Shown: positions 1-64,000 of the stretch, one piece after another
Numbering within the stretch: position 1 is the first letter of the stretch
How the letters are laid out: each line of letters begins with the position of its first letter
DNA from: an uncultured Algibacter sp.
Lineage (GTDB): Bacteria > Bacteroidota > Bacteroidia > Flavobacteriales > Flavobacteriaceae
DNA: 64,000 bases
NCBI RefSeq assembly: GCF_963976535.1
Contig: NZ_CAXBLF010000008.1
Span: forward strand, 1,922-65,921
Direction of reading: 5' to 3'
The notes under the pieces: generated by a model
Told to the model about the DNA's origin: nothing
Database searches by the model: none
Seen by the model: the letters and a program-made list of their open reading frames with translations, nothing else
Program-made: the position numbers and the translations under genes

Positions 1-750
1 GACAATAGTCAATTCTTTAGAAATTCAAATTCTAAAAAGAAGAGTACATCTTCAGCCAATAAACTATGGGTTAATTTAACATCAGATAATGGTGTGTTTA
101 ATCAAATATTATTAGGATACGCAGAAGGAGCTACTAATAACGATGATGGCGCTTATTATGATGCACGAAAGATTGTTGCACCAAAAGCCTTTGCCGCTCT
201 TTACTCAACTATTGAGAACACTGATAAAAAATTCGCTATTCAAGGAAAAGCAACTAACAGTTTAAATGAAGAAGAAATCATCAGTCTTGGTTTCAGTACG
301 AATATTGATGTAGCAACACTTTACAAATTATCTCTAGCACAAATTGAAGGTGAATTTTTAACAAGTAACACTGTTTACTTAAAAGATAATTTGCTTAATA
401 CGTTACATGATTTATCAGCTTCTGATTATACTTTTACTTCTGAAGTGGGAGAATTCAATGAGCGTTTTGAGATTGTATTTAACGCAAATGCTTTATCTAT
501 TGAAGATATTAGTACAAACGCTAACACTTTAAAAATTGTTGAATTAGAAGATGATCGTGTTCAGTTTACAACTTCTAGTAGCATAAAAACGGTTAGAATA
601 TTTGATTTATTAGGAAGACAATTATATGCATTTAAAGGGCAAAAAAATTCAGAAACTTATACCCTTTCAAATTTAAGTAGTACTATTTATATTGCTAAAG
701 TTGAACTTTCAAATGGAGCAACTATAACTAAAAAAGCTTTTAAGAAATAG
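1..750 (+). CDS. 3' part of a T9SS type A C-terminal sorting domain protein (starts before the window)
   Basis: Frame is open from base 1 (DNSQFFRNSNSK...KLWVNLTSDNG) and ends in a typical CTD (IFDLLGRQL...IYIAKV...TKKAFKK). Confidence 0.85.
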   Translation, partial: DNSQFFRNSNSKKKSTSSANKLWVNLTSDNGVFNQILLGYAEGATNNDDGAYYDARKIVAPKAFAALYSTIENTDKKFAIQGKATNSLNEEEIISLGFSTNIDVATLYKLSLAQIEGEFLTSNTVYLKDNLLNTLHDLSASDYTFTSEVGEFNERFEIVFNANALSIEDISTNANTLKIVELEDDRVQFTTSSSIKTVRIFDLLGRQLYAFKGQKNSETYTLSNLSSTIYIAKVELSNGATITKKAFKK

Positions 751-791
751 CGTTTTAAATAAGTTCTACATTTAATTAAAAAACACTGTAC

Positions 792-865
792 TGTCGCATT
801 GAGCGCAGTCGAAATGCATTTAAGCTACAAGTTATATAAGTTTTTCGACTGCGCTCAAAATGACA
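792..865. repeat. REP doublet of the GAGCGCAGTCGA family
   Basis: tgtcgcattgagcgcagtcgaaa (792-814) and inverted tttcgactgcgctcaaaatgaca (843-865); same family at 6551-6666, 18129-18201, 42552-42576 and 44132-44191. Confidence 0.9.
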
Positions 866-871
866 CTTAGG

Positions 872-958
872 GTCATTGTGAACATCGTGAAGCAATCTGT
901 TTAATTTTAACTGGGTTTCAGTAAGAAAGATTATCACGTCCTTCGTCCTCGTAATGTC
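872..958. repeat. Degenerate GTC-tagged REP doublet (gtcattg...gcaatct / agatt...cgtaatgtc)
   Basis: Arms at 872-898 and 928-958, between convergent gene ends. Confidence 0.65.
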
Positions 959-959
959 G

Positions 960-3371
960 TTATAAACTATATTTCAAAGATAAGATAAAGTTCCGTCCTG
1001 CCGCTGCTATACCTGAAGAATAGGTTTTATAACGCTGGTCGGTTATATTTTCAAGGCTGGTCGTTATTGTGATAGATGTATTGATTTGATATTGCGCTCT
1101 AAAATTAAGTGTAAACCAAGACGGGCTGTATGGATTTCCGTTTTCATCTAAAGCATACATATACTCTTTCTCAATTTCTGAAGGCGCTAATTGATTAAAG
1201 GATAAATCGCCATTATAATTAGCAAAAAAATCTAATTTTAAATCATTAGAAGTCCAAAGCAAATGTGTATTCCCAAAACTTGGTGCTACATGTCTAATAG
1301 GCACTTCAATATCGCCTGCCTCTTCTGTTCCTCCTATTATGGAATACTGTGAGGTTAAATCAACTTGTTTTGTAATTGGCATTTTCAACCCAACTTCAAA
1401 ACCATAAATCCATGCTTTTGATGCGTTTTGTATAGCCTGAACATTACTTAATTCACCATCATACATAATTTCAGTATTACCGTTTAAACGATAATCTCTT
1501 CTAACTAATGCATTATCCAAATAGGTATAATATGTACTCATATCCAGAATTAACTTGTCATCAAAATTTAATTTCAACCCTAGTTCGCCACCATAAGCAT
1601 ATTCTGGTCTTAAATCGTTGTTTGGCACGACCACAGAGCCAGGTTCTGAATCAAAAACCTTACCTATATCATCAATATTTGGTGCTCTAAATGCTGATGA
1701 TGCGTTTAATTTCCATTGTATAGTCGAGTTCGGCGACCAGCTAATACCAGCGGTTCCTGTTAATGCTTCAGATTCATTCTTTGCAGATTCAAACGGCAAA
1801 TTTAAATAGGCATTATTTTCAGTAAAATCAGCATCTGATGTTACATAATTAAAACGTAAACCTGACTGAAATACAAACTTTGGATTTGGTTTATACTTAA
1901 TACTAGAATACACTGCGGCAGATTGCCAACTTGAGCCATTAGGGTATCTGGAAACACTAGATACTTTAGTGTTATTTGATATATCTTCTTCTATTCCAAT
2001 AGACCACACTTTATTGTACACATACTCAGCCCCATAGAAAAACTGTGTTTTAGCAGAAAATCTTTTTTCCAAATCTAAATTAAATGAATAGGCATCAACA
2101 GCTTCTTCACGAACATATCGCATGGGTGATTGATAGTCTCTATCGCTTCTACTTTCTTTAAAATTTTGATACGCTATTGTGGCTTTTATTTTATCGTACA
2201 AATTTGATTTACTACTCAACTTTGTAACTTGTAAATTAGACATAAACCACTGTTGTGGGCCATAATTCCATTCGGTAGAACGCAAGGCACCATCTCTGTA
2301 ACGAATTAAACGGTCATATCGTGGAATATCCGATGTTGTTGTGTAATATATGCCTAAATCAAAACTTAAGTCTTCATAAGGTTCATAATGCGCTTTCTGC
2401 ATTAAGTTTAGTTGGTTATACCCAGAAAATTTTTGAACTAACGGATTATTATTTTGTATAATCACATCACCATTGGTTGTTGCTAACGCAAATTCAGGTC
2501 TTAAATATTCATTAGGACCATGGCTTCCCATCCTTAAATCGTCAAAATCAGTATATGTACCACTCGTTATAAAAGCCCATTTTTTATACCCCAAATTAAT
2601 ATCAAAATGCCCCGTTCTTTCATTACTAGCCGATGCATATCTAACCAAAGCATTACCGCTAAACATTAAAGAATCTGTATAGGATAGTTTTGGTTTTTGA
2701 GTGTAAAAACTCATAACACCTCCAATAGCATCGCTGCCATAAATTACTGAGCCTGAGCCTAAAGTAACTTCGGTATTTTGAATTGAAAAAGGATCGATTG
2801 AAATGACACTTTGAAGATTTCCACCTCTAAAAATAGCATTATTCATTCTTACACCATCCACAGTAATTAACAATCTATTTGTTGAAAAACCTCTAATCAT
2901 TGGGCTTCCGCCACCTAACTGGCTTTTTTGAATATAAACTTGCCCTGAATTTTCCAATAAATCAGCACTTGTTTGAGGATTTGTAAACAGAATATTTTTG
3001 GCATCTATACTAACTATTTTCTGCGGAATGTCTTTTCTGTTTTGCTGAAATTTAGATGCAGAAATCACAATTTCTTCTAAACCGTGTGTATTAGAAACCA
3101 AATACACTTTATTTGATTTCACAATTTCACGTTTTGTTAAGGCTTTTAATACATGGGACAAATGCTTGAAATAGATGATTTCAGTATCTGAAAATTTATC
3201 TAAATCTGCCTCCCCTCTAAAATTAGTTACAACACTTTTAGATTTATCTACATTATAAACGGCTACTCCAAAAATGGGGGCTTTAGTAATTTTATTAAGA
3301 ACTTTTACATTTTGTGCCTGAGAGGATATGGAAACAAGTATAAAGAAGAAAATAAAATAAAGCGCCTTCAT
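960..3371 (-). CDS. TonB-dependent outer membrane receptor
   Basis: Signal peptide from MKALYFIFF (start chosen at 3371, just after the recO stop), plug motifs (GGGSPMIRG, GSGSVIYGSDAIGGV), C-terminal NITDQRY...GRNF. Confidence 0.9.
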   Translation of the reverse strand: MKALYFIFFFILVSISSQAQNVKVLNKITKAPIFGVAVYNVDKSKSVVTNFRGEADLDKFSDTEIIYFKHLSHVLKALTKREIVKSNKVYLVSNTHGLEEIVISASKFQQNRKDIPQKIVSIDAKNILFTNPQTSADLLENSGQVYIQKSQLGGGSPMIRGFSTNRLLITVDGVRMNNAIFRGGNLQSVISIDPFSIQNTEVTLGSGSVIYGSDAIGGVMSFYTQKPKLSYTDSLMFSGNALVRYASASNERTGHFDINLGYKKWAFITSGTYTDFDDLRMGSHGPNEYLRPEFALATTNGDVIIQNNNPLVQKFSGYNQLNLMQKAHYEPYEDLSFDLGIYYTTTSDIPRYDRLIRYRDGALRSTEWNYGPQQWFMSNLQVTKLSSKSNLYDKIKATIAYQNFKESRSDRDYQSPMRYVREEAVDAYSFNLDLEKRFSAKTQFFYGAEYVYNKVWSIGIEEDISNNTKVSSVSRYPNGSSWQSAAVYSSIKYKPNPKFVFQSGLRFNYVTSDADFTENNAYLNLPFESAKNESEALTGTAGISWSPNSTIQWKLNASSAFRAPNIDDIGKVFDSEPGSVVVPNNDLRPEYAYGGELGLKLNFDDKLILDMSTYYTYLDNALVRRDYRLNGNTEIMYDGELSNVQAIQNASKAWIYGFEVGLKMPITKQVDLTSQYSIIGGTEEAGDIEVPIRHVAPSFGNTHLLWTSNDLKLDFFANYNGDLSFNQLAPSEIEKEYMYALDENGNPYSPSWFTLNFRAQYQINTSITITTSLENITDQRYKTYSSGIAAAGRNFILSLKYSL

Positions 3372-3375
3372 AGTT

Positions 3376-4095
3376 TTAGCTAAAAACTTCATTAAATACA
3401 TGTAAAGATTTAGGGGTTTTAAAGCTCCCCAAATGTAATTCAAAATATAGCAAAATCATACTTAAAAATGACTGCCTTTGCTTTGCATTAATTTTTATAC
3501 TTGGTAAACCATCAAATGTTGTGCCTAATAGCTTTTTTAGAAGTGTTAAATTTTCACCTGAAAGCGCATAATTATTGCTTGGTTTGATTTCAAACATCCC
3601 TTCTTGTAAATTAAAAAAAGGAAAATCTATAAGGGTTGTGTCTGGATAAAAACCTAAATATTTTGTTAGTTTTAATAGAAATAATAAGTGAAAATTCGCA
3701 TAATCAGACTGCGAATCAAGCCATAAAAATGTGCTTTCTAAATAACTATATAGTGTTTCGTTTTGTTCTTCTTCTTGCAATGTATTTGATAACACCTCAG
3801 ATAAAAACATAACAATTGACCCTTTTAAAACGTTAGAATGTAAACTCGTGTAAATATAATTTGACTTAGTTTCTTTAACGCTTTGTAATGACCTGCTATT
3901 TTTATGAGTAAATACTATTTGTAGTTGAGATAACACCTGGAAGTAGGCCGTTTTAGAGTTCCCTTTTTTACTTTTTAAAACACCTCTTAATAAAAAACTA
4001 ACAACACCTATTTCCTGAGTATAACATTTTACAATTAAGTCGTTGTCTTTGTATCTTAACTTAGAAAGCACAATGGCGTTTGTAGTAATAAGCAT
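3376..4095 (-). CDS. recO: DNA repair protein RecO
   Basis: MLITTNAIVLSKLRYKDNDLIVKCYT N-terminus and YLGFYP motif typical of Bacteroidota RecO. Confidence 0.93.
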   Translation of the reverse strand: MLITTNAIVLSKLRYKDNDLIVKCYTQEIGVVSFLLRGVLKSKKGNSKTAYFQVLSQLQIVFTHKNSRSLQSVKETKSNYIYTSLHSNVLKGSIVMFLSEVLSNTLQEEEQNETLYSYLESTFLWLDSQSDYANFHLLFLLKLTKYLGFYPDTTLIDFPFFNLQEGMFEIKPSNNYALSGENLTLLKKLLGTTFDGLPSIKINAKQRQSFLSMILLYFELHLGSFKTPKSLHVFNEVFS

Positions 4096-6443
4096 TATCT
4101 AACTACCATTAATTTTAAAACTTTAGTTTCAAACGTATCTAAATCTGAAAGCATCACCAAATAAACTCCAGATGCCACGACATTGTTTGCTAGATTTTTA
4201 CCATTCCAATAGGCTGTACCTCCATCAATCTCTAAATTATACCCTTGGTATCTTTGATTTATTCTAGATTGCGCCTCGGCAACTAAATTTCCTTCAATAT
4301 CAGTAATTTTGATATTTATATTTTCTGAAATATCCTTAATTTTTACTTTATCATCTATAATATTAAATCCAGGTCTTACTGGGTTTGGGTATGCAAAAGC
4401 ACTTGATAAATCTTCGGATGCGCTAGACCCACCAGAGTTGAAAGAGAGCAGTCCTTTACTTGTTGCAATGTAAACGACACCATTTATTTTATCTAGTGAC
4501 ACATCACTTATACTATTTGAGGGTAAGGGTGAATTATCTTTAGTAAAATGAAATATAGTATTTTGCCCGTTTGGAGAAAGGTAAAACAAGCCTGAATCTG
4601 AGGTGCCAATCCATTTATTATTCGAGCCATCTACTTCAATATCAGTTACATATTGCTCGAACAACAATTCTTTAGCGATACCATCTTCCTCTATAATAAT
4701 TTCATCAACTGTAATATTTTCTTCTGTAAAAAAATTGGATGTATTGTATAATACACGTAAGCCTCTAAAGGTCCCAATCCATAATTGATTTCTGTTATCT
4801 AATGCTACAGCTGTGGCTAATTCAGTAGGCATGTTCTGCTCATCTTTACTAATACTTTTTATTAATGGGCTGTTACCGTTTTCATTAAACCCAATAAGTC
4901 CATATTTATACGAAGCAATCCACTTTGTTTCATCATTACCGATAACAATACCAGCATACCCTAAATTTCCACCAGTAAAACCATCGATAATAACATCTGT
5001 AAAATCATAAGATTTCCATTGGTTTGTTGCCGGGTTATAAGATTTTAAAGGTTTATCTACAAGAGTACTTAAAGTCCAAAGCAGCCCATTTCTATCAAAT
5101 AGAGGGTTTAATACCCTTACACTTATAAAACTTGTGTTATTTGGAATTACCAAAGATTCTAAACCGCTATTATTTTGATCATATAAAATAGTTGGAATAT
5201 TTTCATTAACCTCTATTAATCCATTGTTGAATGAACTTATAAAAACTTGATTTGCACTAAATGGATTTATCGCTATACCATTTATATCTCTTGCTTGAAA
5301 TGCCTCTTGATACGACACGTTTACCCAGCTTTCATTATTTAAATGACTAAAACCTCGTCTTCTTCCAAATGGCACATAAAACAAACTATAGCCTCCAAAA
5401 GTTACCCAAACACCATTAGGCTCTGATTCTATTGAAAAAGGTGTATTAAACAATGGCCCTTCTGGATGTATCTCGTCAAAAACTGATGTATTATTTATAG
5501 CTGTTTTTAGTATTCCAAAATCTTTTGTACCAACATAAATATTATCTAAATCAATTATGGCTGATGTATATTGTGTATTAAAATCAGAATTAATAGGGAT
5601 TTGAGAAACAATTGTAAAATTTGAATCATATACAAAAACTTCATCTCTAGTTGTAACTATCAAATTTGAGCTAACAGATCTTAAATCTAGAGGCAACCTT
5701 GAGTATGTAAATAATTCACTTACTGAGTTTCCTATAATTTGGTATATTTTACTATTATTATTGATGGCATAAAGGTTATTTTCATTAGCTTCAATAGACT
5801 GCCAATTACCAGAACTAACTAATTGCCAATTTTGAAAATCGATTAAATTTAGGCTAGTAACTGGTGCTTTCCAAATACCATTACCGCTAAGACAAGAGGC
5901 ATAAATATAATCTTCGAAAATTGTAGTTTGAGTTACAGGAATTTGGCTTCCTCCATTTCCAATAAAATAAGTGTCTCCAAACTCAAGTCTTTCTAAATCA
6001 TAAACTGAAATCCCATAATTTGTTGATATATAGATAAGATTCTGATAAGGGTTAATATGATTAATTTTCTTATCTGTAGGTGATATTGTTGGCTTATCAA
6101 TAATATCTACAACAGTAAGAATTTCAGTATCATTATCAAACACAACTTCAATAAGTCCATTTTCATAACCAACAACTAATAACTCATAATCTTCACTGTA
6201 ATAAATGGTTGAAATACTTTCTCCAGATAACCCATTTACTGTAGTTATCTCTTTCATTTCATTAGTTTGGGTATCTAAACTAAAAATAGCATTATCCGCA
6301 GCGGCATAAATGATATTGCTTCCTTGAGTGACATCTTTAATCTCATTATAAGAAAAATATCCTTTCCAAAGCGCTGAAAAATCTTGAGAAAATTGATATA
6401 ATGGAAATAGAAAAATTATAATGACTATTACGCTTCTAAGCAT
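4095..6443 (-). CDS. porZ: T9SS component PorZ (beta-propeller plus CTD)
   Basis: W..YFSY N-terminus, repeated D..N.KWIGT propeller blades, AYPNPVRP CTD; conserved position upstream of recO. Confidence 0.85.
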   Translation of the reverse strand: MLRSVIVIIIFLFPLYQFSQDFSALWKGYFSYNEIKDVTQGSNIIYAAADNAIFSLDTQTNEMKEITTVNGLSGESISTIYYSEDYELLVVGYENGLIEVVFDNDTEILTVVDIIDKPTISPTDKKINHINPYQNLIYISTNYGISVYDLERLEFGDTYFIGNGGSQIPVTQTTIFEDYIYASCLSGNGIWKAPVTSLNLIDFQNWQLVSSGNWQSIEANENNLYAINNNSKIYQIIGNSVSELFTYSRLPLDLRSVSSNLIVTTRDEVFVYDSNFTIVSQIPINSDFNTQYTSAIIDLDNIYVGTKDFGILKTAINNTSVFDEIHPEGPLFNTPFSIESEPNGVWVTFGGYSLFYVPFGRRRGFSHLNNESWVNVSYQEAFQARDINGIAINPFSANQVFISSFNNGLIEVNENIPTILYDQNNSGLESLVIPNNTSFISVRVLNPLFDRNGLLWTLSTLVDKPLKSYNPATNQWKSYDFTDVIIDGFTGGNLGYAGIVIGNDETKWIASYKYGLIGFNENGNSPLIKSISKDEQNMPTELATAVALDNRNQLWIGTFRGLRVLYNTSNFFTEENITVDEIIIEEDGIAKELLFEQYVTDIEVDGSNNKWIGTSDSGLFYLSPNGQNTIFHFTKDNSPLPSNSISDVSLDKINGVVYIATSKGLLSFNSGGSSASEDLSSAFAYPNPVRPGFNIIDDKVKIKDISENINIKITDIEGNLVAEAQSRINQRYQGYNLEIDGGTAYWNGKNLANNVVASGVYLVMLSDLDTFETKVLKLMVVR

Positions 6444-6518
6444 AGGTGTTTTTTGAATGTTCAAATATATTTATAACTAACGAGTTTTACGTCAAAATAA
6501 TATATTTTAAACGAAAAA

Positions 6519-6691
6519 AGGCTGTCTGAAAAGTCAATTTTGGAGTAAATTGTCACATTGAGCATTGGTGAAATGAAAATATTTTTTCATTGAAAGCACC
6601 TTGCGAAGCAAACCGAAATACATTGAAAATCAAGATTATACGTTTTCGAATGCGCTCAAACTGACAACTCGAAAAACTTTTCAAACAGCCT
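6519..6691. repeat. Composite MITE-like element: 16-bp outer inverted repeat enclosing a GAGCGCAGTCGA-family REP doublet
   Basis: aggctgtctgaaaagt (6519-6534) pairs with acttttcaaacagcct (6676-6691), 1 mismatch; inner arms at 6551-6575 and 6641-6666. Confidence 0.75.
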
Positions 6692-6719
6692 CTTTTATAT
6701 CGAAATATTTTAAATTTCT

Positions 6720-8063
6720 CTAAACAACACCTTGTGCTAACATAGCATCAGCTACTTTTACAAAGCCCGCAATATTTGCGCCTTTTACATAATCAATATA
6801 ACCATCTTCATCTTTTCCATATTCTAAACATGATTTATGGATATCAGACATAATATCTTTAAGTTTGTTATCAACTTCTTCTCTTGACCATTTAAATCTT
6901 AAAGAGTTTTGAGTCATTTCTAAACCTGAAGTAGCCACACCACCAGCATTAGAGGCTTTTCCTGGTGCAAATAATATTTTTGCTTTATGGAAAGCTGTAA
7001 TAGCGTCTTTAGTTGAGGGCATGTTAGCACCTTCGCTAACACAAATACAACCATTATCTAAAAGCATTTTAGCATCAGCTTCATGAAGTTCATTTTGAGT
7101 TGCACATGGCAAAGCCACATCACATTTAACTTCCCAAGGTGTTTTTCCTTTTACAAATTTTGCTTTTGGATAAGCCTGTAGATATTCACTTATTCTGCCT
7201 CTCTTCACATTTTTAAGTTCCATAACGAAAGCTAATTTTTCTTCATCCATGCCTTCTTCATCATAAATATAACCTGAAGAATCTGAAAGTGTTAGCACTT
7301 TCCCACCTAACTGCAATACCTTTTCAGCAGCATATTGCGCCACGTTTCCCGATCCAGATACAACTACATTTTTACTTTTAATACTATCCCCTTTTGTTTC
7401 AAGCATTTTTTGTGCAAAATATACGTTACCATATCCTGTTGCTTCTGGTCTAATTAAAGAACCTCCCCAAGACATACCTTTACCTGTTAAAACTCCAGTA
7501 AATTCATTTCTTAATTTTTTGTACATGCCAAATAAGAAACCAATTTCTCTAGTACCTACACCAATATCTCCAGCAGGGACATCGGTATTTGGGCCTATGT
7601 ATCTAAACAGTTCACTCATAAAAGCATGACAAAAACGCATTATTTCATTATCAGATTTACCCTTTGGATCAAAATCACTACCACCTTTTCCGCCACCCAT
7701 GGGCAACGTTGTTAAAGAGTTTTTAAACACCTGCTCAAAAGCTAAAAACTTTAAAATACTCGCATTTACTGTTGGATGAAAGCGCAAACCACCTTTATAT
7801 GGTCCAATAGCGGAGTTCATTTGAACTCTATAACCCCTATTTACTTGTATTTCACCATTATCATCTACCCAAGAGATTCTAAAAGAAATCAATCGTTCAG
7901 GTTCAACCATTCTAAGCAGAATGTTTTTACCATAATAAATATCATGTTGAACAATGTAAGGAATTACAGTTTCTGCAACTTCCTCTACGGCTTGTAAAAA
8001 CTCTGGTTCGTGACCATTTCTTTCTTTTACAAGGTCTAAAAATGCTTCAATGTTATCTTTCAT
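6720..8063 (-). CDS. gdhA: NADP-specific glutamate dehydrogenase
   Basis: GPYKGGLRFHP, GGGKGGSDF, DVPAGDIGVG and GSGNVAQY motifs. Confidence 0.97.
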   Translation of the reverse strand: MKDNIEAFLDLVKERNGHEPEFLQAVEEVAETVIPYIVQHDIYYGKNILLRMVEPERLISFRISWVDDNGEIQVNRGYRVQMNSAIGPYKGGLRFHPTVNASILKFLAFEQVFKNSLTTLPMGGGKGGSDFDPKGKSDNEIMRFCHAFMSELFRYIGPNTDVPAGDIGVGTREIGFLFGMYKKLRNEFTGVLTGKGMSWGGSLIRPEATGYGNVYFAQKMLETKGDSIKSKNVVVSGSGNVAQYAAEKVLQLGGKVLTLSDSSGYIYDEEGMDEEKLAFVMELKNVKRGRISEYLQAYPKAKFVKGKTPWEVKCDVALPCATQNELHEADAKMLLDNGCICVSEGANMPSTKDAITAFHKAKILFAPGKASNAGGVATSGLEMTQNSLRFKWSREEVDNKLKDIMSDIHKSCLEYGKDEDGYIDYVKGANIAGFVKVADAMLAQGVV

Positions 8064-8264
8064 ATATACAATTATTACATTGTTATTTATTAAATATGTA
8101 ATTTATCGATACAAATATACGTTATCTTCAAAAAAATATTCATTTATTTTTGAATTTCGCAATAAATATTTTCAAGTTGTATTAGTACAATTTATTAATG
8201 TTTGTTTGTTTTACTAGTTTTTATATATTTGTTCATAATAATGCCCTCAAAAAAAAAACCTTTT

Positions 8265-9068
8265 ATGCTTAACTTGAAACATTTAGTTTCTACTTTTTGC
8301 TTGTTTCTTATAGTTCAAACGGCAAGTGCTCAACTAGGCTTTTCTCATGAAGTAGGCGTTATTGCTGGCCCTGTTCAATTTAGATCAGATTTTGGTAGTC
8401 GTGAAGATTCTAAAACAAATTTTGGTAATTCTGGTTATGGAATAGGAATTGTTCATTATTTAAATTTCGCATACAGAGCAGACTGTAATTGCTATACAAC
8501 AGATACTTTTTTTAATGACCATTTTAAGTTAAGGAATGAGCTTTCTTATAATAAAACAAATTTAGAACACCTTGGAAAATGGGTAAGTCCTGACCGCACA
8601 ACAATTGAGGCCAACCAACTTAGAGCACACAAAGGTGTTGCTAAAAACTTAGATATTGGTACTCAACTTGAGTTTTTCCCTTTAAGTATTCGCGATTTTC
8701 AAGGGTTTGCATACAGTTTTGCTCCTTTTGTAAGTTTTGGGGTTCATTACACCTCTTTTACTCCTGAGGTAAGCACCACATATGCTAATCCGGACCCAAC
8801 AGCTGTTGGTGATGTTACAGACCCAAGTAACTTTTACTCTGCTTGGGAACCAGGTTCTGTTGATGCCTCTCCAGGTAGTACTTGGTCTATTGTTTCTAGC
8901 GTTGGCGTTAGATATAAGCTTACTAAGGTTTCTGACCTCATGTTAGATCTAAGGTGGCAATACTATTTTAACGACCGTATTGACGGTTTAGACCACCAAT
9001 TAAGCTATAATAAGTACAACGACTGGTTAGTTTGGTTAAACTTTGGTTACATTTATTATCTAGATTAA
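8265..9068 (+). CDS. Outer-membrane beta-barrel protein (THC0290_0291-like)
   Basis: Signal peptide, alternating beta-strand pattern, C-terminal NFGYIYYLD; start chosen at MLNLKHL. Confidence 0.7.
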   Translation: MLNLKHLVSTFCLFLIVQTASAQLGFSHEVGVIAGPVQFRSDFGSREDSKTNFGNSGYGIGIVHYLNFAYRADCNCYTTDTFFNDHFKLRNELSYNKTNLEHLGKWVSPDRTTIEANQLRAHKGVAKNLDIGTQLEFFPLSIRDFQGFAYSFAPFVSFGVHYTSFTPEVSTTYANPDPTAVGDVTDPSNFYSAWEPGSVDASPGSTWSIVSSVGVRYKLTKVSDLMLDLRWQYYFNDRIDGLDHQLSYNKYNDWLVWLNFGYIYYLD

Positions 9069-9072
9069 TAAA

Positions 9073-10212
9073 CTATCCCAAAGCCTGCTTTAAATCGGCA
9101 ATTAAGTCATCTATATCTTCAATACCTACACTAAGTCTTATTAAAGAATCTACAACGCCTGTTTTTTCCCGTTCTTCTTTTGGTATACTAGCGTGTGTCA
9201 TACTTGCTGGATGTCCTGAAAGCGATTCAACACCACCTAAAGACTCAGCCAAAGTAAATACTTTTAGTTTTTCAACAATTTTAATAGCTTCCTCGAAATT
9301 ATTCCCTTTAGATGTAAAAGATATCATCCCACCAAAATCACTCATTTGGCTTTTAGCAATATCATGATTTGGATGATTTTCAAACCCTGGCCAATACACC
9401 TTTTCAATTTTAGGATGATTCGCTAAAAATTCAGCGACAGCCTTACCGTTTTCGCAGTGGCGTTGCATTCTAACATGTAATGTTTTTATACCTCTTAATA
9501 GTAAAAAACTATCTTGAGGACCACAAATAGCACCGCTGGCATTTTGAATAAAGTATAATTTATCGGCCAAATCTTTATCATTAACTACCAGAGCTCCCAT
9601 TACCACATCACTATGTCCTCCTAGATATTTTGTTGCCGAATGCATAACAATATCAGCACCTAAATCAAGGGGTTGTTGCAAATATGGCGTTGCAAACGTA
9701 TTATCTACAGCTAATAAAATATTATTGTTTTTTGCAATAGATGATACAGCCTTAACATCAATTATATGCATCATTGGGTTTGTTGGTGTTTCAACCCAAA
9801 TAAGCTTTGTATTCTTGTTTATATAAGCTTCAATATTGGATGCATTTTGCATGCCTATAAAGTGAAATTTTATTCCAAAATCTTGATAAATCTTAGTGAA
9901 TAACCTAAAAGAGCCTCCGTACAAATCATTTGTAGAAACGACTTCATCACCAGGTTTTAATAATTTAATAATGGCATCAATAGCTGCAAGACCAGAACTA
10001 AATGCAAGACCGTATTTTCCGTTTTCAATACTTGCAAACGCATTTTCCAAAGCATTTCGAGTAGGGTTATGTGTTCTTGAATATTCATAACCTTTATGAC
10101 CTCCAGGTGTGGTTTGAGCGTAGGTTGTTGTTTGATAAATTGGCGGCATAACGGCGCCATAAGCTTTGTCGTGTTCTTGACCTCCGTGAATGACTTTAGT
10201 ATTGAATTTCAT
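9073..10212 (-). CDS. Cystathionine gamma-synthase/lyase (PLP-dependent transsulfuration enzyme)
   Basis: MKFNTKVIHGG, YEYSRTHNPTR and HSATKYLGGHSD (PLP lysine); true start 10212. The longer ORF start only reads through a palindrome. Confidence 0.93.
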   Translation of the reverse strand: MKFNTKVIHGGQEHDKAYGAVMPPIYQTTTYAQTTPGGHKGYEYSRTHNPTRNALENAFASIENGKYGLAFSSGLAAIDAIIKLLKPGDEVVSTNDLYGGSFRLFTKIYQDFGIKFHFIGMQNASNIEAYINKNTKLIWVETPTNPMMHIIDVKAVSSIAKNNNILLAVDNTFATPYLQQPLDLGADIVMHSATKYLGGHSDVVMGALVVNDKDLADKLYFIQNASGAICGPQDSFLLLRGIKTLHVRMQRHCENGKAVAEFLANHPKIEKVYWPGFENHPNHDIAKSQMSDFGGMISFTSKGNNFEEAIKIVEKLKVFTLAESLGGVESLSGHPASMTHASIPKEEREKTGVVDSLIRLSVGIEDIDDLIADLKQALG

Positions 10213-10242
10213 GTGGTTGTATTTATTGTTTTTAAAATGACA

Positions 10243-10266
10243 CACTTGCCTACCGGAAGGCAGGTG
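10243..10266. repeat. CCTGCC...GGCAGG palindrome copy
   Basis: cacttgcctaccggaaggcaggtg; related copy inside tex at 38074-38089. Confidence 0.7.
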
Positions 10267-10340
10267 TAATATCCATGTAATCATTTTTTTAGCTGACTAA
10301 GTTTTTAGTCCTGATGTTTCATCAGTAAATATCTTTTGCA

Positions 10341-10348
10341 CAAATGTA
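10341..10348 (-). promoter_or_regulatory. Bacteroidota sigma70 -7 element (TACATTTG)
   Basis: Reverse complement of caaatgta matches TAnnTTTG, about 130 nt upstream of the 10212 start. Confidence 0.55.
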
Positions 10349-10454
10349 AGTTTTAATTCGGTTTAGTAAAGTGCATTTTTTAAATCATAAGTCTAGAATC
10401 TAATAAATATTGCTTTTCTGTAAAGCCGTTTTGATAGCACTGATGTCTTTACTA

Positions 10455-10480
10455 AGATTCCCGCTTTCGCGAGAATGACA
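10455..10480. repeat. Single REP arm agattcccgctttcgcgagaatgaca
   Basis: AGATT...AATGACA architecture shared with the arms at 30000, 30430, 30560 and 44267. Confidence 0.7.
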
Positions 10481-10570
10481 ATTTAAACGGAAACCTCGAT
10501 CTTTTTTATCGAGGAATTCTTTCTCAATTCAAATGCAATAATTATCTTTAAACTAGCTTTATATTAATAT

Positions 10571-11290
10571 ATGCGCCTTCATAAACATCTTATATCAATT
10601 TGTTGTTTTTTAGTTCTTTTCAATTGCGAAGAAGAACAGAAAACTGTTTTTTCAGATATCAATATCACTACAGATAATAATACTATTGTAGAAGTAAACA
10701 TTCCTCAAGCAAGTGGAGATAAAACGGTATCAATTCAAATAAATTCTGAACTACAAAAAACAATTATTACGGCATTGCATATTGGCAACCCAGATGAAAT
10801 CACCTCATCCAGCTTGGAGGAAAGTATTGCTTCTTTTAATGATGAATACAACGCGTTTAAATCTGACTTTCCAGAAACTGCACAAATATGGGAAGCTCAA
10901 ATTGATGGCGAAGTGATGCATCAATCTTCAGAAATAATAAGCATTGCAATAACGTCATATACCAATACCGGTGGGGCACATGGTATTTTGAATATTTCTT
11001 TTTTGAATTTTAATTCTAAAACAGGACAACGTATTCAAAACAATCAAATTTTTAATGATATTGAAGCTTTTAAAACAGTAGTTGAACCTTATTTTAAAGC
11101 GGCTACACAAGATAAAAGTTTACTTTCAGATTATACAGAATTTGAGTTACCCGAAAATATTGGATATAGTGAAGATGGTATTGTTTTACTTTATAATACT
11201 TATGAAATTGCGCCCTACTCTAGTGGTATTATAGAGTTTGTTATTCCTTTTGAAGACGCTGAGCCTTATTTAGTTTTTAACAGCCTTTAA
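10571..11290 (+). CDS. DUF3298/DUF4163-type (PdaC/RsiV-like) lipoprotein
   Basis: Lipobox-like LFNC, YTNTGGAHG and LLYNTYEIAPYSSG motifs. Confidence 0.8.
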   Translation: MRLHKHLISICCFLVLFNCEEEQKTVFSDINITTDNNTIVEVNIPQASGDKTVSIQINSELQKTIITALHIGNPDEITSSSLEESIASFNDEYNAFKSDFPETAQIWEAQIDGEVMHQSSEIISIAITSYTNTGGAHGILNISFLNFNSKTGQRIQNNQIFNDIEAFKTVVEPYFKAATQDKSLLSDYTEFELPENIGYSEDGIVLLYNTYEIAPYSSGIIEFVIPFEDAEPYLVFNSL

Positions 11291-11734
11291 AAGCGCTAAA
11301 ACGTACCCGTAATGTAAACCGTCATGAATCGCTACAAACTGCAAAGCCTCATCTATATTGTTTAAAGTATTTCCTGTTGTAGATACGGTATAACTGCTGT
11401 AATTTTCAAAAACATCATCATAGTAATCTTCAATCGTCTTTTCAATAGTAGTAGATAACAAATCTTTTATTTCATTAACTTCTATTTGAGTTAAACTTCC
11501 TTCAGGTTTAGTGCCTTTTCTAAATTTGTTAATCATTTCATCTGATAAGGTAGATTCTAAACCTGACAATTTATAAGCCAACAACTGCTCTGAAACAACA
11601 ACATGCCCAATATTCCAAATGATGTTATTATTGAATCCATTAGGTGTTTTGTTTAAATCCTTCAATGAGTTATTTTCTATTATTTTTTTGAATATCCCCC
11701 TCGTGTTATTAAGAACCTGAAATGTAAAACCCAT
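11270..11734 (-). CDS. DinB family protein
   Basis: NNIIWNIGH and HDGLHYG metal-binding histidines. Confidence 0.88.
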   Translation of the reverse strand: MGFTFQVLNNTRGIFKKIIENNSLKDLNKTPNGFNNNIIWNIGHVVVSEQLLAYKLSGLESTLSDEMINKFRKGTKPEGSLTQIEVNEIKDLLSTTIEKTIEDYYDDVFENYSSYTVSTTGNTLNNIDEALQFVAIHDGLHYGYVLALLKAVKN

Positions 11735-11917
11735 ATGATATAACCAATATTTATTATTAAATTCAAAATTATTTTATATAATGCCGATATAGTATGAAAA
11801 CTGCTCCAATTTATTGGACTTTATTGAATATATAATCGGCAATATTTAATTTTTTGATAAATGTAATATTTTTTTCATGACTGATTTTACTACCTTCCTA
11901 AAATTCTTTAGATTTCC

Positions 11918-11935
11918 TCCCGATAGCTATCGGGA
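11918..11935. repeat. 18-bp perfect palindrome TCCCGATAGCTATCGGGA
   Basis: Exact self-complementary 18-mer; also at 17988, 26595 and 38111, degenerate at 48247. Confidence 0.9.
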
Positions 11936-11962
11936 TTCAAGGAAATGAAAAAATAATTAATT

Positions 11963-12313
11963 ATGAAAAAAGTATATTATTTAAAAACCTGTAGCACCTG
12001 TATTAGAATTTTAAAAGCGCTGAATTTATCTTCAGAATTTGTTTTGCAAGACATTAAATCTGAAGCCATTACTGTAAAGCAAGTTGAATACATGAAAGCA
12101 CTGGCAGGAAGCTATGAAGTACTCTTCAGTAAACGTTCAAAATTATACAAAGAAATGGATTTGAAAAACCAAGACTTAACTGAACGTGATTATAAACACT
12201 ATATTCTAGACCACTATACCTTTTTAAGTAGGCCTGTTATTATAGTTGATAATCAAATTTTTGTTGGAAACTCTAAAAAAACTATTGAAGCTGCACAGGC
12301 TGCGCTAAATTAA
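11963..12313 (+). CDS. ArsC/Spx-like arsenate reductase family protein
   Basis: YYLKTCSTC (CxxC) and FLSRPVII motifs. Confidence 0.85.
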   Translation: MKKVYYLKTCSTCIRILKALNLSSEFVLQDIKSEAITVKQVEYMKALAGSYEVLFSKRSKLYKEMDLKNQDLTERDYKHYILDHYTFLSRPVIIVDNQIFVGNSKKTIEAAQAALN

Positions 12314-12339
12314 AACAGATTGATAGAACATATTAAAAA

Positions 12340-12367
12340 AAAAGTCCAACAGAAATGTTGGACTTTT
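12340..12367 (+). terminator. Intrinsic terminator (probably bidirectional)
   Basis: aaaagtccaaca-gaaa-tgttggactttt, 12-bp perfect stem. Confidence 0.8.
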
Positions 12368-12486
12368 AATTTGTTCCCTTTCGTGTATTACTATCGAACC
12401 AATTAAATTTGATTTTCAAAGAGTTAGACCTAAAACAAACCTTTCTTAGACATCGAACCAAATAGCTTATAATACAATATATTAGT

Positions 12487-12657
12487 TTATTCCTCCTTTT
12501 TTAAATCCTTCGGATACACCTTTACTATTTTACCGTTTTCCGAAAAAATTAAAGGTGTATTTTTTTACGCTTTGAACTTCAATAACTTCTCATAAGCTTT
12601 TTCTAAACCTATTGAGATTTTATCCTCTAATTCTTCTAGTTGTTCTTTAATTTCCAT
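12487..12657 (-). pseudogene. Small partner gene of the zeta-toxin-like ATPase, with a premature stop
   Basis: MEIKEQLEELEDKISIGLEKAYEKLLKFKA*KNTPLIFSENGKIVKVYPKDLKKEE; overlaps the end of the ATPase remnant. Confidence 0.7.
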
Positions 12658-13202
12658 AATGTTTTTCTTTTAATTTATTCCAAACTATCCTGTCTTTAAT
12701 GGTTAGTTTATCACGCGTACCTTCTGCTAAAATTTAAATCTTTTTTCTGAATTATCAGCAATTATCCATTTAACGACTAGTTGGATATATTTCTGAAACA
12801 AATTCTTTAATCCATTTTTATAGCGTCTTCTAATAACATCTACTGGGATATTATGTCCGCCTTCCAGTACTCTGGTTTTAACACGTTCAATTGCTAATTC
12901 TTCTGAGTCTAATTTTAAAAACAATAAAATGACTTCATAATCTTTTTGTTTAGCTTTTTTTATGAAACTAACATAGCTATTAGTTGATAACGTAGTTTCT
13001 AGGGCAAAAGTCTTGCCAGCTTCTACTAACTCATAATTCTAGTCAGCATTATTCTTCCGGCTTGAAAAGCAACTAAGTCTGGGTTAAAAGGCGAAATGCC
13101 TCTTGCTATTTCGTCTGCGTTTACAAACTCTTTACAATCAAATATTTCAGGCAAAACGGTAAATGAGGCTGTTGTTTTACCTGCTCCGTTAGGATCTCCA
13201 AT
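12647..13202 (-). pseudogene. Zeta-toxin-like / COG4185 P-loop ATPase broken by two frameshifts
   Basis: GDPNGAGKTT...NADEIARG; shifts near 13030 to ELVEAGKTFALETTLST...RVLEGGHNIP; shifts again near 12728 to AEGTRDKLTIKDRIVWNKLKEKHYGN*. Confidence 0.85.
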
Positions 13203-13400
13203 TAAAAGATTGTCCAAAAATCTAGTTTTACCATTTACTTCCAGTTTATATAATGAACTAGAAGAAGGTGTTATACCAATTCCAATGTTTCCTGTTAAGT
13301 TTGTACTCGCTGTACCATTTGCTGAAGTTCCGTTTTCGTCTGTAACTTGGGAGTAAGAAAATGTTACCGTAAGACCGATTAATAAAAATAATTTTTTCAT
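13026..13400 (-). CDS. Chimeric ORF: signal peptide plus GNIGIG...KLEVNG segment fused to the ATPase N-terminus
   Basis: First ~66 aa resemble secreted or tail-fibre-like GNIGIG repeats; the rest is a P-loop kinase start. Confidence 0.55.
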   Translation of the reverse strand: MKKLFLLIGLTVTFSYSQVTDENGTSANGTASTNLTGNIGIGITPSSSSLYKLEVNGKTRFLDNLLIGDPNGAGKTTASFTVLPEIFDCKEFVNADEIARGISPFNPDLVAFQAGRIMLTRIMS

Positions 13401-13884
13401 AATAAAATAGAATTATGATACACATTTTTAATCTAAGTAGAATACTCGATAAATTGTTAACAAATCTTTCTTTTTAGAGTATCCTGTTGAGGAAAACCCG
13501 TAATTTTATATTTAAAAATAATAATTTAAAAATTACAGATAGCATATTGTTAGGTTGAGTGTAATTGAAATAATATAGGAAGTCTTCTAAATCTTCGATT
13601 AGATAATGTATAGAACTTTCTGAATAAATATTTTACTATCATAAACTAAGTATTCTGCTATTAAAAAAATAAGCCAATTGCTTCTAAATCATTAAGTTTA
13701 GGCTGATGTCTTTAATAAGTTAAATTGTTGTACTCTATTATTTTTATAAAACTTACAATATACTTTCGTAACTTGCATTTAAGTTGTTCGTTATTATTGT
13801 TTTTAGGCTAAAACAATATGCTGATTACCAGCAAGATGAGCAATTTTTTTTATTTCAAATTAGTACGCTTAAGTGTATTATAAT

Positions 13885-15018
13885 ATGTATAAATCGTTTG
13901 ATTATGTTTTAGTGGGAGCAGGCTTTTTTTGCTCTGTTATTGCTGAGCGTATAGCAAATGATATGAACAAAAAGGTTTTAATCATTGAAAAAAGAAACCA
14001 TATAGGCGGTAATTGCTATTCTGAGATTGATAATAAAACCAGGATTGAATATCATAAATACGGTACACATATTTTTCATACTTCAGATAAAGAGGTTTGG
14101 GGTTACTTGTTGAAGTTTACTTCATTTAACAGCTATTATCATCAAGTACTCACCGTTTATAATGGTCAGGTGTATCAAATGCCTATAAATCTTGAAACCA
14201 TCAATTCTTTTTATAAAATTAACTTAAAACCTTATGAGGTTGATGCGTTTTTGAAGAAAGAAATTGAAACTGAAAGCTACGACGAGCCTAAAAATTTTGA
14301 AGAGCAAGCCATCAATATTATCGGGCGCCCATTGTATGATGCGTTTATAAAAGGATATACCAAAAAACAGTGGGGTAGAGACCCCAAAGAATTGCCAGCA
14401 CATATCATAAAACGGCTTCCTTTTCGTAAAAATTATTCAGAATCTTATTTTTTTGATACCTATCAAGGGATACCAACTGATGGCTATACCGAGATTTTTA
14501 ATAAACTATTGGCTTCTAAAAACATTATGCTTAAACTCGATACAGATTTTCATCAAATAAGAGATCAGTTTAGTTCAGGCACAAAAATTATTTATTCTGG
14601 TTCTATTGATAGTCTTTTAGATTATAAATATGGTGCTTTAGATTATCGTACCCTTTCTTTTGAAAAAGAAGTTGTAGAATATGAAGATTATCAAGGGACT
14701 TCGGTTATGAATTATGCTAATCAAGACATACCATATACAAGAATACACGAACCCAAACATTTACACCCAGAGCGCGATTATCCATCAGATAAAACACTCA
14801 TCATAAAGGAGTTTTCTGCTGAAGCAAACAGAGAAGATCCTTATTACCCTATTGGCGGCGAAAAGAATAGATTACTGTACAACAAGTATTTAAAAGAAAT
14901 AAAAAAAACTTGCCCAAACTTTATTGTTGGAGGTAGGTTAGGAGACTATAAATATTACGATATGCATCATGTTATAAGAGAGGCTTTAAACGTTTATTCT
15001 AAAGATATTCGAGGATGA
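13885..15018 (+). CDS. glf: UDP-galactopyranose mutase
   Basis: VGAGFF, EKRNHIGGNCY, KYGTHIFHT, GRLGDYKYYDM. Confidence 0.95.
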   Translation: MYKSFDYVLVGAGFFCSVIAERIANDMNKKVLIIEKRNHIGGNCYSEIDNKTRIEYHKYGTHIFHTSDKEVWGYLLKFTSFNSYYHQVLTVYNGQVYQMPINLETINSFYKINLKPYEVDAFLKKEIETESYDEPKNFEEQAINIIGRPLYDAFIKGYTKKQWGRDPKELPAHIIKRLPFRKNYSESYFFDTYQGIPTDGYTEIFNKLLASKNIMLKLDTDFHQIRDQFSSGTKIIYSGSIDSLLDYKYGALDYRTLSFEKEVVEYEDYQGTSVMNYANQDIPYTRIHEPKHLHPERDYPSDKTLIIKEFSAEANREDPYYPIGGEKNRLLYNKYLKEIKKTCPNFIVGGRLGDYKYYDMHHVIREALNVYSKDIRG

Positions 15019-15731
15019 AAACACGATTGCATGTCGTTATTCCTGTTTACAATGAAGCCGAAATCATTAATGTTGTTGTTGAAGATTGGATAACAGTTCT
15101 CAATAAACTCAATATCAATTATAAACTTAAACTTTATAATGATGGCTCAACCGATTCATCTTTAGAAGTACTCAATATAATGAAAAATCATTATCCAGAT
15201 TTTATTCAAATAATTGATAAGAAAAATTCTGGTCATGGTCCTACTATATTGAAAAGTTATAGAGAGAGTTTAGACGCTGAATGGATTTTTCAAGTAGATT
15301 CTGATAATGAAATTAAGGCGCATTGTTTTGCAGACTTTTGGAATATTAAAGACGGTTACGATTTAGTTATCGGTAAAAGAGTTAATCGTGATTCACCACT
15401 TTTCAGGAAAGTGATGACCTATTTCTCGTATTTAGTTGTTAGACTTTTCTATGGTAAAGGCATTAAAGACGTTAATTGCCCTTATAGACTTATGCGAACA
15501 AGCGCTTTTAAAGCTATTTTTACAAGTATTCCAGAAGATACCTTTGCGCCTAATATTATAGTTTCTGGAATGGCATCGAAGAAAAAGTTTAAAATAAAAT
15601 CATTTGATATACAATTTGATACGCGCTCTAGTGGTGTTAGCTCTTTAAGTTCAAATGTTCCTAAATTGCTAAAAATTAGCATCAATTCTTTTTTAGAAAT
15701 TATTAATTATGCAAGAAAAAGTAAGCTATAA
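15015..15731 (+). CDS. GT2 glycosyltransferase (DPM1/GtrB-like polyprenol-phosphate transferase)
   Basis: VVIPVYNE, NDGSTD, NSGHG, QVDSDNE, DVNCPYRLMR; ATGA overlap with glf. Confidence 0.88.
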   Translation: MKTRLHVVIPVYNEAEIINVVVEDWITVLNKLNINYKLKLYNDGSTDSSLEVLNIMKNHYPDFIQIIDKKNSGHGPTILKSYRESLDAEWIFQVDSDNEIKAHCFADFWNIKDGYDLVIGKRVNRDSPLFRKVMTYFSYLVVRLFYGKGIKDVNCPYRLMRTSAFKAIFTSIPEDTFAPNIIVSGMASKKKFKIKSFDIQFDTRSSGVSSLSSNVPKLLKISINSFLEIINYARKSKL

Positions 15732-17151
15732 GGAATACTTTATGTTTTTTATTTTGATTCTTGTTTATGGGATTTTTGCCATACGGTATTCTCCAATTTT
15801 TGAGCGTCTTGGTAGTGATAAAGAAGTATTTCAGTATATAGGAATGCTTATTAAAAATAATCAATTTCCATATTCTGATGCTTTTGATCATAAACCTCCA
15901 GTTATATATTTAGTTAATTATTTAGGTGTTATTTTAACGCCAAATAGTACTTGGGGTATATTTGTTATTTTAAATAGTTTAGGCTTTTTTAGCGCCTTGC
16001 TTATTTATAAATTGGCTGTAAATCAGTTTAAAAATGTTGTTTTAGCGCTTCTTTTATATGCGTCTTTTTTTTTTATAAATAATAGTAACTACATACTTGA
16101 AGAAGGGAATCTAACTAGACAACTAGCAGCGTTTTTAACTGTTGGTATTCTATTTATTGTTTTTACTGGTAAAAAAACGAATCTAAAAAATGCTTTAATT
16201 GGGGTTTTAATAGGGGTTATTTTTTTTACACAGCAGAATGAAATTTTAGGCGGATTAGTACTGTCTGGTTATTACCTATTATTTGAGAAAAAATTCAAAT
16301 TTCATACTTTAAAAACTATTATAAAAAACAGTGCGTTTTTTGCATTGGGGCTGTTAATTCCTTTTGTTGGTATCTTATTAATCATCAATCACTGGAATAA
16401 TTATAATGACTTTATTAATCAAGTATTTTTATTCAACTTTAGTAACTATATAGAAGACAAATCATTCCTAACTAAAATAGGCACTGTTATTTATGAGTTT
16501 GCTAAGATTGTATATGTAAATAAGGTGCTTTTAGTGATTTCGTTTTTCATAATCATCAACCTATTTTTAAACAGAAGAAACGAAAAAAAACGGAATATTG
16601 ATTCTAAATGGATAGTCATTTTTATAGCCTTAATATTTCAAATATTATCTACTTCAATATCTGGGAAAGGCTATGGGCATTACTTTCTTATGTTCATTCC
16701 TTATGTTGTCTGTTTGTTTGTTTTCTCATTCAACAGTAAAGAACCAAATTATACAAAACTCTTCTCAATTGTTTTAGTTGGCGCCTTATTGTTTCATTCT
16801 GTAAAAATTTTACCTTATCAGAAACCCGATAATTCACTATTAAAAGTAATAACAAAAGAAGTTGCTTCTGTTAAAGATAAAAAGGGCCAGTTTTATTCAT
16901 TAAATGGCCGATATCTTAGGGTTAATTTTAACTTGAATATTCCTTCGCCGTCTAAACATATTTATGCGCATTTTATGAACGAGGCAGTTGCAGAAGAGAT
17001 TATGAACGACTTGCAGTTTAACAAAACTAAATATGTGTTGTTTGACACTGGCGATGCCCAAATAATTCCTCAATCCTTAAAATCGTTTATAGCTTTAAAT
17101 TACGTAGAAGTATTAACTTATCAAGAGCATGTTTTGTTTGAACTAAATTAA
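15709..17151 (+). CDS. Polytopic membrane protein, GT-C (PMT/ArnT-like) glycosyltransferase
   Basis: About 11 TM helices, first-loop GSDKEVFQYIG...PYSDAFDHKPP motif, GHYFLMFIP. Confidence 0.7.
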   Translation: MQEKVSYKEYFMFFILILVYGIFAIRYSPIFERLGSDKEVFQYIGMLIKNNQFPYSDAFDHKPPVIYLVNYLGVILTPNSTWGIFVILNSLGFFSALLIYKLAVNQFKNVVLALLLYASFFFINNSNYILEEGNLTRQLAAFLTVGILFIVFTGKKTNLKNALIGVLIGVIFFTQQNEILGGLVLSGYYLLFEKKFKFHTLKTIIKNSAFFALGLLIPFVGILLIINHWNNYNDFINQVFLFNFSNYIEDKSFLTKIGTVIYEFAKIVYVNKVLLVISFFIIINLFLNRRNEKKRNIDSKWIVIFIALIFQILSTSISGKGYGHYFLMFIPYVVCLFVFSFNSKEPNYTKLFSIVLVGALLFHSVKILPYQKPDNSLLKVITKEVASVKDKKGQFYSLNGRYLRVNFNLNIPSPSKHIYAHFMNEAVAEEIMNDLQFNKTKYVLFDTGDAQIIPQSLKSFIALNYVEVLTYQEHVLFELN

Positions 17152-17536
17152 TTATTTGATAATCTGAAAGTTAGCTAATGCTTCTGCATAAGGTTTATAG
17201 GATTGATCCGGATGTTGCCTTTTTGCCAATAATTAAGCGATTAATGTTTAGACTCTATCTTATTGACTAAAGATTCTAATAAATACTAACAAATAAGCCG
17301 ACTCAAAATAGACTCTATTAACAATTGAAACCAAGAGTTTATGAAAATATTAAAGATTGGAAACGCTAATTTCAAAAATTTTGTTGGTTATAAACTGATG
17401 TTATATCGTCTGGGAGAATTAACAATTACTAACTAAAGCCACTGGAATTTAAAGGTTTTTTCCATTATTTAATGCCAAATAGCATTAAAAAAAAATTACG
17501 ACAAAAAATTGATAAATGTGCAAATTACGTGTAAAT

Positions 17537-17570
17537 AAAAAAAGCTTCAGGAGTGTAAACTCTCTGAAGC
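17537..17570 (-). terminator. Terminator downstream of tRNA-Asn
   Basis: gcttcag-gagt-gtaa-actc-t-ctgaagc stem followed by a T-run on the minus strand. Confidence 0.7.
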
Positions 17571-17584
17571 CTTATCATTACTTG

Positions 17585-17658
17585 CTCCTTCTCTTGGGCT
17601 CGAACCAAGGACCCTCTGATTAACAGTCAGATGCTCTAACCAACTGAGCTAAGAAGGA
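17585..17658 (-). tRNA. tRNA-Asn(GTT)
   Basis: Reverse complement folds to a 74-nt cloverleaf: TCCTTCT/AGAAGGA acceptor, TCTGA-CTGTTAA-TCAGA anticodon arm, GGTTCGAG T-loop; no encoded CCA. Confidence 0.97.
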
Positions 17659-17661
17659 GTG

Positions 17662-17946
17662 TTACTTATATTTATTTTTAAGCTTTTTAGTACTTTCAGG
17701 ATACTTTTTCAGATTCTGAATATTCGTTTTGCTTTTCATTTTTTTAATATGGGTTTCTATTTTTCTTGCTTGAATTCTATCATTACATTCAATAGTGTAA
17801 TATATTTTCCAGTCTTTTACCTGTTTGGTAAAAGAAGCTTCATAAAAACCAGAATTATGTTATTCAATTCTGTCTTGTAAATCCACAGTTTCACCAACAT
17901 AATATCTGTCAAGTGAATTAGAATACAAAATGTAAACAAAATTCAT
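17662..17946 (-). pseudogene. GIY-YIG nuclease with one in-frame TAA (17860-17862)
   Basis: Hand translation: MNFVYILYSNSLDRYYVGETVDLQDRIE*HNSGFYEASFTKQVKDWKIYYTIECNDRIQARKIETHIKKMKSKTNIQNLKKYPESTKKLKNKYK; the stop lies 3 nt before the tRNA 5' end. Confidence 0.9.
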
Positions 17947-17977
17947 TTTTACTAATTTTAAAAGAACTTACTCGCTT

Positions 17978-18022
17978 TGCTCTAACCTCCCGATAGCTAT
18001 CGGATGAGCTAAGAAGGAGTGT
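17978..18022 (-). repeat. Pseudo-tRNA-Asn 5' half with a TCCCGATAGCTATCGG palindrome in the D-loop
   Basis: Direct repeat of 17632-17662 except that aac is replaced by tcccgatagctatcgga (17988-18004). Confidence 0.88.
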
Positions 18023-18128
18023 GTTTTTTTACTAAGCGAGTGCAAATATATGTTGTTTTTTAATTACTGCAAATATTTTTTTAATAAATTTTACCTGAGT
18101 ACATGACAAAAATTGATAATATATCGGA

Positions 18129-18201
18129 TGTCAATCTGAGCGCAGTCGAAGACATTGGAAATATCGTATTCAAAAGCATTTCGACTGCGCTCAATGTGAC
18201 A
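18129..18201. repeat. REP doublet (GAGCGCAGTCGA family)
   Basis: tgtcaatctgagcgcagtcgaagac ... catttcgactgcgctcaatgtgaca. Confidence 0.9.
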
Positions 18202-18232
18202 CTTTTATATTTTTGTCATGTACTAAAAAATT

Positions 18233-19579
18233 TTATCCAAAAATAGCTTTATAAATATCATTCCCATTTGCGAATAAAACTAAAGCAATTAATAAAAAGA
18301 ACCCCACCATTTGAGCGTATTCCATAAACTTATCTCCTGGCTTTCTTCCAGAGACCATTTCATACAACAAAAACACCACATGGCCACCATCTAATGCCGG
18401 TATTGGCAGTAGGTTTAAAACAGCTAACATGATGGATAAAAATGCTGTGATCCTCCAAAACACTTGCCAGCTCCAAAAACTAGGAAAGATATCGTAAATG
18501 GCTTTAAAACCTCCTACGCCTTTATAAGCGCCTGTACTTGGAGAAAAAATAGCGCCTAATTGATCCCAATATGAAATTAATTTATCTTTAGCCTTATTTA
18601 ATCCAACAGGAAAAGATTCAAAAAATCCATAATCCTTAACATCATATTTATAATATCCTAAAGCTTCTAATGTTGCTGGTGTTGAGCCTGATGCATAAAC
18701 CAAACCTAATTTACCTTCATCACTAATTTTTAATGGTAACTTTATTTTAGACCCATTTCTTATCACATTAACCGTAACTTCTTGTCCTTTAAATTTTTCT
18801 AAACCTAACTTAACTTCATCTGCATATTTAGTTTCAAAATCATTTATACCACTAATAATATCCCCTTTTTTTATACCACTAGATTTATTGTATGATGTAT
18901 CTGGAACTTTAACAATAATAAATGGCTCTCTTAAATCTATAAGCCCTTTTTCCTTTGAGTCCAATAATTGAGCTAAAAAATCTTCTGGCATGGTCACTGT
19001 AGACTGACTCCCATTTCGTTCTATAAGAATTTCTTTTCCGAATAAAACCTTCTCAGAAATTTCAGAAAATGTTTCAATCTTATCACCATCTACCGCTAAT
19101 ATTTTATCACCGGTAAGAAGACCTGCTTTAATTGCTACGGTATTTTCAATAGCTAAACCATCTTTAATATTTTCATTTGGTAGAAACGTATCTCCATAAA
19201 AATAACTCATCCCTATGTAAATGAAAATGGCTAATAAAAAATTAACCGTAACTCCACCCAACATGATAATTAAACGTTGCCATGCCGGTTTAGAACGAAA
19301 CTCCCATGGTTGCGGTTCTTGTGCCATTTGCTCGGTATCCATGCTTTCATCAATCATACCTGCAATTTTCACATAACCACCTAATGGCAACCAGCCAATA
19401 CCGTAAACGGTTTCACCAATCTTCTTTTTAAATAATGAAAACTTTATATCAAAAAACAAGTAAAATTTTTCTACTCTTGTTTTAAAAAGCTTTGCAGGGA
19501 TAAAATGCCCTAATTCGTGCAATACAATTAGCAACGAAAGACTTAGTAAAAATTGAGATATTTTTATAACAAACTCCAT
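18233..19579 (-). CDS. rseP: RIP metalloprotease RseP
   Basis: HELGH, LPLGGYVKIAGM, PDZ region, NLLPIPALDGGH. Confidence 0.95.
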   Translation of the reverse strand: MEFVIKISQFLLSLSLLIVLHELGHFIPAKLFKTRVEKFYLFFDIKFSLFKKKIGETVYGIGWLPLGGYVKIAGMIDESMDTEQMAQEPQPWEFRSKPAWQRLIIMLGGVTVNFLLAIFIYIGMSYFYGDTFLPNENIKDGLAIENTVAIKAGLLTGDKILAVDGDKIETFSEISEKVLFGKEILIERNGSQSTVTMPEDFLAQLLDSKEKGLIDLREPFIIVKVPDTSYNKSSGIKKGDIISGINDFETKYADEVKLGLEKFKGQEVTVNVIRNGSKIKLPLKISDEGKLGLVYASGSTPATLEALGYYKYDVKDYGFFESFPVGLNKAKDKLISYWDQLGAIFSPSTGAYKGVGGFKAIYDIFPSFWSWQVFWRITAFLSIMLAVLNLLPIPALDGGHVVFLLYEMVSGRKPGDKFMEYAQMVGFFLLIALVLFANGNDIYKAIFG

Positions 19580-19984
19580 ATATGGCTTAACATTTTTTTA
19601 TAATCGTGCAAAAGTAAGCTTTTAAACCAAGTTTAAAAAGCCATTCGTCTAATGGTATCTGTTTTAACAATAATTTATACTAAATGAATTTCAAAATGAT
19701 TGATAATAAATTAAAATTATATTTTCTTTAGATAAGATAGAAAATATAAGCATAGCCTTAGTTACGGTTCTATTTTATATTAAAATATAAAGGAAATAGA
19801 AACTAATTTAATCGGTTATTTTGAAGTTTATTTGGTATTAGTTCGGTTTAAATTTATCTAATCTGAAAATCATTGTATTTTTGCCCCACCCAGATTTGTA
19901 AATACAAACCTGACCTCCCTGAAGGGGAAGTATAATTAGAAATTTATATGTTAAACCTCGGGTATTATTAAATTTTAAGTTTCA

Positions 19985-20653
19985 ATGCTATCATTTTTCA
20001 AAGCGTATAAAAAATTTGCCATTGTTTTTGGTGTGATATCGATAATAATAATTGCCATTATTTATAACACATTAAACGTTTACCAACCGCTTCCTATCTA
20101 CCAACCCGCAATGGTAAGCACAGAACTTGTTGACAGCACCATTCAGCATCAAAAAAAATATCATAAAATAGCCGATTTTAGTCTCACTAATCAAAATGGT
20201 AAAACGATTACTCAAAACAATTATAAAAATAAAATATTTGTTGCCGATTTCTTTTTTACAACCTGCCAAACTATTTGCCCTATTATGACAAATCATATGG
20301 TTGAAATTCAAAAAGAAATTGTGAATGACCCCGATGTTATGTTATTATCACACTCAGTAACTCCTGAAATTGATACAGTTGCTCAATTAAAACGTTATGC
20401 AGAGGAAAAAGGGGTTAATGATAAAAAATGGAATTTAGTTACTGGTAACAAAAAAGAAATCTACAAACTGGCGCGTAAAAGCTATTTAGCGGTAAAAGAC
20501 AATGGCGATGGTGGTCCTTTTGATATGGTGCATACCGAGAACTTTATGTTGATTGACAAGAAACGCCAAATAAGAGGGTTCTACGATGGTACAAATCCGA
20601 AGGATATTGATAGGCTTCTTGAAGATATTAGAATTTTGAAAGAAGAAAAATAA
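19985..20653 (+). CDS. SCO1/SenC family protein
   Basis: FFFTTCQTICP (CxxxC) and VHTENFMLID. Confidence 0.92.
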   Translation: MLSFFKAYKKFAIVFGVISIIIIAIIYNTLNVYQPLPIYQPAMVSTELVDSTIQHQKKYHKIADFSLTNQNGKTITQNNYKNKIFVADFFFTTCQTICPIMTNHMVEIQKEIVNDPDVMLLSHSVTPEIDTVAQLKRYAEEKGVNDKKWNLVTGNKKEIYKLARKSYLAVKDNGDGGPFDMVHTENFMLIDKKRQIRGFYDGTNPKDIDRLLEDIRILKEEK

Positions 20654-20749
20654 AAGAAGTTTTTGTTAAGTTGGTTGTTGTTAAATTGAAAACTCCGACT
20701 ATGACTGAAAACTGCAACTGAAAACTTTTTTACTTCTAAACTTTTACAC

Positions 20750-20781
20750 TACTTTTGCTTCTTTAAAATCAATCTAAATAA
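20750..20781 (+). promoter_or_regulatory. -7 element (TACTTTTG) followed by a Fur-like 23-bp operator
   Basis: ttctttaaaatcaatctaaataa (20759-20781); reverse complement differs at 2 of 23 positions from the 61473-61495 site; lies directly before feoA. Confidence 0.65.
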
Positions 20782-20783
20782 GC

Positions 20784-21020
20784 TTGCAAGATACTTTAGC
20801 ACATTTAAAACGCGGGGAACGCGCCATTATTACTGATGTTTCGTCTATTCATATCCCATTAAAATTACTTGAAATGGGTTGTTTACCTGGTAATTCAGTA
20901 GAGCTTGTTCAAGTAGCTCCTTTTCAAGACCCTATGTATTTAAACATAAATGGATCGCATTTAGCTATTAGAAAAGAAACGGCTTCTCATATTTTAATTG
21001 AAAAAGTAGCGCATGAGTAA
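20784..21020 (+). CDS. feoA: Ferrous iron transport protein A
   Basis: KLLEMGCLPG...APFQDP...LAIRKE; TTG start. Confidence 0.92.
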   Translation: MQDTLAHLKRGERAIITDVSSIHIPLKLLEMGCLPGNSVELVQVAPFQDPMYLNINGSHLAIRKETASHILIEKVAHE

Positions 21021-23112
21021 ACAGATAAATGTAGCGCTGATTGGCAACCCAAATACCGGAAAAACCTCTGTATTTAATGCGCTTACGGGTTTAAGCCAAA
21101 AAGTTGGAAACTATCCAGGTATTACCGTTGAAAAAAAACAGGGTATCTGCAAACTACCTCGTGGTGTAAAAGCACATATTATTGATTTACCAGGAACTTA
21201 TAGTTTAAACGCATCATCATTGGATGAAAATGTGGTTATTGAGCTTTTACTCAATAAGAATGATAAAGACTTTCCGGATATTGCTGTAGTTGTTACAGAT
21301 GTTGAAAATTTAAAACGAAATCTTTTACTCTTTACTCAAATTAAAGACTTAGAAATACCTACCATTTTGGTTATCAATATGTCTGACCGTATGGGTTACA
21401 AAGGTATTTCTTTAGATATTGATTATTTAGAAGATAAATTAAATACTAAAATAGCGCTTGTTAGTACTAGAAAAAATGAAGGTATTGATAAATTAAAACA
21501 GCTTATTTCAAATTATAAAGATGTCTCTGTTGCCCCTTGTATTGATACTACGCAAATAGATGTTGATTACTTCGGGAATTTAAAAAAGGCATTTCCAAAC
21601 CAATTATTATACAAACTTTGGTTAGTTATTACTCAAGATGTAAACTTTGGGAAAACCGATAGAAACGAAATTGACCCGGTTGCCGATTTTAAAACAAAAA
21701 GTAAAGCCGATTTAAAACGTTTACAGCAAAGGGAAACTATTAAGCGCTATCAGTTTATCAATAATGCGCTGGATAAAGGGCAAACTATAGACCTAAGTCA
21801 AGCTAAAGATTTACGCATAAGGCTTGATAGAATTTTAACGCATAAAGTGTGGGGCTATGTTATTTTCGGAATCATTTTGCTTACCATATTCCAAGCTATT
21901 TACGATTGGTCTAGCGTGCCCATGGATTTTATTGATGGCTTGTTTGCTTCCTTTAGCGAATGGACAAAAAACCAATTGCCACAAGGTGCATTTACTAGTC
22001 TTTTAGCCGAAGGCATTATACCTGGCTTAGGTGGTATTGTGATTTTTATTCCGCAAATTGCTTTTCTGTTTTTATTTATTGCTGTGCTTGAAGAAAGTGG
22101 TTATATGAGTCGTGTTGTCTTTTTAATGGATAGAATTATGAGACGTTTTGGCCTTAGTGGAAAAAGTGTTGTGCCTCTTATTTCTGGAACCGCTTGTGCC
22201 ATTCCAGCAATTATGGCAACTCGTAATATTGAAAGCTGGAAAGAACGATTAATCACCATTTTAGTAACGCCTTTTATAACCTGTTCTGCAAGATTGCCTG
22301 TATATCTTATTATCATTGCTTTGGTAATTCCAGAGGGGCGTATTTTAGGATTAAGTTACCAAGCGTTAACGTTAATGTTACTATACCTTATTGGGTTTGG
22401 AACCGCAATTGTTTCGGCTTATATTCTTAACAAGATTTTAAAAATAAAAAGTAAAACGTTTTTTGTAATTGAAATGCCTAATTATAAATTACCCCTTTTT
22501 AAAAATGTTGTCCTTACAGTAATAGAAAAAACAAAGGCTTTTATTTTTGGAGCTGGTAAAATAATTTTAGCCATATCTATTATTCTATGGTTTTTAGCAT
22601 CTTACGGTCCGGGAGAGCAATTTAATGATGCTGAAAATATTGTTAAAACGGAATATGCATCACAACATTTAAATGACGAAGAACTGCAACAAAAAATAGC
22701 ATCGTATAAACTAGAACATTCATTTATTGGTATTGCGGGTCATGCTATAGAGCCTGCTATAAGACCTTTGGGTTACGACTGGAAAATTGGTATTGCCATA
22801 GTAAGTAGTTTTGCTGCGCGTGAAGTTTTTGTGGGGACTCTAGCAACCATCTACAGTGTTGGTAGCGACCAAGAAGAAACCATAAAAAACAGAATGGCAG
22901 GTGAAGTTAACCCTGTTTTAGGGGGGCCGTTATTTACGTTCGCCTCTGGAATATCATTACTTTTATTTTATGCCTTTGCCATGCAATGTATGAGTACCCT
23001 AGCCATAGTAAAAAGAGAAACCAATTCATGGAAATGGCCTATCTTACAACTCGTTATAATGACAGGTTTTGCGTATATTGTTGCTTTAATTGCATTTCAA
23101 TTATTGAAATGA
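21013..23112 (+). CDS. feoB: Ferrous iron transport protein B
   Basis: GNPNTGKT, NYPGITVE, DLPGTYSL G-domain plus membrane domain. Confidence 0.97.
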   Translation: MSKQINVALIGNPNTGKTSVFNALTGLSQKVGNYPGITVEKKQGICKLPRGVKAHIIDLPGTYSLNASSLDENVVIELLLNKNDKDFPDIAVVVTDVENLKRNLLLFTQIKDLEIPTILVINMSDRMGYKGISLDIDYLEDKLNTKIALVSTRKNEGIDKLKQLISNYKDVSVAPCIDTTQIDVDYFGNLKKAFPNQLLYKLWLVITQDVNFGKTDRNEIDPVADFKTKSKADLKRLQQRETIKRYQFINNALDKGQTIDLSQAKDLRIRLDRILTHKVWGYVIFGIILLTIFQAIYDWSSVPMDFIDGLFASFSEWTKNQLPQGAFTSLLAEGIIPGLGGIVIFIPQIAFLFLFIAVLEESGYMSRVVFLMDRIMRRFGLSGKSVVPLISGTACAIPAIMATRNIESWKERLITILVTPFITCSARLPVYLIIIALVIPEGRILGLSYQALTLMLLYLIGFGTAIVSAYILNKILKIKSKTFFVIEMPNYKLPLFKNVVLTVIEKTKAFIFGAGKIILAISIILWFLASYGPGEQFNDAENIVKTEYASQHLNDEELQQKIASYKLEHSFIGIAGHAIEPAIRPLGYDWKIGIAIVSSFAAREVFVGTLATIYSVGSDQEETIKNRMAGEVNPVLGGPLFTFASGISLLLFYAFAMQCMSTLAIVKRETNSWKWPILQLVIMTGFAYIVALIAFQLLK

Positions 23113-23139
23113 TACTGAAATAGATTCGACTACTTAATT

Positions 23140-23277
23140 ATGAATAACATCATCCAAAACATACTAGCCATTACGGCAATTGCTTTAGCCATGGCTTTTT
23201 TGATTAAAAAATTCTTCTGGAAAAAATCAAAATCTAAAAAATCTTGTGGTGGAGATGATGGGTGTGGATGCTCTTAA
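23140..23277 (+). CDS. FeoB-associated Cys-rich membrane protein (45 aa)
   Basis: MNNIIQNILAITAIALAMAFLIKKFFWKKSKSKKSCGGDDGCGCS directly after feoB; below the ORF-track length cutoff. Confidence 0.88.
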   Translation: MNNIIQNILAITAIALAMAFLIKKFFWKKSKSKKSCGGDDGCGCS

Positions 23278-23699
23278 AACTTTGTATCCAACAGAAGATA
23301 ATATTCGTTAGATTTAGGTTTATTATTTGCATTAGGATAAGGCAAAACATTTAAAACAGACAAAGACAATTTCTCTGAAAAAAATAAGTTCCCAATTCTA
23401 TTTTACAGCTCTATTTTAGGATTTAAAGTAATTTTTTTTCGTTCAACTTTTTTACCATCCTCATACAAATCTACTAAAACAACAACCTCGCCTGCCCAAA
23501 TACAATTTACCCCTTTAGGGCAACGTGAATCTTGTAAAACATCAATGAATTCAATTTTAAAGTGCTCAACAACAATAGATTTCCCTAAATAGACTTTACT
23601 TGTTATTATTGGTGTTTCAACTTTTTTTCCTTTTGTAGAATCTTGCGAAAAAGAAAAACTAGTCATAAAAATTACTATTAATAAAATACTGCGGTTCAT
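23274..23699 (-). pseudogene. Exported DSRCP..V.C.WAG-motif protein interrupted by an in-frame TAA at 23403-23405
   Basis: Frame continues NRIGNLFFSEKLSLSVLNVLPYPNANNKPKSNEYYLLLDTKF* for 43 codons past the stop. Confidence 0.65.
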
Positions 23700-23866
23700 T
23701 GGCTTTGTTTATATATCTTATGCTTAAATCATGCCAAAACAGTAAATCCTTTAGTTATTTGAAATGAATATACTCAGAAAGTATCTCGTTTCTTAATTAA
23801 TTTTTATTCTACTCAATTAGTTTTTTTACTTTAAAACTAATGTTTTCTTTTTTTTAGCTACATTTG

Positions 23867-23897
23867 AAAAATATTTAAGCTTACTTAAAAATATTTT
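23867..23897. promoter_or_regulatory. Candidate DtxR/MntR-type operator
   Basis: aaaatatttaagcttacttaaaaatatttt imperfect palindrome (TTTAAG-N4-CTTAAA core) 12 nt before the regulator ATG. Confidence 0.55.
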
Positions 23898-23909
23898 AAA
23901 GCGCAACGT

Positions 23910-24569
23910 ATGTCGATAGCTGTAGAGAATTTTGTGAAAGCCATTTACAAAAATGGAAAACGCGATAATAATGATACCAAACCAGGTAACATTGCTAAAG
24001 AATTAGGAATATCAAATGCTGCAGCTACTGATATGGCTAAAAAATTAGCCGTCAAAGATTTATTGCACTATGAAAAATACCAAGAGCTAAAACTTACGGA
24101 TAAAGGCACCAAAATGGCATTGAATGTTGTTAGAAAACATCGCCTTTGGGAAGCTTTATTATTCAAACTTTTTGATTTATCACTTCATGACATTCATCGC
24201 GAAGCCGAATTATTAGAGCATCAAACGTCCGATTTAATAGCTAATAAAATAAGTGAATACCTAGGCAATCCAAAGTTTGACCCGCATGGTGACCCAATTC
24301 CAAATGCTGATGGAGAAATCACTACAATCGATACCTCTATTTCCTTATCAAACGCAGAAGAAGGTAAAACTTATATCATTTCCAGATTAATGAGTGATGA
24401 TAAAGAGTTTTTCGATTTCTGTGGGCAACATGGCTTAAAATATGGCAACACTGTTTTAGTATCAAAACAATTCAGTAAAAATAAAATGACTCAAATCTTA
24501 ATAAACAATAACACCATTCTTTTAAACGAAGATTTTACATCAATCATTTACGTTAATGAACAAGATTAA
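23910..24569 (+). CDS. DtxR/MntR family metal-dependent repressor
   Basis: ENFVKAIY, RKHRLWEALL, EAELLEH, DPHGDPIP, FeoA-like C-terminal domain. Confidence 0.93.
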   Translation: MSIAVENFVKAIYKNGKRDNNDTKPGNIAKELGISNAAATDMAKKLAVKDLLHYEKYQELKLTDKGTKMALNVVRKHRLWEALLFKLFDLSLHDIHREAELLEHQTSDLIANKISEYLGNPKFDPHGDPIPNADGEITTIDTSISLSNAEEGKTYIISRLMSDDKEFFDFCGQHGLKYGNTVLVSKQFSKNKMTQILINNNTILLNEDFTSIIYVNEQD

Positions 24570-25347
24570 ATACATAACTCCAGTATTGCTTTTCACAGCA
24601 TCACTTTCAAGTTTTTCGCAAGAAGATGACAATTCCTTGGGCGCTTTGATTACAGATAGACCAGACGCCACTGAATCGCCTTCTACTATCCCTGTTGGTT
24701 ATATTCAAGTGGAAACAGGTGCGTTTTATGAAAGTTTTGAAGATAATAATATTAAGAATGAAACCTACACTTATAATACTACACTTGTTAGATTAGGATT
24801 ATTAGACTACTTAGAACTTCGTATAGGCTGGGATTTTGTAGAAAGTAAATTTAATGGATTTGATGATGATTTAAGCGGTTTCAACCCACTCTTACTCGGT
24901 GCTAAAATTGCTATTTCAGAAGAAAAAGGTTGTATCCCAGAAATTGGTTTTTTAAGTCATCTTTACCTCCCATTCACTGCAGGAAACGACTATAAACCAG
25001 AAAACACAGCTGTTGATTTTCGTTTTTCATTTGCCCATACTTTAAATGAAAAATCTAGCTTATCATACAATTTGGGAGCACAGTTGGGAGATGATTCTCC
25101 AGAAGCTGCATATGTTTATACTTTATCTTACGGACATGGCATAACAGATAAACTAGGAGCCTATGTAGAATTATATGGCGACTTACCAGAAAACAATAAA
25201 GCCAACCATCTTTGGGATGCGGGTTTTACTTATTTGCTTTCTAATAATGTGCAATTAGATGCCACAATGGGTTCAAGCATCACAAAAGGACAAGATATTT
25301 TATTAAGCGGAGGCATTAGCTTCAGGTTACCTACTAAAAAGAATTAA
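24556..25347 (+). CDS. Outer-membrane beta-barrel 'transporter' (MetA-pathway/PF13557-like)
   Basis: Signal peptide, TDRPDATESP, NNVQLDATMG. Confidence 0.8.
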   Translation: MNKIKYITPVLLFTASLSSFSQEDDNSLGALITDRPDATESPSTIPVGYIQVETGAFYESFEDNNIKNETYTYNTTLVRLGLLDYLELRIGWDFVESKFNGFDDDLSGFNPLLLGAKIAISEEKGCIPEIGFLSHLYLPFTAGNDYKPENTAVDFRFSFAHTLNEKSSLSYNLGAQLGDDSPEAAYVYTLSYGHGITDKLGAYVELYGDLPENNKANHLWDAGFTYLLSNNVQLDATMGSSITKGQDILLSGGISFRLPTKKN

Positions 25348-25348
25348 A

Positions 25349-26254
25349 ATGAAAAAATCAATATTAATATTAATCATAACCTTAGCCTTTTTCAATTGTA
25401 AAAACGAAAAAAAGACTAATGGTAAATTAAACATAGTCACCACCACAACTATGATAACCGATTTGGTGAAAAACGTTGGTGGTGCGCATATCAACTTACA
25501 AGGCTTAATGGGTAGTGGCGTAGATCCACATTTATACAAAGCCAGTGAAGGTGATGTCACAAAATTATCAGACGCCGATATCATTTTTTACAACGGATTG
25601 CACTTAGAAGGCAAATTAGTTGAAGTTTTCGAAAAAATGAAGAACATAAAAACTATTGCAGTTTCTGATGCTTTGGATGAAAAGACCTTAATAGGTTCAG
25701 AATATTTTGCATCCAATTACGATCCGCATATTTGGTTTGATCTCGACTATTGGAAACTAGCTACACAGTTTGTGGTTAAAACACTTTCAGAAGCTATTCC
25801 AAATCAAAAAGCAACATTTCAAGCAAACGGTAAAACATATATCGAGCAACTAAATACGCTACAAACCAAATTAAAAACCACGATTAGCACCCTTCCAAAA
25901 GAACAACGTATTTTGGTAACAGCGCATGATGCTTTTAACTATTTTGGAAAAGCTTTCGATTTTGAAGTTGTTGGTTTGCAAGGGTTATCAACAGCCACAG
26001 AGGCTGGTGTTCAAGATGTTCAAAAATTAGCGGCTTTCATTATAGAAAACAATGTAAAAGCTATTTTTGTAGAAAGCTCAGTGCCAAAGCGTACCATAGA
26101 AGCATTGCAGGCCGCTGTAAAATCGAAAAACCACGACGTAATCATTGGCGGAACGTTATATTCAGATGCCCTTGGTAACGCAGGTAGTATAGAAGGGACA
26201 TATATTGGCATGTTCGAGTATAATGTGAATACCATTGTGAATGCTTTAAAATAA
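25349..26254 (+). CDS. Mn/Zn ABC transporter substrate-binding lipoprotein (TroA/MntA-like)
   Basis: Lipobox FFNC, VDPHLY, DPHIWFD, TAHDAFNY, SDALG. Confidence 0.93.
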   Translation: MKKSILILIITLAFFNCKNEKKTNGKLNIVTTTTMITDLVKNVGGAHINLQGLMGSGVDPHLYKASEGDVTKLSDADIIFYNGLHLEGKLVEVFEKMKNIKTIAVSDALDEKTLIGSEYFASNYDPHIWFDLDYWKLATQFVVKTLSEAIPNQKATFQANGKTYIEQLNTLQTKLKTTISTLPKEQRILVTAHDAFNYFGKAFDFEVVGLQGLSTATEAGVQDVQKLAAFIIENNVKAIFVESSVPKRTIEALQAAVKSKNHDVIIGGTLYSDALGNAGSIEGTYIGMFEYNVNTIVNALK

Positions 26255-26318
26255 GTTAGCAGTATGCAGTTGCAGTTTGCAGTGCTTACTCTTAAGAATA
26301 AAAAATGAAAGTAAAATG

Positions 26319-26466
26319 ATTTGAAGCTATTCCTGCTATCCGCTGTATCTTTCTTGTGCTGAACTTGTTTCAGTATCTCATCAAGTGATTTGAATACAAG
26401 ATAGTACAAGTTTTAAATAAAATTTTGGAGTTGGCACAAAAAAGTATGCCGCTTCTATCAGGGCTA
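26319..26466 (-). repeat. Dispersed structured repeat (GATAGAAGCGGCAT...AAAGATACAGCGGATAG family) with a nested gtgctgaacttgtttcagtat palindrome
   Basis: Reverse-complement arms match 48053-48070 and 48162-48178. Confidence 0.65.
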
Positions 26467-26516
26467 GATTATCAGCCAAGGTCAGGTTTAAAGCAGACAA
26501 TTAGTGATAAACCTGC

Positions 26517-26551
26517 GAATAGAGAATAGAGAATAGAGAATAGAGAATAGA
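26517..26551 (+). repeat. Heptamer tandem repeat (GAATAGA)x5
   Basis: Five exact copies. Confidence 0.95.
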
Positions 26552-26594
26552 GGAATTAAAAAAATCCTCGGCTTGAACTTGATTTTTTGGTTCG

Positions 26595-26612
26595 TCCCGA
26601 TAGCTATCGGGA
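26595..26612. repeat. 18-bp palindrome TCCCGATAGCTATCGGGA
   Basis: Exact copy of 11918-11935. Confidence 0.9.
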
Positions 26613-26633
26613 TGAACAAATAAAGAAATAGAT

Positions 26634-27413
26634 ATGACTATTAAAGTAAATAAAAACCCAGAAGAGATTCCTGCCTCCACAGGAAGAATCGCCGTTAAAG
26701 TAGACGATTTAACAGTAGCCTACAACTATAAACCAGTACTTTGGGATATCGATTTAGAAATTCCAGAAGGCGTACTTATGGCCATTGTAGGTCCAAATGG
26801 CGCTGGAAAATCAACCCTTATAAAATCCATCTTAGGTATATTAAAACCCATTGCAGGTAGCGTTACGATCTATGACAAACCTTATGAAAAACAACGCTCA
26901 TTGGTCGCCTATGTCCCACAAAAAGGAAGTGTGGACTGGGATTTCCCAACAACAGCATTAGATGTTGTAATGATGGGGACTTACGGTAGCTTAGGCTGGA
27001 TAAAACGCCCTGGGCAAAAAGAAAAGAAAGCAGCCTTAGAAGCTTTAGAGAAAGTAGGGATGCTTGCTTTTAAAGGCAGACAAATAAGTCAGTTATCTGG
27101 CGGGCAACAGCAGCGTATTTTCCTAGCACGAGCATTGGTACAAAACGCCTCAATTTATTTTATGGATGAACCTTTTCAAGGAGTTGACGCAACAACCGAA
27201 ATAGCCATAATCAACATTCTAAAAGAACTCAGAAAAGCAGGAAAAACAGTCATTGTAGTACATCACGATTTACAAACTGTTCCAGAGTATTTTGATTGGG
27301 TAACCTTTCTAAACGTAAAAAAGATTGCTACAGGACCGGTTAAAGATATCTTCAATGATGATAACTTAACAAAAACCTACGGTATTAACTATAAAGTAAG
27401 TGTCCAAGAGTAG
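26634..27413 (+). CDS. Mn/Zn ABC transporter ATP-binding protein
   Basis: [25 protein letters not shown]. Confidence 0.95.
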
Positions 27414-27619
27414 ATTGAGTTTACAGTTGCAGTCACAGTAAACAGTGCTTACTCGAACTCTTAAAAAAAAACATGAATAGAAACTAAATTTATAATTTAT
27501 AAAATTCCTTTCCTATTTTAGGAAAGGTAGGTTTCAATTTCTTAAGAAATTGAAAGTCGGAAAGGTGATATTTTATAAACATATCTTTTCTCAACCACAT
27601 AAAAACGAAAAAATAATTA

Positions 27620-28747
27620 ATGGGCATAACCGAATACTTTTCATTAGTTTTCAGCGACTACACCCTAAGAACCATAACACTTGGTACTGCAATTTTAGGT
27701 GCAGTAACTGGTATGTTAGGAAGTTTCGCTGTTTTGCGTAAACAAAGTTTATTAGGCGATGCTATTTCACATGCGGCCTTACCCGGAATTGCCATTGCTT
27801 TTTTAATTACTGGTGCAAAAGATAGTAATATTTTATTGTTAGGTGCATTAGTTAGTGGACTCATTGGCACATTTTGGATTAGAGGTATCATCAGTAAAAC
27901 GCATTTAAAATCAGATACCGCCTTAGGTTTAATATTGTCTTTATTTTTTGGATTTGGAATGCTATTACTCACATTCATTCAAAAGCAACCTAATGCAAAT
28001 CAGGCGGGATTAGATAAATATTTATTCGGACAAGCAGCAACTTTATTAGAGCGTGATGTTTGGATGATGACCACAGTAACAGGCATTTGTTTATTTGTTT
28101 TACTTCTTTTTTGGAAAGAGTTTAAAATCCTATTATTCGATGCAGATTACACCAAAACCTTAGGCTTCAATACTAAATTTATAGATATTCTAATCACCAC
28201 CTTTATTGTCCTTGCCATTGTTTTAGGGTTACAAACCGTTGGTGTTGTGCTTATGAGCGCCATGTTATTAGCTCCTGCTGCTGCTGCAAGACAATGGACC
28301 AATAGCCTAAGTGTTATGGTCTTTTTAGCTGCCATTTTCGGAGCTTTTTCTGGGGTTTTCGGGACTGCCATTAGTGCAAGTCAAAATAACCTATCTACAG
28401 GACCGGTAATAGTTATTGTTGCGGGAGTTTTTGTATTAATATCGTTTATATTCTCTCCAAGTCGAGGTCTGCTTTTTAAACAAATCAGATTTATAAAAAA
28501 TCGTCGTGATTTAGAATTACACAAAACATTGGCATTCATGTTTCGAATAGCTGAGACACACGAAAATATTTCACATCCACATACCATTAAAATATTAAAT
28601 AATTTTCAAGGGTACACTAAAAGCACACTTCAAAAGCTAGTGCGGAAAAATTATGTGAAATTAGATGGTAACAATTGGAGTTTAACTGAGGAAGGTTTTA
28701 AAACCGCTTCGAATTTGTATAACCAACAAAACGAAAATAATGAGTAG
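27620..28747 (+). CDS. Mn/Zn ABC permease with a C-terminal winged-helix-like extension
   Basis: GDAISHAALPG; soluble tail ending in WSLTEEG. Confidence 0.92.
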   Translation: MGITEYFSLVFSDYTLRTITLGTAILGAVTGMLGSFAVLRKQSLLGDAISHAALPGIAIAFLITGAKDSNILLLGALVSGLIGTFWIRGIISKTHLKSDTALGLILSLFFGFGMLLLTFIQKQPNANQAGLDKYLFGQAATLLERDVWMMTTVTGICLFVLLLFWKEFKILLFDADYTKTLGFNTKFIDILITTFIVLAIVLGLQTVGVVLMSAMLLAPAAAARQWTNSLSVMVFLAAIFGAFSGVFGTAISASQNNLSTGPVIVIVAGVFVLISFIFSPSRGLLFKQIRFIKNRRDLELHKTLAFMFRIAETHENISHPHTIKILNNFQGYTKSTLQKLVRKNYVKLDGNNWSLTEEGFKTASNLYNQQNENNE

Positions 28748-29900
28748 TGCCCAAATAGAAATACAACTCATTGCCAGTATAGTAGCAATTGCTTGTGCTA
28801 TTCCTGGTACGTTTTTAGTGCTCCGGAAAATGGCTATGATTAGTGACGCTATTAGTCATTCTATTTTGCCAGGTATTGTTATTGGTTTTTTTATTACACA
28901 AGATTTAAACTCACCATTGCTCATTCTACTTGCAGCCCTAACTGGAATTATTACTGTTGTTTTGGTTGAGTATATTCAAAAAACGGGCTTAGTAAAAGAA
29001 GATACCGCCATTGGTTTAGTATTCCCTATTTTGTTTAGTATTGGCGTTATCATGATCGCCAAAAACGCGAATGATGTCCATTTAGATGTGGATGCTGTTT
29101 TATTAGGCGAATTAGCTTTTGCGCCGTTTGATAGACTTATCGTTTCTGGAGTTGATATCGGACCAAAATCTCTATGGGTTATTGGAAGCATCTTGATTAT
29201 TACTATTGGTTTATTATTTGCTTTTTTCAAAGAATTAAAAATAAGCACATTTGATGCTGGTTTAGCAGCCTCTTTAGGGTTTTCGCCTGCTGTTATTCAT
29301 TACGGACTCATGACTGTATCATCTGTTACTACTGTAGGTGCTTTTGACGCTGTAGGAGCTATTTTAGTTGTCGCTTTAATGATATCACCAGCAGCCACAG
29401 CTTATTTACTTACTAACCAATTAAAACGTATGCTTATTTACGCCATTTGTTTTGGCGTTTTCAGTGCAATTTCGGGCTATTGGCTAGCCCATTGGTTAGA
29501 CGCTTCAATAGCCGGGTCTATAACCACCATGTTAGGGTTACTGTTTTTAGCAGTGTACTTATTTGCCCCAAGCAAAGGTGTTATAGCTGTAATGTATCGC
29601 GAAAAGCAACAACGTACAGAAGTCTCTTTACTAACCTTTTTATTACATTTAAAAAACCATACTGAAGAAAGTGAACGTCACGTTAATCACCTCAACGAAC
29701 ATATTAATTGGCAAAAAGTACGTTCTAAAACGGTTTTAGATTTAGCTTTAAAAAACAACATGATTCAAATTGATAAAAACATTGTGTCTTTAACTGAAAA
29801 AGGCGAAGATTTCACATCGCAAGCTATCGATTATATTATTACTAATGAAGACAGCAAAATTGAACACATAAAAGATGATTTCTTTTTATTTAGAGGGTAA
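28740..29900 (+). CDS. Mn/Zn ABC permease 2 with a C-terminal extension
   Basis: SDAISHSILPG, AFDAVGAILVVALMI; tail ending in VSLTEKG. Confidence 0.92.
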   Translation: MSSAQIEIQLIASIVAIACAIPGTFLVLRKMAMISDAISHSILPGIVIGFFITQDLNSPLLILLAALTGIITVVLVEYIQKTGLVKEDTAIGLVFPILFSIGVIMIAKNANDVHLDVDAVLLGELAFAPFDRLIVSGVDIGPKSLWVIGSILIITIGLLFAFFKELKISTFDAGLAASLGFSPAVIHYGLMTVSSVTTVGAFDAVGAILVVALMISPAATAYLLTNQLKRMLIYAICFGVFSAISGYWLAHWLDASIAGSITTMLGLLFLAVYLFAPSKGVIAVMYREKQQRTEVSLLTFLLHLKNHTEESERHVNHLNEHINWQKVRSKTVLDLALKNNMIQIDKNIVSLTEKGEDFTSQAIDYIITNEDSKIEHIKDDFFLFRG

Positions 29901-29901
29901 T

Positions 29902-30592
29902 TGTTATTCAGAGCATAACGAAGAATCTACTTTACAAAAATTTATCAAATTGCAAGTATAAAACAATAAGTGTATATATTTTTTGATGATGAGACTTTAA
30001 GATTCATTAGTCGTACCTCCATCTGAATGACATTCGATTTATTTTCCTTTGAATGACAATGTCATTCAGAGCGGAGCGAAGAACCTCTTTTATAAAAAGT
30101 TTATTAAATTAACAGTATGAAAACAATTGGCAATCATAATTATTACGTTTACATGCTTACTAATAAAAGTAAAACGGTTTTATATACTGGTGTGACTAAT
30201 AATTTGAAAGATCGTCTTTATTTTCATAAAAATCCACTTCCATTTTCTAAAGCATTTACATCGAAATATAAATGTTATTATTTAGTTTATTATGAGCATT
30301 TTTTTCAAATTGAAAACGCAATTAAAAGAGAGAAACAGATAAAAGGTAAGAGTAGAGCAAAAAAAGACGCTTTAATTTTCGATTTTAATCCTTCGTGGTC
30401 CTTTTTAAATGAAAATATATAATTTTTCAAGATTCTTCAGTCGTTCCTCCTTCTGAATGACATTACGGTTTCTTTTCTTTGAATAGCAATGTCATTCAGA
30501 GGGTAGCGAAGAATCTTTTTTAATAATATTTTACTAAATTCACATTATTAGAGCTAATAAGATTCTTCAGTCGTACCTCCTTCTGAATGACA
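29902..30592. mobile_element. Array of three palindrome-pair (REPIN-like) units, the middle one carrying a GIY-YIG gene
   Basis: A arms at 29902, 30060 and 30490 (TGTCATTCAGAG..GCGAAGAATCT); B arms at 30000, 30430 and 30560 (AGATTCTTCAGTCG..CCTCCTTCTGAATGACA). Confidence 0.8.
30117..30422 (+). CDS. Stand-alone GIY-YIG nuclease (UPF0213/YhbQ-like)
   Basis: YYVYML...LYTGVT...DRLYFH...LVYYE...AIKREKQIK...NPSW. Confidence 0.93.
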   Translation: MKTIGNHNYYVYMLTNKSKTVLYTGVTNNLKDRLYFHKNPLPFSKAFTSKYKCYYLVYYEHFFQIENAIKREKQIKGKSRAKKDALIFDFNPSWSFLNENI

Positions 30593-30611
30593 AAAAGCTT
30601 CATATCAAAAT

Positions 30612-30971
30612 ATGGCACAACACAACGAACTCGGTAAAAAAGGCGAACAATTAGCAGTTGATTTTCTTCTGAAAAACAACTACGATATTGTGGAGCGCAA
30701 TTACCGTTTTGATAAAGCCGAAGTAGATATCATAGCCAAAAAAGATAATATTCTAGCCATTATTGAAGTAAAAACACGTTCGACTACAGATTTTGGTGAT
30801 CCACAAGATTTTGTAAAGCCTAAACAAATTCAACGCTTAGTAAAGGCGGTTGATGAATATGTAACTGTAAATGATTTAGATGTAGAAGTGCGATTTGATA
30901 TTATTGCTATTGTAAAAGAAGGTAAAGCCTTTAATATTGAGCATCTAGAAAATGCTTTCTATCATTTTTAA
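30612..30971 (+). CDS. YraN family (UPF0102) protein
   Basis: GKKGEQLA, EVDIIAK, IEVKTRS, RFDIIAI. Confidence 0.93.
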   Translation: MAQHNELGKKGEQLAVDFLLKNNYDIVERNYRFDKAEVDIIAKKDNILAIIEVKTRSTTDFGDPQDFVKPKQIQRLVKAVDEYVTVNDLDVEVRFDIIAIVKEGKAFNIEHLENAFYHF

Positions 30972-30975
30972 TAGC

Positions 30976-32316
30976 CTATTCTTCTTTTTCTTCTTTCTCA
31001 AAATATTTTTTCAAGGCATCAAAATCTACGGGTTTTGAAATAATTTTTTTATCGGTATCCAATATGAAATAAGTTGGTGTTGATGTAACGCCGTAGGCAT
31101 CTCCAATTTCATTATCCCATTTCCCTTCTCCATAAACATGGATAAATTCTGGATAGCTATACGTTAAATCTTTCCATTTATAAGGCTCATCTTCTAAACC
31201 AATAGCCACCACTTTTACTTTATCTTTTTCCAGAGATTTGATGAATGTTTGTAGCTGAGGCACTTCATCCAAACAATGTGAACAGGTGCTACTCCAAAAT
31301 ACTATAATGTAGTTTTCTGCACCTTCTAATTGGGTTAACTTCTTTTCAACTAATTTGTCCTTTTCTTTTATTTCAATATTAAAATCTGGTGCTACATTCC
31401 CATTTGAAATGTTTTTACATAAGATTAAAGCATGTAAAAGTTCTTGATCATTTAAAGCCACAGCCACATCCATTAGATAATTTTCAGCAATATAATTTGC
31501 AATAGATTCGAAACCTAAATCAGACATTTGTTGCCATAAATCAAATAATAAAATACGCTGTACTTCTTTAGGAGCATCTTTCATGTAGCTATAAACCACA
31601 TCAATATTTTCTTTGTAATTTTCTAATTCATCTTTAGAATCAGAAGACATTCCAAAAACATAATTTAGCATACGTTCTTCTAAAAAATTAGAACTTTGAA
31701 GTATTGGATTATTAAAATTAACATGATCAAAATAATGCTTTTTTAAATTATTTATGTATGTTTTTACATCTTCAACTTCTTCGGGAATATATGGCTTGTT
31801 TGCTTTGATAAACTCTAGTGCTCTACTATCTTTAGCGACTTTTTCAAAATTTTCTTGGGTTTCTCTCTGCGTTTTAAAAATGGTTTTTAATGCTGTAGTA
31901 TCTTTACTTTCTTGACTAAAATAATTACCAATACTTTGGGTTACCATAGACATGCTATTGGTGTAAGAAGCTAATAATTTATTTTCGGTAGATTTTTTAA
32001 ATTCTACACCCGTTTCAGAATTAAACGTGAGTTCGATATCTTCCTTACCGTCATAAATAATATCAAAATTATAATCTTCTTGTGGCACCGCATAAACCAA
32101 ACGATACATCCCTTTTGTATTTGTTGAATCTAGTTTAAACTCAAAACTCCCATCTTCTTGTAATTCGGCGTTTGAAACATAGTCTGATATGGTAGGAGTC
32201 ACTTTATATAATAATGCAAAATTATAATCTTTTGCTGGAGAAAATGTTCCTTTTATGGTGTTTTGCGCTAGTAAGATACTAGGCCATAAAGCAATTAAAA
32301 AAAGTATATGTTTCAC
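30976..32316 (-). CDS. Exported TlpA/AhpC-TSA thioredoxin-domain protein
   Basis: Signal peptide; FWSSTCSHCLDEVP. Confidence 0.85.
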   Translation of the reverse strand: MKHILFLIALWPSILLAQNTIKGTFSPAKDYNFALLYKVTPTISDYVSNAELQEDGSFEFKLDSTNTKGMYRLVYAVPQEDYNFDIIYDGKEDIELTFNSETGVEFKKSTENKLLASYTNSMSMVTQSIGNYFSQESKDTTALKTIFKTQRETQENFEKVAKDSRALEFIKANKPYIPEEVEDVKTYINNLKKHYFDHVNFNNPILQSSNFLEERMLNYVFGMSSDSKDELENYKENIDVVYSYMKDAPKEVQRILLFDLWQQMSDLGFESIANYIAENYLMDVAVALNDQELLHALILCKNISNGNVAPDFNIEIKEKDKLVEKKLTQLEGAENYIIVFWSSTCSHCLDEVPQLQTFIKSLEKDKVKVVAIGLEDEPYKWKDLTYSYPEFIHVYGEGKWDNEIGDAYGVTSTPTYFILDTDKKIISKPVDFDALKKYFEKEEKEE

Positions 32317-32375
32317 AATAATAATTTATTTTAAATTTTCCCTTCAAGGGCATGGTAATTAGTCAAAAACAATAA

Positions 32376-35300
32376 TCAAGCCACAATAGGTTGTAAAGTC
32401 TCTAATGCTTGTTTTACAGATTTAATATTCTCAAAAGTTAGCATTAATCTTAAACCGCTTCGAGTTTGTTTCTCTTTCATTTTACAAGTGCTAGGATTAG
32501 TTTGTACAAATTGCAACACTTTGGTAAAATTAGCACTTTGATAAAACCTACTTTGTTGATCGTTTATAAAATAACCAATCAACTTACCTTGTTTCATAAT
32601 AATTTTTTCAAACCCAATTTTAGTAGCTAACCACTTTATTTGGACACTATTTAATAAATCGGTCACTTGTTTTGGTAATTCTCCAAAACGGTCGATTAAA
32701 TCCATTTCAAAGATATGCAATTCTTCTTCTGTTTTTAAGTTATTAAGCTGCGTGTATAAATTAAGTCGTTCAGCAATATTATTCACATAATTATCTGGAA
32801 ATAAAAGCTCAAAGTCAGTATCAATAGTTACATCTTTAACGTAAACTTTGTTAGCTTCATCTTCATTATATAAATCTTTAAACTCATTTTCTTTTAACTC
32901 CTCGATAGCTTCATTCAATATTTTTTGATAGGTATCAAAACCTATTTCATTTATAAAACCACTTTGTTCTCCGCCCAATAAATCGCCAGCACCACGAATT
33001 TCTAAATCTTTCATCGCGATATTGAATCCGCTTCCCAATTCCGTGAATTGCTCTAAAGCTGTAATACGTTTTCTAGCATCATCAGTCATGGCCGAATACT
33101 CTGGTGTAATAAAATAACAGAATGCTTTTTTGTTACTCCGACCTACTCTACCGCGCATTTGATGCAAATCGCTTAATCCAAAATTATTGGCATTATTGAT
33201 GAAAATGGTATTAGCATTTGGTACATCAAGTCCGCTTTCTACAATTGTCGTACTTACCAATACATCAAAACCGCCATCCATAAACGAAAGCATAAGTTGC
33301 TCTAATTTTTTACCTTCCATTTGCCCATGACCGATACCTATTTTTGCATCGGGCACCAAACGTTGAATCATACCTGCAACTTCTTTAATATTTTCAATAC
33401 GATTATGTATAAAGAAAATTTGCCCACCACGTTGTATTTCGTAGCTGATGGCATCACGAATAGTTTCTTCGCTAAAACGAATTACGTGACTTTCAATCGG
33501 GTATCGATTTGGAGGTGGTGTTGTAATGACTGATAAATCTCGAGCAGCCATTAAGCTAAATTGTAACGTTCTCGGGATTGGTGTAGCGGTTAACGTTAGC
33601 ACATCCACATTATCTTTTAAAGTCTTAAGTTTTTCTTTTACGGCTACGCCAAATTTTTGTTCTTCATCAACAATCAACAAGCCTAAATCTTTAAACTTAA
33701 CATTTTTATTAACGAGTTGATGTGTGCCAATAAGGATGTCCACTTTCCCCTGTTCTAAACCTTCTAAAGTTTCTCGTTTCTCTTTTGCTGTCCTAAAACG
33801 GTTGACGTAATCTACCGTAACAGGAAAATCTTTTAAACGCTCTCTAAACGTTCTAGAATGTTGATATGCTAAAATGGTAGTTGGCACCAAAATAGCAACT
33901 TGCTTCCCATTATCTACCGCCTTAAACGCTGCACGAATTGCTACTTCGGTTTTACCAAAACCTACATCGCCACAAATCAAACGATCCATGGGGCGTTCAC
34001 TTTCCATGTCTGCTTTTATATCAGCTGTTGCCGTAGTTTGGTCTGGAGTGTCTTCGTAAATAAAAGAGGCTTCCAATTCGTGTTGCATATAACTATCAGG
34101 ATTATACTGATAGCCTTTTTCGGTTTTACGTTTCGCGTAAAGTTTTATTAAGTTGAAAGCCACATGTTTTACACGTGCCTTTGTTTTTTGTTTTAGGGTT
34201 TTCCAAGCATTACTTCCCAATTTGTAAATCTTGGGTGGTTTGCCATCTTTACCATTAAACTTGGTGATTTTATGTAGCGAATGAATACTTAAATACAGCA
34301 CATCGCGCTCGCCATAAACCAATTTAATGGCTTCTTGTTTTTTACCTTCTACATCTATTTTTTGAAGTCCGCCAAATCGCCCAATACCATGATCGATGTG
34401 TGTTACGTAATCGCCAATATCTAAATTTGTGAGTTCCTTTAATGTTATGGCTTGCTTTTTAGCATACCCGTTTTTAAGATGAAATTTATGATAACGCTCG
34501 AAAATTTGATGATCGGTGTAACACACTATTTTATTATCGTGGTCTGTAAAACCTTGATGTAGGGATAAAATAATGGTTTGATATTCTTTGACATCGAGAT
34601 GTGAATCATCAAAAATATCATGAAAACGTTTTGCCTGTTGTTCGCTTACGCATGCAATGTAGTTTGTATAACCGTTTTCGCTATTGGTATTTAGATCTTC
34701 GATTAATAGATTGAATTGTTTATTGAATGCTGGTTGCGGTGTGGTGTGGTGTTCAATAGTTTGAGATTCTTCGCTTCGCTCTGAATGACAAAAGACACTC
34801 TGTGTCCCAAACTCTATAACTGAAAAGTCGAGTAACTGCCTTTTTAATACTGTTGAATTACAAAATAGTTCGTTAGGTTCGGCATGTTTAATATCTGTTG
34901 AAAGTGTTTTAAAAGCGTCTTGTGCTTTATCATAAAAATCATCAATTCTAGAAAAAAGTAAATCGGCATTTTTTAAACACACTACTGTTTTTTGAGCAAT
35001 ATATTTCAGAAAACTTTGTCGGTTTTCTTGTAATAATTTATTCGCTACATTAGGAATAATGCTGATTTTTTTAATCTGCTCGATGGAAAGCTGTGTTTCT
35101 ACATCAAAGGTTCTGATACTGTCCACTTCATCACCAAAAAACTCGATTCGATAAGGCTCGTCATGTGAAAATGAAAACACATCTACTATGCCGCCTCGCA
35201 CTGAAAACTCTCCAGGTTCTGTAACAAAATCGACACGCTTGAATTGATATTCAAACAAAACTTCGTTTACAAAATCAATAGACACCTTATCATTGACACC

Positions 35301-35735
35301 AATTTTTAGTGTGTGACGTTCTAGCTCTTTTCTAGTAACTACCTGTTCAAAAAGGGCATCGGGATAGGTAACAATAATTGCTGGTTTTTTTTGAGAATTT
35401 ATACGGTTTAAAACCTCGGCGCGTAATAACACATTGGCGTTATCGGTTTCTTCTATTTCATAAGGTCTGCGGTAACTGCCAGGATAGAACAGCACATCTT
35501 TGTCATTGCAAAGTTGTTCTAAATCGTTTAGGTAATGTGCCGCTTCTTCTTTATCGTTAAACACCAACAAAAATGGTTTTTCAGCTGCTTTAAAAACTGT
35601 TGAAATAACAAAAGAAAAAGAAGATCCTACAAGTCCTTTTAAATGTGTTTTTGTTCCAGTTTGGGCAATAGCATTCCGCAGATTTTGCGTTTGCAAAGTC
35701 TGTAAATAGGTTTTCGAGAGAATGGTTTTACTCAC
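32376..35735 (-). CDS. mfd: Transcription-repair coupling factor
   Basis: CarD-like HIDHGIGRF, CGDVGFGKT, DEEQKFG, TATPIPRT, QMRGRVGR. Confidence 0.97.
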   Translation of the reverse strand: MSKTILSKTYLQTLQTQNLRNAIAQTGTKTHLKGLVGSSFSFVISTVFKAAEKPFLLVFNDKEEAAHYLNDLEQLCNDKDVLFYPGSYRRPYEIEETDNANVLLRAEVLNRINSQKKPAIIVTYPDALFEQVVTRKELERHTLKIGVNDKVSIDFVNEVLFEYQFKRVDFVTEPGEFSVRGGIVDVFSFSHDEPYRIEFFGDEVDSIRTFDVETQLSIEQIKKISIIPNVANKLLQENRQSFLKYIAQKTVVCLKNADLLFSRIDDFYDKAQDAFKTLSTDIKHAEPNELFCNSTVLKRQLLDFSVIEFGTQSVFCHSERSEESQTIEHHTTPQPAFNKQFNLLIEDLNTNSENGYTNYIACVSEQQAKRFHDIFDDSHLDVKEYQTIILSLHQGFTDHDNKIVCYTDHQIFERYHKFHLKNGYAKKQAITLKELTNLDIGDYVTHIDHGIGRFGGLQKIDVEGKKQEAIKLVYGERDVLYLSIHSLHKITKFNGKDGKPPKIYKLGSNAWKTLKQKTKARVKHVAFNLIKLYAKRKTEKGYQYNPDSYMQHELEASFIYEDTPDQTTATADIKADMESERPMDRLICGDVGFGKTEVAIRAAFKAVDNGKQVAILVPTTILAYQHSRTFRERLKDFPVTVDYVNRFRTAKEKRETLEGLEQGKVDILIGTHQLVNKNVKFKDLGLLIVDEEQKFGVAVKEKLKTLKDNVDVLTLTATPIPRTLQFSLMAARDLSVITTPPPNRYPIESHVIRFSEETIRDAISYEIQRGGQIFFIHNRIENIKEVAGMIQRLVPDAKIGIGHGQMEGKKLEQLMLSFMDGGFDVLVSTTIVESGLDVPNANTIFINNANNFGLSDLHQMRGRVGRSNKKAFCYFITPEYSAMTDDARKRITALEQFTELGSGFNIAMKDLEIRGAGDLLGGEQSGFINEIGFDTYQKILNEAIEELKENEFKDLYNEDEANKVYVKDVTIDTDFELLFPDNYVNNIAERLNLYTQLNNLKTEEELHIFEMDLIDRFGELPKQVTDLLNSVQIKWLATKIGFEKIIMKQGKLIGYFINDQQSRFYQSANFTKVLQFVQTNPSTCKMKEKQTRSGLRLMLTFENIKSVKQALETLQPIVA
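34764..34790 (-). repeat. REP A-arm in frame inside mfd (CHSERSEES)
   Basis: Reverse complement tgtcattcagagcgaagcgaagaatct matches the 30060 and 30490 arms at 25/27. Confidence 0.9.
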
Positions 35736-35863
35736 GTAATTTTTGTTTTTACGGTTGCAAAGATACGGTTTAGAATTATTTTTGGGATGATTTGATTTGA
35801 ATTTGCTATTCTTAGAGTAATATTAATTTTCAGAACTAAAAAGGTGTGGTTTAGCTCTTCTCT

Positions 35864-35940
35864 CGCATTAGGGATTGAACGGTCTGTTTGATCCAGATGA
35901 TAATCGGGAGAGTGGTGCCCGACCCTTGTGGTAATGGCCA
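35864..35940 (+). ncRNA. Structured Flavobacterial repeat/ncRNA candidate (Flavo-1-like)
   Basis: gcattagggattgaacgg...gcccgacccttgtggtaatggcc shares both ends with 48045-48218; family assignment is from recall, not computed. Confidence 0.4.
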
Positions 35941-36011
35941 AAAAATTAAAATTTCGGATTAAATTCTTAAAAAAAATATGTAGGTTTGTAGCACTAAAAA
36001 AACAAAGATAT

Positions 36012-36443
36012 ATGTCGTTTTCAGATTTATTTGATAGTGGGTTTAAAAAGCGTAATGAGAACCATTTTGCAGCAATTGTTCGTGTGGCTATGGCCGATGG
36101 TGTAATTACTAATGATGAAAAGCAGTTTTTGGATAGGTTAGCGCGAAACTTAAACATTAGCGAAGGGGATTATAAAGTGATTTTGAAAGATTATCAGTCG
36201 CATCCTATAAACCCGCCTATATCCTACGACCATAGATTAGAGCGTTTATATGATTTAGTGCGTATGATACATGTTGATACCATAAAAGGTGACCCAGAAA
36301 TGCTGCTTTTAAAGAAAATTGGGGTTGGTCTTGGTTTTCATGCTGTAAACGTAAAGTATATTGTTGATAAGGCTTTAACACTAGTTGGTAACGGTGTGGA
36401 TTTAGACACTTTTATTGAAGAAATAAAGCATATGAATAGATAA
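36012..36443 (+). CDS. TerB family (tellurite-resistance-like) protein
   Basis: MSFSDLFDSG, AAIVRVAMADG.I...E...L; start chosen at 36012. Confidence 0.8.
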   Translation: MSFSDLFDSGFKKRNENHFAAIVRVAMADGVITNDEKQFLDRLARNLNISEGDYKVILKDYQSHPINPPISYDHRLERLYDLVRMIHVDTIKGDPEMLLLKKIGVGLGFHAVNVKYIVDKALTLVGNGVDLDTFIEEIKHMNR

Positions 36444-36466
36444 AAGGATCTGTTTTAAAACATTAT

Positions 36467-36654
36467 TGTCCGATAAAAGAATCAAGACCGCTGCGCTAAT
36501 AGAATATAGAATTAAGACTTGATTTTAACGCATTGATAATCAATCTACAATAGATTTATCATTTCAGAAAGCTTTTAATTTTTTACTTGTTGTAAAAGTA
36601 AGGGGCATATCTCAAAAAAAACTTTTAGACTATACCCAATCTATCGTTCGGACT
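36467..36654 (+). mobile_element. Degenerate MITE-like element, copy 1
   Basis: First 38 nt match 50733-50770 at 34/38; right end ttcggact. Confidence 0.5.
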
Positions 36655-36726
36655 ATCTTACAAATTTTAATCGAACACCATTGGATTTAAAACTATAAAA
36701 AATGCGAACTTGTTGGTTCGCATTTT

Positions 36727-38880
36727 TTATTTATGTAATTTTAATTGAATACGCTTACGTGGAATATCTACCTCTAACACTTTTACAATAATTTGTTGAT
36801 GCAAACTCACGTGTTCGTTTACATCTTTTACAAATGAATCAGATAAGTTTGATACATGAATTAATCCACTTTCTTTGATACCAACATCTACAAAACATCC
36901 AAAGTTTGTTATGTTATTGACGATTCCTGGAAGTAGCTGTCCTTCGCGTAAGTCGTTTATCGTTTTTATATTTTGATTGAAGGTGAATACTTTAGCTTGC
37001 TCTTTAATATCCAAACCAGGTTTTTCAAGTTCTTTAATGATATCTTCAAGCGTTAGCAGCCCAACTGAATCTGTGCAATATTTTTTTAAATCAATCTTTT
37101 GAAGTACATCTTTATTTCCAATTAAATCATGAACTGATTTACCCAAATCTTTAGCCATTTTAGTTACTATCCCATAACTTTCAGGATGTACTGCAGAATC
37201 ATCCAATGGGTTTTTAGCACCCTTAATTCTCAAAAATGCAGCGCCTTGCTCAAAGGCTTTTTCGCCTAAACGTGGTACATTTTTAATCTCTTTTCTAGAT
37301 GTGAATACGCCATTTTCATTTCTGTAATTGAAAATATTTTCGGCTAGTTTTGAACCAATACCTGAAACAGAGCTTAGCAACGGTTTACTTGCTGTATTGA
37401 TGTTTACACCAACAGCATTTACACAATTTTCTACCACAACATCCAATTGCTTTTGAAGTTTGGTTTGATCTACATCATGCTGGTATTGACCAACGCCAAT
37501 AGATTTTGCATCAATTTTTACCAATTCGGCTAGCGGATCTTGTAAACGACGCCCAATAGAAACTGAACCCCGAACCGTAACATCATAATTTGGAAATTCT
37601 TCTCTAGCAATTTTTGAAGCTGAATAAATACTAGCTCCTGCTTCACTCACCACAAACACTTTTACATCGTTTTTAAAATGCACTTTTCTAATCAAAGCTT
37701 CTGTTTCTCTTGAAGCGGTGCCATTTCCAATGGCTATGGCTTCAATTTTATAAGCATCGGCTAACGAGCCTATTTTTTTCATAGCTCCGATGCTATCGCT
37801 TTTTGGTGGATGCGGATAAATGGTTTCGTTATATTTTAATTGCCCTTGAGCGTCTAAACATACCACTTTGCAACCTGTTCTAAATCCTGGGTCTATGGCT
37901 AAAACGCGTTTTTCACCTAATGGCGACCCTAATAATAATTGTTTTAGGTTTTTAGCAAATACGATAATTGCAGATTCATCGGCTTTTTCTTTTGCAATTT
38001 GCAACGCTTCATTACTTAAGGACGGTAATAATAATCGTTTGTAAGCATCTTTAATGGCAAGTTCTATTTGTTCCCTGCCAGCAGGCAGGCTAGGCGCGCA
38101 AGCGTTATTACCCCGATAGCTATCGGGGCGAATCATTCTACTTTCAATTTTATCTAAAGCTTTATCATTATCTATCTCAATTTTAACACGAATAAACCCT
38201 TCACTTTCGGCTCTTAAAATAGCTAACAATCGGTGTGATGGAATTCTGCTTAAGCGCTCTTCCCAATCAAAATAATCTCTAAACTTTTGCGCTTTTTCAT
38301 CCGCTGCCTTTGTTTTTATCACTTTCGTGGAAATCATAGCGAAACGCTCTAATTGATGACGAATATTATTTCTTATATCGGTTCGTTCATTAATCCATTC
38401 GGCAATAATGTGTCGCGCCCCTTCTAAAGTGTCTTCAACTGAATTTATCTCGCCTTTCACATATTTAAATGCTATGGATTCGATATCGTTAACATTTTGG
38501 CTCATTATGATTTTAGCGAGTGGTTCTAATCCATTTTGGCGTGCTTTTTCTGCTTTGGTTTTTCTGCTTTTCTTGTATGGTAAGTATAAATCTTCAAGTG
38601 TGGTTATATCTTGAGTAGCTTCTATTTTTTGTTTTAATTCTGGAGTTAAAACAGCTTGTTCTTCTAAAGCTTTTAAAATGGCTTTTTTTCGTTTTTCTAA
38701 AGCTTCAAATTGCTCTTTAAGCTTAACGATTTCTCCTATTTGAACCTCATCTAAATTTCCCGTGCGTTCTTTTCTGTAACGCGAAATAAAAGGGATGGTG
38801 CAATCTTCATTAAGTAATTCAATCGTGTTTTTTACCGATTGTTTAGGTAGTTTCGTATTTGAAATTATATAATCTATCAT
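36727..38880 (-). CDS. tex: Tex family RNA-binding protein
   Basis: TIPFISRYRKE, DPGFRTGCK, GRRLQDPLAELVK, HhH and S1 domains. Confidence 0.95.
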   Translation of the reverse strand: MIDYIISNTKLPKQSVKNTIELLNEDCTIPFISRYRKERTGNLDEVQIGEIVKLKEQFEALEKRKKAILKALEEQAVLTPELKQKIEATQDITTLEDLYLPYKKSRKTKAEKARQNGLEPLAKIIMSQNVNDIESIAFKYVKGEINSVEDTLEGARHIIAEWINERTDIRNNIRHQLERFAMISTKVIKTKAADEKAQKFRDYFDWEERLSRIPSHRLLAILRAESEGFIRVKIEIDNDKALDKIESRMIRPDSYRGNNACAPSLPAGREQIELAIKDAYKRLLLPSLSNEALQIAKEKADESAIIVFAKNLKQLLLGSPLGEKRVLAIDPGFRTGCKVVCLDAQGQLKYNETIYPHPPKSDSIGAMKKIGSLADAYKIEAIAIGNGTASRETEALIRKVHFKNDVKVFVVSEAGASIYSASKIAREEFPNYDVTVRGSVSIGRRLQDPLAELVKIDAKSIGVGQYQHDVDQTKLQKQLDVVVENCVNAVGVNINTASKPLLSSVSGIGSKLAENIFNYRNENGVFTSRKEIKNVPRLGEKAFEQGAAFLRIKGAKNPLDDSAVHPESYGIVTKMAKDLGKSVHDLIGNKDVLQKIDLKKYCTDSVGLLTLEDIIKELEKPGLDIKEQAKVFTFNQNIKTINDLREGQLLPGIVNNITNFGCFVDVGIKESGLIHVSNLSDSFVKDVNEHVSLHQQIIVKVLEVDIPRKRIQLKLHK
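38074..38128 (-). repeat. Two palindromes in frame inside tex (RPDSYRG and SLPAGR)
   Basis: ccccgatagctatcgggg (38111-38128) and cctgccagcaggcagg (38074-38089). Confidence 0.88.
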
Positions 38881-38896
38881 TCTTTTTCAATTAAAA

Positions 38897-38929
38897 AGAC
38901 CTGTCAGGTTTTAAAAACCTGACAGGTCT
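38897..38929. repeat. Palindrome AGACCTGTCAGGTTTT-AAAACCTGACAGGTCT
   Basis: 16-bp arms; split halves recur at 60325-60344 and 60544-60563. Confidence 0.88.
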
Positions 38930-38960
38930 AATTTATAGCTTAATTTAACTTTACAAAAAC

Positions 38961-39122
38961 TTAAGCCACTTTTTTAACCAAATCAAAACAAGGGCATTTT
39001 TCACAACGCTTGTTCTCACCTTTTTTAAATTTTTTACAGCAACTGTCTTTTACTTTTTTAGGCAATTCAATACCTAATTTTCGTAATTTTTTAATTGCTT
39101 TCTTTTTCTTCTTTTTGCCCAA
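38961..39122 (-). CDS. 53-aa basic Cys-rich small protein (TTG start)
   Basis: MGKKKKKKAIKKLRKLGIELPKKVKDSCCKKFKKGENKRCEKCPCFDLVKKVA; has its own -7 element TATTTTTG at 39151-39158. Confidence 0.7.
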   Translation of the reverse strand: MGKKKKKKAIKKLRKLGIELPKKVKDSCCKKFKKGENKRCEKCPCFDLVKKVA

Positions 39123-39150
39123 AACAGAATGTAATATTCAAATCGTTGTG

Positions 39151-39183
39151 CAAAAATAGGTTATTTTTATTAAATCTAAATAA
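39151..39183 (-). promoter_or_regulatory. -7 element plus Fur-like operator
   Basis: Reverse complement of 39161-39183 is ttatttagatttaataaaaataa. Confidence 0.6.
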
Positions 39184-39198
39184 GCTTAAATGTTAAAA

Positions 39199-39717
39199 TT
39201 ATTGGGGCGTATTTGCAGCTGCCGTAGTTACTGTTAAATTTTCAATATCTCTATCAAATAAATATAGCCCGCCTTTATCATCACCAATCATATTTATTTT
39301 ATCAAGAATGGTTCGCGCTACAGCTTCTTCTTCAATTTGCTCTGCAACGTACCACTGTAAAAAGTTGTGCGATGCATAGTCTTTTTCTTGAAGACTGATG
39401 TGCACTAATTCGTTTATACTTTGAGACACATAAACTTCATGTTCAAACAGTTTTTCGAACATTTCTTTAATTGATTTGAATGTCACATTTGGTGCAGCTA
39501 ATTGCGAAATTTGCGCATGACCTCCGCGCTCGTTCACAAACTTTATTAATTTTAACATGTGTTCACGTTCTTCATCAGATTGTGCATACATAAAATTAGA
39601 AACGCCTTCTAAACCTTTAACCTCTGCCCAACATGCCATGGCTAAATAAATTTGAGAAGATTCTGCTTCTATTCGAATTTGATTATTTAGTGCGTCTTCT
39701 ATGATTTTTGATAACAT
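39199..39717 (-). CDS. ftnA: Non-haem ferritin
   Basis: Ferroxidase residues in EAESSQIY, EEREH and EQIEEEA; start MLSKIIE at 39717. Confidence 0.93.
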   Translation of the reverse strand: MLSKIIEDALNNQIRIEAESSQIYLAMACWAEVKGLEGVSNFMYAQSDEEREHMLKLIKFVNERGGHAQISQLAAPNVTFKSIKEMFEKLFEHEVYVSQSINELVHISLQEKDYASHNFLQWYVAEQIEEEAVARTILDKINMIGDDKGGLYLFDRDIENLTVTTAAANTPQ

Positions 39718-39861
39718 AATATACCTTTTTTGTAAAGTTACAGATTTCTTCAACTCCATAATAAGACATTCTCACTTTTTTAAAAACAAAATAGCATTTA
39801 AATGAAATTAACTGCTTTATATTGCGTTAACAATAAACTTATTATGTAAAATTTATTCAAT

Positions 39862-40185
39862 ATGAAAATTTTGTTTAACTGCTTATTCTTATTTTTTATT
39901 TGTAATGTGTCTTTTTCACAAGAACAGGTAGTGAAAAACAATCTTGAAGAAACAACAGTATTCAAATTTTATCCTAATCCAGTACAAGATGAGCTTTTTG
40001 TTTTAGGAACAAATAAGATTAAAAGTATTGAATTGATTAACGTTTTAGGCAAACGTGTCGCTATTTACCATTTTAATAAAAGTATTATAAAAATGGATGT
40101 TTCTGATTTAAAAAGTGGTATATATTTAATACAAGCTACAGATGAAAACAATAAGCAAGAAACTAAAAGGTTGGTTGTTAAATAG
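39862..40185 (+). CDS. Small protein consisting of a signal peptide and a T9SS CTD
   Basis: FYPNPVQD...NVLGKRV...LKSGIYLI...KRLVVK. Confidence 0.85.
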   Translation: MKILFNCLFLFFICNVSFSQEQVVKNNLEETTVFKFYPNPVQDELFVLGTNKIKSIELINVLGKRVAIYHFNKSIIKMDVSDLKSGIYLIQATDENNKQETKRLVVK

Positions 40186-40236
40186 AATTTTTAAATATGA
40201 TAGCACTTATCCAAGCAATATTATGTCTCAATAATT

Positions 40237-40803
40237 TTACAAATCTGTAATAATTTCAGTTTCAGAATTATTATCTATAACTGATGAATATATAATTGAT
40301 GTTAATTCTATTCTAATATCACGCCTCAAATTTTTATAAACTTTAGGTTTCTTGCCCAATGTTTTAGAATAATTTTCTTTAGTAATAATATCATCTTTAA
40401 GAGATATTTGAAAAGCACAATGTGAATACATACAAGGAACAGGACTATGTATTAGTTTAATATTTACAATAATATCTGGATCATCATCTGAAATAATTTC
40501 TTTCTCAAATGTATTATTTTGGCTTAAAGATTTTATAACTGAAATACTAATATCTTTATTTTCGATTTGTTCAATATCAGTGTTTTCATTAATATCAAAT
40601 AACACATCCTCTTTAGGATATAATTTTGAATCATTAAAATTCCGATTGTGTGAGACATCATAAAGGCTTATAGATAGATAAGGCTTGGAACATTGACCAA
40701 GTTTACATCTATAATATAATTCCTCTCCAATAAAAAATTCTTCTATAATATGTTTTCCAAATGAATGAAGCCTTTTAGGAATATATGGTAATTGACATTG
40801 CAT
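40237..40803 (-). CDS. Hypothetical protein, third gene of an AT-rich cassette
   Basis: Likely start MQCQLP at 40803, 17 nt after the gene-2 stop; HSPVPCMYSHC motif. Confidence 0.65.
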   Translation of the reverse strand: MQCQLPYIPKRLHSFGKHIIEEFFIGEELYYRCKLGQCSKPYLSISLYDVSHNRNFNDSKLYPKEDVLFDINENTDIEQIENKDISISVIKSLSQNNTFEKEIISDDDPDIIVNIKLIHSPVPCMYSHCAFQISLKDDIITKENYSKTLGKKPKVYKNLRRDIRIELTSIIYSSVIDNNSETEIITDL

Positions 40804-40819
40804 TAATTGCTTTGAAGAA

Positions 40820-41263
40820 TTACATAGAAATAAATTTATACAATAATTTTTCCATGTCAACATCTTGATTAAAAACGCCCTTAACTTTTTTTCCATTTTT
40901 CCCTACATAATTGTAAGCAATTTGACCAAATTCGTCAAAAGTAATCATAGATATACCTTTATCAGACTCTCTCCATAATAATAAATCAGAATCCTCAACG
41001 GAATCATCATTTATTTTTAATTTATTTGGGTCAATTTGACGCAGTACATAATTTAGTTTTATAACAAAATTTTGAAAACTTTTAATTTGAATTTCATTCA
41101 AAAAATCAAATTTAGTTAAAACACTATTAAACCAATCATCTAAATCAGAAATACTTAAGTCATTAAAAGTGTGAATATGTCCTGTCTCTTCATAATCTTC
41201 ACCAAAGAGTTCTGATTGTCTTAAGAATAAGTCATTGGTCAAGTTGTTTAATGAATTTTCCAT
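40820..41263 (-). CDS. Acidic hypothetical protein
   Basis: 147-aa ORF tightly spaced within the cassette. Confidence 0.65.
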   Translation of the reverse strand: MENSLNNLTNDLFLRQSELFGEDYEETGHIHTFNDLSISDLDDWFNSVLTKFDFLNEIQIKSFQNFVIKLNYVLRQIDPNKLKINDDSVEDSDLLLWRESDKGISMITFDEFGQIAYNYVGKNGKKVKGVFNQDVDMEKLLYKFISM

Positions 41264-41279
41264 AATTTAGTTTTTTAAT

Positions 41280-41978
41280 CTAGACGCTATATTTTAAAAG
41301 AGCTTTTGCGGTAATTGAATCAAAAAAGACTCTATTTTTTATTTCTCTCAAAGGTTTAAAACTTTCTGCTAAATCAATTTTAGTTTTCTTTATATTTTTA
41401 TTTACACTAATATCCAATAAAACTAAATTTTCTTTAGGTTGAGTAGACACCGCATTTATAATATATTCTGGTTCGTTCGTGTATGAGAACGTTACCGAGT
41501 TTTGAAACTTTACAATATTTCTGTTTTTTGATTGCTTAGGATATAACTGAATTAATTCAGATACTGGGTTTTCATTATTTACTTCAATAACATTTATATA
41601 TCTAACAGAAACATTATTTACTGTTAAATTATCTTTAGTTACTTTATCAAAAGTACTCCAAAGTTTTAATAAAATTTCTAAAATTTCATCAAAAGAACAA
41701 TATTCATGTAGGAAATGATAAGATAATGAACCTTTTCGCATTTGCAAAACTTCGTTATTATTCTTCAAATGAAATCCACTATTATCATTTGACATGTTAA
41801 TTCCTTTGTCAGTAATTTTGAATTGATTAGTAACAGAAGGCTTTATGTCTGAAAATCTATTTTTAATAAACTCTAAATTAACAAATTTTTCAAAACAATC
41901 TTTATCAACAATCTCGTCATATGAAATCGAAAATATAATTTCTTTTATTGGTGTATTTGGTAATACAGGATATCTCAT
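41280..41978 (-). CDS. TIGR04255-like sporadically distributed protein
   Basis: Y..L.N.PIKEIIFSI, Y..F.E, VRYINVI, LDISV, REIKNRVFF..IT. Confidence 0.75.
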   Translation of the reverse strand: MRYPVLPNTPIKEIIFSISYDEIVDKDCFEKFVNLEFIKNRFSDIKPSVTNQFKITDKGINMSNDNSGFHLKNNNEVLQMRKGSLSYHFLHEYCSFDEILEILLKLWSTFDKVTKDNLTVNNVSVRYINVIEVNNENPVSELIQLYPKQSKNRNIVKFQNSVTFSYTNEPEYIINAVSTQPKENLVLLDISVNKNIKKTKIDLAESFKPLREIKNRVFFDSITAKALLKYSV

Positions 41979-42047
41979 TTTAACTTACAGCAATTAAGCA
42001 TAAATGTAGTGTTTTTTGTGAAAGTGTTGGCGCAATATAACGAATTT

Positions 42048-44114
42048 TTAACTAATACTTAACCCATTGCCAACACTGGCATCATCAGGATTTACAAACA
42101 CTAATTTACCTTCTGCCGTTTCAGTCATTAAAATCATACCTTGGCTTTCAACACCTCGTAACGCTCTTGGAGCTAAATTCACTAATACAGTTACACGTTT
42201 TCCAACAACTTCTTCCGCATTAAAACTTTCAGCAATACCAGACACAATGGTTCTTGTATCAATACCTGTATCAATTTTAAGTTTTAATAGCTTTTTGGTT
42301 TTTGGCATTTTTTCGGCTTCTAAAATGGTGCCTACTCGAACATCTAACTTTGTGAAATCTTCAAAAGTGATGGTGTCTTTTTGAGGTTCTAATGTTTTGT
42401 TGGCCGCTTCGTTTGCCTTTTTACTTGCTTCTAATTTATCGAGTTGTTTTTGGATGGTTTCATCTTCAATTTTTGAGAATAATAATTCTGCTTTTCCTAT
42501 TTTGTGTCCTGCTGGCAATAAAGTTTCTTTTGTGCTTACTTCATTCCAAGACGTTTCGACTGCGCTCAACGTGACATTAAGAATACCTTTCAGTTTTGTT
42601 GATGTAAACGGTAAAAAAGGTTCACATAAAGTCGCTAATGCCGAAGCTATTTGAACCGACACATACATAATAGTTTGTGTTCTGGCTTCATCAACTTTAA
42701 TGACTTTCCAAGGCTCTTCATCTGCTAAATATTTATTACCCAAACGTGCTAAATTCATTAATTCTTGTCCCGCTTCTCTAAAACGATAACGCTCTATTGA
42801 ACTTGCAATGACATCTGGATACGCTTTTATTTTAGCTAAAATTTCGGCATCAACTTGGGTGAAATTACTCGGAGCCGGCACTATACCTTCATAATATTTG
42901 TTGGTAAGCACGACTACTCGGTTTATAAAGTTCCCGAAAATAGCTACTAACTCATTATTATTTCTAGCTTGAAAATCTTTCCAAGTAAAATCGGTATCCT
43001 TCGTTTCCGGCGCATTAGCATTTAATGCATAACGCAACACATCTTGCTGACCTGGAAATTCTTTTAAATACTCAGGTAACCAAACCGCCCAATTCTTAGA
43101 CGTGGATAATTTATTGCCTTCTAAATTTAAAAACTCATTTGCAGGCACATTTTCTGGAAGGATATAACTGCCTTCGGCTTTTAACATGGCTGGAAAAATA
43201 ATACAGTGAAATACAATATTATCTTTTCCTATAAAGTGAACTAGTTTAGTGTCTTTATCTTTCCAATACGGTTCCCAGTCTTTTCCAACGCGGTCTGCCC
43301 ATTCTTTGGTTGAAGAAATGTAACCAATAGGCGCATCAAACCAAACGTATAGCACTTTGCCTTCTCCTCCTTCTGCTGGCACAGGAATTCCCCAATCTAA
43401 ATCTCTGGTTACCGCTCGTGGACGTAGCCCATCATCAATCCAAGATTTACATTGTCCGTAAACATTGGGTTTCCAATCTTTTTTATGACCTTTAAGAATC
43501 CATTCTTTTAAAAACGCTTCATGTTTATCTAAAGGTAAAAACCAGTGTTTTGTTTGCTTTAAAGTCGGTACATTTCCTGTAATTGCCGATTTTGGATTAA
43601 TTAAATCTGTAGCATTATGGCTCGTTCCACAGTTTTCACATTGGTCGCCATAACTTTCTTCATTACCACATTTAGGGCAAGTTCCCACAACAAAACGATC
43701 TGCTAAAAACTGATTTGCTTCTTCATCATACAACTGTTCTGTAGTTTCTTCTATAAATTCACCTTTTTTATCTAAAGTTTTAAAAAAATCTGAAGCTGTT
43801 TTATGATGAATAGGCGCCGATGTACGTGAATAATTATCGAAAGTTATTCCAAAATCTTCAAACGATTTCTTAATAATCGCATGATATTTATCAACTACAT
43901 CTTGAGGCGATACACCTTCCTTTTTTGCCTTAATAGTAATTGGCACACCATGTTCGTCACTTCCACCAATAAATGCTACATCATTCCCTGTTAAGCGTAA
44001 ATAGCGTGCATAAATATCCGCAGGCACATAAACCCCTGCTAAATGCCCAATGTGAATAGGTCCGTTTGTATATGGAAGTGCTGTGGTGATTGTATATCGT
44101 TTTGGCTTGCTCAT
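42048..44114 (-). CDS. metG: Methionine--tRNA ligase
   Basis: [13 protein letters not shown], Zn knuckle, KLSTS, C-terminal tRNA-binding domain. Confidence 0.97.
42552..42576 (-). repeat. REP arm in frame inside metG (VTLSAVET)
   Basis: cgtttcgactgcgctcaacgtgaca matches 18177-18201 at 23/25. Confidence 0.88.
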
Positions 44115-44131
44115 TTTTTCTGTAAAACTGT

Positions 44132-44324
44132 TGTCTGGTCGAGCGCAGTCGAGACCTGATTAAAAACCTCTCGACTGCGCTCGAGGGGACAAAACATGCT
44201 AATTTCAAAGTCATTGCGAATGAGATTCGACTGTGGTAATCTCATGAATTGGGGTTCTCATTCAACAGATTCCCGTACTTCGACTGCGCTCAGTACAGGC
44301 AAACTCCGTTTCGGTCGGAATGAC
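44132..44324. repeat. REP cluster: GAGCGCAGTCGA doublet (44132-44191) plus a GTCATTGCG/AATGAC doublet (44210-44324) with a nested arm
   Basis: cttcgactgcgctcagtacaggc is inserted inside agattcccg...ggaatgac. Confidence 0.8.
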
Positions 44325-44590
44325 GGTTCATTTTGAAACCGTAAAAGTAAACAATTTGAGGGCTATTTAGAAAAAAAGTATTAAACATAAAGATTAAGAA
44401 ATTACTGCAATAAGTTCAGCTTAAAGTGCAATGCCTTACTTCAAGATATTGAACTGGTTTAAACTTTTTCAAATTCGGAATTTAATTATGAGATCCCGCT
44501 CTACAGCGGGATTAGTTCAGCTTGCTATTTTGAATGCGTCTTTCAGACTTTTCAAAATAGAGTTTCACTAAAAAAATGTACATTTACATT

Positions 44591-45607
44591 ATGTCGAAAA
44601 ACCTACTAATTTTAAGCTTGTTTTGTGTTGTTTTTTTCTTCGGAATAGAAAAATCAGCATCACAAAACATAGCTAATGAAAAACAAAACAATACATTGAA
44701 ACAACCACCATACTTAAAAACAGGCGATACGGTTGCTATTGTTGCGCCATCAGGAATTTTAAAAAATAGAACAGACGAAGTGCAACAAGCTCAAGCACTT
44801 TTAAAACGTTGGGGACTGCATTCTGTTGTTGGAAAACATGTGTTTAGTGAAGCAGATCATTTTGCCGGAACTGATGATGAGCGTTGTGAAGATCTACAAA
44901 ACGCTCTAGACAACCCAAAAATTAGTGCCATTTGGTGTGCACGTGGCGGTTACGGAACGGTTAGGATTTTAGATAAACTAGATTATTCAAAGTTTAAACA
45001 AAACCCAAAATGGCTTATTGGGTATTCTGATATAACAGCACTTCAAAATCAAATACATAATGAAGGTGTAGAAAGTTTGCATGCCATTATGTGCGTGAGT
45101 TTACCAAAAGATGAGTCTGAGATTGAAGCCAGTATTTCAACCTTAAAAAACACCCTTTTCGGCAACCCTTTAAGCTATACTTTAAAAGGTTCAAGCTATA
45201 ATAAAACTGGTACTACTTCTGGTCAATTGGTTGGCGGTAACTTAACAATGCTTCATACTATGTTAGGATCTAAAACAAGTATTGATACTTTTGGGAAAAT
45301 CTTGTTTATTGAAGAAATCGGCGAATACAAATATCATATTGACCGCATGTTACAAAGTCTAAAACGTGCGGGTTATTTTGATAATTGTAAAGGTGTTATT
45401 GTTGGTGATATGACTAAACTTAGAACAAATACGACACTTTGGGGAACTTCTGTAGAGCAACTTATTTTAGATGCTTTAGCGGATTATGATTTCCCTATTG
45501 CTTTTAATATGCCTGCGGGACATGAAAAAGATAATCGGGCTTTGATTTTAGGTAGAACTGTTAAGTTGACAGTTGATAGTAAGCAGTCTTCAGTTGTTTT
45601 TAAGTAA
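44591..45607 (+). CDS. LD-carboxypeptidase (peptidase S66)
   Basis: ARGGYG, GYSDIT, GGNL, IEEIGE, PAGH. Confidence 0.93.
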   Translation: MSKNLLILSLFCVVFFFGIEKSASQNIANEKQNNTLKQPPYLKTGDTVAIVAPSGILKNRTDEVQQAQALLKRWGLHSVVGKHVFSEADHFAGTDDERCEDLQNALDNPKISAIWCARGGYGTVRILDKLDYSKFKQNPKWLIGYSDITALQNQIHNEGVESLHAIMCVSLPKDESEIEASISTLKNTLFGNPLSYTLKGSSYNKTGTTSGQLVGGNLTMLHTMLGSKTSIDTFGKILFIEEIGEYKYHIDRMLQSLKRAGYFDNCKGVIVGDMTKLRTNTTLWGTSVEQLILDALADYDFPIAFNMPAGHEKDNRALILGRTVKLTVDSKQSSVVFK

Positions 45608-45796
45608 ATAAATTTAACTAAGACTTTAAAATACTCAAATTTACACCAGTCTTTTCACCGAATAAATACGCTTTTTGTAGGCTACATCGTTGATTGAACG
45701 AGCAATAAGGGGCAATCAACCATTTTTTTTAAGAATTATTAAAATTTGCCATAATCTTGTATGTAAATATTAATAATCCTTAAAACCCCTAACAAA

Positions 45797-46033
45797 ATGA
45801 AAAAATTACAATTATTATTCGTAGCCATGATACTTTTACTTTCAATTGATGTAAAGGCTGATGACATTGTCAATTCAAGTTTGAATTTAAGCAACCCTGA
45901 CGTGCGTAAATGTTTAGTGGAAGCTACAAAAAGTGAAGGCTGGAAATTAACAGCATTATATTACAACGCTGATGAGAAATTAGTTATGATTTTTGAAAAA
46001 GGTAATAACACTAAAACGTATATGAGTAAATAA
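45797..46033 (+). CDS. Small exported hypothetical protein
   Basis: Signal peptide MKKLQLLFVAMILLLSIDVKA. Confidence 0.65.
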   Translation: MKKLQLLFVAMILLLSIDVKADDIVNSSLNLSNPDVRKCLVEATKSEGWKLTALYYNADEKLVMIFEKGNNTKTYMSK

Positions 46034-46092
46034 TTACTATTTAATCAAAATATTTTAAACCAGTTATTCATTTTTGTCTAGCTGGTTTTTTA

Positions 46093-46545
46093 TTAAACTC
46101 CAAACTGATTTAGATGATGGTTTAAATGTTTGTAAAACATGTTATTCCATTCTTGTTTTGTTAATTTTCCAAAAGAATGTGATTCCATCCCATCAAAATG
46201 ATTTTCTCCTAAACTTTGTGACTTCTTTAAATAGTCTATTAATCTCGCTTTTTCTTCTACAAAATTTCTAGCATTTGTAATTAAAAATTGTGGTGCTGTT
46301 CTGCTATTCTTTTTATAAGGTTTGCTTCCTACAACCGTATTTTTAACAAATAGCTTTAGCATAAATTTTGTAAACCCATTTGGTTTTGCATGTTTGTCTT
46401 CAAAAGCCATTTCGTAAGTAACGTTGCAATGTGCTAACATTTGGTCTGCACTCATTTTTCCCCATAACGGTTTTGTTATTGGCTCTAGTTTATTAATTCT
46501 ATCAATAACTGTGTTGGTTTCTTTAGCGTCGAAAATATTTTTCAT
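46093..46545 (-). CDS. DUF1569 (DinB-like) protein
   Basis: PLWGKMSADQMLAHC, HSFGKLT, KHLNHHLNQFGV. Confidence 0.88.
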   Translation of the reverse strand: MKNIFDAKETNTVIDRINKLEPITKPLWGKMSADQMLAHCNVTYEMAFEDKHAKPNGFTKFMLKLFVKNTVVGSKPYKKNSRTAPQFLITNARNFVEEKARLIDYLKKSQSLGENHFDGMESHSFGKLTKQEWNNMFYKHLNHHLNQFGV

Positions 46546-46815
46546 GTCTTAAAAAATTTGATTGATATAGGTGAATTCACCTTGTCCTTTTCTATTTCCT
46601 AAAAAACGGCTGAAATTCGCCCATCTTTCGTCTATTTTTTTATGCGTAGCGATGCTATTCCTTTCAAAAACAGTCTCATCTGAACAGATTTCAGCTTATT
46701 TTCGGTTAAAAACAAAAAGTCAAAATGAATTCATTGATTTAAGAAATCGTATGCAATTTAATTATTTTAAGTGAAGTCTAATAAAATTTAATTCTAAGAT
46801 TAAAACCATTCTATT

Positions 46816-47139
46816 CTAACTCGCGCAATTGACACATAATAAACTTTGTGGGCGAATTAAAATTCTACCTATTGGGATAGGTTGTTTGCATTTTAAACAA
46901 ACACCAAAGTCTTGGGTTCCAAATTTTTCGAGTACACGCTTTAGGTTTCCCAATTTAATTTCGGCTTGACGCAAAGATGCTTCAGTGACACTTTTGTTAT
47001 TTATAGCATCCATTCTACTTACTCTACCAATAGAAACATCTGGAGCTATAGGTTTTGTCAATTCTTTATAGTCTAAAATTGCCTTTTCAGTCTTCGAAAT
47101 TTCTTCTATTATTTTTATTTTAATACCTTCTTGATCCAT
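46816..47139 (-). CDS. TraR/DksA C4-type zinc finger protein
   Basis: IGRVSRMDAINNK; CLKC...CVNC. Confidence 0.9.
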   Translation of the reverse strand: MDQEGIKIKIIEEISKTEKAILDYKELTKPIAPDVSIGRVSRMDAINNKSVTEASLRQAEIKLGNLKRVLEKFGTQDFGVCLKCKQPIPIGRILIRPQSLLCVNCAS

Positions 47140-47191
47140 TTAAAATATTACGTTTTTTGATGCAGATTTTGAGTTTATAGGATTTGTCCAA

Positions 47192-47968
47192 CTAAAACCC
47201 ACGCTCTTTCTGAATCTGCTCATAAGCCGCTTGTACTTGTCTAAATTTTTCTTCAGCGCCTTCTTGGTGTTCCTTACCTAAATGAATCACTTTATCTGGG
47301 TGGTATTTTTTAGCCATTTTTCGGTAGGCTTTTTTAATCTCATCTACAGAAGCACTTTTCGTTATTTCTAAAACCTTATAAGCATTATCACTACTGTTAT
47401 AAAACATGGCTTTAATACTTTCATAATCTCTAGAACTAATGCCTAAATAACCTGCCATAGTATATATTTGACGTTCTTCATCATTTGTGACTGTGCCATC
47501 AGCTTTTGCTATGCCAAATAAGAAATGCATGAGTTGCAAACGTGATGGGTGATCCATCATTTGGCGGATTTGCAGACACACTGGCCTTACTGAAACATGT
47601 TGCTTACTTATATTTTTAAACAATTTAAAAGCATGATTTGCACGGGCTTTTCCATACATGTTTGTAAACTGCTGACGCACAAAATCTAACTCGCGTTGGT
47701 CTTGTTTTCCATCGGCTTTAATAACTACAGAGGCTAAAACGAGTAGGCTCACTTCAAAATCGCCCGATTGGGTTTGAGGGCGTTGTCTGGGTTGTGTTCT
47801 GTAAGTTGTTCTCTGGCGACCTCTCGATTCCCTTTCTCCTAAAAGCGGGTTACCCCCACCATCTGCCATAGCATCTATAACACTTCCTATGGCTAATCCA
47901 ATAATTGCACCTATTGGACCACCAAACGACCATCCTAAAGCACCTCCTATCCATTTTGAAAAACTCAT
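47192..47968 (-). CDS. DjlA-like co-chaperone (TerB plus J domain)
   Basis: [13 protein letters not shown] motifs, HPD J-domain. Confidence 0.9.
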
Positions 47969-48044
47969 GTAATTTTTTTGTTTTTAATACGTCCAAATAT
48001 ACTATTGTTAGTTGAATTTTTTATCCTTTTGTTACAATTGTACT

Positions 48045-48218
48045 GCGTTAAGGATAGAAGTGGCATCCTTTATGCGAAGAATTGATACTATATATTTTCT
48101 TTATAAATAAAAATTATTTAATAGTTAGAGATCCCGAAGCAAGTTCGGGACTGCTTCGCAGAAAGATATAACGGATAGCCTGACCTTATAACGCCATAAG
48201 CGTTTTAAGGGAACGCCC
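48045..48218 (+). ncRNA. Structured Flavobacterial repeat/ncRNA candidate (Flavo-1-like) carrying internal inserts
   Basis: gcgttaaggatagaagtggcatcc...aaagatataacggatagcctgacc...gggaacgccc; nested atcccgaagcaagttcggga. Confidence 0.45.
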
Positions 48219-48388
48219 AGAAAAAGATTAACAATAATTTATGAGTTCCCCATAGACATCGGGATTAGTTCAACTATATCATTTTACGGCGTTGTAAAAA
48301 CAACTTATAAAATGATAGTCTCACTAAATTGCATGATTTTTGATTAACTTTGTACAATTATTAATTATAAAATAAAAAATTTAAAAAT

Positions 48389-48802
48389 ATGTATCCAGCA
48401 GAATTAGTAAAACCAATGCGTGAGGATTTAACCAAAGTTGGTTTTGAAGAATTACATACTGCCGAGGCGGTTGATGCGGCTATAGCAAAAGAAGGCACTA
48501 CGCTTGTTGTGGTAAATTCGGTTTGTGGTTGTGCAGCAGCGAATGCTCGCCCAGGCGCTAGAATGAGTTTACAAAACGCTAAAAAACCAGACCATATTGT
48601 AACTGTTTTTGCAGGTGTAGATAGAGAAGCCGTTGATGCAGCTCGTGGACATATGGTTCCGTTTCCTCCAAGTTCACCATGTATGGCGTTATTTAAAGAT
48701 GGAGAATTGGTGCACATGTTAGAGCGTCATCACATTGAAGGAAGACCTGCAGAATTAATTGCAGAAAACCTTGTTGATGCTTATAACGATCATTGTAAAT
48801 AG
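48389..48802 (+). CDS. BrxA/BrxB family bacilliredoxin
   Basis: VNSVCGCAAANARPG, PPSSP. Confidence 0.93.
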   Translation: MYPAELVKPMREDLTKVGFEELHTAEAVDAAIAKEGTTLVVVNSVCGCAAANARPGARMSLQNAKKPDHIVTVFAGVDREAVDAARGHMVPFPPSSPCMALFKDGELVHMLERHHIEGRPAELIAENLVDAYNDHCK

Positions 48803-48846
48803 CCTCTCTCCAAAGGAAAGAGGGAAATCAAACTGAATAAAATACT

Positions 48847-48873
48847 AAACCACGATTAAATTGTGGTTTTTTT
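48847..48873 (+). terminator. Intrinsic terminator
   Basis: aaaccacgat...ttgtggttt followed by a T-run. Confidence 0.65.
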
Positions 48874-48907
48874 ATGCCATTTTACTTCATTAAGTTAATT
48901 TTGCGGC

Positions 48908-49645
48908 ATGATTAAATTACTTTCATATCCATTATCCGTTATTTATTATGTGTTTTTTGGATTAGTACTAGTTGTGCTTCATCCTCTACAATGGCTATGT
49001 TTTAACCTTTTTGGCTATCAAGCTCATAAAAAAAGTGTAGATTTTTTACAACTTTGTTTAATGCAATGCGCTCATATTTTAGGCACACGTTTTTCATTCA
49101 ACAATCCTCATAACATTGATTTTAATCGCCCTTTAATTATTGTGGCAAATCATCAAAGTTTACATGATATATACCCGCTTACGTGGTATATGCGAAAACA
49201 TCATCCGAAATTTATTAGTAAAATTGAATTAGGTAAAGGCATCCCTAGTGTGTCGTACAATTTACGCCATGGAGGTGCCGCTTTAATCGATAGAAAAAAC
49301 CCTAGACAATCTTTACCGGCATTAATGAAATTTGGTGAGTATATTGAAAGCACAAAGCGTGCGGCTGTTATTTTTCCAGAAGGCACACGAAGTAAAAATG
49401 GTACACCCAAACCTTTTCAGACTAAAGGATTAGAGATTCTATTTAAAAAAGTGCCTTCAGCATTAATTGTTCCTATAACCGTAAACAACTCTTGGAAAAT
49501 GTTGCGCTATGGGAATTTCCCCATGGGCATAGGCAATCATCTTAAATTTACCGTACATAAACCTATAGAATTAGCTACCTTTGTTGATAAGCAAGAGCTT
49601 ATAAATAGTATTGAATCGACAATAAAAAATCATATTGAACATTAA
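48908..49645 (+). CDS. Lysophospholipid acyltransferase (PlsC family)
   Basis: ANHQSLHD, FPEGTRS. Confidence 0.92.
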   Translation: MIKLLSYPLSVIYYVFFGLVLVVLHPLQWLCFNLFGYQAHKKSVDFLQLCLMQCAHILGTRFSFNNPHNIDFNRPLIIVANHQSLHDIYPLTWYMRKHHPKFISKIELGKGIPSVSYNLRHGGAALIDRKNPRQSLPALMKFGEYIESTKRAAVIFPEGTRSKNGTPKPFQTKGLEILFKKVPSALIVPITVNNSWKMLRYGNFPMGIGNHLKFTVHKPIELATFVDKQELINSIESTIKNHIEH

Positions 49646-49656
49646 AAAAGTTACAA

Positions 49657-50655
49657 ATGTCTTTAAAGAATAAGAGATTAGAGGTGATGCAGTTTTTAGA
49701 AAAAGACGTTGATGCATTAATGGAGAAATATTTAATCCCAGTAGACAGTATTTGGCAACCTACAGATTTTTTGCCAAATTCTGAAACTACAGATAGTGCT
49801 TTTTTTGAAGAGGTTAGAGAGATTAGAGAATTAGCCAAAGATTTACCTTATGATTTTTGGGTAGTTTTAGTAGGTGATATGATTACTGAAGAAGCTTTAC
49901 CAACTTACGAATCTTGGTTGATGGATGTTGAAGGTGTAGACCAAGTAAATGGTGAAAATGGTTGGGGTAAATGGGTGCGTCAATGGACTGCTGAAGAAAA
50001 CAGACATGGCGATGTGCTTAATAAATACCTATATCTTTCTGGTAGAGTAAACATGAAAGAAATTGAAAAAACTACGCACCACCTAATTGCTGATGGTTTT
50101 GATATTGGAACAGACAGAGATCCATACAAAAACTTTGTATATACTAGTTTTCAAGAATTAGCTACTTATATTTCGCATAATAGAGTAGCAAAAATTGCAA
50201 AAGATAAAGGCAATAAACGTTTGTCAAAAATGTGTAAAATTATTTCTGGTGATGAAATGCGCCACCATCATGCGTATTCTGAGTTTGTAGAGCGTATTTT
50301 TAAAGTAGATCCTAGCCAAATGATGATGGCTTTTCATTATATGATGAAGCAAAAAATCACCATGCCCGCTCATTTTTTAAGAGAGTCTGGGGGTAAATTA
50401 AGTTCCGCTTTTGAGGAATTCTCAAATACGGCACAACGTATTGGCGTTTACACCTCTACGGATTATGTAGATATTCTTCAAAAGTTAATTGAACGTTGGG
50501 AAATTGATAAAATTACTAATCTTTCAGATGAAGCTGAAAAAGCTAGAGATTATTTAATGAAACTTCCTGCTAGAATGTATCGTATATCTGAGCGCATGAA
50601 GATTCCTGAAAACTCATTTCAATTTAAATGGGTAGAACCTGCAATTATAAAATAA
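49657..50655 (+). CDS. Acyl-ACP desaturase
   Basis: WQPTDFLP, ITEEALPTY, WTAEENRHG, DEMRH. Confidence 0.95.
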   Translation: MSLKNKRLEVMQFLEKDVDALMEKYLIPVDSIWQPTDFLPNSETTDSAFFEEVREIRELAKDLPYDFWVVLVGDMITEEALPTYESWLMDVEGVDQVNGENGWGKWVRQWTAEENRHGDVLNKYLYLSGRVNMKEIEKTTHHLIADGFDIGTDRDPYKNFVYTSFQELATYISHNRVAKIAKDKGNKRLSKMCKIISGDEMRHHHAYSEFVERIFKVDPSQMMMAFHYMMKQKITMPAHFLRESGGKLSSAFEEFSNTAQRIGVYTSTDYVDILQKLIERWEIDKITNLSDEAEKARDYLMKLPARMYRISERMKIPENSFQFKWVEPAIIK

Positions 50656-50732
50656 AATTCCAAAAAACAAAACTCTAAATTCCAAAAAAATAGTGTTTTT
50701 AAACATGGAATTTATTAGAAAAAAATTAGTAG

Positions 50733-50937
50733 TGTCCGATTAAAGAATCAAGACCGCTTCGCTGTTAGAACAAAGACTTGATTGTAACTAATTGATAAAC
50801 AGTAATTTTTAAATTCATAACTTTCTAAAAAATAAAATTTTTCAGTAATCGCAAAAAGCAAGCCCCTCTTTTTTATAAGCCCTGAAAACTTAGGGTTCGC
50901 AAAGGTTTTCTTTAAGCGAACTTTTTTTAGTCGGACA
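50733..50937 (+). mobile_element. 205-bp MITE-like element, copy 2
   Basis: Terminal inverted repeats tgtccgattaaa / tttagtcggaca; left end shared with 36467. Confidence 0.6.
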
Positions 50938-50953
50938 AAAATGAAAAAAATCA

Positions 50954-51292
50954 TTGATTAATTACAATAACAAAAGCTTTAGGCCTATTTCAAGTTCAGA
51001 AAATAGTGAAATAACTTCTGATACTATTTTTGTTTATAAACAAAAGGGGGATATTTTAACATCCACTTACAACGGTGCAAACATTATAGAAGGTCACCTT
51101 ATTGGCTTGGTTGATAACGACGGTACTATTAATATGAGATATCATCAAATTAATAAAAACGGCGAATTAATGACTGGTATTTGCATGTCTAAGCCCGAAA
51201 TTGATTCCAACGGAAAAATAAAACTTTATGAAAGTTGGATTTGGACTTCAGGTGATAGATCTAAAGGGACTTCAATACTAAAAGAAATTTAA
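50954..51292 (+). CDS. Conserved small beta-rich hypothetical protein
   Basis: INYNNKSF, F.YKQKG, G.LIG, W.WTSGD pattern. Confidence 0.75.
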   Translation: MINYNNKSFRPISSSENSEITSDTIFVYKQKGDILTSTYNGANIIEGHLIGLVDNDGTINMRYHQINKNGELMTGICMSKPEIDSNGKIKLYESWIWTSGDRSKGTSILKEI

Positions 51293-51297
51293 TCACC

Positions 51298-51951
51298 ATG
51301 TCTTCAGAAGAAATAATCAATAAGACCATAATTTTTGTAAAAGAGACTTTAGCTGATGCTGAAGGTGGACACGATTGGTTTCACACCCTAAGGGTGTTTA
51401 ATAATTCCTTACTCATCTCTAAAAATGAATCTGTTGATACATTTGTGGTTTCGCTAGGTGCGTTATTGCATGATATAGCAGACAGCAAATTTCATGATGG
51501 CGATGAAACAATTGGTCCAAGGATAGCAAGAAAGTTTCTATTTGACCTGAATGTAGATTCTACTGTTATTGAACATGTTGTAAATATTATAGAGAATATA
51601 TCTTTTAAAGGCGGTAATGAAATTCAAAAGTTTAAATCCATAGAGTTAGATGTGGTGCAAGATGCTGATAGACTTGATGCCATTGGCGCTATTGGTATTG
51701 CACGCTGCTTTAATTACGGTGGATTCAAAAATAGAGCACTATATAATCCTGAGATTGCTCCTAATCTAAATATGAGAAAGGCAGAATACAAGTCCTCAAT
51801 TGCTCCTACAATAAACCATTTTTACGAAAAATTGTTGCTTTTAAAGGATAAAATGAATACTAAAGCTGGGAAACGAATTGCTACTGAAAGACATGTATAT
51901 ATGTTAGGTTTCTTAGACCAGTTTTATAGTGAATGGCATGGAGAAAAGTAA
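51298..51951 (+). CDS. HD-domain phosphohydrolase
   Basis: GHDWFH, LLHDIAD, QDADRLDAIGAIG. Confidence 0.92.
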   Translation: MSSEEIINKTIIFVKETLADAEGGHDWFHTLRVFNNSLLISKNESVDTFVVSLGALLHDIADSKFHDGDETIGPRIARKFLFDLNVDSTVIEHVVNIIENISFKGGNEIQKFKSIELDVVQDADRLDAIGAIGIARCFNYGGFKNRALYNPEIAPNLNMRKAEYKSSIAPTINHFYEKLLLLKDKMNTKAGKRIATERHVYMLGFLDQFYSEWHGEK

Positions 51952-51978
51952 TAATCTTATTAAGGAAAGCTTGTCATG

Positions 51979-52152
51979 TTAATTCTCTAAAGCAACTTGT
52001 AATGCTGTAATTTTATATTCCAAAATCGAAAGCTCTTCTGCATTTTCAATAATTTCTTCAACGGTTAAATCGTCTTTACCGTTAATAAAATCCATAATGC
52101 CTTTCTTCTTATAAGCATAATATTTTAAAGCTTCATTAATTTTATCAGTCAT
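51979..52152 (-). CDS. 57-aa hypothetical protein (not in the ORF track)
   Basis: MTDKINEALKYYAYKKKGIMDFINGKDDLTVEEIIENAEELSILEYKITALQVALEN, 13 nt after the AraC stop. Confidence 0.7.
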   Translation of the reverse strand: MTDKINEALKYYAYKKKGIMDFINGKDDLTVEEIIENAEELSILEYKITALQVALEN

Positions 52153-52164
52153 AACCTTTAATTT

Positions 52165-53040
52165 TTATTGAATAATTAACTTAATTTCTTTTCTGTAATT
52201 TGAAGCACTCTTGCCAGTTATATCATTAAAGACTTTATTAAAATGGGAGAAATTATTAAATCCACATTCAAAACAAACATCAGCAATACTCATTTTACTT
52301 TCTTCAGATAATAGTTTTGTTGCATGAACCACGCGATATTCATTTACTACTTGAGTAAAGGTTTTTCCTGTAGCTTTTTTAAAATATCTACAAAAAGCAG
52401 GTACTGTCATACTTACCTCATCGGCTATTTCATCTAATGTAATATGCTGTTGAAAATTTTTGTTCACATATTTAAATATGGCTCCAATCTTAGCGCTGTC
52501 TTGAGCTTCCGCTTCAAAGGCAAAACCATCAGCATTTAAAAGTGAATAATCTTCGGTTTTTGCTAAATAATTGAGAATTTCCAAGAACTTTAGGGTACGA
52601 TCTAATCCGACACTCTCCAAAAGTTTATCAATTTTAGGCCCTATATATGCTTTGGTTTCCACATGAAAGCGAATACCTTTCTTAGCTCTTTCAAATAAGG
52701 CGTTAATATCTGCCATTTCAGGAATTTTAATAAAATCATTTCCTAAAAAATTAGATTTAAATTGTACTGTAGTTTCAGACCCATTGGCTGTAAGCCTATC
52801 TGCAAAGCCATTATGTGGAAGGTTAGATCCTATTAATATAAGCTGACTATTATTAAAATACGATAGGTGATTTCCAATATGTGTTTTACCCTGTCCTTTG
52901 TTTACATATACAAGTTCAAGTTCTGGGTGAAAATGCCAGTAAGCATTAAACTTATCTTCTTTTTCTAAATGCTGCTTTACAAGTATAGAACTTCCAAAAC
53001 TCGGGGAAAGCTTTTCTAAAGTAGGTTTTTTCTTAATCAT
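52165..53040 (-). CDS. AraC family regulator (cupin sensor)
   Basis: WHFHPELEL; FCRYFKK and CGFNNFSHFN double HTH. Confidence 0.93.
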   Translation of the reverse strand: MIKKKPTLEKLSPSFGSSILVKQHLEKEDKFNAYWHFHPELELVYVNKGQGKTHIGNHLSYFNNSQLILIGSNLPHNGFADRLTANGSETTVQFKSNFLGNDFIKIPEMADINALFERAKKGIRFHVETKAYIGPKIDKLLESVGLDRTLKFLEILNYLAKTEDYSLLNADGFAFEAEAQDSAKIGAIFKYVNKNFQQHITLDEIADEVSMTVPAFCRYFKKATGKTFTQVVNEYRVVHATKLLSEESKMSIADVCFECGFNNFSHFNKVFNDITGKSASNYRKEIKLIIQ

Positions 53041-53158
53041 AGCAAGATTAATTTATAGCAAATTTACTATTTATTATGCATACATTGTATATTTAATTAC
53101 CCTAAATGTGTGTTATATTAACTTAACAATGAGTTAACATTAATTTAACAGATAATAT

Positions 53159-53215
53159 AGCACACAAACTGGTCAAAATTGATGTTTTTGTAGCTGGTGT
53201 TTGTTCTTAGTTTTG
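53159..53215 (+). promoter_or_regulatory. Conserved promoter, copy 1 of 3
   Basis: agcacacaaactggtcaaaattgatgtttt, then TAGTTTTG at 53208. Confidence 0.6.
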
Positions 53216-53244
53216 TGGTGTAATAATTTTTAAATTAATTTATT

Positions 53245-53472
53245 ATGTATTTAACTGAAAAAAGTAATAAAACGGATTATACACTTTTTACAAGTTTAGT
53301 ATTAAGAGAAAATAAGACACAGCATAAAACTAGAAGCATTAATTTTTCTATATCAGGTTTTTTTAAAGCATATTGGAAATACTATAATTTATATGACGTA
53401 TATATTACACACCCAAACCAAATGGTTTACACCAATATGGATAGAAGTGAAAAAGCGAGATTTAAAAAATAA
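53245..53472 (+). CDS. 75-aa hypothetical protein
   Basis: ORF bracketed by its own promoter and terminator. Confidence 0.55.
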   Translation: MYLTEKSNKTDYTLFTSLVLRENKTQHKTRSINFSISGFFKAYWKYYNLYDVYITHPNQMVYTNMDRSEKARFKK

Positions 53473-53559
53473 TTTAAAAACAAAAAACAACTCTTAAAAC
53501 AGAGTAACAGTATTCATTAATAGTTAGTTTAATGTCTTATTTAGTTTAGTTTAGTTGGT

Positions 53560-53586
53560 AAAAGTGGGCTGTGGTAGCCCACTTTT
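53560..53586 (+). terminator. Terminator, copy 1 of 3
   Basis: aaaagtgggct-gtggt-agcccactttt. Confidence 0.8.
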
Positions 53587-53732
53587 CTTTTTACCCTATC
53601 TACAAAACTTGCTATCCGTCTCATACAAAAATTTTTCTTGTAGCTTTTTATATCATGCATTATTTTTTAAAATATAGTTGATTATATTCTATGTTAATTT
53701 AACCTAAAATGATGTAATAATAATAGATAATT

Positions 53733-53790
53733 TAGGCTATAAATTAATCAATATCAATGTTTTACAAAACACATTTGCTCTTTACATTTG
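53733..53790 (+). promoter_or_regulatory. Conserved promoter, copy 2 of 3
   Basis: tcaatatcaatgtttt, then TACATTTG at 53783. Confidence 0.6.
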
Positions 53791-53818
53791 TAGTGTTGAA
53801 CGTTATAAAAACCAAATC

Positions 53819-54418
53819 ATGAAAAACGCAATTAAACACACAAAAAAAGGAATCTTAATGGTAACCATGTTTGCTACCATATTAAGTTTCGCAAATGAAG
53901 CTACATTATTTAATATTAAAAATGAAGCTAAAAGAACCTCTCTTACTTTACACAATGTAAAGAAAGGAAACCTACTATCTGTAAAAGATACAAATGGTGT
54001 AATTTTGTTCAAAGAGTATATACAAGAATCTGGTTCTTATACCAAAGGTTTTGACTTAACAGCATTGCCAAATGGTGCGTACATTTTTGAACTCGACAAA
54101 GATTTAGAAATAAATACAATACCTTTTACCGTAAAGTCTAATATTGTTCTTTTCGAAAAAGAAAATGAAAAAACTATCTTCAAGCCTTTGGTACGAGTTA
54201 ATGACGACAAATTATATGTCTCAAAACTTTCCTTAAATGAAGAACCTTTAGAAATTGAGATTTACTTTGAAGGTTTAGACGGTTATGAACTTATGCATTC
54301 TGAAACCGTTGATAGCACTAAAACTATTGAAAGAGTTTACAGGTTAGATGGATTAAACTTAGGCTCTTACAAAATCGTATGTTTTACAGAAGGTAGAAAA
54401 TTTATCAAAAACATTTAA
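53819..54418 (+). CDS. Secreted protein with two small beta-sandwich (DUF3244/CTD-like) domains, paralog 1
   Basis: Signal peptide; YTKGFDLTALPNGAYIFEL. Confidence 0.8.
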   Translation: MKNAIKHTKKGILMVTMFATILSFANEATLFNIKNEAKRTSLTLHNVKKGNLLSVKDTNGVILFKEYIQESGSYTKGFDLTALPNGAYIFELDKDLEINTIPFTVKSNIVLFEKENEKTIFKPLVRVNDDKLYVSKLSLNEEPLEIEIYFEGLDGYELMHSETVDSTKTIERVYRLDGLNLGSYKIVCFTEGRKFIKNI

Positions 54419-54451
54419 TTAAATTTAAATACCTTATTTAGAAACGTTGTT

Positions 54452-54478
54452 AAAAGTGAGCTGTAATGGCTCACTTTT
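54452..54478 (+). terminator. Terminator, copy 2 of 3
   Basis: aaaagtgagc-tgtaatg-gctcactttt. Confidence 0.8.
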
Positions 54479-54622
54479 TTTTTAAAATTTCACAACAAAG
54501 CAATTTTATAAAGGCCTTAATAAATTCTCTTGAAGTAATATCCTAGGTTATTGTATTCATTTAACCTACATATATTCTATTTTAATCTAACTTAAAATTA
54601 ATGAATTAACAACAAACAATTT

Positions 54623-54679
54623 AGCACATAAATAGGTCAATATCAGTGTTTTAAGAAGCTAATTTGTGTTATATATTTG
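54623..54679 (+). promoter_or_regulatory. Conserved promoter, copy 3 of 3
   Basis: agcacataaataggtcaatatcagtgtttt, then TATATTTG at 54672. Confidence 0.6.
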
Positions 54680-54707
54680 TAGTGTTGAACGTTATAAAAC
54701 CCAAATT

Positions 54708-55298
54708 ATGAAAAACACAAAAAAAGGAATCTTAATGGTAACTATGTTTGCTACCTTGTTAAGTTTCGCAAATGAAGCTACATTATTTAATATTAAAAAT
54801 GATGCTGAAAGAACCGCTCTTACTTTATATAATGTAAAGCAAGGAAACCTTCTATCTGTAAAAGATATTAATGGTGTGATTTTGTTCAAAGAATATATTC
54901 AAGAATCTGGTACTTATACCAAAGGTTTTGACTTAACAGCATTACCAAATGGTGCTTATATTTTCGAACTTGATAAAGATTTAGAGATAAATACTATCCC
55001 TTTTACTGTAAAGTCTAATATTGTTCTTTTCGAAAAAGAAAATGAAAAAACTATCTTCAAGCCTATGGTGCGCGTAGAGGGGGATAAAGTATATGTTTCA
55101 AAACTTGCTTTAAACGAAGAACCTTTAGAAATCAAGATTTACTTTGAAGGATTGAATGGTTCTGAACTCATGTTTACTGAAACCATTGAAAACACTAAAA
55201 TTATTGAAAGAATCTATAGACTAGACGGTTTAAATACAGGGTCTTACAAAATTGTGTTTTATACCGAAGGAAGGGAATTTATTAAAACTATTAATTAA
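54708..55298 (+). CDS. Secreted beta-sandwich protein, paralog 2
   Basis: Highly similar to 53819-54418; start MKNTKKG at 54708. Confidence 0.8.
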   Translation: MKNTKKGILMVTMFATLLSFANEATLFNIKNDAERTALTLYNVKQGNLLSVKDINGVILFKEYIQESGTYTKGFDLTALPNGAYIFELDKDLEINTIPFTVKSNIVLFEKENEKTIFKPMVRVEGDKVYVSKLALNEEPLEIKIYFEGLNGSELMFTETIENTKIIERIYRLDGLNTGSYKIVFYTEGREFIKTIN

Positions 55299-55330
55299 AT
55301 ACTAAATACCTTATTTTAGAATCAGTTGTT

Positions 55331-55357
55331 AAAAGTGAGCTATTATGGCTCACTTTT
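55331..55357 (+). terminator. Terminator, copy 3 of 3
   Basis: aaaagtgagc-tattatg-gctcactttt. Confidence 0.8.
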
Positions 55358-55486
55358 TTTTTAGAATAATTTTAATTGTCCATTTTTAAATGGTTCATGT
55401 AAATCACAATCGAACTAGGCATTGAATTGTCTTTAAAACACTCTTTTCTAAATAGTTTTACGAGATTATTTATTTGTTTTGCAATT

Positions 55487-56269
55487 TTACCTCCCAGGAA
55501 AATCAGCCTTTCGTTTTTCTAAAAAAGCTGTAGTGCCTTCTTCAAAATCTTCAGTACCAAAACAATCTCCAAATCCCTGTATTTCAATATCAAAACCATT
55601 TACACCATCTTTAAAATTGGCATTTATGGCGCTAATGGCTGCTCCAATGGCTACAGACGAATTTCTAGAAATTTTGGTTGCTATTTTTTCGCAAAGGGTC
55701 AATAATTGATCTTGAGTTGTTACGTAATTAACTAAGCCATAGTTTAAAGCTTGATTTGCATCAATCATACCCGCCGTCATTATCATTTCCATGGCACGAC
55801 CTTTTCCAACAAGTTGTGGTAAGCGTTGTGTGCCACCATATCCTGGAATAACTCCTAAAGACACCTCGGGTAAGCCCATTTTTGCATTATCGCTAGCTAC
55901 TCTAAAATGACAAGACATGGCTAATTCTAATCCACCACCGAGTGCAAAACCATTTACTGCTGCTATAACTGGTGTTGATAGATTTTCAACAAAATCAAAT
56001 AATAATTCTTGTCCTTTTGCAGCTAATTTTTTACCTTCACTCACATCATAATCTGCAAATTCACTTATATCTGCACCAGCTACAAAGGCTTTTTCTCCGC
56101 TACCAGTAACTATAATAACTTTGGTGCTTTTATCTTTATTAGCCGCATCAAATGCTTCGTGCAATTCTTCAATAGTGTCTCTATTTAATGCGTTTAATTT
56201 TTTTGGACGGTTAATGATTATGGTTGTTATTCCATTACTTTCTTCAGAAAGAATATTATTATATCTCAT
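55487..56269 (-). CDS. Enoyl-CoA hydratase/isomerase
   Basis: AFVAGADI, ALGGGLEL, PEVSLGVIPGYGG. Confidence 0.94.
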   Translation of the reverse strand: MRYNNILSEESNGITTIIINRPKKLNALNRDTIEELHEAFDAANKDKSTKVIIVTGSGEKAFVAGADISEFADYDVSEGKKLAAKGQELLFDFVENLSTPVIAAVNGFALGGGLELAMSCHFRVASDNAKMGLPEVSLGVIPGYGGTQRLPQLVGKGRAMEMIMTAGMIDANQALNYGLVNYVTTQDQLLTLCEKIATKISRNSSVAIGAAISAINANFKDGVNGFDIEIQGFGDCFGTEDFEEGTTAFLEKRKADFPGR

Positions 56270-56281
56270 AAATTTTTAATT

Positions 56282-56737
56282 TTAATTTTTTTCTTTAAAT
56301 AGCTCCAACCCTTTAATTGCAAATGCTTCAGATTCATAAAACCGCAATGATGTTTTAATAATTTTATCTGATTTATCTCGTGGAGATTTGCTCTTTATTT
56401 TTGCTTTTGAATTATTTAAATTTATAGTAAATTCATCATTCAAACTAGAAGATTCACAATAAAAATAAATTAATTGTCCTTCAGATTCCCATGTTCCCTT
56501 ACCATAAAAATTTTCTTCTGGATTTGCTTCTCCTGATATATCTCTAAAAAAATGATACAGAAATGTTCCATCAATATTTAGTGAAAGTGTCCATTTTATT
56601 TCAGTTCCATCAACACTTTTAGGTTCTCTTGAATACATGCCAGATTGTGCAAGTGTATTTAAAATGACACATAGAAATATTATGATCGTGATAATGTATT
56701 TGTTTTTTATATCAAAAAAAATACGATTATAATTCAT
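56282..56737 (-). CDS. Exported hypothetical protein
   Basis: Hydrophobic N-terminus; LSLNIDGTF.Y...GKGTW beta-rich pattern. Confidence 0.6.
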   Translation of the reverse strand: MNYNRIFFDIKNKYIITIIIFLCVILNTLAQSGMYSREPKSVDGTEIKWTLSLNIDGTFLYHFFRDISGEANPEENFYGKGTWESEGQLIYFYCESSSLNDEFTINLNNSKAKIKSKSPRDKSDKIIKTSLRFYESEAFAIKGLELFKEKN

Positions 56738-56750
56738 AGCTTCATTTTTT

Positions 56751-56773
56751 GAGATTCCTGCCTGCGCAGGAAT
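56751..56773. repeat. REP arm gagattcctgcctgcgcaggaat
   Basis: attcctg...caggaat hairpin next to the kinase stop codon. Confidence 0.7.
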
Positions 56774-56776
56774 ATG

Positions 56777-58267
56777 TTATTCTTTAGGAAATGTCACTTT
56801 AAATGTTGTGCCTTTATCTTTTTCTGAAACAAACGAAATGTTTCCTTTATAGGTTTCTACTATATTTTTAACCATAGCTAAACCAAGCCCCATACCACTG
56901 GTTTTAGTTGTAAATTTAGGTTCAAAAACTTTGTCTATATTCTCTTCTGCGACACCTGAGCCATTATCTGCAACCGAAATAATGACATCGCCATTACTTT
57001 GTTCAACATTAATTACAATTTTTGGTGTTTGGTCGCCAGAGATTGCTTGAGTCGCATTTTTAACCAAATTGGTTACCACTCTAATAAGTTGTGTTCTATC
57101 AAATTTTGCTATAATTTCTTCTGAATCGGCAGTAAAAAAAATGTAATCTTCGTTAAAAATATCTAGGGCAAGCTTTACAATTTTTACCACATTTAAGGTT
57201 TCATTTTGTTGCGCTGGCATTTTTGCAAAGTTTGAAAATGCCGATGCAATAGAGCTCATGGTATCAATTTGCTGAATTAAAGTTTTACTGTATTCATCAA
57301 CTTTTGAATGGATCTTTTCATCTTCAGGGTTAAACTTACGCTGAAAATTTTGCACCGTTAAACGCATAGGCGTCAATGGGTTTTTAATTTCATGAGCTAC
57401 CTGTTTTGCCATTTCTCTCCAGGCTTGTTCGCGTTCGCTTCTTGCTAATTGTACGGCGCTTTCTTCAAGCTCATCAATCATACTATTATAAGCGTTTACC
57501 AAAGCCGAAATTTCCTCGCTAGTATCATCTACTTCAATTCTTTCATTTCTTTTTTCAAGCCTTGTTGTATTGATTTTATCACTGATAGTCTTTAAAGATT
57601 TAGTGATGTATTTTGATAATAGAAAGGCTATAGCAATGGCTGTTAATAATACCAACATAAAGGCGAAGCCTATACGCTGTAAAAATTCTTGTAGTTCTTT
57701 GGATAGGAAATCGTCTTTTTCTAAATACGGGATATTTAATATCGCTATTGGCTTAGATCTATTATCTGTGATGTAAGTGTAAGAAGATTGAAAGGTTTCA
57801 CCATTTTCCTTATGCTTATCAACATATCTGTGTAGCGCTATTTCTGAGGCATTATTAAACTCTACGTATTGGGTTAATGCATTCATAATTTCTGCATCAA
57901 GACATTTATCTGCATTAGTATCTTGCAAACCTGCTTTTGAGGAAATTAAGAGTCCGCCATCTAAATCGTATAAATTAATTTGAAGTTTATGGATATCTGC
58001 AACATTATATATTTCATCTTTGAATATAAAAGGGATGTTTTCTGTTTTAATTTCCCAAGTATTTTGCCTACCGTTTAAAACACGTTTTAGATGCGTTTGA
58101 ATACTGCCTTCTTTACGTTCTAAACGCCCCTTATGATAATCTTGACTTTGTTCTTTGTATTGGTATATGGCTACCGCCGAAATAAGTACAGATGCCAATA
58201 ACACCAGCAATATCATGGCTAGAAATATACGGGTACGTAAAGCGAGTTTTTTTAGTTTCATCTGCAC
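56777..58267 (-). CDS. Membrane sensor histidine kinase (NtrY-like)
   Basis: Two TM segments, HAMP, AHEIKNPLTPM, N/G1/F/G2 boxes; no cognate regulator in the window. Confidence 0.93.
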   Translation of the reverse strand: MQMKLKKLALRTRIFLAMILLVLLASVLISAVAIYQYKEQSQDYHKGRLERKEGSIQTHLKRVLNGRQNTWEIKTENIPFIFKDEIYNVADIHKLQINLYDLDGGLLISSKAGLQDTNADKCLDAEIMNALTQYVEFNNASEIALHRYVDKHKENGETFQSSYTYITDNRSKPIAILNIPYLEKDDFLSKELQEFLQRIGFAFMLVLLTAIAIAFLLSKYITKSLKTISDKINTTRLEKRNERIEVDDTSEEISALVNAYNSMIDELEESAVQLARSEREQAWREMAKQVAHEIKNPLTPMRLTVQNFQRKFNPEDEKIHSKVDEYSKTLIQQIDTMSSIASAFSNFAKMPAQQNETLNVVKIVKLALDIFNEDYIFFTADSEEIIAKFDRTQLIRVVTNLVKNATQAISGDQTPKIVINVEQSNGDVIISVADNGSGVAEENIDKVFEPKFTTKTSGMGLGLAMVKNIVETYKGNISFVSEKDKGTTFKVTFPKE

Positions 58268-58487
58268 ATTGTCATTGCTTTTTATCCATCAGATGCAACA
58301 TCTTAAAATAAAATATGCCTTTTTTGATTTAACTTTTAAATTAGATGTTTCATCTATAAATTATGATTCCATAAATATAGCAATAATCAAACCAAAAAAT
58401 CCTTCGGATAAAATTCAAAAAAATCAAACACCAAATTCAACAGAGTTCGTTTTGAAGTTTGGGATTTGAATATTGGTATTTTAATTT

Positions 58488-59036
58488 TTAAGCATCTGGG
58501 TTTTTGTCTCGAATATTCTTATAAACTTTAAACCCTAACATGATGAGAATTCCCAGGATGATAATGCCAATGATTCCCCAAACCCAATTGATGGCGCTTT
58601 GTAAAATAACTAGAAAAACAACTGCGAATAGGATGAATGTGGCGCCTTCGTTCCAGATGCGCATAAAACTGGATGTTTTTTTTACGACATCGTTTTGCAA
58701 TTGCTTGTAATATTGATGTGTTTTTAGGTGATAGATGAAGAGTAAAAGCACGAAACCGAGTTTTACTTGCATCCATGGTAGCTGCAGCCAATAAGGTTGT
58801 AAAATGAGTAACCAAATGGCGAATAGAGTTGCCAGAATAGCTGATGGCCATGTGATGATGTACCACAAACGTTTTGACATAAGCTTAAGTTGTTTACCAA
58901 GAATTTCTTTATCTGGTGATGGCTTATGATAGGCTTCTATTTGGTATACAAACAGACGAGGAATGTAAAATAAGCCCGCAAACCATGTGATTACAAAAAT
59001 GAGATGAAAGGCTTTTATGTAATTGTAATATTCCAT
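58488..59036 (-). CDS. hemJ: Protoporphyrinogen oxidase HemJ (CopD family)
   Basis: KAFHLIFVITWFAGLFY, RIWNEGAT. Confidence 0.9.
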   Translation of the reverse strand: MEYYNYIKAFHLIFVITWFAGLFYIPRLFVYQIEAYHKPSPDKEILGKQLKLMSKRLWYIITWPSAILATLFAIWLLILQPYWLQLPWMQVKLGFVLLLFIYHLKTHQYYKQLQNDVVKKTSSFMRIWNEGATFILFAVVFLVILQSAINWVWGIIGIIILGILIMLGFKVYKNIRDKNPDA

Positions 59037-59037
59037 T

Positions 59038-60072
59038 TTAACTTACTGCTTCTGGTGTTTTTACCCAATTATTAATCCATTTAGATAACAAGTCTACAAA
59101 TGCTGCATCGTCATTTAAGCATGGTACTACTGTAAACTCTTTTCCGCCTACTTCATGGAAAATGTCGCCGCCTTCCATAGCTATTTCTTCTAGTGTTTCT
59201 AAACAATCGCTAACAAATGCCGGAGTTACAATAGCCATATTTTTAATGCCTTGTTTGCCTAAGCGCTCTATAGTTCTATCTGTATATGGCTGTAACCATG
59301 GGTCAAAGCCCAAACGGGATTGAAAGGATGTTGAATAAGTACCTTCTTTAAATTGAAGTTTTTCTGCAACTAATCGGGTAACTTCTAAACATTGATGTTT
59401 ATAACAAAACTCGTGTGCCTTACTTGCTGTAACGCAACAACTTTTATCTATTTTACAATGCGATTTTGTTACATCGCTTTTTCTGATATGACGCTCTGGA
59501 ACTCCATGATATGAGAATAATAAATGCTCATAATCATTTCCTTTTAAATGATTTTTTATGGCGTTTGAAAGCACTTCTATATAATCTGGCTTATTATAAA
59601 AGGCTGGTACTGATTCTATTTTTAAATTTGGGAAATATTGCTGACGAAGTTCTTCAGTTAATACTGTAATGGTTTCTGTAGTTGCCATAGCAAACTGTGG
59701 ATATAAAGGAAACAACAATACCTCATCAACGCCTTTATCAACCAATTCTTGAAGGCTTTTTTTAATGGTCATACTACCATATCGCATAGCTAATGCAACA
59801 GGTTGTTCTACCTGTTTTTGTATTTTATTTTGAAGGCGTTCTGATAGTACAATTAATGGCGACCCTTCATCCCACCATATTTTTTTATAGGCTGCTGCAG
59901 ATTGTTTTGGTCGTGTATTTAATATAATACCCTTAACTAGTGCTGTTCTCGCAAGAAGTGGGATATCAATTACGCGTTCGTCCATTAAAAACTCACCCAA
60001 ATATTTTTTTACATCTTTTGGTTCTGGGCTATCTGGAGAACCAAGATTTACTAATAAGATTCCTTTTTTCAT
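59038..60072 (-). CDS. hemH: Ferrochelatase
   Basis: GILLVNLGSP, PLYPQF, SYHGVP, FVSDCLETLEE; start 60072. Confidence 0.95.
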   Translation of the reverse strand: MKKGILLVNLGSPDSPEPKDVKKYLGEFLMDERVIDIPLLARTALVKGIILNTRPKQSAAAYKKIWWDEGSPLIVLSERLQNKIQKQVEQPVALAMRYGSMTIKKSLQELVDKGVDEVLLFPLYPQFAMATTETITVLTEELRQQYFPNLKIESVPAFYNKPDYIEVLSNAIKNHLKGNDYEHLLFSYHGVPERHIRKSDVTKSHCKIDKSCCVTASKAHEFCYKHQCLEVTRLVAEKLQFKEGTYSTSFQSRLGFDPWLQPYTDRTIERLGKQGIKNMAIVTPAFVSDCLETLEEIAMEGGDIFHEVGGKEFTVVPCLNDDAAFVDLLSKWINNWVKTPEAVS

Positions 60073-60132
60073 GTTGCAAAAATACGATACAAATTGCAAT
60101 CATAATATTTAGCTGCAAATAATTCCATCCGA

Positions 60133-60303
60133 TTATTTCTTGGTAGTTTCTTTCTCTTCCAATTTTTGATGATAATATAACTTAGGTCTTTCAGCTTTAT
60201 AATCACAATCTTGAAAAATACCGCAAGATGTACTGGAACGCGCTAATGATTTAGTGATTATGTTTTTTGATAGTGCTGCTATTTCTGGGGTTAAATATTT
60301 CAT
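60133..60303 (-). CDS. 56-aa hypothetical protein
   Basis: MKYLTPEIAALSKNII...CGIFQDCDY; start chosen at 60303. Confidence 0.5.
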   Translation of the reverse strand: MKYLTPEIAALSKNIITKSLARSSTSCGIFQDCDYKAERPKLYYHQKLEEKETTKK

Positions 60304-60419
60304 ATTATTAAGTTTATATTTTGAGACTGTCAGGTTTTTGAAACACAAGTGTTCGGAAGACAATTAAAATACGATTATTTTTAAATAATGTGAAGATTAA
60401 AATGTAAAACGTTTTAAAA

Positions 60420-60501
60420 AACACCCCTAAAGTCCCCTCAAGGGGACAATTCACTCAGTTGAATAGAACGATTGTCCCCTTGAGGGGACTTTAGGGGTGT
60501 T
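60420..60501. repeat. Perfect 31-bp inverted repeat with a 20-nt spacer; each arm contains a GTCCCC..GGGGAC hairpin
   Basis: aacacccctaaagtcccctcaaggggacaat / attgtccccttgaggggactttaggggtgtt. Confidence 0.92.
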
Positions 60502-60566
60502 AATATATAATAGCAACGGCTAAAACTCTACCGAACACCAATATTTTGAAACCTGACAGGTCTAAT

Positions 60567-61466
60567 TTAACTCAAAGACATCACATATTTCTTAGGCGTT
60601 GTGCCATATTTCTTTTTAAATGCAGCTATAAAATGGCTTGATGTGCTATATCCTACTTTATGTCCAACTTCATTTACATTGTCATTACCAGCCTCTAATA
60701 ATTTACGCGCCACTTCCATTTTGTAGTCAAACAAAAAACTAAAAACCGAATCGCCATAAATTTGTTTAAAGCCTTCTTTTAACTTTTTAAGGCTCAATCC
60801 AATTTCATCAGCTAATTCTTGTAAGCTTGGTGGTTCAGCCATTCTTGACACAATAATGTCTTTCGCTTTTCTAATTTTAATGACGTTGGTTTCATCAACT
60901 AAAAACGGGCATTGCTCAATATCGGCATCCTCACTTCTATTAAAATACAAACTCAACAACTCATAAGCCTTCCCTTTAAAATACAAGGTCTTAATAGATT
61001 GATTAAGATTGTAATTTATTAATTGATTCAATACTATCGCCATGGAAGGTGAAATAACACCATCTTTATAATATTTTTTATCCTTATTATCTTCGCTCAA
61101 AAAAGTAATATAATCTGCTTCTTGCGAAAATAAAGCGTGAAAATTTTTAATTGATATTAATACTGAAACCATCCAAGAATGCGGATTAATTTCTAAATTT
61201 ATTGGAAGGTTACGCTGCGGATTATAAAGCAATAATGAGTTTTCCTCAAGAATATTTAGTCGATATCGCCCCTCATTAAAAACAAATTGACTAGAACCCT
61301 TAACACAAAAATGAAATTGAATAAAATCGCTATCTATTTCTTTATCAAGAGATTGTATTTCGCCTGATTCGTTTTTATAAGCCAACACTAAAACACCTGC
61401 ATCAACCTTCGTTTCTTCAAAAGTACTTTTAGCGACACTTTTATTAGCTTTAAATTCTTGATTCAT
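60567..61466 (-). CDS. AraC family regulator (PchR-like)
   Basis: PPSLQELA, LKEGFKQIYG, VGYSTSSHFIAAFKKKYG. Confidence 0.93.
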   Translation of the reverse strand: MNQEFKANKSVAKSTFEETKVDAGVLVLAYKNESGEIQSLDKEIDSDFIQFHFCVKGSSQFVFNEGRYRLNILEENSLLLYNPQRNLPINLEINPHSWMVSVLISIKNFHALFSQEADYITFLSEDNKDKKYYKDGVISPSMAIVLNQLINYNLNQSIKTLYFKGKAYELLSLYFNRSEDADIEQCPFLVDETNVIKIRKAKDIIVSRMAEPPSLQELADEIGLSLKKLKEGFKQIYGDSVFSFLFDYKMEVARKLLEAGNDNVNEVGHKVGYSTSSHFIAAFKKKYGTTPKKYVMSLS

Positions 61467-61472
61467 ATTTTT

Positions 61473-61495
61473 TTATTTAGATTGATTATAAATAA
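61473..61495. promoter_or_regulatory. Fur-like 23-bp palindromic operator between the AraC gene and hemA
   Basis: ttatttagattgattataaataa. Confidence 0.65.
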
Positions 61496-61654
61496 AACAC
61501 CTAAAACATGCCTAATACAATGCGAAAATATGACTTTTATCATGTAATAATAAAAAATAACGTTAAAAAACCACAAACGATACTAAAAGTTCTTTGAGCG
61601 TTACTTTTTTTTAAAGCATCCCTATATTTTTGCTTCACATTATCAGGTATAGCA

Positions 61655-62926
61655 ATGCAAAAATACAATATTAGTAGAAGTAGTTCCTTTTATTCCATTG
61701 GTTTGAGTTATAAAAAAGCCGATGCAGATATAAGAGGTCGTTTTAGTTTGGATGAAGAATCTAAACTAGCATTGCTAAATCAAGCTAAAGAAAATGATAT
61801 TGAAAGTTTGGTTGTAACTTCTACCTGCAATAGAACCGAAATATATGGTTTTGCTCAACATCCCTTTCAATTAATCCAACTTCTTTGTGATAACACTCGT
61901 GGAACGGTTGAAGAATTTCAAGAAGTTGCCTACATTTACAAAAACAAAGATGCTATTGCACACATGTTTCGGGTGGGTTCTGGTTTAGATAGTCAAATTC
62001 TTGGAGATTTTGAAATTATAAGTCAGTTAAAAATCAGTACAAAATTATCTAGAAAACACGGATTATTAAACCATTTTACTGAGCGTTTAGTAAATGCTGT
62101 TATTCAAGCTAGTAAACGTATTAAAACAGAAACTGATATTTCTTCAGGCGCAACATCCGTATCTTTTGCTTCAGTACAATATATTTTCAAAAATATTGAA
62201 AACGTTTCTGATAAGAATATATTATTATTCGGAACAGGAAAAATTGGTAGAAACACTTGTGAAAACTTAGTAAAACATACCCAAAATAAGAATATAACTT
62301 TAATAAACAGAACAAAAACCAAAGCAGAACAAATTGCTGGAAAGTTTAATTTATTGGTTAAAGACTATGCCAATTTACAAGAAGAGATTAACGAATCTGA
62401 TATTCTAATTGTAGCTACAGGTGCGCAACGCCCTACTATTGACAAGCACATCATTCAATCAGAAAAACCCCTCTTAATTTTAGATTTATCAATTCCGAAG
62501 AATGTTAACCAAAATGTTCAAGAATTGGAAAATGTATCGCTTGTTCATCTAGATCATTTATCTCAAATTACTGATGAAACTTTAGAGGCTCGAAAAGCTC
62601 ATATTCCTTCCGCCGAAGTAATTATAGAAGAAATAAAAGCCGAATTTAACAGTTGGTTAGAAACCAGAAAGTTTGCCCCAACTATTAAAGCTTTAAAACA
62701 TAAATTATCTGATTTCGCTACTGCGGAATTAGATACACAACGCAAAAAACATGCTGATTTTAATGAGGAACAAGCCGAATTAATTAGCAATAACATCATT
62801 CAAAAAATTACTAACCACTTTGCGCATCATTTAAAAGATGATGACGTATCTACTGATGATAGTCTTGAACTTATTAAAAAAGTATTTCAGTTAGAAACTT
62901 CCACAAAAAATGTTGATACTGCTTAA
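61655..62926 (+). CDS. hemA: Glutamyl-tRNA reductase
   Basis: STCNRTEIY, GLDSQILGDFEI, GTGKIG, DLSIPKNV. Confidence 0.95.
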   Translation: MQKYNISRSSSFYSIGLSYKKADADIRGRFSLDEESKLALLNQAKENDIESLVVTSTCNRTEIYGFAQHPFQLIQLLCDNTRGTVEEFQEVAYIYKNKDAIAHMFRVGSGLDSQILGDFEIISQLKISTKLSRKHGLLNHFTERLVNAVIQASKRIKTETDISSGATSVSFASVQYIFKNIENVSDKNILLFGTGKIGRNTCENLVKHTQNKNITLINRTKTKAEQIAGKFNLLVKDYANLQEEINESDILIVATGAQRPTIDKHIIQSEKPLLILDLSIPKNVNQNVQELENVSLVHLDHLSQITDETLEARKAHIPSAEVIIEEIKAEFNSWLETRKFAPTIKALKHKLSDFATAELDTQRKKHADFNEEQAELISNNIIQKITNHFAHHLKDDDVSTDDSLELIKKVFQLETSTKNVDTA

Positions 62927-63059
62927 ACTCCAAAAATGACGAATATAAATTGTTCCTTTTTTGCTTACTTATCGTTCAAAAAAATAACCGTAACTAGGCT
63001 ATGCTAATTTTTTCCGCCTCAATTAATCTAAAAATAATTCAATTTATCCATCCATCATT

Positions 63060-64000
63060 TTGAAATCTAATCAGTATAAAACCATAAGAATTGGTACGCG
63101 CGATAGTGAATTAGCACTATGGCAAGCCAAAATAGTACAAAGTTTACTTGAAGATGCAGGTCATAAAACAGAACTAGTGCCTGTAAAATCTACGGGCGAT
63201 TTAGTTTTAGATAAACCGCTTTACGAATTAGGCATTACAGGTATTTTTACGCGAACTTTAGATATCGCGATGTTAAATCATGACATCGATATTGCGGTAC
63301 ATTCTTTAAAAGATGTGCCAACAGTTTTGCCAAATGGTATTGTGCAAGCAGCGGTTTTAAAACGTGGTAACGTAAATGACACGCTTGTTTTTAAAGACAA
63401 TGAGGAATTTTTAGGGGCTAAAGAAGCTGTTATTGCAACTGGTAGTTTACGCAGAAGAGCGCAGTGGCTAAGTCGCTTCCCAACACATACTATTACCGAT
63501 TTACGTGGTAATGTCAATTCCCGTTTACAAAAACTTGAAGATAGCGATTGGAACGGTGCCATATTTGCAGCTGCAGGTATTGGTCGCATCGGTATCAGAC
63601 CTGAAGAAGCCATCAATTTAGATTGGATGATTCCTGCTCCAGCTCAAGGCGCCATTATGATTACTGCCTTAGAAGAAGATGAATTTGTAAAAGCAGCATG
63701 TGCTGAACTAAACCACGAAGAAACAGAAATTTGCACCACTATTGAACGCGAATTTTTAAATAAATTAGAAGGTGGTTGCACAGCGCCTATTGGTGCTTTA
63801 GCCTATATAAAAGATGAGGAAATCAACTTTAAAGGGGTTTTATTAAGTCCTGATGGCACAAAAAGAATTGATGTTACCCGAGTTAAAAAACTTGGCGAAC
63901 ATCATGATATGGCTCAGTATTGTGCCGATTTTGTTATAGAACGTGGTGGTAAACGTTTAATGGACAAGATCAAAAATTCCACTAAAAAAACGAATGTATT
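63060..64000 (+). CDS. hemC: Hydroxymethylbilane synthase, 3' end beyond the window
   Basis: Hand translation from TTG 63060: KTIRIGTRDSELALWQA...GIFT...HSLKD...GSLRR...GNVNSRL...APAQG...LEGGCTAPIG; no stop before 64000. Confidence 0.93.
   Translation, partial: MKSNQYKTIRIGTRDSELALWQAKIVQSLLEDAGHKTELVPVKSTGDLVLDKPLYELGITGIFTRTLDIAMLNHDIDIAVHSLKDVPTVLPNGIVQAAVLKRGNVNDTLVFKDNEEFLGAKEAVIATGSLRRRAQWLSRFPTHTITDLRGNVNSRLQKLEDSDWNGAIFAAAGIGRIGIRPEEAINLDWMIPAPAQGAIMITALEEDEFVKAACAELNHEETEICTTIEREFLNKLEGGCTAPIGALAYIKDEEINFKGVLLSPDGTKRIDVTRVKKLGEHHDMAQYCADFVIERGGKRLMDKIKNSTKKTNV

Follow-up and report, generated by a model that had tools for sequence, protein, structure and literature searches.

Two palindromic repeats inserted in frame within one loop of the Tex protein of an uncultured Algibacter sp.

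The tex gene of an uncultured Algibacter sp. (positions 36727–38880, minus strand) hosts two different palindromes whose sequence and reading frame are as the initial annotation of this DNA had described. Each block is absent from close orthologues and matches a family that is present in multiple copies both in the window, by which we mean the whole 64-kb stretch of DNA that was analyzed, and in other genomes. The explanation we favor, with a probability of roughly 0.7, is that the two palindromes are copies of two families of ultra-short, dispersed, REP-like, non-autonomous mini-elements that inserted into the DNA of tex and whose translation now adds 5 and 7 residues to the protein. The earlier reading of the tex inserts as repeat insertions in a hotspot is supported by our analysis, with several corrections that are given below.

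The host ORF encodes a Tex/Spt6-like RNA-binding transcription accessory protein of 717 amino acids. Both its full-length similarity to P. aeruginosa Tex (2OCE/3BZC; E = 8e-181 over residues 10–715) and the Pfam domains recorded for the Tex cluster and its relatives (Tex_N, Tex_central_region, Tex_YqgF, HHH and S1) place it among the Tex/Spt6-like proteins. An AlphaFold2 model built from a diverse alignment of 117 sequences (mean pLDDT 96, pTM 0.93) resembles P. aeruginosa Tex with TM-scores of 0.80–0.84 (0.84 for 3BZC) and supersedes an unusable model (pLDDT 51) derived from a shallow alignment of 42 sequences with at least 90% identity. The sole low-confidence stretch of the model is residues 251–270 (pLDDT 65 for residues 251–260, 70 for residues 261–270 and at least 91 elsewhere), which form the loop joining helix 238–249 to helix 267–316. 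Among 112 diverse Tex representatives, this inter-helix segment varies in length from 34 to 63 residues. As modeled, both inserts sit in one loop that appears flexible and length-variable, in agreement with the loop placement proposed earlier.

On the coding strand, the region reads ATT CGC CCC GAT AGC TAT CGG GGT AAT AAC GCT TGC GCG CCT AGC CTG CCT GCT GGC AGG GAA, which is translated as I R P D S Y R G N N A C A P S L P A G R E and corresponds to Tex residues 250–270. The native tex codons that separate the inserts (38095–38110, minus strand; the last base of G257, followed by N258, N259, A260, C261 and A262) align with NNACA in all relatives. No other short stretch of the window is as rich in GC as positions 38070–38129 (63%, compared with 32% for the 64-kb window), and dinucleotide-preserving shuffles of the window gave no match to either palindrome pattern.

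The first insert (38111–38128) is a perfect 18-nt palindrome, CCCCGATAGCTATCGGGG, which encodes (R)PDSYR(G) in frame and is the minor C..G variant of a Bacteroidota-wide family, TCCCGATAGCTATCGGGA. Its predicted DNA hairpin energy is −6.4 kcal/mol. The initial annotation was right to derive PDSYRG from the 18-bp palindrome family and wrong to count six inserted residues: alignment of the DNA reveals that 18 nt came in and 3 nt of target (TTC) went out, a net gain of 15 nt or 5 amino acids, which at the protein level is an addition of five residues plus replacement of a serine by a glycine. This insert is confined to the P0001 cluster, where it is unchanged in 13 of 13 protein variants. Its restriction to a single species-level lineage and its still perfect palindrome mark it as recent.

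The second insert (38074–38094), a 21-nt near-palindrome that reads CCTAGCCTGCCTGCTGGCAGG on the coding strand and encodes PSLPAGR in frame, corresponds to the family CCTGCCTGCCGGCAGGCAGG plus one extra base. Positions 38074–38089 (CCTGCC-AGCA-GGCAGG) form a 6-bp stem with a 4-nt loop. The insert lies between GCG and GAA as a clean addition, with neither loss nor duplication of target and a 1-nt ambiguity in placement, and the empty site (TGC GCG joined directly to GAA) is found in L126. Two synonymous substitutions spoil a 14-bp perfect palindrome that relatives retain, and the insert is present in three lineages with one to three substitutions between them; from these comparisons, it is the older of the two. 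The earlier view of two independent hits in one loop holds for their location; the hits differ in age. The patchy sharing of the second insert arose through ancestry or recombination, and recombination is evident in L127, whose tex combines L001-like with L002-like segments in a mosaic. An identical 21-nt variant is present in L004, whose tex has only 83% nucleotide identity, and the recombination demonstrated among close lineages does not account for its presence there. Three independent origins of this insert were also considered and are unlikely, since the same extra base occurs at the same position in all three lineages.

For comparison, we aligned the 120 closest Tex proteins and took exact junctions from DNA alignments. 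RPDSY was found only in the species-level lineage of the window (a 90% cluster) and is a gap in all others, and P[S/C]LPAGR occurs in three lineages and is a gap in about 110 of the 120 proteins, including those of all named Algibacter, Thalassobellus and Flaviramulus species. Relatives devoid of the inserts have clean gaps at both sites, as the initial annotation had predicted, and no repeat-poor relative among the 120 carries the same residues. The only internal indels in the set are three repeat-derived inserts, two of them 7 residues apart, which bears out the idea of a hotspot. In an 8-kb alignment around tex, synteny with relatives breaks off just beyond tex and a ferritin gene.

Could the two segments instead be ancestral Tex sequence that was deleted in relatives, or artefacts of assembly? 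The occurrence of the second insert in three non-sister lineages formally permits several losses. However, the first insert is present in one tip lineage nested among empty ones, diverse Tex proteins from other phyla contain neither block, and both blocks are exact matches to dispersed repeats and have a GC content of at least 63%, in a gene with 32% GC. As for an artefact, the filled allele was assembled independently from many samples and runs. Taken together, these observations make either account extremely unlikely.

It might also be proposed that the inserts are kept for use, whether by tuning tex expression as hairpins in the mRNA or DNA or by supplying new surface residues that alter Tex function. 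Consistent with such a role, both inserts are unchanged across all 13 of the lineage's protein variants, which were drawn from many samples and are too alike to reveal selection on the inserts; both substitutions in the second insert relative to L004 are synonymous; and the centroid fold of a 91-nt stretch of the tex mRNA retains both hairpins. That fold is unexceptional, however (z = −1.55; matched or bettered by 14 of 200 shuffles), and the synonymous changes in the second insert degrade its palindrome. Relatives without one or both inserts are common and share a sample with carriers, as in metagenome run X4, where the filled allele is found together with the empty allele of a relative with ~92% identity, and copies of the same elements are scattered over many unrelated genes and intergenic regions. 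We therefore regard retention for a function as very unlikely; the extra Tex residues are most likely neutral passengers. RNA contigs adjoin the insert region on its flanks, and none spans the insert.

The 18-mer family has four copies in the window, where none is expected, and three of these are intergenic. Two match TCCCGATAGCTATCGGGA, one between divergent ORFs (11918–11935) and one 21 nt upstream of the next ORF (26595–26612), and the third, near tRNA-Asn (17988–18005), has a 1-nt deletion (TCCCGATAGCTATCGG-A). The intergenic segment that holds this third copy is common to Flagellimonas crocea (L056), and a related population in run X4 has the G that the copy is missing. In a search of related populations for empty sites corresponding to the intergenic copies, the spacers were too diverged and only this 1-nt difference was informative. 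Among the genome matches listed, at least 118 of 120 carry a Bacteroidota label, and the orders represented are Flavobacteriales, Bacteroidales, Chitinophagales, Sphingobacteriales and Cytophagales; the 18-mer is also present in viral contigs. The fetched loci contain about 190 copies, which have exact 18-nt boundaries and flanks that are not conserved, and about 85–90% of them lie outside long ORFs. The terminal pair covaries (T..A 116, C..G 13, mixed 4), and approximately half of the variants with two mismatches are compensated perfect palindromes.

Tex is not the only conserved protein to carry such inserts. The 18-mer is free of stops in two of its three frames, yielding PDSYR and PIAIG, and the 19 of 130 genomic copies that fall in ORFs of at least 120 amino acids are always in these two open frames. 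All 10 of the ORFs tested against Pfam matched a family, with 7 of the inserts within the domain envelope; examples include EPSP synthase, Gln/Glu-tRNA synthetase, RNase HII, serine dehydratase and response-regulator receiver domains, and aroA, glnS and rnhB are among the genes that carry the 18-mer in frame. A single aroA loop of Lacibacter relatives contains the 18-mer as PIAIG in one lineage and as PDSYR in others, and additionally holds three other repeat-like inserts; in glnS, PDSYR and LPAGRQG inserts are found in two loops. Several palindrome families thus gather in this aroA loop and in the two glnS loops, as they do in the Tex loop. In three aroA alleles the 18-mer replaces 3 nt, as in tex, and in glnS the net gain is 5 amino acids in L054 and 4 amino acids (12 nt) in P0411; the 3-nt replacement is not universal.

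Such a hotspot may reflect tolerance of the protein, targeting at the DNA level, or both. If the elements favor certain sequence or structural targets, for instance a G-NNN-T context, hairpin loops or the neighborhood of an existing palindrome, one would expect biased sites of entry, and some bias is seen. In aroA, the insertion sites of the 18-mer in separate lineages are offset by 1 nt. Across copies, T at −1 (6–7%) and A at +1 (5%) are rare relative to a 30% background, and the commonest flank pair is G..T (36 of 192). Some copies lie within loops of other hairpin repeats: in 8 of 130, at least 6 of the next 8 flank pairs are complementary, compared with 0.6% of control positions, although this is a tail, the majority of copies not being within longer hairpins. 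Other copies lie in what appear, as read by eye, to be tRNA-gene loops. On the other side, the aroA loop has received at least five unrelated types of insert, for which tolerance is simpler than five target specificities; no evident motif is common to the Tex, aroA and glnS targets; and clustering of the two families within 60 nt of each other is not significant (2 observed versus 0.47 expected). A hotspot at the DNA level is somewhat unlikely on this evidence, and it is not mutually exclusive with insertion of two families of mobile mini-elements, the explanation we favor.

If the tex palindromes are indeed such mini-elements, how might they move? The scenario we favor is that a host function conserved throughout Bacteroidota mobilizes them in trans, acting on the hairpin or palindrome form, and that integration is accompanied by the loss of a few target bases. 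Insertion would be widespread, and in essential genes only in-frame, stop-free copies in tolerant surface loops would survive; because of this filter, several families would accumulate in the same loops. Alternatively, no transposase may be involved: at breaks or stalled forks, templated repair, gene conversion or template switching would copy the palindromes from other genomic sites, and such events could also delete a few target bases. Deletions of 3 or 6 nt of target in place of target-site duplications would fit such a process, as would the apparently nested or half-duplicated copies (L035, L075, L135, L163, L168 and L171). In keeping with this alternative and against an enzyme acting in trans, no gene that would be a candidate mobilizer recurs beside the 18-mer in 120 loci of 8 kb, in which only generic large families recur. 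However, exact 18-nt boundaries and unrelated flanks in ~190 copies are hard to obtain by homology-driven copying, and conservation of the sequence throughout the phylum suggests a specific recognizing factor. We consider spread by repair alone improbable.

In-frame insertion of palindromic repeats has precedents, among them REPs and Rickettsia palindromic elements. REP elements inside ORFs, including GTAG- and CGTC-tagged palindromic repeats, have been described (Di Nocera et al., 2013, PMC3733652), and subclasses of HUH Y1 (TnpA-REP-like) proteins have been reported in Bacteroidetes (PMC6006769). Like the elements of the REP/RAYT/REPIN system, those in the window are short GC-rich palindromes of high copy number that are mostly intergenic and presumed to be non-autonomous and mobilized in trans; as with REPs, some copies are in frame in housekeeping genes and missing from shorter homologues. 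The differences are also substantial. The window elements are 18–21 nt long, compared with 20–40 nt for REPs, and the 18-mer is a perfect palindrome that has neither an orienting asymmetry nor the GTAG/CGTC tag of classical REPs. It is identical in at least five Bacteroidota orders, whereas REP/REPIN repeats are species- or genus-specific and co-evolve with RAYT, and, unlike REPs, it replaces target bases at the junction. In REP systems the repeats flank a cognate RAYT (Y1 HUH) gene in the same genome; in the 120 loci of 8 kb around the 18-mer, no recurrent neighbor family of this kind was seen. Neither do the elements resemble MITEs, which have TIRs around an internal segment, span ~50–500 bp and generate target-site duplications; here there are 18–21 nt with target loss or clean addition.

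Rickettsia palindromic elements, to which the inserts had been likened, are ~100–150 bp long and known only from Rickettsia. The likeness is that both are in-frame palindromic repeats in conserved genes whose added peptide is tolerated. However, the window elements are five to eight times shorter, have another host and share no sequence-defined feature with them, so the resemblance lies in consequence and not in family. The GC clusters of yeast mitochondria (~30–50 bp, strain-polymorphic and occasionally in coding sequence, as in var1) are likewise short GC-rich palindromes spreading in a very AT-rich genome, but belong to a eukaryotic organelle, are longer and have other sequences and junctions. 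HIP1 of cyanobacteria, an 8-mer that accumulates mainly by substitution, is also a phylum-wide palindrome over-represented in genes and spacers, but is not known to make discrete insertions that lengthen proteins.

A literature search found no paper on the exact 18-mer sequence, and keyword searches for intragenic palindromes in Bacteroidota returned only general work on REPs and MITEs; neither the family nor its junction of 18 nt in and 3 nt out was found in any paper searched. Neither the Tex site nor an intergenic copy of the 18-mer came near the gathering score of any Rfam family. We tentatively raise the possibility, although we would not yet bet on it, that (T/C)CCCGATAGCTATCGGG(A/G) represents an undescribed class of ultra-short mobile DNA, specific to Bacteroidota and present throughout the phylum, in which a hairpin is swapped for ~3 nt of target by a non-classical mechanism. 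Related palindromes such as CCTGCCTGCCGGCAGGCAGG may belong to this class, which would enter the phages of these hosts and be a major source of loop indels in conserved Bacteroidota proteins, with Tex, aroA and glnS as recurrent multi-family hotspots. An 18-mer that is identical across the phylum, has unrelated flanks, varies between close relatives and replaces 3 nt would imply both a conserved factor and an integration chemistry. Since repeat inserts account for all internal length differences in the 120 Tex proteins, and a similar pattern is found for aroA and glnS, tiny palindromic repeats may rank among the main origins of loop indels and of novel surface peptides in proteins of Bacteroidota. 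Such indels matter for alignment, for phylogeny and for the reading of "lineage-specific inserts," and PDSYR, PIAIG and LPAGR(Q) could serve as simple annotation markers for them.

The second palindrome family is also dispersed. A copy had been reported at 10243–10266, and a related copy is indeed present there; it is decayed (17 of 20 positions match, at 10245–10264) and non-coding, since it lies in a 5′ untranslated region, ahead of the probable protein start MKFNTKVIHGG. Loci of this family in viral contigs are mostly high-GC (0.59), with ORF calls that are unreliable. In 0.91 Mb of loci not selected for it, the core of the family, CCTGCCGGCAGG, is the second most frequent 12-nt palindrome.

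The tex gene (window 36727–38880, minus strand) is an ORF of 717 aa whose product matches P. aeruginosa Tex (2OCE/3BZC) over residues 10–715 (E = 8e-181). Within it lie the 18-nt perfect palindrome CCCCGATAGCTATCGGGG (window 38111–38128; insert 1) and CCTGCC-AGCA-GGCAGG (window 38074–38089), part of a 21-nt insert (window 38074–38094; insert 2). The initial annotation read both in frame, and translation of the coding strand agrees: ATT CGC CCC GAT AGC TAT CGG GGT AAT AAC GCT TGC GCG CCT AGC CTG CCT GCT GGC AGG GAA gives I250 R P D S Y R G N N A C A P S L P A G R E270. With a GC content of 63% vs. 32% for the window, this patch is the top short GC-rich island of the whole 64 kb, and shuffled controls yielded 0 matches to either palindrome pattern.

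The expectation that both peptides would be gaps in close orthologues was borne out. Among the 120 closest Tex proteins (88–100% identity), RPDSY is restricted to the window protein's own cluster, and P[S/C]LPAGR to that cluster, P0002–P0005 (712 aa, 94% identity to window Tex) and P0089/P0133 (732 aa, 88% identity); all remaining proteins, including those of every named Algibacter, Thalassobellus, and Flaviramulus species, are cleanly gapped at both sites. Both peptides are invariant in 13 of 13 protein variants of the window Tex 90% cluster (from Tara, ENA, Logan, and NCBI assemblies). One metagenome run, X4, contains the filled tex allele together with the doubly empty allele of a ~92% identical relative.

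DNA alignments reveal characteristic junctions. At insert 1, empty ATG CGT TCT AAT corresponds to ATT CG[C CCC GAT AGC TAT CGG GG]T AAT in the window; the 18-mer takes the place of TTC, which leaves the filled allele 15 nt longer. Insert 2 is a clean +21 nt, ambiguous in placement by 1 nt and with no duplication (empty TGC GCG|GAA in locus L126; filled TGC GCG [CCT AGC CTG CCG GCA GGC AGG] GAA).

Both inserts are copies of dispersed families that were inserted at the DNA level. The window contains three further 18-mer copies, all intergenic. When one genome per prokaryotic species was scanned with YCCCGATAGCTATCGGGR, at least 118 of the 120 matches listed were labelled Bacteroidota, with Flavobacteriaceae, Chitinophagaceae, Saprospiraceae, Bacteroidales, Cytophagales, and Sphingobacteriales represented; the remaining listed matches were one unnamed bacterium and one MAG contig labelled Variovorax. 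The copies have flanks unrelated to one another, and no recurrent gene was found beside them among the loci compared. A directly 5′ T and a directly 3′ A are strongly avoided, the commonest flank pair being G..T. The terminal pair of the 18-mer covaries (T..A, 116; C..G, 13; mixed, 4), and in roughly half of the variants with two mismatches the changes compensate each other, so that the palindrome stays perfect (e.g., GCCC...GGGC, TACC...GGTA, and ...GATAATTATC...). In a minority of cases, the copy forms the tip of another hairpin repeat; at least six of the next eight flank pairs are complementary in 8 of 130 copies vs. 0.6% of control positions. Viral contigs carry 59 copies in 50 stretches. 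As for the second family, its core CCTGCCGGCAGG ranks second in frequency among the 12-nt perfect palindromes of 0.91 Mb of Bacteroidota loci that had been picked without regard to it (6 loci vs. an estimated ~0.05 expected by chance). The exact 20-mer is also present in viral contigs, mostly of high GC, so that the hosts of this family are less sharply delimited.

Since in-frame REPs and Rickettsia palindromic elements (RPEs) are already established (PMC3733652), this kind of event is known, and the Tex finding is a well-supported, real example of it. The 18-mer family differs from REPs in having neither the GTAG/CGTC tag nor the lineage specificity that define them, and it falls outside the definition of a MITE. 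An Rfam search with the 18-mer matched no family, a literature search for its sequence found no paper containing it, and we found no description in the literature of its size, perfect symmetry, phylum-wide identity, and 18-in/3-out junction. The wider context of the Tex inserts, beyond tex itself, deserves pursuit as a new form of a known event.

Of the 130 genomic 18-mers, 19 fall within ORFs that are 120 aa or longer. Coding copies are filtered by reading frame and stop codons: only the stop-free frames, encoding PDSYR or PIAIG, are used, and the third has TAG. All 10 of the 18-mer-bearing ORFs tested had Pfam matches, with the insert inside the domain envelope in seven. The genes include EPSP synthase, class-I Gln/Glu-tRNA synthetase, RNase HII, serine dehydratase, a receiver domain, a T9SS sorting domain, and a Y2 transposase; one further insert is in an E2 acyltransferase linker.

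For Lacibacter cauensis aroA (L023:502–1788; homologues P0284–P0403; DNA in L213–L216), one loop (...TH DS|PL|TTHHY...) in Lacibacter relatives holds the 18-mer in frame PIAIG in one lineage and, 1 nt away, in frame PDSYR in at least one further lineage, a compensated A..T variant among the latter. Three other repeat-like inserts (DFDSAQSS...PSTSLR, RLRSAGQAS, and PPLGGGG) occupy the same loop in different lineages. The 18-mer stands in place of exactly 3 nt (CAC or ACT) in three sequenced aroA alleles. In Chitinophagaceae glnS (L054:258–2357; homologues P0404–P0523), PDSYRD replaces N in one loop (net +5 aa) and EN in another (net +4 aa), and the second-family peptide LPAGRQG adds a net 7 aa, as in Tex. 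The aroA and glnS cases therefore indicate that the piling up of several families in tolerant loops is a general phenomenon. A 3-nt target loss accompanied 5 of the 6 coding cases examined, and is thus the usual outcome of 18-mer entry. Separately, a second aroA loop, ~70 aa upstream, has (AS)PNPSKGG(A/T)SE inserts. In glnS, PDSYR and the second family (LPAGRQG/LPAGQAG) are spread over two loops in different lineages, and these loops also hold long NYTN-rich expansions.

The two Tex inserts had been assigned to a single loop, and modeling places them there. AlphaFold2 with a shallow alignment gave a useless model (pLDDT 51); a second run with 117 sequences, diverse Tex representatives among them, reached a mean pLDDT of 96.0 and pTM of 0.93, with TM of 0.80–0.84 to Tex crystal structures. 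Its sole low-confidence stretch, residue blocks 251–260 (65) and 261–270 (70), holds both peptides in the flexible loop (250–266) between helix 238–249 and the long helix 267–316. Aligning 112 diverse Tex representatives shows this segment to be unconserved in sequence and variable in length, the region matching residues 236–285 spanning 34 to 63 residues (mode 38–39; 50 in window Tex). The 120 close relatives contain three internal indels, all repeat-derived: inserts 1 and 2, and TSTALST at ~residue 196 of P0089 Tex. By rough estimate, two of three inserts would land within 21 nt of each other by chance in a 2.1-kb gene a few percent of the time. Selection for protein tolerance probably shapes where copies survive; site-specific targeting is a possible rival explanation.

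Because insert 1 is a perfect palindrome limited to one tip lineage, it is recent. Insert 2 of loci L001 and L004 contains the 14-bp perfect palindrome GCCTGCCGGCAGGC, which synonymous CCG-to-CCT and GCA-to-GCT changes have cut to a 6-bp stem in the window. The three filled lineages differ at 1–3 of 21 positions, and all carry an additional A or T that is not in the second-family 20-mer consensus CCTGCCTGCCGGCAGGCAGG, which argues for a single origin. Carriers of insert 2 are not monophyletic on the Tex tree. Over one ~600-nt block, the P0005 tex gene (L127) shares ~99% identity with the empty L002 type, and elsewhere 99–100% with the filled L001 type; judging from these identities, it is clearly a recombinant mosaic of two sister populations. 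Recombination has thus spread insert 2 and is behind at least part of its non-monophyletic distribution. The same insert-2 variant is also in the L004 tex gene, which is only 83% identical at the nucleotide level.

How might 18-mers enter genes? Probably, a Bacteroidota-wide, trans-acting function recognizes the palindrome or its hairpin (predicted DNA hairpin energies of the palindromes, −6 to −8 kcal/mol), and integration removes a few target bases; compensated changes keep the symmetry of the element. Templated repair with no transposase and adaptive retention of the inserts are possible rivals to this reading.

Several further arrangements were observed. Some viral or prophage contigs (L159, L162, and L164 [all on one 23-kb viral contig], and L175) have three to five 18-mers, several adjoining CCTCACCCC / CTCTCCAAAGGAGAGGGG-type hairpin repeats. 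Nested or half-duplicated 18-mers with left-left-right or left-right-right arms occur in L035, L075, L135, L163, L168, and L171; if these are read as nested insertions, the outer copy is short of 3 or 6 nt. The 18-mers of other genomes frequently occupy the loop of "GTCATTGCGAG...GCAATC"-type hairpins (L043, L068, L081, L087). The window copy at 17988 is in an intergenic segment (17960–18050) near tRNA-Asn that is conserved in Flagellimonas crocea (L056 ~4718), and its flanks, GCTCTAACC ... GAGCTAAGG, resemble a tRNA D-arm that the palindrome interrupts. By eye, the second-family consensus lies inside tRNA-like sequences of viral contigs, in the variable loop in L202 (~2284) and L179 (~8616) and the D-loop in L209 (~515).

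A third repeat family is present at window 832–865, 6633–6666, 18168–18201, 42543–42576, and 44158–44191, with inverse copies at 779–821 and ~18130–18160. It has a conserved 12-nt center, TCGACTGCGCTC, stems of 4–5 bp that covary between copies (CATT/AATG, ACGTT/AACGT, CCTC/GAGG), and (G)TGACA after the stem; a copy in frame in P0089 Tex (L004) is the source of TSTALST, and a similar sequence is in aroA. A related family, TGTCATTCAGAGCG.AGCGAAGAATCT, has several direct and inverted copies at 29902–30592 and 34763–34790; the "GTCATTGCGAG...GCAATC" hairpins that take up the 18-mer elsewhere are of this type. The Rfam Flavo-1 RNA motif matches 26325–26469 (−; 56.3 bits) and 48042–48189 (+; 43.0 bits; gathering threshold 42). 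Three tandem ~880-nt units, 77–91% identical, lie at 53554–55367, and a GTTGTTAAAAGTGAGC...GCTCACTTTTTTTTT terminator-like hairpin closes each unit. Finally, a perfect inverted repeat, AACACCCCTAAAGTCCCCTCAAGGGGACAAT, occupies 60420–60501; its two 31-nt arms are 20 nt apart, and each holds a GTCCCCT..AGGGGAC hairpin.
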